IMG/VR virus record: IMGVR_UViG_3300028549_000287
Strand: one strand, 5' to 3'
From: a virus
DNA length: 36,493 nt
In this document: piece after piece, positions 1 to 36,493 of the stretch
Layout of the letters: every line of letters starts with the position of its first letter
How positions within the stretch are numbered: position 1 is the first letter of the stretch
Notes under the pieces: model-generated
Database searches by the model: none
The model's input: the letters and a program-made list of their open reading frames with translations, nothing else
What the model was told of the DNA's origin: nothing
Made by a program: the position numbers and the translations under genes

Positions 1-255
1 GCAATTTTTGGAACAATATGAATTTTTGATAGCTGAAATTGCAAGGGTAACGAAGCCCGGACGTATAACAGCGGTTCACGTTACCGATATTATGAATAGC
101 AAAACTATGCACCTATGGGACTTCCCACATGAAGTAATTTTGTTGCATGAAAAATACGGTTTCAAATACCGAAATAAGATTACAATTTGGAAAGAGCCGC
201 TAAAGGTTCGCATGAGAACTATGGTCAGGTCGTTAATGCACAAATTGATTGTCGA
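1..255. repeat. Terminal direct repeat copy 1; circular-closure overlap or true terminal redundancy
   Basis: Bases 1-255 are identical by eye to 36239-36493 (offset 36238). Confidence 0.95.
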
Positions 256-835
256 AGATTCAACCGAATGTTTTACCGCGATGCCGGACTATGTTTTGGT
301 GTTCAAAAAAGACGGTGTAAACGCGGTGCCGGTAACGCATGAGTTTGGGTTGCACCATTACGCCGGACTTCACCCGTTTACGCCGGAATTGGCCGAACTT
401 TACGGAAATTTTGAGGACTTAAAGCTGAAATACCGGGGACATAAAGACCCGAAAACAAACAAACTTAGCCATATCATTTGGCAGCGTTACGCCTCTTCTG
501 TTTGGGATGACATTCGTATTGATGAGGTTTTGAAATACAAAGAAAGCAAAGACGAAGATGACGAGAAGCACGTTCACCCGCTTCAACTTGACGTTATTGA
601 CAGGCTTATTGAGTTGTATTCAAATCCCGGGGAAGTTGTATTAACTCCGTTTATGGGAGTTGGTAGCGAGGTTTACGGGGCTGTTAGGCTTGGAAGGAAG
701 GGCCTTGGAATTGAGTTAAAAGATTCCTACTTCAAACAATCGGTTAAGAATATTTCTGAACTGAAAAACGTTGCAACAGAACAAATCAAATTTGATTTTG
801 CGCAAACAGTCGAAGAGGAAACAACTGAAATGTAA
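2..835 (+). CDS. DNA methyltransferase, same gene after circular wrap (C-terminal part)
   Basis: The frame is continuous with 36060 (KQFLEQYEF...). AdoMet motif I is TPFMGVGSEVYGA near the C-terminus. Motif IV preceding motif I gives the beta-class order. Stop TAA at 833-835. Confidence 0.85.
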   Translation, partial: QFLEQYEFLIAEIARVTKPGRITAVHVTDIMNSKTMHLWDFPHEVILLHEKYGFKYRNKITIWKEPLKVRMRTMVRSLMHKLIVEDSTECFTAMPDYVLVFKKDGVNAVPVTHEFGLHHYAGLHPFTPELAELYGNFEDLKLKYRGHKDPKTNKLSHIIWQRYASSVWDDIRIDEVLKYKESKDEDDEKHVHPLQLDVIDRLIELYSNPGEVVLTPFMGVGSEVYGAVRLGRKGLGIELKDSYFKQSVKNISELKNVATEQIKFDFAQTVEEETTEM

Positions 836-842
836 TAAAATA

Positions 843-878
843 ACCCCGGCAATTACGCCGGGGTTTAATTTACTTTTT
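843..878 (+). terminator. Rho-independent terminator
   Basis: 8-bp stem ACCCCGGC (843-850) / GCCGGGGT (857-864), then a T-rich tail. Confidence 0.65.
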
Positions 879-1589
879 ATGACCGAAATAGTAATCAAAT
901 CCACAAAAGGCAACGCGGTAACAACAAGTTTACTGGTAGCCGAGAAGTTCGGAAAGCCACATGCCGACGTATTGAAGTCAATTAGAGCAATCGTTGAGCA
1001 ACTTCCTGAAAATGAATGTAAAGGGAATTTTGCCCTTACATCGAATAATGTAACGATGCCGAACGGAGGCACTAGATTTGAACCGTTCTACGTTATGACA
1101 CGCGACGGCTTTACTTTACTAGTTATGGGATTCACTGGATCCGCCGCGCTAAAGTTCAAACTCGAATTTATTGCAGCGTTCAACGAAATGGAGAGGCAAC
1201 TTTCTGCACCACAATTGCCAACAACCTACCTGGACGCTCTAAAAGCGTTGGTTGAATCGGTTGAGAAAACTCAAATAGCCGAGAACAAAGTTTTAGAACT
1301 TGCGCCAAAAGCAGAGTTTTTTGATAAGGTAATTGATGCCGACAACTTACTTTCGTGGAATGAGGCTGCTAAGGCGTTAAGTATTGGCCGCAATAGAATG
1401 TTAGCCATATTAAGGCGTGACGGTGTAATTAACCATAAAAACGCGCCTTATCAATCGTTTATTTCAATATGTTACTTTGCCGTTAAAATTTCATTCGTTG
1501 AAAAGTTAAATGCAAACATTCCGACTACTTACGTCACCGGAAAAGGCTTAACTTGGCTGGCGAAGAAACTAAAAACTGAATCGAAATGA
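879..1589 (+). CDS. Rha-family phage regulatory protein fused to an ANT/KilAC-type antirepressor C-domain
   Basis: The ATG at 879 is preferred over the track start at 771, which overlaps the methylase and the terminator. N-terminus AVTTSLLVAEKFGKPHADVLKSIRAI is Rha-like. C-terminus LPTTYLDALKALVESVEK...APKAEFFDKV...SWNEAAKAL is ANT-like. Confidence 0.8.
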   Translation: MTEIVIKSTKGNAVTTSLLVAEKFGKPHADVLKSIRAIVEQLPENECKGNFALTSNNVTMPNGGTRFEPFYVMTRDGFTLLVMGFTGSAALKFKLEFIAAFNEMERQLSAPQLPTTYLDALKALVESVEKTQIAENKVLELAPKAEFFDKVIDADNLLSWNEAAKALSIGRNRMLAILRRDGVINHKNAPYQSFISICYFAVKISFVEKLNANIPTTYVTGKGLTWLAKKLKTESK

Positions 1590-1750
1590 GAAAATTAAAA
1601 ATCTGGTTTAAGGCTGTATGGTTGGACTATCCATATTGGAGAGTTACCTACAAAGACGGGAAAAGAACTCGTTTACTTCACTGGATTGAGGCCAATGGAC
1701 TCGCTGAAACGTTCAATGGTAAATCATGGATTGATTATTCGGTAAACTGA
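1586..1750 (+). CDS. Hypothetical protein, 54 aa (below the ORF-track cutoff)
   Basis: ATGA overlap with the Rha stop. Translation is MRKLKIWFKAVWLDYPYWRVTYKDGKRTRLLHWIEANGLAETFNGKSWIDYSVN. Bracketed by a 21-bp direct repeat. Confidence 0.5.
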   Translation: MRKLKIWFKAVWLDYPYWRVTYKDGKRTRLLHWIEANGLAETFNGKSWIDYSVN

Positions 1751-1756
1751 ATCGAA

Positions 1757-2158
1757 ATGAGAAACCTACAACTATCACTCAAAACAGAATGGTTTGAAAT
1801 GACAAAAGCGGGGATTAAAACCGAAGATTACAGGGAAATTACGCCGTATTGGTGCAACAGACTAATGTTACACGAAGAAAAACAACAATCAAAACATACC
1901 TGGTGGGTATATATTCGAGAATTAAAACTTTGGCGTTTAAAAGAATGTATTGAAACAGATAATAAGTTTTTTAATTTTTCAGTAAAACAATTTGACGATA
2001 ATATTATGACCATCGGTTATCCAAAACCAACCGACACTGAGCGTATTTTGCGACTTGAGCATAAAGGAATTGAAATTATAACAGGAAATCCAGAATGGGG
2101 AGCCGAGCCCGGTAAACTTTACTTTGTAATTAAGCACGGGAAAGAACTAAAAGAATAG
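1757..2158 (+). CDS. Hypothetical protein, possibly ASCH/PUA-like
   Basis: N-terminus LSLKTEWFEMTKAGIKTEDYREI resembles ASCH-domain starts. The resemblance is weak. Confidence 0.55.
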   Translation: MRNLQLSLKTEWFEMTKAGIKTEDYREITPYWCNRLMLHEEKQQSKHTWWVYIRELKLWRLKECIETDNKFFNFSVKQFDDNIMTIGYPKPTDTERILRLEHKGIEIITGNPEWGAEPGKLYFVIKHGKELKE

Positions 2159-2218
2159 TTTTTTTTGGTTGGTAGTGTAAATAAAATCATTACCTTTGAA
2201 GAAATAAACATACAACTT

Positions 2219-2404
2219 ATGAGAAGAGAGAAATTAACTTTAGGTGAGCAAGTAATCTTAGAATTGCACCGGAAAAACAAAACAAAAGTTTGGTTGTGCG
2301 AACAAATGAACTTATCGAGGCCGGTGCTTGACGAACGTTTAAAAGAAAACGACTGGCTAATTTGCGAGGTCGTGAAAATTTCACGGTTGCTTGAATTGAA
2401 GTAG
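2219..2404 (+). CDS. Small putative HTH DNA-binding protein
   Basis: ATG at 2219 is preferred over TTG at 2165. KVWLCEQMNLSRPVLDERLK looks like a helix-turn-helix. Confidence 0.5.
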   Translation: MRREKLTLGEQVILELHRKNKTKVWLCEQMNLSRPVLDERLKENDWLICEVVKISRLLELK

Positions 2405-2406
2405 CC

Positions 2407-2727
2407 ATGTCATACTCCACAGATTTGAAAAGTGGAACATGGCAGCGGAAGCGATTAGAGATAATACAACGCGATTCGTATTGCTGCGTTGCTTGCCATT
2501 CTCAAGATGCTTTAACCGTCCACCACTTATATTATGAGCCGAATAAAAAGTTATGGGAATACGATAACGAGTCCATGGTTACGCTATGCGAAAAATGCCA
2601 CAATTCACTGCATTTTGAACTATCTAAATTGTCCGGTATTATAGCGTTCAATTTATTGGTTGGTAGGGTTGATTTAACTCAGTTTAATCTTTACGGCCAT
2701 GGACGAGGGCTTTATAAAACTACATAG
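2407..2727 (+). CDS. HNH endonuclease-like protein
   Basis: WQRKRLEIIQRDSYCCVAC...TVHHLYY...LCEKCHNSLH has the CxxC...HH...CxxCH arrangement. Confidence 0.7.
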   Translation: MSYSTDLKSGTWQRKRLEIIQRDSYCCVACHSQDALTVHHLYYEPNKKLWEYDNESMVTLCEKCHNSLHFELSKLSGIIAFNLLVGRVDLTQFNLYGHGRGLYKTT

Positions 2728-3445
2728 AAAACTACTTGATAGCCCTATATTTGCGCATCAAACCGGATTAAAGATTTGGATTTGGTGCATGGTTAAAGCA
2801 AACCATAAATGTAAGTCATTCCCAATACGAATTGGGGCCGGAAATTCTATAGTAAGTATCGGAGTTGGTCAGTTTCTTTTTGGTAGGCTAAAAGCAGAGG
2901 AAGAACTAGGAATTGACGGCTCAACTATCTACCGATGGATTAAGAAGTTAGAAACGATGGAAATGATTAGCGTAAAATCGAACAGCCATTATTCTATTGT
3001 AACTATCTGTAATTGGGTAGATTACCAGAGCGTTGACGTAGACAAAAGAACAACCACTGAGCAGCCACTGAGCAGCCATTGCACTACCACTGAGCAGCCA
3101 CTGAACACAACCAAGAATGCTAAGAATGATAAGAATAAAGAAGATATATATAAAGGCAAATTTCAAAAATATAATTTTGATGCTTCTTTAGACTTTTTGG
3201 AAAACGACCCGCTTGGAGTAATTTTTAAAGACTGGTTTACATTTAAGCAAAACACAAAAACACCGTTTGACAATCAAGCAAGCGTTGAAGCTTCTTTCAA
3301 AGTGTTGAAAAATTACAGCAAAAACAACATCGTTAAAGCGGTAGAATTAGTAACTTGTGCAATTGCAGCCAATGCCGTAAACCTTTTCAACGTAGAAACT
3401 AAGCCGGAACCAATTGTTATACCAAAACACCACATGGCAAGATGA
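2699..3445 (+). CDS. Replication initiator / replisome organiser (winged-helix N-domain)
   Basis: GFIKLHRKLLDSPIF...STIYRWIKKLE is typical of phage O/DnaD-like initiators. It sits directly upstream of the primase-helicase and contains tandem iterons. Confidence 0.6.
   Translation: MDEGFIKLHRKLLDSPIFAHQTGLKIWIWCMVKANHKCKSFPIRIGAGNSIVSIGVGQFLFGRLKAEEELGIDGSTIYRWIKKLETMEMISVKSNSHYSIVTICNWVDYQSVDVDKRTTTEQPLSSHCTTTEQPLNTTKNAKNDKNKEDIYKGKFQKYNFDASLDFLENDPLGVIFKDWFTFKQNTKTPFDNQASVEASFKVLKNYSKNNIVKAVELVTCAIAANAVNLFNVETKPEPIVIPKHHMAR
3054..3108. repeat. Five tandem 11-bp iterons inside the initiator gene
   Basis: CCACTGAGCAG, CCACTGAGCAG, CCATTGCACTA, CCACTGAGCAG, CCACTGAACAC. The period is 11 bp. 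Confidence 0.85.
3113..3180. promoter_or_regulatory. AT-rich tract with 9-bp repeats; putative DNA-unwinding element of an origin
   Basis: AAGAATGCT AAGAATGAT AAGAATAAAG AAGATATATATAAAGG..., immediately 3' of the iterons. Confidence 0.45.
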
Positions 3446-5208
3446 TAAAGATCGTATCCCTAGCAACCAAACTAACCTACACCATTGAACCGAGAAAAGG
3501 CGGGGAAAATGCAATGGCCTGCCCGGAGTGTTCCGGTCAGCGCAAAAACGCTAAAGCTAAATCGTTTTCTTGGAACGAAGGTAAGCAAATTGGTAAATGC
3601 CACCATTGCGAGGCCAATTTCGTGCTATATCGCGAAATGGAACGGCAAAAAGAATACATTGCCCCACTTTGGAAAAATAAGACCTTATTAGCCCCTAATT
3701 TGGTGAAATGGTTTGAGGGGAGAATGATTAAACAAGATACCCTCGTTTTGATGCGAATTTATTCTGACAATGAATTTATACCGCAAATCGGAAAAGAAAC
3801 GAGCGTTGTTTGCTTTCCGTATTTTCAAGATGAGAAACTGGTAAACATAAAATACCGGGACGGGGCTAAGAATTTTAAACTACATTCCGGAGCGCAATTA
3901 ATCCTATACAACGTTAACGGATTAAAGGGCCAAAAAGAGGCCATAATTTGCGAGGGAGAGATAGACGCGCTATCTTATATCACTTGCGGTATTTTAAACG
4001 CTGTATCAGTGCCAAACGGAGCGAATAAAAACTTGCAATATTTGGATGACTGTATCGAGTTATTTGATGCCATGGAAACCATTTATATTGCATCAGATAA
4101 CGACGTTAAGGGAATTGAATTAAGAGAGGAACTATTGAGGCGGTTCGGTTCTGAGCGGTGTAAGATTGTAAACTACAAAGACTGCAAGGACGCTAACGAA
4201 TATCTTATCAAGTATGGCGGCCCGGCCCTGCGTGAAACGATCACTGATGCAATTGAGATACCAGTTACTGGAATAGTAAACCTATCGAACCATTACGATG
4301 ACATTTACAGCCTTTTTGTAAACGGAATGGAAAAGGGATTAGGCATAGGGGCGCAATTTGATACAGCAGTTACATGGGAGTTGGGCCGGTTATTGACAGT
4401 TACCGGTATCCCTGGCCATGGCAAAAGTGAGTTTGTCGACTTCCTTAACGTAAAGTTAAATATTATCCATGGTTGGAAAATAGCATATTTTTCCCCGGAG
4501 AATTGGCCTGTTAAGTATCACTATGCCAAGTTGGTCAGTAAGATAGTTGGCAAGGAGTTTGACGCGAAATACATAAACACCGCTGTATTTGAAAAGTCTT
4601 TTGAGTATGTTAGAGAGAATTTCTTCTTTATAAATCCGGAGGAAGATATGACTATTGAGAACATACTAACCAAGGCTAAGTTTTTGGTAAGGAAGAGAGG
4701 CATTAAGGTTCTTGTAATTGACCCTTACAATAAATTAGAGCATAATACTACGCTTGGACAATCGGAAACGAACTACATTAGCAAGTTTTTGGATAAGTTG
4801 ACCATGTTTGCGCGTGTAAATAATGTTCTGGTGGTTCTGGTCGCTCACCCTACGAAAATGAAAAAGGATTTAACCGGAAACTTTGAAGTGCCATCGCTTT
4901 ACGACATCAACGGTTCAGCAAACTTTTACAACAAAACAGATTATGGAATCTCTGTTTATCGAGATCGAAACGAAAATCAGACTTACATTCACGTTCTTAA
5001 GGTAAAATTTAAGCACCTTGGAGACGGTGGGGTAATTCAGACTTCTTACAACTTTAAAAACGGACGTTACGAGGCTGCAAATACAGAGTTTTCGCAATGG
5101 GTTTTTGATAATTATTTGGACGAAGAAATAAAGCCGGAACCAGAAAAGCCATACCAAGATGAGTTTTTTAATGCTGTTGATAAATTTGAGAATGAAGTGC
5201 CTTTTTAA
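3442..5208 (+). CDS. Bifunctional DNA primase/helicase (zinc ribbon + TOPRIM + RecA-like P-loop)
   Basis: Zinc ribbon CPECSG...CHHCEANF. TOPRIM ICEGEIDALS and ASDNDVKG. Walker A GIPGHGKSEF and Walker B VLVIDPYNKL. Confidence 0.85.
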   Translation: MIKIVSLATKLTYTIEPRKGGENAMACPECSGQRKNAKAKSFSWNEGKQIGKCHHCEANFVLYREMERQKEYIAPLWKNKTLLAPNLVKWFEGRMIKQDTLVLMRIYSDNEFIPQIGKETSVVCFPYFQDEKLVNIKYRDGAKNFKLHSGAQLILYNVNGLKGQKEAIICEGEIDALSYITCGILNAVSVPNGANKNLQYLDDCIELFDAMETIYIASDNDVKGIELREELLRRFGSERCKIVNYKDCKDANEYLIKYGGPALRETITDAIEIPVTGIVNLSNHYDDIYSLFVNGMEKGLGIGAQFDTAVTWELGRLLTVTGIPGHGKSEFVDFLNVKLNIIHGWKIAYFSPENWPVKYHYAKLVSKIVGKEFDAKYINTAVFEKSFEYVRENFFFINPEEDMTIENILTKAKFLVRKRGIKVLVIDPYNKLEHNTTLGQSETNYISKFLDKLTMFARVNNVLVVLVAHPTKMKKDLTGNFEVPSLYDINGSANFYNKTDYGISVYRDRNENQTYIHVLKVKFKHLGDGGVIQTSYNFKNGRYEAANTEFSQWVFDNYLDEEIKPEPEKPYQDEFFNAVDKFENEVPF

Positions 5209-5246
5209 CCAAACAACGATTTTAACTATACACCAAACTTTTGATA

Positions 5247-5648
5247 ATGGCAAAGCTAGAAGAGCAAATACAAATAGCACTGAGTAAGTTTATTCAACTG
5301 CAGTATCCGGGAGTTATATTCACGTCTGAAAGCAGCGGGTTAAGGCTAACGATTAGACCTGCAACGGTGTCCAAGCAATGTCGTAATCCTAAAGTTGGCT
5401 GGTGTGATATGATAATATTGGAAGCGCGTGGAGGTTACTACGGGTTGCTTTTGGAAGTGAAAAAAAGCAGCGATGAAATACTTACAAAGACAGGCGCATA
5501 CCGGACAGATCAACACAATTTAGATCAGTTAAAATTCTCGCAGATTGCATCGAAAAAGAATTACCTCTATCAATATGCTTGTGGAGCAGATCAGGGACTA
5601 TCGGTAATTACTTACTACATGTCACTTCCACCGACTAGCACTATTTGA
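5247..5648 (+). CDS. VRR-NUC / PD-(D/E)xK nuclease
   Basis: GWCDMIILE...GLLLEVKK...Q gives the D...E-x-K core in a VRR-NUC-like context. Confidence 0.6.
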   Translation: MAKLEEQIQIALSKFIQLQYPGVIFTSESSGLRLTIRPATVSKQCRNPKVGWCDMIILEARGGYYGLLLEVKKSSDEILTKTGAYRTDQHNLDQLKFSQIASKKNYLYQYACGADQGLSVITYYMSLPPTSTI

Positions 5649-5649
5649 C

Positions 5650-5853
5650 ATGGACCCAATCCAACTATGCATATTCTCGATTAACGACTCAAACGAGGTT
5701 GTAAAGTTAAAGCAGAAAGTTAACGAACTGCTAACGGTTACGATGGCTATTAAGTCCCATTGCGAGGCGTTAAAGTCAATTGGCAAGCCTGTTGACGAAG
5801 AATGGATATCAGAACTTTGTAACTCGATAATTGAGCAGATCAATGCTATTTAG
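5650..5853 (+). CDS. Hypothetical protein
   Basis: Track ORF, co-directional, starting 2 nt after the previous stop. Confidence 0.5.
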   Translation: MDPIQLCIFSINDSNEVVKLKQKVNELLTVTMAIKSHCEALKSIGKPVDEEWISELCNSIIEQINAI

Positions 5854-5901
5854 AACCAGTATAAACTGCGCTCAATTGCAACAAGTTATGTAAATAGTGC
5901 G

Positions 5902-5909
5902 TAAATTGC
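5902..5909 (+). promoter_or_regulatory. Promoter-like -7 box (GCGTAAATTGCA class)
   Basis: TAAATTGC sits in an intergenic gap 29 nt upstream of ATG 5938. It resembles the Bacteroidota TAnnTTTG element. Confidence 0.4.
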
Positions 5910-5937
5910 AGCATAAACTAAACCAAGAAACTAAGCA

Positions 5938-6198
5938 ATGAGAAGCAAACACGAAATAATAAATAATCCGGTTGTAATAGACATCGACGGTAAGTCATTC
6001 GGTGCAAGTAGATGCAGAATCACCGAATCTATAATAAAGTTTGTGTTGGCTAGTCACGCTACTAAACTAATGGCGATGATTGATCAGACAAACACTTTGA
6101 ACTTTGTTATTTGGGATAATCGACAAATTACCTTTGAAGGGGAAGCTTCTTACGACTACCAAAAAGATTATGAGTTTACTTTTAGAATTGTTAAGTAA
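5938..6198 (+). CDS. Hypothetical protein
   Basis: Track ORF with an ATG start after a promoter-like gap. Confidence 0.55.
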   Translation: MRSKHEIINNPVVIDIDGKSFGASRCRITESIIKFVLASHATKLMAMIDQTNTLNFVIWDNRQITFEGEASYDYQKDYEFTFRIVK

Positions 6199-6407
6199 TG
6201 GCCGACTTATTCACAACCGTTGAGAAAGGCAAAACATACACTTGTAGCGATAAAGAAGCGTTTGCCTGGTATAATTTCGGCACAGTTGACTTAACAGGGC
6301 AACGCGTTACGGTGATGATGATCTCTGGAGATTATGCTTGCGTTGAATTGGTTTTAGATCGAACAAAAAACTTTGATGTGAAACTTAATACACTAACGAA
6401 ATGCTAA
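6198..6407 (+). CDS. Hypothetical protein
   Basis: Track ORF with a TAATG overlap. Confidence 0.55.
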   Translation: MADLFTTVEKGKTYTCSDKEAFAWYNFGTVDLTGQRVTVMMISGDYACVELVLDRTKNFDVKLNTLTKC

Positions 6408-6610
6408 CGCTATCTCATAACGGAACGGTTTTTATTTCTTCTAGATTTGAGTTTATTTTTAATCGAAAGGTAAAGAAACTACTAGGAATTTATTACGGAG
6501 GAAAATTGTTAAAACAAGGCTGCTTATCTATGTGTGGTGACGTTTTCGAGATTAAGCCGTTCGACTATTTTAAAGATGATACGATTGAGTTTTACAAATT
6601 TAAATACTAG
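6401..6610 (+). CDS. Hypothetical protein
   Basis: Track ORF overlapping the previous gene by 7 nt. Confidence 0.45.
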   Translation: MLTLSHNGTVFISSRFEFIFNRKVKKLLGIYYGGKLLKQGCLSMCGDVFEIKPFDYFKDDTIEFYKFKY

Positions 6611-6615
6611 ACGAA

Positions 6616-6822
6616 ATGGAAGCAAACAAGACCTACATTTTGCAATTAAAACCGATTGCGGAGATTCAACCAGAGCAGTGTAATAGAAATACACTTTGCA
6701 CTAATGGAGAATACTGGATTAATGGACAGGTTTACGAAGTTACTGAAGGAGAATTTGAATGCACTGACGGAGATGGAACAACTTGCTTCAACATTACTCA
6801 CTTCGCTGTTTTACCTAAATAG
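6616..6822 (+). CDS. Hypothetical Cys-containing small protein
   Basis: Track ORF, preferred over the overlapping alternative frame 6656-6859. Confidence 0.5.
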   Translation: MEANKTYILQLKPIAEIQPEQCNRNTLCTNGEYWINGQVYEVTEGEFECTDGDGTTCFNITHFAVLPK

Positions 6823-6870
6823 ACTGATTCTAAACTACGTCAATTCTATTGTGGATTGAAAAAGTATTTG

Positions 6871-6878
6871 TAAATTGT
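6871..6878 (+). promoter_or_regulatory. Promoter-like -7 box (TTGTAAATTGTA class) driving tRNA-like unit 1
   Basis: TTGTAAATTGTAG at 6868-6880 in a coding-free gap. Confidence 0.4.
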
Positions 6879-6983
6879 AGTGTTCTTTGAAAGTAGCATA
6901 TCGCATGGTTGAGAATGTAACGCGCCGAAAGGGAGGTTGCCAAAAATCTAAACGATAGATTGCTTTTAAGTTCTTTGAATGTA

Positions 6984-7153
6984 TCTGGTGTGGCGGAATT
7001 GGTAGACGCATCTAGTCAGGTAGAGGTAAGGAGATTCAGAAAAACTGCCAAGTAGGAAATGACTTGGCGAGTGAGTAAAAAAGTTACCTATTCGAGTTCT
7101 CCAACTGAGCTGTAAAGTAAATTACCTTGCCGGTTCGAGTCCGGCCACCAGAT
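6984..7153 (+). tRNA. tRNA-like gene with a class II Leu(CAG)-derived body, a ~100-nt structured insertion at the variable-arm position and a 6-nt anticodon loop
   Basis: Acceptor TCTGGTG (6984-6990) / CACCAGA (7146-7152). U8 is present, and the D arm GCGG-AATTGGTAGA-CGC is nearly identical to bacterial tRNA-Leu. T arm GCCGG-TTCGAGT-CCGGC at 7129-7145. The hairpin TCTA-GTCAGG-TAGA (7011-7024) keeps U-CAG-G. The extra 7025-7128 has hairpin GCCAAGT/ACTTGGC (7047-7068), and GGTAA (7025-7029) pairs with TTACC (7122-7126). No CCA is encoded. Confidence 0.6.
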
Positions 7154-7209
7154 CAACCACCAGAGCGGACGTAGGGGCCGCCAATATGTGTTTTGATTGA
7201 AGCAATTTG

Positions 7210-7233
7210 CCGGGGTGAAATTCCCCGGTTTTT
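7210..7233 (+). terminator. Rho-independent terminator
   Basis: CCGGGG (7210-7215) / CCCCGG (7223-7228) followed by TTTTT. Confidence 0.75.
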
Positions 7234-7336
7234 ATTTACTAAACCAAAACGCATGAGGTAAAGAGTCGACGAACCGAGGAGCGGGTAGATTATCACAAAA
7301 AACTAAATGATTCGCTATTGGTATAATGAATCAAAA

Positions 7337-7368
7337 AAGAGCATATCTCACCGCGTATGTTCTTTTTT
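7337..7368 (+). terminator. Rho-independent terminator
   Basis: AAGAGCATA (7337-7345) / TATGTTCTT (7356-7364) forms a 9-bp stem with one G-U pair, followed by a T-run. Confidence 0.6.
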
Positions 7369-7370
7369 AC

Positions 7371-7378
7371 TATATTTG
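7371..7378 (+). promoter_or_regulatory. Promoter -7 box TATATTTG, an exact match to TAnnTTTG
   Basis: It ends 7 nt before the 5' end of tRNA-like gene 2 (7386). Confidence 0.5.
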
Positions 7379-7385
7379 CATGATT

Positions 7386-15084: not shown

Positions 15085-17313
15085 ATGGCAGACGAGAAAA
15101 AAGTAGTATTACTTGAGATCGATATAAATACAGACGCAGCGATAGAGGCAAATAAAGTTCTTGTCGGTAACATTATTGGCCTTGAAAAGGAAGTAAGGAA
15201 ACTTGCTGAAACCGAAGGAACTTTATCTGACTCTTACATAAAGACAAATGCAGAATTAAAGAACGCAAAGTCTGAATTATCCGCTAATGAGCGAATGATA
15301 CGGAAAACAATAGAGGCAAACAACGCCGCTGCTGGTTCTATCGATCAAATGTCAGCTCAATTATCTGTTGCCAACGCAAAATGGAAAGCGTTAAGCGAAG
15401 AAGAACGCACTAATGGAGAGGTAGGAAAGGCTTTATCTGCTGAAAAGAAGAAGTTACAAGAGGCGATTAATGCCGAGAAATTAGCAGTAAGCGACACGAC
15501 TAGTAATATTGGAAATTACGAGGCCGCTACTGTTCCACTAAAGGCGCAATTGAAAGAAATAATGATGCTCATGCAGCAGATGGCAGTTGCTGGGCAAGAT
15601 GATAGTGAAGAGTTTGTCGAACTTGCAAAGAAAGCAGGAACGCTAAAGGATGCAATGAATGCTACCAATGACCAAATTAAAACATTTACATCCGGTGACG
15701 CGCTTGAACAGAATCTTAAAATTGCAAAGGCTTCATTCGATGCGGTAAGCGGTGCGGCTCAAGGTGTAGAAGGCGCGATGCAACTGGTTGGCTCCGAAAA
15801 CGAAGATGTTGCACGCGGTATTCAAAAAATGGTTGCACTGCAATCTATACAGAATGGAGTAACACAAGTTTACGAAGCACTACAAAAAGAGAGCGCGTTC
15901 ATGGCTGGTGTTTTGGCCGTTAAAACCGAAATCGTTACGGCCGCTCAATGGTTGTGGAATGCAGCAATGACCGCTAATCCAATCGGGGCCATCGCTGCAG
16001 GTGTTGGTGCTTTAATCGGAATATTTGGAGCGTTTTCTTTGGCGGTTGGTGGCTCAACCGAGGAACTTGAAGATCAGAAAAAGGCAGTAATTGATTTAGA
16101 AAAGGAATACTCAGATTTACAAGACAGAATATCGCTTGAATCAAAAATAAATGAAGCGATTGGAGGATCCGTAGAAGAAAAATCAATGCGATCAAGAAAT
16201 GCAATTAGGGAGCAAATAAATGCACTTGAATTATTAAACGAGGCGTTACTTGCTCAACGCGCATTGGAAGGCGATGAAGATGGTGAACTACAAACTAGGG
16301 TAAAAGAAAACAACGATAAGATTATTGCGCTAGGTGACGAACTGATAGTAAACAAACTCACTCAAGCGAAACGAGGTATTGACTTGCAAAAGGCAGAAGA
16401 GGACAAAGAAGCAGAAGAGCGCAAGAAAAGAGCCGAGGAACTATCAAAGAAACTTATTGAGGAAAGCAAGAAGCGAGACGAAGAAGTTAAAAAGATTCGA
16501 GACGAAAATAATATTTCGGAACTTGAAGATCTGCAGGGTAACGAAGATGCTAAGGCTGAAATAATCGCTGCGACAGCAAAGCGAAAAGATGAACTTGCAG
16601 CAGAAATGGGAATGGCTGAACTTGAAAGACAAAATGCAGCCAACGAATTAAACGATGAACTGAATGTTGCCGAAATTGAAAAACTTACCTTCCAATACGA
16701 AGAGAAGAAGAGATTATTGCAAGAGTTCGGCTATTCAACCGTTGAATTAGAGAAGCAATTTGCAGACGCAAAAATAGAAATAGCGAACAAGGAACGCATG
16801 GCTAAATTGCAGGCGTTTGGAGCGGTTGGTAATGCGTTGAGTTCATTGGGTGACATTGCCGGGAAAGAAACCGCCGAGGGGAAAGCAATGGCTATTGCAG
16901 GGGCCACAATCAATGCTTACTCTGGTATTGCCGCGACACTGGGCGCACCTACTGTAATACCTGAGCCGTTCGGTTCTGCTGCTAAAATAGCTCAATCCGT
17001 TGTGATAGGTGCAACGGCGTTCAAGGCGGTCAAGGACATTATAAAAGTAAAAGTTCCCGGCGGTTCCGGAGGCGGTGGCGGTTCTATTTCTTCCGGCGGA
17101 GGCGCAACGACTTCGGTTCCGCGATCTTCTGTTAATCCTGAAATCGGAAAAGGGATAGTTTCACGCTCGACATCAACCGGGACGCAATCGAGCGTTGCAT
17201 CGGGTGTTCAACAGGGAATGAGCGGGGTTGTAGTTCAACCTACGTTGATTATCGATACTGTAACAGCCAAGCAAAATCAAGCAACTAATAACGCTCAAAC
17301 AGCAACGTATTAA
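15085..17313 (+). CDS. Tape-measure-like protein (coiled coils + Gly/Ala-rich hydrophobic segments)
   Basis: Long heptad-like K/E-rich stretches. Hydrophobic PIGAIAAGVGALIGIFGAFSLAVGG and AIAGATINAYSGIAATLGA, plus GGSGGGGGSISSGGG. Confidence 0.55.
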   Translation: MADEKKVVLLEIDINTDAAIEANKVLVGNIIGLEKEVRKLAETEGTLSDSYIKTNAELKNAKSELSANERMIRKTIEANNAAAGSIDQMSAQLSVANAKWKALSEEERTNGEVGKALSAEKKKLQEAINAEKLAVSDTTSNIGNYEAATVPLKAQLKEIMMLMQQMAVAGQDDSEEFVELAKKAGTLKDAMNATNDQIKTFTSGDALEQNLKIAKASFDAVSGAAQGVEGAMQLVGSENEDVARGIQKMVALQSIQNGVTQVYEALQKESAFMAGVLAVKTEIVTAAQWLWNAAMTANPIGAIAAGVGALIGIFGAFSLAVGGSTEELEDQKKAVIDLEKEYSDLQDRISLESKINEAIGGSVEEKSMRSRNAIREQINALELLNEALLAQRALEGDEDGELQTRVKENNDKIIALGDELIVNKLTQAKRGIDLQKAEEDKEAEERKKRAEELSKKLIEESKKRDEEVKKIRDENNISELEDLQGNEDAKAEIIAATAKRKDELAAEMGMAELERQNAANELNDELNVAEIEKLTFQYEEKKRLLQEFGYSTVELEKQFADAKIEIANKERMAKLQAFGAVGNALSSLGDIAGKETAEGKAMAIAGATINAYSGIAATLGAPTVIPEPFGSAAKIAQSVVIGATAFKAVKDIIKVKVPGGSGGGGGSISSGGGATTSVPRSSVNPEIGKGIVSRSTSTGTQSSVASGVQQGMSGVVVQPTLIIDTVTAKQNQATNNAQTATY

Positions 17314-17353
17314 TTTTTGCAAGCTTATTTCAATTTAGTATAAATAAAAATTG

Positions 17354-17361
17354 TATATTTC
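17354..17361 (+). promoter_or_regulatory. Promoter-like -7 box (TTGTATATTTCG class)
   Basis: Lies in the 56-bp gap upstream of the protease gene. Confidence 0.4.
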
Positions 17362-17369
17362 GCAAAATT

Positions 17370-18617
17370 ATGGGAATGAAAAACTTTGTTGCAAGATATA
17401 GCCATTTAGGAATTGATCGAACGGTAATGTTTGACGGTGCTAAGTTCGATAAAACCAAAGCCGAACAACTACTTGCGGCCAATGATATTCAAAATTTCTT
17501 TTTCTTCTTTGACGAAAATGAGTTTGTCGACATGCCGGACGGATCTGTTATGATTAGCGGTGAGGTTGGATTTGATATCACACTCGAACGACTTAAACCG
17601 TATCTCGACGAAGGGCGTAGAATTATTCTTGACTCTGGTGGAGGATCTTTGTGGAGTGGCCTTAAGATTTACGATTACATAAAAGAATTTACCCCAGATG
17701 CAAATATTGGAGTTTTGGGCATGTGCGCATCTGCTACCACGCTCCCATTAGTTGCTGCAAAAAAAGAAAATAGATCGGCAAGTATGAACAGCCGATTATT
17801 GATTCATAATCCTTGGACGTTTGCTATGGGGGATGCTTCCGAACTCAGGATCAAATCGGAAGAGCTGCAATTCGAAGAGGATAATTTGGTATCGATTTAC
17901 GTCAAGGAACTTGGGAAAACTGTCGAGGAAATTAAGGCGCAAATGAAGCCTGAAAAAATGATGTCCTCCCAAAACGCACTCGACTTTGGATTGATCGGAG
18001 AAATTAAAGGAACTGGCGAACCTGCAAAAGTAGATGAGCCTGTAATTGTAGATAAAAACAAAAACGAAAAAAAGGAAGAAATGGAAAAAGCAGAAGCAAA
18101 AAAAGCACTCGGTGTGCTTGCCAAAGCTTTCAACGACATTAAATCATTCTTCGGCCCCAGTAACCTGATGCTGCAAGATGTTAACGGAGTTGAAATAGAC
18201 TTTGGCCCCGACGTAACATCGGAAGAGCAAATTGTAGTCGGCATTAAAGGAGTGACCGCTAACGGAGCGCAAGCAGAAGGCGACTACGTTATGCCGGACG
18301 GACGAACCTTAAAGTTTACCGCCGGTGAATTAACGGAGATCGTTCCAGCGCAGGCTGACGACAGCCCGGTTGAGCAACTGACAACCGAAAACAAAGCGTT
18401 AAAAACTGAGATCGAAAACCTCAAGAAAGAAAACGTAAAACTGGCTAAAAAGAGTTCGGACGCATTTGCAAAAACAACCGATATTGAGAAGAAGTTTAAC
18501 GACTTCAAAAACGAGTTTTCGAAGGACGATAAAATAGAACTTGACACGCCTCCATCTGGTGGAGATGATCCAGAAAACAAAAAAGTATTTGTGTATAACG
18601 GTAAAAAACGTAAGTAA
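17370..18617 (+). CDS. ClpP/S49-like prohead protease fused to a scaffold-like coiled-coil C-domain
   Basis: LDSGGGSLWSGLKIYDYI, GMCASATTLPLV (Ser nucleophile context) and LLIHNPW. C-terminus ENKALKTEIENLKKENVKLAKK. Directly upstream of the capsid gene. Confidence 0.75.
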   Translation: MGMKNFVARYSHLGIDRTVMFDGAKFDKTKAEQLLAANDIQNFFFFFDENEFVDMPDGSVMISGEVGFDITLERLKPYLDEGRRIILDSGGGSLWSGLKIYDYIKEFTPDANIGVLGMCASATTLPLVAAKKENRSASMNSRLLIHNPWTFAMGDASELRIKSEELQFEEDNLVSIYVKELGKTVEEIKAQMKPEKMMSSQNALDFGLIGEIKGTGEPAKVDEPVIVDKNKNEKKEEMEKAEAKKALGVLAKAFNDIKSFFGPSNLMLQDVNGVEIDFGPDVTSEEQIVVGIKGVTANGAQAEGDYVMPDGRTLKFTAGELTEIVPAQADDSPVEQLTTENKALKTEIENLKKENVKLAKKSSDAFAKTTDIEKKFNDFKNEFSKDDKIELDTPPSGGDDPENKKVFVYNGKKRK

Positions 18618-19700
18618 ATGGCAACAGCAGTAGACATCTCAACATTGACGATGGATGCAAAAAAGGTGCAGTCTTTTTCAGAGTTTGTAAACGAACTTAT
18701 GTATGAAAGAGCAGCAATCGAAAGCATTCACGGGCCGGTAAAAACTGGTATTAAAACAACTACTCAAATAATCCTAGCCGGATTGATGGGTAAAACTGGT
18801 ATCCTCGACAGCGGATGCACTCGCCCAACTTCAGGGGCGAAGTCAAAATTGACTGAACTTTATTGGACTCCTGGCAATATCGGAGACACGTTAGTTATGT
18901 GTCAGGCCGAACTTGATCAGTTGTTTGAGCCGTATGTAAACGAGCTTAACTCGTATGCAGATAAGTTTGACTTTGCTGGAACCGATCAAGAAAAGTTCGT
19001 CGCTTCTAAGCTCACCGAGTCAGCAGCCGCAGCAATTCACCGTCATATTTGGCTTGGTGACAAGGCTGTTGCTTTGGCGGGTGCCGCCGATTCTGGCGTA
19101 ATCGATGCAGCACTGGTTAAATTCTACAACGTAATCGATGGTCTTTGGAAACAAATATTTACAAGGGTATTAGCTGGCCAATTGGGTTACGTTAAGATCG
19201 ATGAAAACGATCAAGTAACACCAGCTCTTCAACTAACACTTGCCGCTGGTCGGTCAGTTGAGTTATTTGAAGCCGCATGGTCTAAGGCCGACGCTCGTCT
19301 CCGTGCTTCAAAAAGTGCGCAATTTCTTGTAAGTGGTGAAATCTTCAACAACTACAGAAAGCATATCCAGAACTCAACTTTGGCATTCCAACCAAGTTAC
19401 ACAATGGACGGTCTTGAGATGTTGACTTGGAACGGGAAGCCTGTAATAAACATGGAAACAATTTGGGAGACCGAATTGAAGGGCGACTTTGTGAACAACA
19501 CCACAGACAACGCTTTCTTTAAGCCAAACAGAATACTGTTTACTACAAAGGAAAACATTCCGGTGGGAACTCTGAACGATGGCGACTTTAACGAGTTAAA
19601 ATCTTGGTATAACGAGGATGAGCGACTAAATAAAATGGCATACGGGTTCACACTTGACGCCAAATTCATCGAAAACTACCTCGGGGTAGCCCTTTACTAA
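18618..19700 (+). CDS. Major capsid protein
   Basis: 360 aa, starting 1 nt after the protease-scaffold stop and followed by a strong hairpin. The call rests on position. Confidence 0.65.
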   Translation: MATAVDISTLTMDAKKVQSFSEFVNELMYERAAIESIHGPVKTGIKTTTQIILAGLMGKTGILDSGCTRPTSGAKSKLTELYWTPGNIGDTLVMCQAELDQLFEPYVNELNSYADKFDFAGTDQEKFVASKLTESAAAAIHRHIWLGDKAVALAGAADSGVIDAALVKFYNVIDGLWKQIFTRVLAGQLGYVKIDENDQVTPALQLTLAAGRSVELFEAAWSKADARLRASKSAQFLVSGEIFNNYRKHIQNSTLAFQPSYTMDGLEMLTWNGKPVINMETIWETELKGDFVNNTTDNAFFKPNRILFTTKENIPVGTLNDGDFNELKSWYNEDERLNKMAYGFTLDAKFIENYLGVALY

Positions 19701-19708
19701 TCAAAATC

Positions 19709-19728
19709 GGAGGGGCGAAAGCCTCTCC
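19709..19728 (+). terminator. Stem-loop / partial terminator after the capsid gene
   Basis: GGAGGGGC-GAAA-GCCTCTCC, an 8-bp stem with a GNRA-type loop. Confidence 0.55.
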
Positions 19729-19756
19729 ATTTATTCACCTAAAAATTTAAAAGCAA

Positions 19757-20176
19757 ATGAAAAAAATACTCTTTCTAATTGCGGTAATTGCGTGTATGTT
19801 TTCCGCAACCGCACAGGCGCAGGATCGAAACATAACAACTGCAACCCAGTTCAATTTCTACGGCACTACGGCCGACACGCTCGACAACACTGAAACCAAA
19901 ACATACACCATCTCTGTTGCTCCTTTTTGCACTGAGGCGAGGATGTATGCTAAGGTTACTAATGTCAGCGGAACGTCGAATATTAAAGCCGTGTTGCAAA
20001 TCTCTTACGACAACGTTTACTATAAAGGTATCGATAGCGTAACTGTAACCACTGGTATTCCTACTGTATTTGGTGTAACCGTTGTTCCTAATGCTCCTTT
20101 TATGCGAGTCAAATTAGTTGGCACCGGCACGCAGAAATCTATACCAAGGATATTCATAGCACTCGATAACCGTTAA
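19757..20176 (+). CDS. Secreted (Sec signal peptide) beta-rich protein of unknown function
   Basis: MKKILFLIAVIACMFSATAQA-QD is a classic signal peptide with an AxA cleavage site. Confidence 0.65.
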   Translation: MKKILFLIAVIACMFSATAQAQDRNITTATQFNFYGTTADTLDNTETKTYTISVAPFCTEARMYAKVTNVSGTSNIKAVLQISYDNVYYKGIDSVTVTTGIPTVFGVTVVPNAPFMRVKLVGTGTQKSIPRIFIALDNR

Positions 20177-20187
20177 TAATTACCGAA

Positions 20188-20772
20188 ATGGCAGATTGCA
20201 CAGCAAATATTTACAAAATAATCGAATCTACCTGCCTAAAGGCAAAGGTGGGTGGAATTGAGCAAAAGGTGTGGGCTATTCCCCGCGCTTGGCTTAATCC
20301 TACTTTCGATGTAACCACACCGAACCTTATCACCGATGTTACAAAGATCGCTACTAAGGTTGCGTATCCTATCACCTCTACCGGTATCGCTAAATTGTTC
20401 GATGCTGGCTTCGACTTGGTGGCCGCCGATGACCGTCCTGACCGATGGAAACAATCCTTTGTCTTCCAACAGTTCGAAATGAATGCAGCCGACATCGACA
20501 ACGTTGACGCAATGAATGACATGGTGTTCTTTTACGAAGGGAAAGACAAAACAACCGACGGTGATGGCGTATTTTTCGCAGTTGGAGTTAAGTCTGGACT
20601 CTACAAGGAAGCCGACACCAAGAGAACAAATACAAATCATGGTAGCCGTTCTTTAACGTTCTCGAACAAGGGAGACGACACCGAGACTTCATCTATTTAC
20701 GTTGTTAAAAAGACCGGAGGCTATGCTGCTACCTTGGCGATGCTCGTGGCTCTCGAAACTGCCAACGTGTAA
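20188..20772 (+). CDS. Virion structural protein (major tail tube candidate)
   Basis: 194 aa, positioned after the capsid. No motif proof. Confidence 0.45.
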   Translation: MADCTANIYKIIESTCLKAKVGGIEQKVWAIPRAWLNPTFDVTTPNLITDVTKIATKVAYPITSTGIAKLFDAGFDLVAADDRPDRWKQSFVFQQFEMNAADIDNVDAMNDMVFFYEGKDKTTDGDGVFFAVGVKSGLYKEADTKRTNTNHGSRSLTFSNKGDDTETSSIYVVKKTGGYAATLAMLVALETANV

Positions 20773-21239
20773 TGGTTGAAGATGTAAGATTGATACTTTC
20801 TATGGATGTCTCCGAGGTAATAGCCTCGGAGGTGTCTTTGAAACTGATTCGATGTGCCTCTAAACTATATTATAACGGGCGAGTAGTCGGATGTTGCTCA
20901 TCTTCGCAGCAACAATACTATCAAATGTTGAAACAAAACGGAATTTTACTAGCAAATAAATACGACATGGTTATAAAAAGAACTTGCGTGCCAACCAGAG
21001 ACGGCATTACTGACCGTAAAGGCGTTGGCCTGATCAATTGGCAAATGGTAGACGACGAACAGGCTACCGAAATGCTCATAGAGGGGCACTTTAAAGAAGA
21101 AGATTTTACCAAACTTCCAGAAATGTATCTCGAAATGAGCAAAGAAACCGCACCTGAAGCAGACGAAGAGCCTGAAGAGGAAGAAGAAACCGCACCGGAA
21201 GCAAAGAAAAGAGGCCCAAAACCAAGAAATAACCGGTAA
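20772..21239 (+). CDS. Hypothetical protein with an acidic repeat tail (assembly chaperone candidate)
   Basis: TAATG overlap. C-terminus ETAPEADEEPEEEEETAPEAKKRGPKPR. Confidence 0.45.
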   Translation: MVEDVRLILSMDVSEVIASEVSLKLIRCASKLYYNGRVVGCCSSSQQQYYQMLKQNGILLANKYDMVIKRTCVPTRDGITDRKGVGLINWQMVDDEQATEMLIEGHFKEEDFTKLPEMYLEMSKETAPEADEEPEEEEETAPEAKKRGPKPRNNR

Positions 21240-21242
21240 ATT

Positions 21243-22496
21243 ATGAAATTCAAGCGCGTAGAGATCGAAAAGAGAGCAATCATTAAGGTAAATCGCACCG
21301 TAAAAAGTGATGAAGCCAACGGAATTATGACCTATGGCTCCGATAATGACTATCCTCAGATAATCGAAAGAATAATTTTAGGTTCGACTACTGCCAAAGC
21401 GGTGGCTGGAATCTACGCGAAATTTCTTTGCGGGCTTGGATTCTCTGAAGAGGTAAATAAACAAGTCGTAGGTAAGGATCAGTTCGGGAAAGACCTTACT
21501 ATTTACAGATTGCTAACCTCTATTTGTCACGATTGCGCCAACTTCGGAGGCGGATACATTCACCGAAACGTAAATCGATTAAACGAAACCGGAACAGCAA
21601 AAAGATTACCATTCAAGTTTGGCCGTCTATCTATTCCAGACGACAGTGGGTTTTTCGCTAAAATTCTTTTTAATAGCAATTGGGAGAAAGATGAGCAGTC
21701 CGCTAGATTCGACAATAATAAAACTGCTATATACCATGTTTTCAACGAATCTCAAACTGTTCTAAACGCACAGATGAAAGAGGTTGGAGGCAAGATGTCT
21801 AACTTTAAAGGGCAGGTTTACCCGATCTTTTTAGACAACTCATATATCTATCCTTTATCTCCATTCGACAGTGTTTACTTAGATGCCGACAGCGAGAACG
21901 AATTGTCAATATTTAAGAACAGACAACTTCGCAACGGAATGGCAAAGAAAACAGTGTTTGTTTTTCCAGAGAGTGAACTGACAGACGAACGTGGTAATAA
22001 AATACTGGACGACAACGGCAACCCGACTATTGGACTAGACGAGGAAATTTACAAAGAGGTATCAAACTTCCTTGGCCCAGACGGAGATAGCGTTTTGGTC
22101 GTAGGAGGCAAAATAAATCAAGAAACCGGATTGCTTGATAAGTCAGGCACACTGGTAACTGAGCAATTAGAAAGCAGCATACAGGACGATACCTTTAAGG
22201 ATTGGCCTGAGACACTATCTAATAACATCAGAAAGGCCGCTGGTGGAATGCCGGCAATTTTAATCGACACAGAAAACAACAGCTTTGGAGGAACGTCTGG
22301 TGAGGCGTTAAAAGAGGCTGTAAAGATATACAATTCCATTACGGCACAACAACGAGCATTGATCGCAGAGGCATTTGGAGACATATTCTCTAAGTCTGCC
22401 AACCCTGTTTTAAAAAACAATCCAGACTGGACAATTAACGAACTACAATTAATCAAAGATGAACCTATTACTACTACATCACCAGCTCTCGGTTAA
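21243..22496 (+). CDS. Putative portal protein
   Basis: At 417 aa it is in the portal size range, and there is no other obvious portal. The call is weak and from context only. Confidence 0.35.
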   Translation: MKFKRVEIEKRAIIKVNRTVKSDEANGIMTYGSDNDYPQIIERIILGSTTAKAVAGIYAKFLCGLGFSEEVNKQVVGKDQFGKDLTIYRLLTSICHDCANFGGGYIHRNVNRLNETGTAKRLPFKFGRLSIPDDSGFFAKILFNSNWEKDEQSARFDNNKTAIYHVFNESQTVLNAQMKEVGGKMSNFKGQVYPIFLDNSYIYPLSPFDSVYLDADSENELSIFKNRQLRNGMAKKTVFVFPESELTDERGNKILDDNGNPTIGLDEEIYKEVSNFLGPDGDSVLVVGGKINQETGLLDKSGTLVTEQLESSIQDDTFKDWPETLSNNIRKAAGGMPAILIDTENNSFGGTSGEALKEAVKIYNSITAQQRALIAEAFGDIFSKSANPVLKNNPDWTINELQLIKDEPITTTSPALG

Positions 22497-22521
22497 GGCG
22501 ATATCAAAAAACAATTATGCG

Positions 22522-22980
22522 ATGTTTGACGACTTGGCCCGTGAGGTTGAGGATCGTGACATGGCGAAAATGCTTGGCGTTGCACTCCTTCAGGACTTGC
22601 AGGATAATCAATCTACCTTAGTCAATATTGCATTACTAGATGGCTGTTCTTTTACGAATTACCAAGGGGTAACTATTCGGCATAAAGGCATTAGATTCGT
22701 TGAGTCGTATTTAATCTATGCAGATTATGTTAAGCAGGTATCGCTAAAGGACACTCAAACCGGATTCGTTAAGAAAAAAACAGATCAGAGCGAACCGATT
22801 ACAGAGGGAGATACCAGAAGATTAGTTGATTCGGCTGTTGAAATTGCCAATACTCAATGGGCTATTGTGAAGGATTTTCTTAACGCTAAAAGTGTAGATT
22901 ATCCGCTATGGAATTGCGCCAACTCAGTCAACTCAACTCGAAGATCAAAGATTTACGGAGTTAAAAAAACACTACGATAA
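22522..22980 (+). CDS. Hypothetical virion-module protein
   Basis: ATG at 22522 avoids the 38-nt overlap given by the track start 22459. Either start is possible. Confidence 0.5.
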   Translation: MFDDLAREVEDRDMAKMLGVALLQDLQDNQSTLVNIALLDGCSFTNYQGVTIRHKGIRFVESYLIYADYVKQVSLKDTQTGFVKKKTDQSEPITEGDTRRLVDSAVEIANTQWAIVKDFLNAKSVDYPLWNCANSVNSTRRSKIYGVKKTLR

Positions 22981-24728
22981 TGATACCAGAAAAATTATTT
23001 GAAGGCAGCGAAAAAGAAACGCTTGACGACGTTGATAGAATTGCAACCGCCATCGCAGGACAAGAAGGTGCAAACTGGATTTCGTTTCTCAACCTATACA
23101 CTCAGATCAAGAACGCTATTATTGCGCTATTCTCAAACAAAGCCGTTCTTGACGACCTTGGCGACACTGGAGGACAATTAACCTACAACGGTAACGTAGT
23201 TGCAAATACATTAGCATCAGGCGCGTCAACAGAGGTTCAGTTTCGCAACGCAATAGGTGGCGCGTTAGATTCAGACCCGCTATTTACATACGATAAGGCT
23301 ACTGGGGTTTTATTGTGCGGCAAATCATTTAGGGACATTCCAGTTCTTTATTCTATTTATTCAGGCAGGCAATCAACCACCGACCCAACCGGAAGCTATA
23401 ACACGTCGCACGGATGGACTGCATTGGCTGCATTGACTACAGGAAGTAATAACACAGCAATAGGTTCCGGTGCGCTTCGAGTTGCAACTACCCCAAACGG
23501 CAATACGGCAATTGGTGCAAGCTCTTTGCTTGATAATATAACTGGCAATAACTGCACTGCAATCGGCGACAACTCCGCGGGCGGTTATGTGGATAAAAAT
23601 TCAATCATTGCTATTGGTAGGGGAATAACCAAAGCCGTAAAAACTTCGTTTGATTTTATTTGCGGTATAGGATCGTATCTATATTTAGAGGGAAATATGG
23701 ACACTGGCACTCGCTGGTTTCGAGTTAACGCCGCCACTCTAATCCGTTCCGTTGAAGTTACCGCAATTGCACCTTTAGTCACCGGAACAGTAACAGCCGG
23801 AACCGCAAATACGCTAACCGATACTACCAAGACTTTCATTCTAAATCAATACGCTAATTTCGTTGTAAAGAAAACAAGCATCGGAGGCGAACAGGAACAG
23901 CGCGTTATTTTATCTAATACCACAAGCGGTCAAGTAACCGTAGATCGCAACTGGTTGGCTACTCCTGTGGTGACTGATACATACAAGATAATTTCAGCGA
24001 CAGTAATAACTAGCGATAACCTATCTAGTATCTATCGATTCGATTTATCAAGCGGATTCGATCATGCTGTAATATTTCCGCTGCTTTCTGCAACATTCAA
24101 TAGGGCCAATATCATCACCTACATTGAGGGATATTCAGGAACGGCAAGACTGCACGGATTCCCAAGTGCAGGAAGTGGATCATTGATAAGCGGTGCTTCA
24201 GAGTTTGAATTGGTTGCAAACAATGAATTTGTTGAGCACCTAATACACTACACCGCTGCGCCTCACTGGGATTTAAAGACATCTACCGGCATCCATGCGT
24301 TCGGATCTTCAACATGGACGGCTCAAGTGGTTACTGCTAATGCAAACGTATTCAAACCACTGAACGCTAACATAACGATTAAATTCATTAGGAGATTTTC
24401 CCAGGTTCTTATAGGTGGAGAGTTGTGGGCTAGATATACTTCACTAACTAAACGTTTCTTGAGGTTTACCGTTGTGTGCGATGTTACGTTAAATGGAACC
24501 CCTGCGAGTGTAATAACCATAGGGATAAGGCAATACAAGGCATCTACTGGGCTAACGACCGATGTGACCTTTGTGGGAAGTAATATAACTATTGCCGGTA
24601 ATGGTACTAAAAATACATTTGTAGTGACGGACTTATTTGAATTCGACAAAGAAGATAGGTTCCAGGTGATCCACAAAAACGACAATAACACGAATTATAC
24701 GATAATCCCTCAACTGGTCGTAAACTAG
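22980..24728 (+). CDS. Tail fibre / adhesin with YadA-head-like NTAIG repeats
   Basis: GSNNTAIGSGAL...NGNTAIGASSL...GNNCTAIGDNSA...NSIIAIGRG, with roughly 14-aa spacing. Confidence 0.65.
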   Translation: MIPEKLFEGSEKETLDDVDRIATAIAGQEGANWISFLNLYTQIKNAIIALFSNKAVLDDLGDTGGQLTYNGNVVANTLASGASTEVQFRNAIGGALDSDPLFTYDKATGVLLCGKSFRDIPVLYSIYSGRQSTTDPTGSYNTSHGWTALAALTTGSNNTAIGSGALRVATTPNGNTAIGASSLLDNITGNNCTAIGDNSAGGYVDKNSIIAIGRGITKAVKTSFDFICGIGSYLYLEGNMDTGTRWFRVNAATLIRSVEVTAIAPLVTGTVTAGTANTLTDTTKTFILNQYANFVVKKTSIGGEQEQRVILSNTTSGQVTVDRNWLATPVVTDTYKIISATVITSDNLSSIYRFDLSSGFDHAVIFPLLSATFNRANIITYIEGYSGTARLHGFPSAGSGSLISGASEFELVANNEFVEHLIHYTAAPHWDLKTSTGIHAFGSSTWTAQVVTANANVFKPLNANITIKFIRRFSQVLIGGELWARYTSLTKRFLRFTVVCDVTLNGTPASVITIGIRQYKASTGLTTDVTFVGSNITIAGNGTKNTFVVTDLFEFDKEDRFQVIHKNDNNTNYTIIPQLVVN

Positions 24729-24799
24729 ATAAAGCGAACAACTTGCAATAGTTTTTCAAATATCAAAATCTAAATACGAATTAGTCTAAATAAAAGTTG

Positions 24800-24807
24800 T
24801 AAATTTG
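24800..24807 (+). promoter_or_regulatory. Promoter -7 box TAAATTTG (TTGTAAATTTGA class)
   Basis: Exact TAnnTTTG match in the 183-bp gap after the fibre gene. Confidence 0.45.
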
Positions 24808-24911
24808 AAACGAACAAATACAAAGAAAGATGAAAATTAGCGGAAAATTAGCAGAAGGAGAACCGGGAGAAATTGAAGAGCCTGTAATCAAGCCTACAAA
24901 ACCGTAATTAA

Positions 24912-25283
24912 ATGAGAAAATCTATCTCGAATTGGTTGAAATTAGCAGGGGCAATGTTAGCGGTGATAACATACTCTATTTACTACAATATTTCTGTAGA
25001 TTTATGGCCCAATGCCCCTGACTGGATGTTCAATATCTTTTTTCGAGATGGATTTTTCTTATCGTTTGCCTTGATTTTGTTTGGTATTGGAGTTGGAGAT
25101 GAAGGTAGGGTTACAAGATTTTTGGTTTACTATCCGTGTGGGTTCTTTTTTGCTTGGATGATTGTTGTTTATCGAGCAAATCAGTATTTCAACGATATTA
25201 TCGATATGAATAAAATAATTTTTGTAACCTCATCAAGCGTCGTATCATGCTTATTTGTCTTTTTGTTCAGGCCGAGGAAATGA
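24912..25283 (+). CDS. Multi-pass membrane protein
   Basis: Several hydrophobic helices (LAGAMLAVITYSIYY, FFLSFALILFGIGV, GFFFAWMIVVY, VVSCLFVFLF). Confidence 0.6.
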   Translation: MRKSISNWLKLAGAMLAVITYSIYYNISVDLWPNAPDWMFNIFFRDGFFLSFALILFGIGVGDEGRVTRFLVYYPCGFFFAWMIVVYRANQYFNDIIDMNKIIFVTSSSVVSCLFVFLFRPRK

Positions 25284-25657
25284 TACGGCTTCAAAATAAT
25301 CTCAACTTACTGTATTCGTTTATTGTTGGAGCGATACCGGTAATTGTTGCAGTTTTCTGGATTGGCAGGGCTTATGTTTCTCGAAAAGAAATGAACGATT
25401 TGCTTGATAAAAAACTGGATAAAACAAGATTTGACTACTTCTACGAGGAAGTAATGGGACGCATTGATGAAAATAAGGCTGCAAATGAGATGCAACACAG
25501 GCTATTGCTTGAAGATATAAAGGATAGCCGGAACGTGAATAAAGAGACGCTTGACAAACTGATTATATTTTCAGAGAAAATAAGCATATTATCAGAAAAA
25601 TTAGCTGTGGTGGCAAACAACACGAGTTGGATTAAGGGTAAAATTGACAAACACTAG
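25280..25657 (+). CDS. N-terminally anchored coiled-coil protein
   Basis: ATGA overlap at 25280. A TM helix LLYSFIVGAIPVIVAVFWIG is followed by a charged helical region. Confidence 0.55.
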   Translation: MIRLQNNLNLLYSFIVGAIPVIVAVFWIGRAYVSRKEMNDLLDKKLDKTRFDYFYEEVMGRIDENKAANEMQHRLLLEDIKDSRNVNKETLDKLIIFSEKISILSEKLAVVANNTSWIKGKIDKH

Positions 25658-25662
25658 ATATT

Positions 25663-25992
25663 ATGGAATCACTACCAAGGGGAATACAAACACCATTTAC
25701 TTTTGTTACCGATTCGGAATTTGAGAACGTGGTTGCATACTTCGTTAAATCGGATAACGAGAAAGTATTGGCTAAATTTGCTTATCCAGCATTAACCGGC
25801 CATATCACTCTCACTAAGGTGGATGCGTTACATTATTCAGGTGTATTGCTTTCAGACGCAACAGTAAATGAAGCAACAGGCAAGGTTCGTATTGACGTTA
25901 AGGCTTTTGTAAACGGAAATTATCACCCAATCGGAAGCGCAAATATAACCGCAATTCAAAATAATACCGTTGGAGGTGTAGAAAAATGGTAA
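25663..25992 (+). CDS. Hypothetical protein
   Basis: Track ORF, coupled to the next gene. Confidence 0.55.
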   Translation: MESLPRGIQTPFTFVTDSEFENVVAYFVKSDNEKVLAKFAYPALTGHITLTKVDALHYSGVLLSDATVNEATGKVRIDVKAFVNGNYHPIGSANITAIQNNTVGGVEKW

Positions 25993-26861
25993 CAGAAGTA
26001 ACAATTAGCGGAGGCATAGCAGTAACGGCCAATTTTGATGGCAGTTCAATAGCCGTTAGTATATCGTTGTCGGCTCCTTTAAGTGTTACCGTTACTTTAG
26101 GTTTTGGGAATGACCCAACTTCGATACCTCACAATTTACTTACTGGTCGCGATGTTGTAGGCGCGCATACAATTGCTGCGACTACTGGATTGACTACCGC
26201 TTTAAATTCAAAGCAAGATGCACCTGTTAACGATGCTTCGAGTTTCTACGGCTTTGTCCGTTCAACGCTATTGACCGGAATTGCCGCCTTTACCGATGCG
26301 GCAATAGTAGCGGGTGACTCAATACTCTTAGCATTTGCCAAGTTGCAAGGGCAGGTTAATGCGGTTAAAGTTAGGATTGGAGTATTAGAAGATACTGCAA
26401 TTTTCGACTTAACTACAGCTGTTGACGCTGTATCAGTTGTTATTACCACTGACATTAATGGTAATCCTTTGAGCCTAACTGATGGGATTTATTGCATTTA
26501 TAGAAATTCATACGAAGGAGGGAACAGCGCCAGAACAAATCCTAATACCTACTATATAAACGATATAACTACTGATGTATTTAATCAAATACAGGTAGTT
26601 GCAGGATATAACGGAATAAATCATAGGGGAGGTGGGTTATTGTCTAACTCTGAAATTACTATAACTATAAATGATGGAGTAATATCGTGGATTGGTTCTA
26701 ACTCAGGATTTGACACTTCCGGCTCGGTTGGAGTTATATCTGCTGGATATTCTATTAAGGCTCTAATTGATATTCCATCAATTACAAAAATAACAGTAAA
26801 AGATTTAAATGGTAACGTTGCAATAAAAGCAGGGACTCGATTCGTTTTAAAGAAAGTATAA
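25986..26861 (+). CDS. Second fibre/receptor-binding-like protein
   Basis: IPHNLLTGRDVVGAHTIAATTGLTTALNSK resembles fibre-shaft motifs seen in phage fibres. The sequence is Ser/Thr/Gly-rich. Confidence 0.45.
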   Translation: MVTEVTISGGIAVTANFDGSSIAVSISLSAPLSVTVTLGFGNDPTSIPHNLLTGRDVVGAHTIAATTGLTTALNSKQDAPVNDASSFYGFVRSTLLTGIAAFTDAAIVAGDSILLAFAKLQGQVNAVKVRIGVLEDTAIFDLTTAVDAVSVVITTDINGNPLSLTDGIYCIYRNSYEGGNSARTNPNTYYINDITTDVFNQIQVVAGYNGINHRGGGLLSNSEITITINDGVISWIGSNSGFDTSGSVGVISAGYSIKALIDIPSITKITVKDLNGNVAIKAGTRFVLKKV

Positions 26862-27190
26862 TGAAAAAGGCTATAACTAATGACAATGGGGAGTTTGAAT
26901 ATATCGAACTAACCGCGCTCGAAGTTGCAGAAATCGAAGCCAAACGCCTCGCCGAAATTGAAGCCTCATGGCTGCACAAGAATAGGCCGGTTAGGGCGTT
27001 CCTAATGGATTGCGATTACGTTGCGCTGCTTATCGACTATCCAGAATTTGCAATGTTACGGGCTGAGTTGAACATCCCAACGGAAGCCATCAACGGCGGC
27101 AATAACCTCTACTTCGAATACCTGAACCATCAAGACCAATTCCTTTTAGAATACTTTGGAGGGGTAATTGAATACTACGCGCCGTTATGA
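26861..27190 (+). CDS. Hypothetical protein (fibre chaperone candidate by position)
   Basis: TAATG overlap. Confidence 0.5.
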   Translation: MKKAITNDNGEFEYIELTALEVAEIEAKRLAEIEASWLHKNRPVRAFLMDCDYVALLIDYPEFAMLRAELNIPTEAINGGNNLYFEYLNHQDQFLLEYFGGVIEYYAPL

Positions 27191-27675
27191 ATACACCGCT
27201 GACGATTGGAACCGCTATAATAGTGCTATTTTTGGCTTATATTCTGGCTAATTGGGGCGTTCTACCTAGTTTTAGTGCGGCGTTCTACAAAATAAAAAAC
27301 AACTGGCTATTTTCGGCTGTTCTTATTGCTTTCTCGTTGTGCATCGAAGCATTTGCAATTATCTATACCGATTCTATTCTACTTAAACTTGCTCCGATTG
27401 GCTTAATCGTTGTTGCTTTTGCACCAAGATTCAAAGAAAAACGCTCTGAAGTTGTGCATTTTATCGGAGCAGGGTTCGGGATTAGCTTAGGTTTGCTGTC
27501 TTTATGGATAGACTTTGGTTTGTGGTGGATTGATATTATCGCATTGACCCTATTTTTAGTCATAAAACTGAGCAATTCGAAGAACGCGCTATGGTGGGGT
27601 GAGATTATTGCTATATTTGCGATTATTGGAGGGCTATTTTTAGGCTACAATTCACGAAAAACTAAGAAGAAATGA
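27187..27675 (+). CDS. Multi-pass membrane protein (about 5 TM)
   Basis: Hydrophobic throughout. ATGA overlaps on both sides, directly upstream of the endolysin. Confidence 0.6.
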   Translation: MNTPLTIGTAIIVLFLAYILANWGVLPSFSAAFYKIKNNWLFSAVLIAFSLCIEAFAIIYTDSILLKLAPIGLIVVAFAPRFKEKRSEVVHFIGAGFGISLGLLSLWIDFGLWWIDIIALTLFLVIKLSNSKNALWWGEIIAIFAIIGGLFLGYNSRKTKKK

Positions 27676-28106
27676 CAATCGAAGAAGCAAAATCGACTAA
27701 AGTAGGGCAATATTTTACGCTGTGGGAGTTCTTGGAATCCGAAACAGCCGAAGAATTAGGCTTAATCGAGAAGCAATTAGCAATCTCACCAGAACATATT
27801 GAGAATATCAAGTATTTATGTGCAGAGGTATTGGATAGGCTGCGTAATCAGCTCGGCCCGATAGCCATAAATAGCGGTTATAGGTGCATCGAATTGAATG
27901 AGGCGGTAAATGGTTCAGCAAACAGCCAACACCGCATGGGTGAGGCCGCCGATATTGATTGTGTGGACAATGAGTGCGCTTTTAAATACATTAAGAACCG
28001 CCTTTGGTTTGACCAGAATATCAACGAGTTCAATTATAAATGGATTCACGTTAGCAAGAAAAGAACGGGCCGCAATCGAATGGAATCATTTAAACTACCG
28101 AAATAA
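27672..28106 (+). CDS. Endolysin, peptidase M15 (zinc D-Ala-D-Ala/L-Ala-D-Glu peptidase fold)
   Basis: FTLWEF...INSGYRCIELNEAVNGSANSQHRMGEAADI is the M15_3-type SxHxxGxAxD motif. Confidence 0.8.
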   Translation: MTIEEAKSTKVGQYFTLWEFLESETAEELGLIEKQLAISPEHIENIKYLCAEVLDRLRNQLGPIAINSGYRCIELNEAVNGSANSQHRMGEAADIDCVDNECAFKYIKNRLWFDQNINEFNYKWIHVSKKRTGRNRMESFKLPK

Positions 28107-28348
28107 TGGGTAAAATATTTGAGTTTATCAAAGACATGCTCTCAGGAAGAAGCGCACAAAGTAGCAAGCGTTTCAACGGGACTTACATAGCCGTAACTAC
28201 AACGACTTGCGCCAACGTTTTGATGTTCATCGTTGACCAAGGAACCATGTTAGCGATAATGGGGCTATTGTTTGCAACCGCGTTAACGCTGTTTGGATTA
28301 ACCACCATCGAAAAGAAGAAAGGAAAGGTAGATGAAAGCACTACTTAG
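28106..28348 (+). CDS. Holin-like small membrane protein (2 TM)
   Basis: 80 aa with YIAVTTTTCANVLMFIV and LAIMGLLFATALTLFGLTTI and a charged C-terminus. TAATG overlap with the endolysin. Confidence 0.5.
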   Translation: MGKIFEFIKDMLSGRSAQSSKRFNGTYIAVTTTTCANVLMFIVDQGTMLAIMGLLFATALTLFGLTTIEKKKGKVDESTT

Positions 28349-28796
28349 TATTTTGGCATTGGCGTTGCTTGGTTCCTGCGTTACCTACCAACGATGCACC
28401 GATAAATTTGGAGTTTACGGAATTGATACCGTCAAAGTTCCTTACGAGGTTCCTATAACGGTCACGGTCCTGGTCCCGGCGGATTCTACTCAAGTCGCTT
28501 TAGCCATAGATTCTCTTTTTAGGCTACAAAAAGATACCATTTACACGTTTAAAAGTGATAGTTCTAACTTGGTTATATCTTATTGGATAGACAGGCTTAG
28601 AAGGTTGCAAATTAAGGCCAATCAACCGCCGTTAATCATTCGAAAAGACAGCATAATTAAGGGCGAAACAATTTATTTACCGCCGAAATTGGTAGACAAA
28701 CCCAACAAATTGCAACGATTTTGGAATGAATACAAGTTTTATTCAGCAATTATTTTGCCTTTGGTGTTACTTTTTGCTTGGTTCTTCAAAAAATAG
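28332..28796 (+). CDS. Lipoprotein with a C-terminal TM helix; unimolecular spanin candidate
   Basis: N-terminus MKALLSILALALLGSC (lipobox Cys16). C-terminus YSAIILPLVLLFAWFFKK. Last gene of the lysis cassette. Confidence 0.5.
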   Translation: MKALLSILALALLGSCVTYQRCTDKFGVYGIDTVKVPYEVPITVTVLVPADSTQVALAIDSLFRLQKDTIYTFKSDSSNLVISYWIDRLRRLQIKANQPPLIIRKDSIIKGETIYLPPKLVDKPNKLQRFWNEYKFYSAIILPLVLLFAWFFKK

Positions 28797-28841
28797 CGTA
28801 AATTTACCACGGTTTAGGTCCATAGCGATTGGTTTAGTTTA

Positions 28842-28871
28842 GGGTTTACTCGAAAGGGTAGACCCTTTTTT
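28842..28871 (+). terminator. Rho-independent terminator ending the late operon
   Basis: GGGTTTAC / GTAGACCC stem followed by TTTTTT. Confidence 0.7.
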
Positions 28872-28946
28872 ATTTAGAATCAATATAAACTAGTCTATAA
28901 AGTGAAAATAAATGCAAAACTTAGCACCAATTAGAATAATAGCGCG

Positions 28947-28954
28947 TATATTTA
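28947..28954 (+). promoter_or_regulatory. Promoter-like -7 box (GCGTATATTTAC class)
   Basis: Lies in the gap upstream of the early-region ORF at 28998. Confidence 0.4.
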
Positions 28955-28997
28955 CATATCAAAACAAACGAAAAACAAACCACTAAAAACTACTACA

Positions 28998-29222
28998 ATG
29001 AAAAACTTTACATTATCAAACGGACAAGAAGTTTCAATCGAAAAATGGACAAACGGACATAACGAAGAAGTTGTAACCGTTAAATCGAACAGCAAAAATG
29101 TAGTTACTACATTCGCAGACGAATCACTTGAGGAAACAATTGAAACAGTTGTTTTCGAGGCAACTGAAATCGCAAAAGAGGTAAGGAGCGAATTAGCCTT
29201 ATTAGTTCACAACGAAAAGTAA
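28998..29222 (+). CDS. Hypothetical acidic protein
   Basis: Track ORF, first after the promoter-like gap. Confidence 0.55.
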   Translation: MKNFTLSNGQEVSIEKWTNGHNEEVVTVKSNSKNVVTTFADESLEETIETVVFEATEIAKEVRSELALLVHNEK

Positions 29223-29377
29223 TGAGAAACATAATAATAGTTACCCCGGCTCTTGAATGTTGGGGTAACTTTAAAAAACTTTGTAAGGCTAAAAATTGGC
29301 CATATCATTCGCTAAAGGAGCTAAAGTTCCCGATAAAATTCGGAGGGTTTACAATTGAAAAGAAACCGCTTAAATAG
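29222..29377 (+). CDS. Hypothetical protein, 51 aa (below the track cutoff)
   Basis: TAATG overlap. Translation is MRNIIIVTPALECWGNFKKLCKAKNWPYHSLKELKFPIKFGGFTIEKKPLK. Confidence 0.4.
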   Translation: MRNIIIVTPALECWGNFKKLCKAKNWPYHSLKELKFPIKFGGFTIEKKPLK

Positions 29378-29480
29378 AACGATTATAAACTATGGCAACA
29401 TGCTATAAAACACATCTTCTTTTGAACATCGAATCCGATTTATCCGTAAAACTTGCTAAACAAACCAACAAATAGAAACC

Positions 29481-29660
29481 ATGACAGACACAAAAAAATT
29501 AATCGAGAAGTGGAACAAGATGAGCCACGACGAACGCATCAAAGTTGGCGATGTTTGGATTAACAACCAATGGGACATGAAGGCATGGGACAAAGATTTC
29601 GATTCGCTTTCAGCCTATAAGCAATACAGAGTAATCACATCGCTAACCGAACGCAAGTAA
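29481..29660 (+). CDS. Hypothetical protein, 59 aa (below the track cutoff)
   Basis: MTDTKKLIEKWNKMSHDERIKVGDVWINNQWDMKAWDKDFDSLSAYKQYRVITSLTERK. Confidence 0.45.
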   Translation: MTDTKKLIEKWNKMSHDERIKVGDVWINNQWDMKAWDKDFDSLSAYKQYRVITSLTERK

Positions 29661-29748
29661 ACCACCACTAAACCATACTACCATATTACGACTTAACTTA
29701 ATTCTCGACAAACAAACCACGACAGCAACAGGGCGCGTTATCAACCAA

Positions 29749-29898
29749 ATGCTCAACTCAAATCGTGGTAACCATATCTTTTACTGCGATACCTGCGAAA
29801 CTAGCACAACCAAGCCCAATTTGGCTAAAACGTGCAAGTGTGGAGCAGCGTTGAGATTCATTCAGTGCGATAGTAAAAACCGACAATATAACTTTTAA
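29749..29898 (+). CDS. Zinc-ribbon-like small protein, 49 aa (below the track cutoff)
   Basis: MLNSNRGNHIFYCDTCETSTTKPNLAKTCKCGAALRFIQCDSKNRQYNF has CxxC...CxC. It replaces the antisense track ORF 29758-29979. Confidence 0.45.
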   Translation: MLNSNRGNHIFYCDTCETSTTKPNLAKTCKCGAALRFIQCDSKNRQYNF

Positions 29899-29901
29899 GC
29901 C

Positions 29902-30237
29902 ATGAAAACAATTTGTGAAGCAGCCATTGAATTTGAGAAAAAAGAAGGTGAAATAATCTATGATAAACACCTTTACCATAATCCAGACTGCAATTTATGT
30001 ATTGAATCATTTAAGGCTGGTGTAGAATTTGCTCAACGGTGGATTCCAATCGAAGATGAGTTGCCAGTTAAAACGTCGCACGGATTTAGCTACCTTGTTT
30101 TTACAAAAAACTCATTTGGTGATATTCTTTTAGAGCGGTTTGATTTTGAATACAATCACTTCACCGCCGTAAGACACGACTCATTAGTAAAAGGAGACGG
30201 GCAAGTATCGCATTGGAGACCAATTGAACTAAAATAA
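29902..30237 (+). CDS. Hypothetical protein (DUF551-like C-terminal half?)
   Basis: WIPIEDELPV...VSHWRPIE resembles DUF551-type phage proteins. The resemblance is weak. Confidence 0.5.
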   Translation: MKTICEAAIEFEKKEGEIIYDKHLYHNPDCNLCIESFKAGVEFAQRWIPIEDELPVKTSHGFSYLVFTKNSFGDILLERFDFEYNHFTAVRHDSLVKGDGQVSHWRPIELK

Positions 30238-30244
30238 ACGACTC

Positions 30245-30613
30245 ATGAAGACACTAAGAGAAGAATTGCAAAGCATTTCAGCACACACTGAAAGCAACCT
30301 ACAGGAAGCCGTAGCGTTCTTAACCGCCTCGCAAATTGGAGGTAAGAAATTCCTAACCGCTGAGGAAATTGCCAAAAAGATATGCCTTAAAGCATCCCGT
30401 TACGGCTACGAAGATTCAATTGACGTTATGCCATGCGTTCAAATTTTGGCCGATTTTACCGTGCATTATCCAGAGTTCGAGTCTTCGATTGCCGAGACCT
30501 ACATAGAATGGAAAGAGTTGTGTTTCAAGTTTGGAGAAGTTGACGTAAAAAACTCACCAATTGATTTGAGCGAAATCAAAACAGCAGTTGAAGAGTATTA
30601 CGATATTAACTAA
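30245..30613 (+). CDS. Hypothetical protein
   Basis: Track ORF. Confidence 0.55.
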   Translation: MKTLREELQSISAHTESNLQEAVAFLTASQIGGKKFLTAEEIAKKICLKASRYGYEDSIDVMPCVQILADFTVHYPEFESSIAETYIEWKELCFKFGEVDVKNSPIDLSEIKTAVEEYYDIN

Positions 30614-30628
30614 ACCATGCTCTACAAC

Positions 30629-30670
30629 ATACGCAATTGTTTCGATTCATTGATTCGATTGCGTATTTTT
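30629..30670 (+). terminator. Hairpin with T-run
   Basis: ATACGCAAT (30629-30637) / ATTGCGTAT (30658-30666) followed by TTTT. Confidence 0.5.
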
Positions 30671-30693
30671 ACAGGACACAAAACCTAAACAAA

Positions 30694-30897
30694 ATGAAAG
30701 ACAGAAAGCACGATTTAGACGAAGCAAAACAGCAATTGGCTGACTATATCAAGCAAGGTAACAAAGATGGCGTAAAAGCGTTCTTTTGGCTCGTCATTAT
30801 CGTTTTCTTGGTAGCCGTTGCAATTGCCATGCTGGTATTAGGAGCGGAACAAATCGACAAAGTATCCACCTTAATAGCCAACAAATTATGCAAGTAA
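30694..30897 (+). CDS. Small C-terminally anchored membrane protein
   Basis: ATG at 30694 is preferred because the track TTG at 30637 lies inside the hairpin. TM helix FFWLVIIVFLVAVAIAMLVLGA. Confidence 0.5.
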   Translation: MKDRKHDLDEAKQQLADYIKQGNKDGVKAFFWLVIIVFLVAVAIAMLVLGAEQIDKVSTLIANKLCK

Positions 30898-31235
30898 ATA
30901 AAGCAGCATATTCCGAGACGCTAAGTCAGTTTAGACCTACTGGATTATTCGTTTCGTTCGACGAATTAAATAATGTGATCGAGATAAAATGCACCGATAT
31001 TGACGCTGCGTTGAAAATGGTCGATCACACCGGATATGATTCAATCGGAGAGTTAGAATCTGAACTAAATGAAACATACCGCGCGTTGTGTGAACCACGT
31101 TACAACGTCATAACCTCGCTAGACACAATCGGAGAAGTTAACGCTTTCCTTGCAAAAACAGGTATCAAAGGCGTTCGAGTAACCTATAACGGCAAAGATT
31201 TGGATTTAAACGAACTTGAAAATGAAAACGAATAA
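30888..31235 (+). CDS. Hypothetical protein
   Basis: ATG at 30888 is preferred over the track start 30786, which would overlap the previous gene by about 110 nt. Confidence 0.5.
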   Translation: MQVNKAAYSETLSQFRPTGLFVSFDELNNVIEIKCTDIDAALKMVDHTGYDSIGELESELNETYRALCEPRYNVITSLDTIGEVNAFLAKTGIKGVRVTYNGKDLDLNELENENE

Positions 31236-32022
31236 CGTTGATAAAATATTCGAAATTTATCCAAACGTCTATATCCCTAACGTAATTATTGACTATGCAA
31301 AAGACACCGAAAGCAGCGTAATTGTTGATGGGTTAAAATATTCAAGAACAGATAGAGCAATGCTTAAATTTAACTCAATAGAAGACTGGAAAAAAAATCA
31401 CGACAACGTTAGTTACTGGAAAAAATCTGTCTATGATTTTTCTTTTTTAAATATTCCGATTATTGAAATATGGGATTATTCTGGATTTAACTCTAACACA
31501 ATTATAGACGCCGCGCTTGGCCGTTCAAATTGGAGCACGATTGAATTGCTTACAAAACAAGAATTTTATGATTTTGATAGGCTAATAGATAGAATGCAGG
31601 AATTTAAAACAGTCCCAACCAAGCATTGGACGGAATACCCAATAAGAAAAATAGGAATGATTGATAAAACAAAAATAGACTTTATAGCAAAAAACACAGT
31701 TTCCAAAACAGAGTCATTGTGTTGGCTATATCGAGATAATTGCATAACTATACGCATTCCATTAAAATTCATTACACTGGTTGTGCCGTTAAAGTATTTT
31801 TTAACACTAAATATCAGTGGATTTCCACTAGAAATACTAAAAGCTTTTAACGAAGATTGGATTGAAAAGGCAAAATGCAAGAATTGTGCATATCTAGAAT
31901 TTAATTTTCCAAAAGATATTCTCAGTAGACCGCTTTCTGAACAAGAAAAAATAGGAATACTAGTTGACTTTTTAAACCTTAAAATAAAAACCAAAAAACG
32001 TAAAAATTATGATGCCAGTTAA
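31222..32022 (+). CDS. Hypothetical protein, 266 aa, visibly AT-richer than its neighbours
   Basis: ATG at 31222 (the track uses TTG at 31216). No motif recognised. Confidence 0.6.
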   Translation: MKTNNVDKIFEIYPNVYIPNVIIDYAKDTESSVIVDGLKYSRTDRAMLKFNSIEDWKKNHDNVSYWKKSVYDFSFLNIPIIEIWDYSGFNSNTIIDAALGRSNWSTIELLTKQEFYDFDRLIDRMQEFKTVPTKHWTEYPIRKIGMIDKTKIDFIAKNTVSKTESLCWLYRDNCITIRIPLKFITLVVPLKYFLTLNISGFPLEILKAFNEDWIEKAKCKNCAYLEFNFPKDILSRPLSEQEKIGILVDFLNLKIKTKKRKNYDAS

Positions 32023-32239
32023 CACAAAATCAATGTTTGCAACGCTTTGCACTTGCATTGAAAAATTAGACAATGACGAAATAGACACTACAAAGGCTAT
32101 TGCAATGTCTAAACTTATCGGACAGGCGAATAATTTGCTTATCTATGAATTAAAGCGGGCCTCGTTAATGACAAACCAAGATTTCAAGCGCGAACATCGC
32201 AATTTAGAACTAAAAACATTTGACAGTTTGCCAGAATAG
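32009..32239 (+). CDS. Hypothetical protein
   Basis: Track ORF. The stop overlaps a 7-bp palindromic hairpin. Confidence 0.5.
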   Translation: MMPVNTKSMFATLCTCIEKLDNDEIDTTKAIAMSKLIGQANNLLIYELKRASLMTNQDFKREHRNLELKTFDSLPE

Positions 32240-32316
32240 CATGTTTCACAACATGCCAATCCAAGTCAGGATTAACCGATTAAAGAGTAATTTTACCGAA
32301 TACTAAACCGAATCAA

Positions 32317-32532
32317 ATGAAGACAAGAAAAGTTATCTCAAACAGCCCGACTAAATTGCCAATTACTGGCACGGTTCTTTATTCCTTCCTGCTTTATTAC
32401 TTCAATGTAAGCGGAATAATTATCGGAATCTTTGCAACCATTTACGCCATTTATTGGATTCTTTGCATCGTTGCAATTTGGAACGAAAAAAGAGTTGATT
32501 TGTTTGAAGAAAAAGCAAAAGAGCAAAAGTAA
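32317..32532 (+). CDS. Small membrane protein (2 TM)
   Basis: LPITGTVLYSFLLYYF and IIIGIFATIYAIYWILCIVAIW. Confidence 0.5.
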   Translation: MKTRKVISNSPTKLPITGTVLYSFLLYYFNVSGIIIGIFATIYAIYWILCIVAIWNEKRVDLFEEKAKEQK

Positions 32533-32554
32533 ATTGAACACTAAACCGAACATT

Positions 32555-33043
32555 ATGGACAACTGGAAAAAGTTAACCAATCCAGACTATTTAGGGGCCT
32601 ATTCGCTTGACAATGGAGACGGAACCTACAAGGAAATTACCGTTAAAATTGTAGCAGTTGGAACCGAAATTGTCAATTCTCCAGACGGTAAAAAAAGCAG
32701 TTGTATTGTTGCTAAACTGGAAAACAATAAACCGCTAATTTTGAATAAAACAAACTGTAAAGCGATTACAAAGGCATACCAGACCCGTTACATTGACGAA
32801 TGGGTTGGTAAGTGGATTACATTACAAGTTTCCTCAGTTAAGGCATTCGGAGACGTTACCGATGCAATTAGGATCGTTCCCTCAAAACCAAAACAATCAT
32901 TGCCTGAACTTACGCCTACTCATTCAAAATGGGCCGGTGCAATGAAATCGCTAAAGGCCGGGCAAGTAACGATTGAGCAAATTAAGCAATCTTACAACCT
33001 ATCAGAATCGAACCAACAGTTATTGATCGATGGAGTTATTTAA
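32555..33043 (+). CDS. Hypothetical protein, possible OB-fold/ssDNA-binding partner of the exonuclease
   Basis: ATG at 32555 is preferred over the track start 32432, which overlaps the previous gene. The ORF is coupled to the exonuclease gene, and function is inferred from context only. Confidence 0.5.
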   Translation: MDNWKKLTNPDYLGAYSLDNGDGTYKEITVKIVAVGTEIVNSPDGKKSSCIVAKLENNKPLILNKTNCKAITKAYQTRYIDEWVGKWITLQVSSVKAFGDVTDAIRIVPSKPKQSLPELTPTHSKWAGAMKSLKAGQVTIEQIKQSYNLSESNQQLLIDGVI

Positions 33044-33710
33044 AATAAGGGCCAGTGCAGCCGGGCAAATAATGCCCGGACCACGCGGTAATGTCGGAGA
33101 ATGGCAAGAAACAAATAAAACCTATCTCGACAAATGGTTAAAGGAGCAAATCTATAACAGGCGCAAAGAAATTACCTCGAAATATCTTGAAAAAGGTATT
33201 GAAGTTGAGGATAAGTCTATCGAATTTGCCGCCGAAATGCTTGATTTAGGCATGGTATTTAAAAACGAGGTTAGCAAATTAACGGAATACATAACCGGAA
33301 CCGCTGACGTTGTTTTGGAAAGTGAAGTTATCGATATAAAAAACAGTTGGGATTTTTCAACATTTCCACTTTTTGAAACAGAAATACCTAAAGCGTATTG
33401 GTGGCAATTGCAGTGTTATATGTTCCTTTACGACAAGCCAAACGCTAGGCTAGTTTATACGCTAACAGATACGCCAATTCATCAAATCGATGACGAAATA
33501 CGCCGCCAATCGTGGAAAATGGGATTTATTGAACCGCCGGAAGAGTTTCAGCGAGAAATTGAGCGCAATCTTACCTATTCAGACATTCCCGATTCGCTAA
33601 AAATCAAAACGTTCAAATTAGAGCGTGACGAAATGGCTATAGAGGCATTGATTGAGCGGGTAAAGATGGCAAGAGATTACATTGACCAGAAACTTAAAAC
33701 GCTACTCTAG
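33030..33710 (+). CDS. YqaJ/lambda-Exo-like PD-(D/E)xK recombination exonuclease
   Basis: FKIRASAAGQIM is a YqaJ-type N-terminus. GIEVEDKSIEF and GTADVV...VIDIKNSW give a D...D/E-x-K core. Confidence 0.65.
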   Translation: MELFKIRASAAGQIMPGPRGNVGEWQETNKTYLDKWLKEQIYNRRKEITSKYLEKGIEVEDKSIEFAAEMLDLGMVFKNEVSKLTEYITGTADVVLESEVIDIKNSWDFSTFPLFETEIPKAYWWQLQCYMFLYDKPNARLVYTLTDTPIHQIDDEIRRQSWKMGFIEPPEEFQREIERNLTYSDIPDSLKIKTFKLERDEMAIEALIERVKMARDYIDQKLKTLL

Positions 33711-33715
33711 TTTAG

Positions 33716-36493: not shown

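Follow-up and report, generated by a model that had tools for sequence, protein, structure and literature searches.

A tRNA-like element without a canonical anticodon arm in a non-coding island upstream of terS in a siphophage genome

tRNA-like RNAs and their relation to the phage element

The tRNA genes of phages are usually regarded as an aid to codon usage or as stand-ins for tRNAs that host defences have destroyed. The tRNA cluster of phage T4 also gives rise to the species 1 and species 2 RNAs, which are stable and around 120 to 140 nt long and whose role is undescribed; hypervariable alleles of these RNAs are not known to have been described. The element analyzed here is located at positions 6984-7153 on the plus strand of the window, i.e., the whole 36,493-nt stretch of IMG/VR record IMGVR_UViG_3300028549_000287. 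It shares with the T4 RNAs that it is phage-encoded, has tRNA-like ends and is located, and presumably processed, together with tRNA-type genes; however, there is no sequence relationship between them.

The Y RNAs of the YrlA type, which are found in bacteria and phages, imitate tRNAs in their D arm, T arm and acceptor, and RNase P, the CCA-adding enzyme, TruB and DusA accept them as substrates (PMC4201824). RNase P cleaves YrlA of M. smegmatis, which also acquires CCA (Chen et al. 2014, PMC4201824), and Yrn1 of D. radiodurans possesses a 6-nt 'anticodon' loop (PMC4201824). The ends of Y RNAs form a helix with the conserved motif GNCGAAN0-1G, which binds Ro60/Rsr, and their genes adjoin rsr (PMC4201824). 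In a literature search, no account of hypervariable phage tRNA-like loci was found, and this Y RNA paper was the nearest match (PMC4201824). The phage element is similar to YrlA and Yrn1 in its D, T and acceptor features, its probable derivation from a tRNA, its apparent inability to decode and its place among the RNAs of phages and bacteria. In contrast to the Y RNAs, the ends of the element form an acceptor stem, the string GNCGAA is absent from 6984-7153 and no Rfam family matches. An rsr-like gene was not seen among the tested ORFs of the window: no TROVE domain was found in the 20 ORFs run against Pfam, and PHROGs gave no Ro/Rsr-like annotation for the other ORFs scanned.

The tRNA-miRNA transcripts of MHV68 and mascRNA are natural tRNA-like processing handles. 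Engineered 'tRNA scaffolds' express foreign RNA in a tRNA frame (PMC3401473, PMC3753655). An unrelated segment joined to such a frame is processed by RNase P/Z, stabilized and provided with CCA, which may also apply to the phage element. However, these systems are engineered or eukaryotic, and the cargo of MHV68 and MALAT1 is located outside the tRNA-like body, whereas the variable segment of the phage element lies inside the body of a bacterial-virus gene, where a cargo role is hypothetical. With class II tRNA-Leu (RF00005), the element has in common the 7-bp acceptor, U8, a 3-bp D stem with a AAUUGGUAGA loop and a T arm with GTTCGAGTC, and it has its own predicted promoter and terminator in a phage tRNA-type gene cluster. 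It differs in having a 104-nt insert where the variable arm of 13-15 nt belongs, in the lack of a 5-bp anticodon stem with a 7-nt loop, in U73 instead of A73 and in being called by neither Rfam nor ARAGORN; furthermore, no anticodon arm is conserved among its orthologous alleles.

Genomic setting and anatomy of the element

The window is the complete ~36-kb genome of a siphophage with a Flavobacteriia-type host, as the contig ends close on each other through a 255-nt terminal repeat. The element lies in a non-coding island immediately upstream of terS, which is repeat-rich, with abundant short duplications across the tRNA-like region, and contains the invariant 20-mer GAGGTAAAGAGTCGACGAAC. The locus is found in a small clade of siphophages of Flavobacteriia-type hosts, of which a search of IMG/VR yielded a single member, and no comparable island is present in cultured Flavobacterium psychrophilum phages, whose TerS is 40% identical. 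Among the ORFs scanned with Pfam and PHROGs, neither an integrase nor a defence-related or partner gene linked to the element was found, and no relatives were found for the 60-aa ORF downstream. An attP or integration site was rejected as an explanation, since both halves of the frame are present, an integrase was not found and the genome is complete. The parts of the locus are as follows:

6827..6880, plus strand: putative promoter region P1, conserved in relatives and including the box 6868-6880
6882..6983, plus strand: window-specific 5' leader, bracketed by the direct repeat GTTCTTTGAA(A/T)GTA at 6882-6895 and 6970-6983
6984..6990, plus strand: 5' strand of the acceptor stem, TCTGGTG, with 7/7 Watson-Crick pairs to CACCAGA at 7146-7152
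6991-6992, plus strand: U8 and G9, read directly
6993-7009, plus strand: class II Leu-type D arm with a 3-bp stem, GCG-GAATTGGTAGA-CGC, read directly
7011..7024, plus strand: weak hairpin UCUA-GUCAGG-UAGA (4 bp, 6-nt loop) at the anticodon-arm position
7025..7128, plus strand: 104-nt insert in the variable-arm position, from the predicted fold and pair probabilities
7129..7145, plus strand: T arm GCCGG-TTCGAGT-CCGGC with G53-C61, U54, U55, C56 and A58
7146..7153, plus strand: 3' strand of the acceptor stem, CACCAGA, and discriminator U73, read directly
7154..7208, plus strand: 3' trailer with a second CACCAGA copy at 7158-7164
7209..7235, plus strand: intrinsic terminator, hairpin GCCGGGG-TGAAAT-TCCCCGGT (7209-7229 in a terminator scan) and T run

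A sequence-only reading had described 6984-7153 as a tRNA frame with a long insertion, and this structural observation is confirmed: the 7/7 acceptor, U8, the Leu-type D arm and the T arm with G53-C61 can all be read directly. The D arm (GCG / GAAUUGGUAGA / CGC) contains G18 and G19, the 24-mer GGTGTGGCGGAATTGGTAGACGCA matches many canonical tRNA-Leu genes on viral contigs exactly, and the T-psi-C loop is present. What was not found is a 5-bp anticodon stem with a 7-nt loop containing U33, a three-base anticodon and a purine at position 37. The hairpin UCUA-GUCAGG-UAGA is the local minimum free energy structure (-1.8 kcal/mol), and a rival register reaches a probability of around 0.5 in the fold of the whole molecule. 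When the insert was cut to a short stub, ARAGORN reported 'tRNA-?(SeC|Leu)(ca)' with the identical 6-nt loop and a two-base anticodon, in agreement with the loop size given before. T7153 is followed by CAA, so that CCA is not encoded and the discriminator is U, again as described. E. coli-type LeuRS requires A73 according to established identity rules; U73 thus argues against charging with Leu. The earlier assignment to 'Leu(CAG)' cannot be established, as the CAG hairpin is not conserved.

The stretch 6827-6877 of P1 is 83-85% identical to L128, L129 and L130. The promoter-like box proposed at 6868-6880 falls mostly within this conserved stretch, but its TATTTGTAAATTG only approximates the Bacteroidota -7 motif TAnnTTTG; in the relatives, the aligned position is occupied by a perfect TATATTTG, and in L001 and L039 a perfect box of this sequence lies around 30 nt upstream of the element. 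Homology of the 5' leader with L001 and L039 is confined to its last ~17 nt (6966/6968-6983). Since the leader extends the 5' end, cleavage by RNase P would be needed, and the combination of an upstream TATATTTG box with the lack of an encoded CCA in any of the alleles suggests a 5' leader and maturation of the RNase P/Z type. In the trailer, the second CACCAGA copy and GCGGACGTAGG align with CACCAGA-GCGTATGG of L039, and this copy may mark a recombination junction. The terminator, which had been rated as strong before, is 98% identical in L128-L130, and its hairpin sequence is kept in all relatives, including those without the element.

The insertion, given as about 100 nt in the sequence-only reading, comprises 104 nt and folds as described there. 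A long closing stem (7024-7037 with 7094-7127; pair probabilities of around 0.7-0.94) is topped by the hairpins 7047-7068, with a probability of around 1.0, and 7069-7093, and a further small hairpin is predicted at 7109-7118. A second copy of the T-loop heptamer TTCGAGT is located inside the insert at 7091-7097, flanked by GGAGA/TCTCC, for which the pair probability is around 0.98 for four of the five pairs and 0.54 for the fifth. Both the insert (z = -2.83) and the whole element (z = -3.47) are more stable than shuffled sequences, none of 200 being as good. However, the idea of a conserved structured domain is not borne out, as the insert is unique to this genome and the interiors of the relatives' alleles are unalignable and mostly not unusually stable. 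Homologues of the insert were found neither by blastn against GenBank phages or all fetched loci, nor in searches with a 26-mer of the frame and a conserved 20-mer against metagenome contigs and with the frame against genome contigs, and a 22-mer from the insert is absent from IMG/VR in an exact scan. Two roles of the insert were rejected: it has no complementarity of at least 12 nt to the rest of the window that would fit an antisense regulator of the phage's own genes, and its reading frames of only 17-18 codons without tmRNA-like ends do not fit a small ORF or tag peptide. No other assembly was found to contain the window's allele, so the insert may be no more than neutral filler or, with lower likelihood, the result of an assembly chimera; in the favoured explanation it would be an allele-specific expansion, which is tolerated or adds an allele-specific function.

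Alleles in related phages and the neighbouring gene

The tRNA-like frame is found at the syntenic place in four related contigs, whose interiors cannot be aligned. The alleles of this first slot are:

Window: 169 nt
L001: 93 nt
L039: 179 nt, with an additional hairpin within the D loop
L041: 123 nt
L127: 63 nt, anticodon arm absent

Between the D and T arms, where the sequence is free to change, the alleles have anything from a 7-nt linker to a segment of about 120 nt. The element is missing from L035, L042 and the closest relative L128, in which 322 nt of the window correspond to 50 nt. Three further contigs with TerS relatives, which were looked up for more alleles, begin just upstream of, or within, terS. 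Gene finders mostly overlook these alleles: ARAGORN calls only one of the slot-1 alleles and misses most of the expanded alleles of a second slot described below, and Rfam misses every slot-1 allele. When 605 kb of related loci were searched for the combination of acceptor, T arm and D arm, 21 frames were recovered, compared with none after shuffling, which shows that the tRNA frame is not a chance match.

Among the five alleles, acceptor and T pairs are standard in 60/60 cases, and 7 of the 12 pairs show compensatory changes on both sides; these statistics rest on five alleles, and all acceptor changes come from the L041 lineage. The acceptor stem is identical in the window, L001, L039 and L127, whereas that of L041 reads AGTGGAG/CTCCACT and differs in three compensatory pairs. 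In the T stem, compensatory changes affect four of the five pairs, and the loop always matches TTCRANT. At most one in 500 shuffles attains the observed pairing and compensation, and controls with slid partners fall to 29-52% paired. A D loop with UGG is present in all alleles, although the L039 copy is split by a hairpin of around 30 nt. The remainder of the element is variable. The discriminator is U in the window, A in L001 and L041 and G in L039 and L127, CCA is encoded in none of the alleles, and the hairpin 7011-7024 has no conserved counterpart in any relative's allele. The interiors of the relatives are mostly unremarkable in stability compared with shuffles (z = -1.46, 0.04 and -2.0), which argues against a general role as structured cargo. 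L001 and L039 are 88% identical upstream and 95% downstream of the element, but only 39% identical, and thus unalignable, within it; such a sharp divergence inside similar flanks points to allele replacement rather than gradual decay. According to this comparison, selection keeps the 12-bp acceptor/T minihelix, the T loop and, mostly, a GG-containing D loop, which make up the 'top half' and elbow of a tRNA, and neither the decoder nor this particular insert. The locus is hypervariable and dispensable, with the window carrying one of its alleles. The intact frames could partly stem from the recent acquisition of real tRNA genes rather than from long-term selection.

A second tRNA-like gene is located at 7386-7460, 230 nt downstream, and follows the same pattern as the first. 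In this second slot, a canonical copy, tRNA-Asn(GUU), is found in L039 only. The seven other alleles (the window and six relatives) are 72-135 nt long and have altered or expanded anticodon arms, whereas acceptor and T arm are kept; the expanded alleles are recognized by the Rfam tRNA model as tRNAs whose anticodon loop contains insertions. For both slots together, a canonical anticodon arm is shown in 1/13 alleles (the tRNA-Asn of L039) and the minihelix is present in 13/13, the exceptions being one non-standard pair per stem among 96 slot-2 cells. Neither this second gene nor the hypervariable and dispensable nature of the locus had been noted in the sequence-only reading.

Proposed role and competing explanations

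The element is best explained, with a probability of roughly 0.5, as an accessory, non-decoding tRNA-derived RNA, whose maturation probably involves RNase P, RNase Z and CCA addition and which would act via its top half or as a frame for processing and stability. This agrees in class with the earlier suggestion of a mimic or scaffold rather than a decoder, the tRNA-Leu-type frame being unable to decode. Transcription would start from the upstream promoter or promoters, and host RNase P would cleave at 6983/6984. RNase Z or exonucleases would trim the 3' end after U7153, which would then be completed by the CCA-adding enzyme. The predicted product is a stable, L-shaped RNA of around 170 nt, which could not read codons, and the same cuts would part the 5' leader from the RNA that holds the 3' trailer and terminator. 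The RNA may engage proteins that recognize the acceptor, T arm or elbow of tRNAs, and/or the frame may serve as a scaffold for processing and stability. No single protein partner is indicated, as the element is absent from relatives, the discriminator is not conserved and the D loop of L039 is disrupted.

The locus comprises two adjacent phage 'tRNA' genes in which decoding is abandoned in most genomes, while the minihelix is kept under selection and the bodies turn over completely from one near-identical phage to another. Should these RNAs be produced and matured as predicted, the top halves of tRNAs would by themselves serve a selectable function during infection by phages, a class of phage RNAs would systematically escape gene finders and the frame would be a natural counterpart to the tRNA scaffolds used for recombinant RNA. 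If they are not made, the locus would still be a clear case of tRNA gene remodelling in phages. A speculative and quite unlikely extension is a natural 'tRNA-scaffold display', in which a host-matured minihelix frame would express exchangeable RNA modules. Recombination at the frame would swap the alleles, their diversity would result from an arms race with host defences (e.g., as decoys or inhibitors), and the 104-nt three-way-junction insert would be one such effector.

Several explanations start from known RNA classes. It is highly improbable that the element is a functional decoder after removal of an intron, either of group I or of a new small type, or by unconventional decoding with a 6-nt loop. 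ARAGORN in default and tmRNA mode and with lowered thresholds did not call the element, and neither did Rfam, including RF00005, at the gathering threshold for the whole window or at E<10 for 6400-8200 (1.8 kb). With introns allowed, ARAGORN reported a 'tRNA-Glu(ctc)' with an 80-nt intron, but 274 of 300 constructs with shuffled interiors (91%) were called as well, and the call combines a G-U pair in a 4-bp stem and C37 with a Glu anticodon on a Leu-type class II body; it was therefore rejected as meaningless, and no canonical tRNA was recovered. A group I intron was rejected, too, as no intron or ribozyme family matched at E<10 (6400-8200) and the insert has 104 nt and is located in the variable-arm position, compared with around 200 nt or more, with a P1-P9 core, in the anticodon loop for introns of this group. 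Deleting the insert yields no canonical anticodon arm. The idea of decoding gains from the slot-2 alleles accepted by Rfam and from the unrelated viral contig L030, in which the anticodon loop of a clean tRNA-Leu(UAA) contains an insertion of 45 nt. However, manual single deletions in L035 and L042 gave no canonical 7-nt loop with U33 and a purine at 37, and no anticodon arm can be obtained from L127 or L001. The sequence-only reading had thus rightly dismissed an intron-bearing tRNA, and its exclusion of tmRNA is also upheld. A miniature tmRNA-like rescue RNA or mimic of trans-translation has a near-negligible chance of being correct, although the element shares with tmRNA the tRNA top half, a large foreign domain between the D region and the T arm and the lack of a working anticodon arm. 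The closing helix abuts the T arm, so that the topology fits a tRNA-like domain plus helix 2, and relatives encode genuine two-piece tmRNAs within the same island. However, the acceptor pair 3:70 is U3-A70 and the alanine identity G3:U70 is absent, the D stem is complete, the element has only 170 nt and no pseudoknots were detected. The insert contains no tag frame ending in ..AA (its frames read GKEIQKNCQVGNDLASE and MTWRVSKKVTYSSSPTEL, each up to a stop), and neither ARAGORN -m nor the tmRNA families of Rfam (RF00023 and permuted models) matched the element, whereas the real tmRNA of L001 scores 41.3 bits in the same library. The leading idea of the sequence-only reading, namely that the element acts as a decoy of anticodon nucleases or mimics a substrate of enzymes that act on the anticodon loop, is very unlikely. 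The GUCAGG loop resembles the loop core of tRNA-Leu(CAG), but the hairpin is marginal and competes with the rival register, its 4-bp stem with a 6-nt loop would be a poor mimic, and the U33-CAG-G37 arrangement is found in no other allele, L127 being armless at this position.

Other explanations concern the fate and origin of the locus. A simple decaying pseudogene is unlikely. According to this explanation, a tRNA-Leu gene lost its anticodon arm, acquired junk and is heading for deletion without a function, which would agree with the unique insert, the absence of the locus from close relatives and the unremarkable interiors of the other alleles. The T-loop-like remnant in the insert and the short duplications are also what illegitimate recombination predicts. 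However, decay should affect all parts alike, whereas all 60 acceptor/T pairs are intact, seven of them with compensatory changes, around an unalignable interior; the minihelix persists in both slots although the canonical anticodon arm does not, and the exchange between L001 and L039 is sharp-edged. Moreover, phages rarely retain dead genes of 170 nt with their own promoter and terminator. The insert does lack conservation, which had earlier been proposed to indicate a decayed pseudogene, but this conclusion fails, as purifying selection on the frame is clear from its compensatory changes. It is doubtful, and quite improbable, that the top half acts as a decoy or sponge that titrates a host factor (e.g., a toxin of a defence system that acts on the acceptor ends of tRNAs by modification or cleavage), with the variable body resulting from an arms race. 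Selection on the top half alone, the two adjacent genes and the accessory, hypervariable and allele-swapped nature of the locus, which is typical of counter-defence loci, are consistent with such a decoy, but a linked defence or partner gene was not found among the scanned ORFs, the discriminator and D loop differ among alleles, no evidence indicates a target and the diversification of the body would be left without a reason. An assembly artefact, i.e., a chimeric join across repeated tRNA-like sequences in the metagenome assembly, is scarcely probable. The island is repeat-rich, assembly breaks just upstream of terS are frequent in relatives and the window's allele was not found in a second assembly; however, the contig closes with its terminal repeat, and a closed stable structure is placed precisely between intact D and T arms. 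Furthermore, exact copies of other unusual alleles were obtained from independent samples (L035/L036/L037 and L128/L129/L130).

Setting of the element in the phage genome

The window carries an exact 255-nt direct repeat at its ends (1-255 and 36239-36493) and is therefore a complete genome of about 36.2 kb, either circular or circularly permuted. A replication module (DnaD-like loader, primase/helicase) is located upstream of the tRNA-like element, and the genes for the small and large terminase, protease, portal and tail lie downstream; neither an integrase nor an RNA-processing gene was found among the window ORFs scanned. Assemblies of Flavobacterium, Maribacter and Dysgonomonas contain TerS relatives, and phages of Flavobacterium psychrophilum encode relatives with 40% identity. 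At window 8320-10015 (+), a short large-terminase ORF (383 aa) overlaps the next ORF, which has 185 aa and no family match; the ORF pair is kept in L035, L036 and L040 (L-numbers denote other viral or metagenome contigs).

The element is situated in a non-coding island of ~730 nt (6823-7553), which extends from the last early gene to a small ORF before terS. In relatives, the RNA genes are preceded by Bacteroidota-type TATATTTG boxes. The island contains the following features:

6823-6860 (L035 2385-2440; L039 515-570): conserved stretch with short palindromes, directly after the last early gene
6984-7153 (+): the element (slot 1), with a 104-nt insert at 7025-7128
7209-7229 (+): terminator hairpin on the element's 3' side, conserved in relatives
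7253-7295 (+): invariant block GAGGTAAAGAGTCGACGAAC..AGGAGCGNGTAGATTA, nearly unchanged in all relatives
7333-7378 (+): second terminator-like hairpin; its loop, ATCTCACCGCG, is conserved, and the hairpin's T run passes into the TATATTTG promoter of the slot-2 gene
7386-7460 (+): second tRNA-like gene (slot 2), conserved in relatives
7464-7537 (+): third structured terminator RNA, conserved, after the slot-2 gene

The palindromes, AGAATCATTCT and CAACAAGTTG in relatives and GACTGATTCTAAACTACG in the window, precede the first promoter-like box and may form an operator controlling late transcription. Comparison of the islands establishes that the element comes with a conserved upstream region and a terminator of its own; a terminator scan confirms the latter, which an earlier, sequence-only reading had already recognized. 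The RNA at 7464-7537 combines an invariant 5' motif, GUUGUAGGU, with a terminator hairpin that has eight compensatory pairs across six phages; the hairpin's 12-nt loop, CACCAUAAGAAC, does not vary and could pair with the 5' motif to form a pseudoknot. The invariant block opens with the mini-ORF ATG-AGG-TAA, and a near-copy of its start (GAGGTAAGGAG) opens the insert at 7023-7033.

Frame derived from tRNA-Leu around an interior that does not decode

The sequence-only reading described 6984-7153 as a Leu-type tRNA frame with a large insertion and a 6-nt anticodon loop, and re-reading of the sequence agrees with it. All 7 bp of the acceptor stem (TCTGGTG/CACCAGA) are paired, and U8 and G9 come next. 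The D arm is of the class II Leu type (GCG-GAATTGGTAGA-CGC), its 24-mer being the same in many canonical tRNA-Leu genes of viral contigs; the T arm, GCCGG-TTCGAGT-CCGGC, is canonical. The element has U as its discriminator and does not encode CCA. Across 605 kb of related loci, a search for acceptor stem, T arm and D arm in combination returned 21 frames, against 0 in shuffled copies; the element's tRNA frame is far beyond chance. The interval between D and T arm consists of the insert and a weak hairpin, UCUA-GUCAGG-UAGA (-1.8 kcal/mol), which competes with a rival register at a probability of ~0.5 in the fold of the element; once the insert is cut back to a stub, ARAGORN calls 'tRNA-?(SeC|Leu)(ca)', and the loop of this call is exactly the 6-nt one of the earlier reading. 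The native element is called neither by ARAGORN, including its tmRNA mode, nor by Rfam (gathering threshold; local search at E<10). These features show a frame derived from tRNA-Leu, the interior of which is non-decoding.

The insert is predicted to fold into a long closing stem topped by two apical hairpins, with pair probabilities mostly of 0.7-1.0, and is more stable than its shuffles (z = -2.83; whole element, z = -3.47). It is an orphan in the databases and loci searched, which offer no homologues for the covariation test proposed earlier; as far as comparison reaches, the insert itself has no support. The interiors of relatives mostly lack such marked stability (z = -1.46, 0.04 and -2.0), so that a general role as structured cargo is unsupported. 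A second copy of the T-loop heptamer TTCGAGT lies inside the insert (7091-7097) between GGAGA and TCTCC. Junction-like duplications are found as well: GTTCTTTGAA stands at each end of the 5' leader, and CACCAGA (7146-7152) is repeated at 7158-7164, where the second copy runs on like the L039 trailer. Nested T-arm-like pieces also occur in the slot-2 gene of L127 and on the unrelated contigs L018 and L031. We read the duplications and nested pieces as a probable recombination history among tRNA-like genes, which fits the sharp-edged allele replacements described below. On the minus strand, the terminator scan also picks up the hairpin at 7047-7068 with its T-rich tail; no weight was given to this.

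Allelic variation at both tRNA-like genes

DNA searches with the element and its insert gave no match in GenBank phages, metagenome contigs or genome contigs; in IMG/VR, the frame is common to only one clade member, L001, and nothing matched the insert. Relatives were reached via TerS and the upstream ORF and have the same island. Four of them carry a tRNA-like frame at the same place:

L001: 93 nt
L039: 179 nt, with an extra hairpin of ~30 nt within the D loop
L041: 123 nt
L127: 63 nt, comprising only acceptor stem, D-like hairpin with AUUGGUAG loop, 7-nt linker and T arm, and thus no anticodon arm

The element is entirely missing from L035, L042 and L128-L130. L128, the relative nearest to the window in this region, has 50 nt in place of window 6878-7199, between flanks of 83-98% identity. 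The interiors cannot be aligned among alleles; L001 and L039 are 88% identical upstream and 95% downstream, but 39% in the interior. These comparisons demonstrate, at the level of sequence, that the element is dispensable and that alleles are replaced between near-identical flanks. Across the five slot-1 alleles, that of the window included, the acceptor and T-stem pairs are standard in 60/60 cases, and in 7 of the 12 pairs both partners have changed; the observed values were reached by no more than 1 of 500 shuffles, and pairing with slid partners dropped to 29-52%. The T loop fits TTCRANT in every allele, and the discriminator is not constant (U, A, G, A, G). This pattern demonstrates selection on the T loop and on the minihelix of acceptor stem and T arm, and it is such comparative evidence that decides how the element is to be interpreted.

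The slot-2 gene scores 29.7 bits on the Rfam tRNA model, is given a two-base anticodon ('gt') by ARAGORN, and folds with an 8-bp 'anticodon' stem, a UGUG loop and a G1:A72 mismatch. Its counterpart in L039 (1169-1240) is a canonical tRNA-Asn(GUU) with 59.7 bits. Changed or enlarged anticodon arms occur in L001, L035, L040, L042, L127 and L128 (72-135 nt), the expanded forms of 98-135 nt being those of L035, L040, L042 and L127; acceptor and T arms are nearly invariant, with a few compensatory or wobble changes. Over both slots, one of 13 alleles (the L039 tRNA-Asn) shows a canonical anticodon arm, whereas the minihelix is kept in all 13, as expected from selection on the top half only and not from uniform decay.

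Possible function and wider occurrence

The proposed mechanism is a processed, non-decoding RNA derived from a tRNA, to which a probability of about 0.5 is assigned as a whole. Following established tRNA-processing rules, RNase P would cut at the 5' end and RNase Z would trim after the discriminator, followed by CCA addition; the cuts would also part the leader from the trailer-terminator RNA. The product, an RNA of ~170 nt, would be stable and L-shaped; it may act via its top half by binding putative partners and/or use the frame for processing and stability, the insert being presumably a tolerated or allele-specific expansion. A neutral relic or pseudogene is an improbable reading, contradicted by a frame that is both intact and covarying; dispensability of the locus and the small sample nevertheless leave it as the main alternative. 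Slightly less probable still is a top-half decoy that titrates a host factor. The earlier suggestion of an anticodon-nuclease decoy does not hold up, as the CAG loop is weak and no other allele has one, and an assembly artefact affecting this single allele is unlikely.

A decoder interrupted by an intron would agree with ARAGORN -i, which proposes tRNA-Glu(ctc) with an 80-nt intron; however, 274 of 300 constructs with shuffled interiors receive such a call too, the solution is poor (C37, a 4-bp stem containing a G-U pair, and an anticodon for Glu set in a Leu-type body), and no intron or ribozyme family matched (Rfam, E<10 locally). A tmRNA-like RNA would have a similar topology, and true two-piece (permuted) tmRNAs occur in the same island of relatives (L001 3489-3946; L128 4118-4436; L129 2656-2974), but the element has no G3:U70, tag frame or model match. 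The relatives' tmRNAs were called by ARAGORN, that of L001 reaching 41.3 bits on Rfam tmRNA_permuted (threshold, 47); their tag peptides are AKYELKAAA and AKQEMKMAA, and G3:U70 is readable in L001. ARAGORN and Rfam detected no two-piece tmRNA in the window. Most known permuted tmRNAs come from alpha-proteobacteria, cyanobacteria and some beta-proteobacteria, which makes their presence in a phage of Flavobacteriia unusual.

Known tRNA mimics include tmRNA, Y RNAs and viral tRNA-like handles. The ends of Y RNAs form the Ro-binding helix, whereas those of the element form an acceptor stem, and no rsr gene was seen among the ORFs scanned in the window. Literature searches turned up no comparable phage locus, and one with two adjacent tRNA-derived genes, in which only the top half is selected and the bodies are fully turned over, seems to be undescribed; the locus-level pattern is both surprising and testable. 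Leu-type frames with large inserts, sharing the element's Leu-type 5' half, are also present on unrelated IMG/VR contigs:

L010 3640-3856: Leu-type frame of 217 nt
L018 and L031: frames with a nested tRNA-like piece
L021 6333-6449: frame with a large insert
L022 2739-2842: frame with a large insert
L030 943-1070 (-): tRNA-Leu(UAA), canonical but for a clean insertion of 45 nt in the anticodon loop; the inserted segment pairs with the anticodon, much as an intron does

In view of these contigs, the phenomenon may be broader than this clade, and for the most part it escapes standard gene finders; ARAGORN reports none of the frames listed. The independent metagenome contigs L038 and L175-L178 start <210 nt upstream of terS, and assemblies therefore tend to break in the island, as expected if it is micro-diverse or repeat-rich. 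In a distant TerS group (L100-L107; e.g., L100 4890-4987), a 98-nt class II-like frame (GTGGGTG...CACTCAC) with a non-canonical middle sits downstream of terS.
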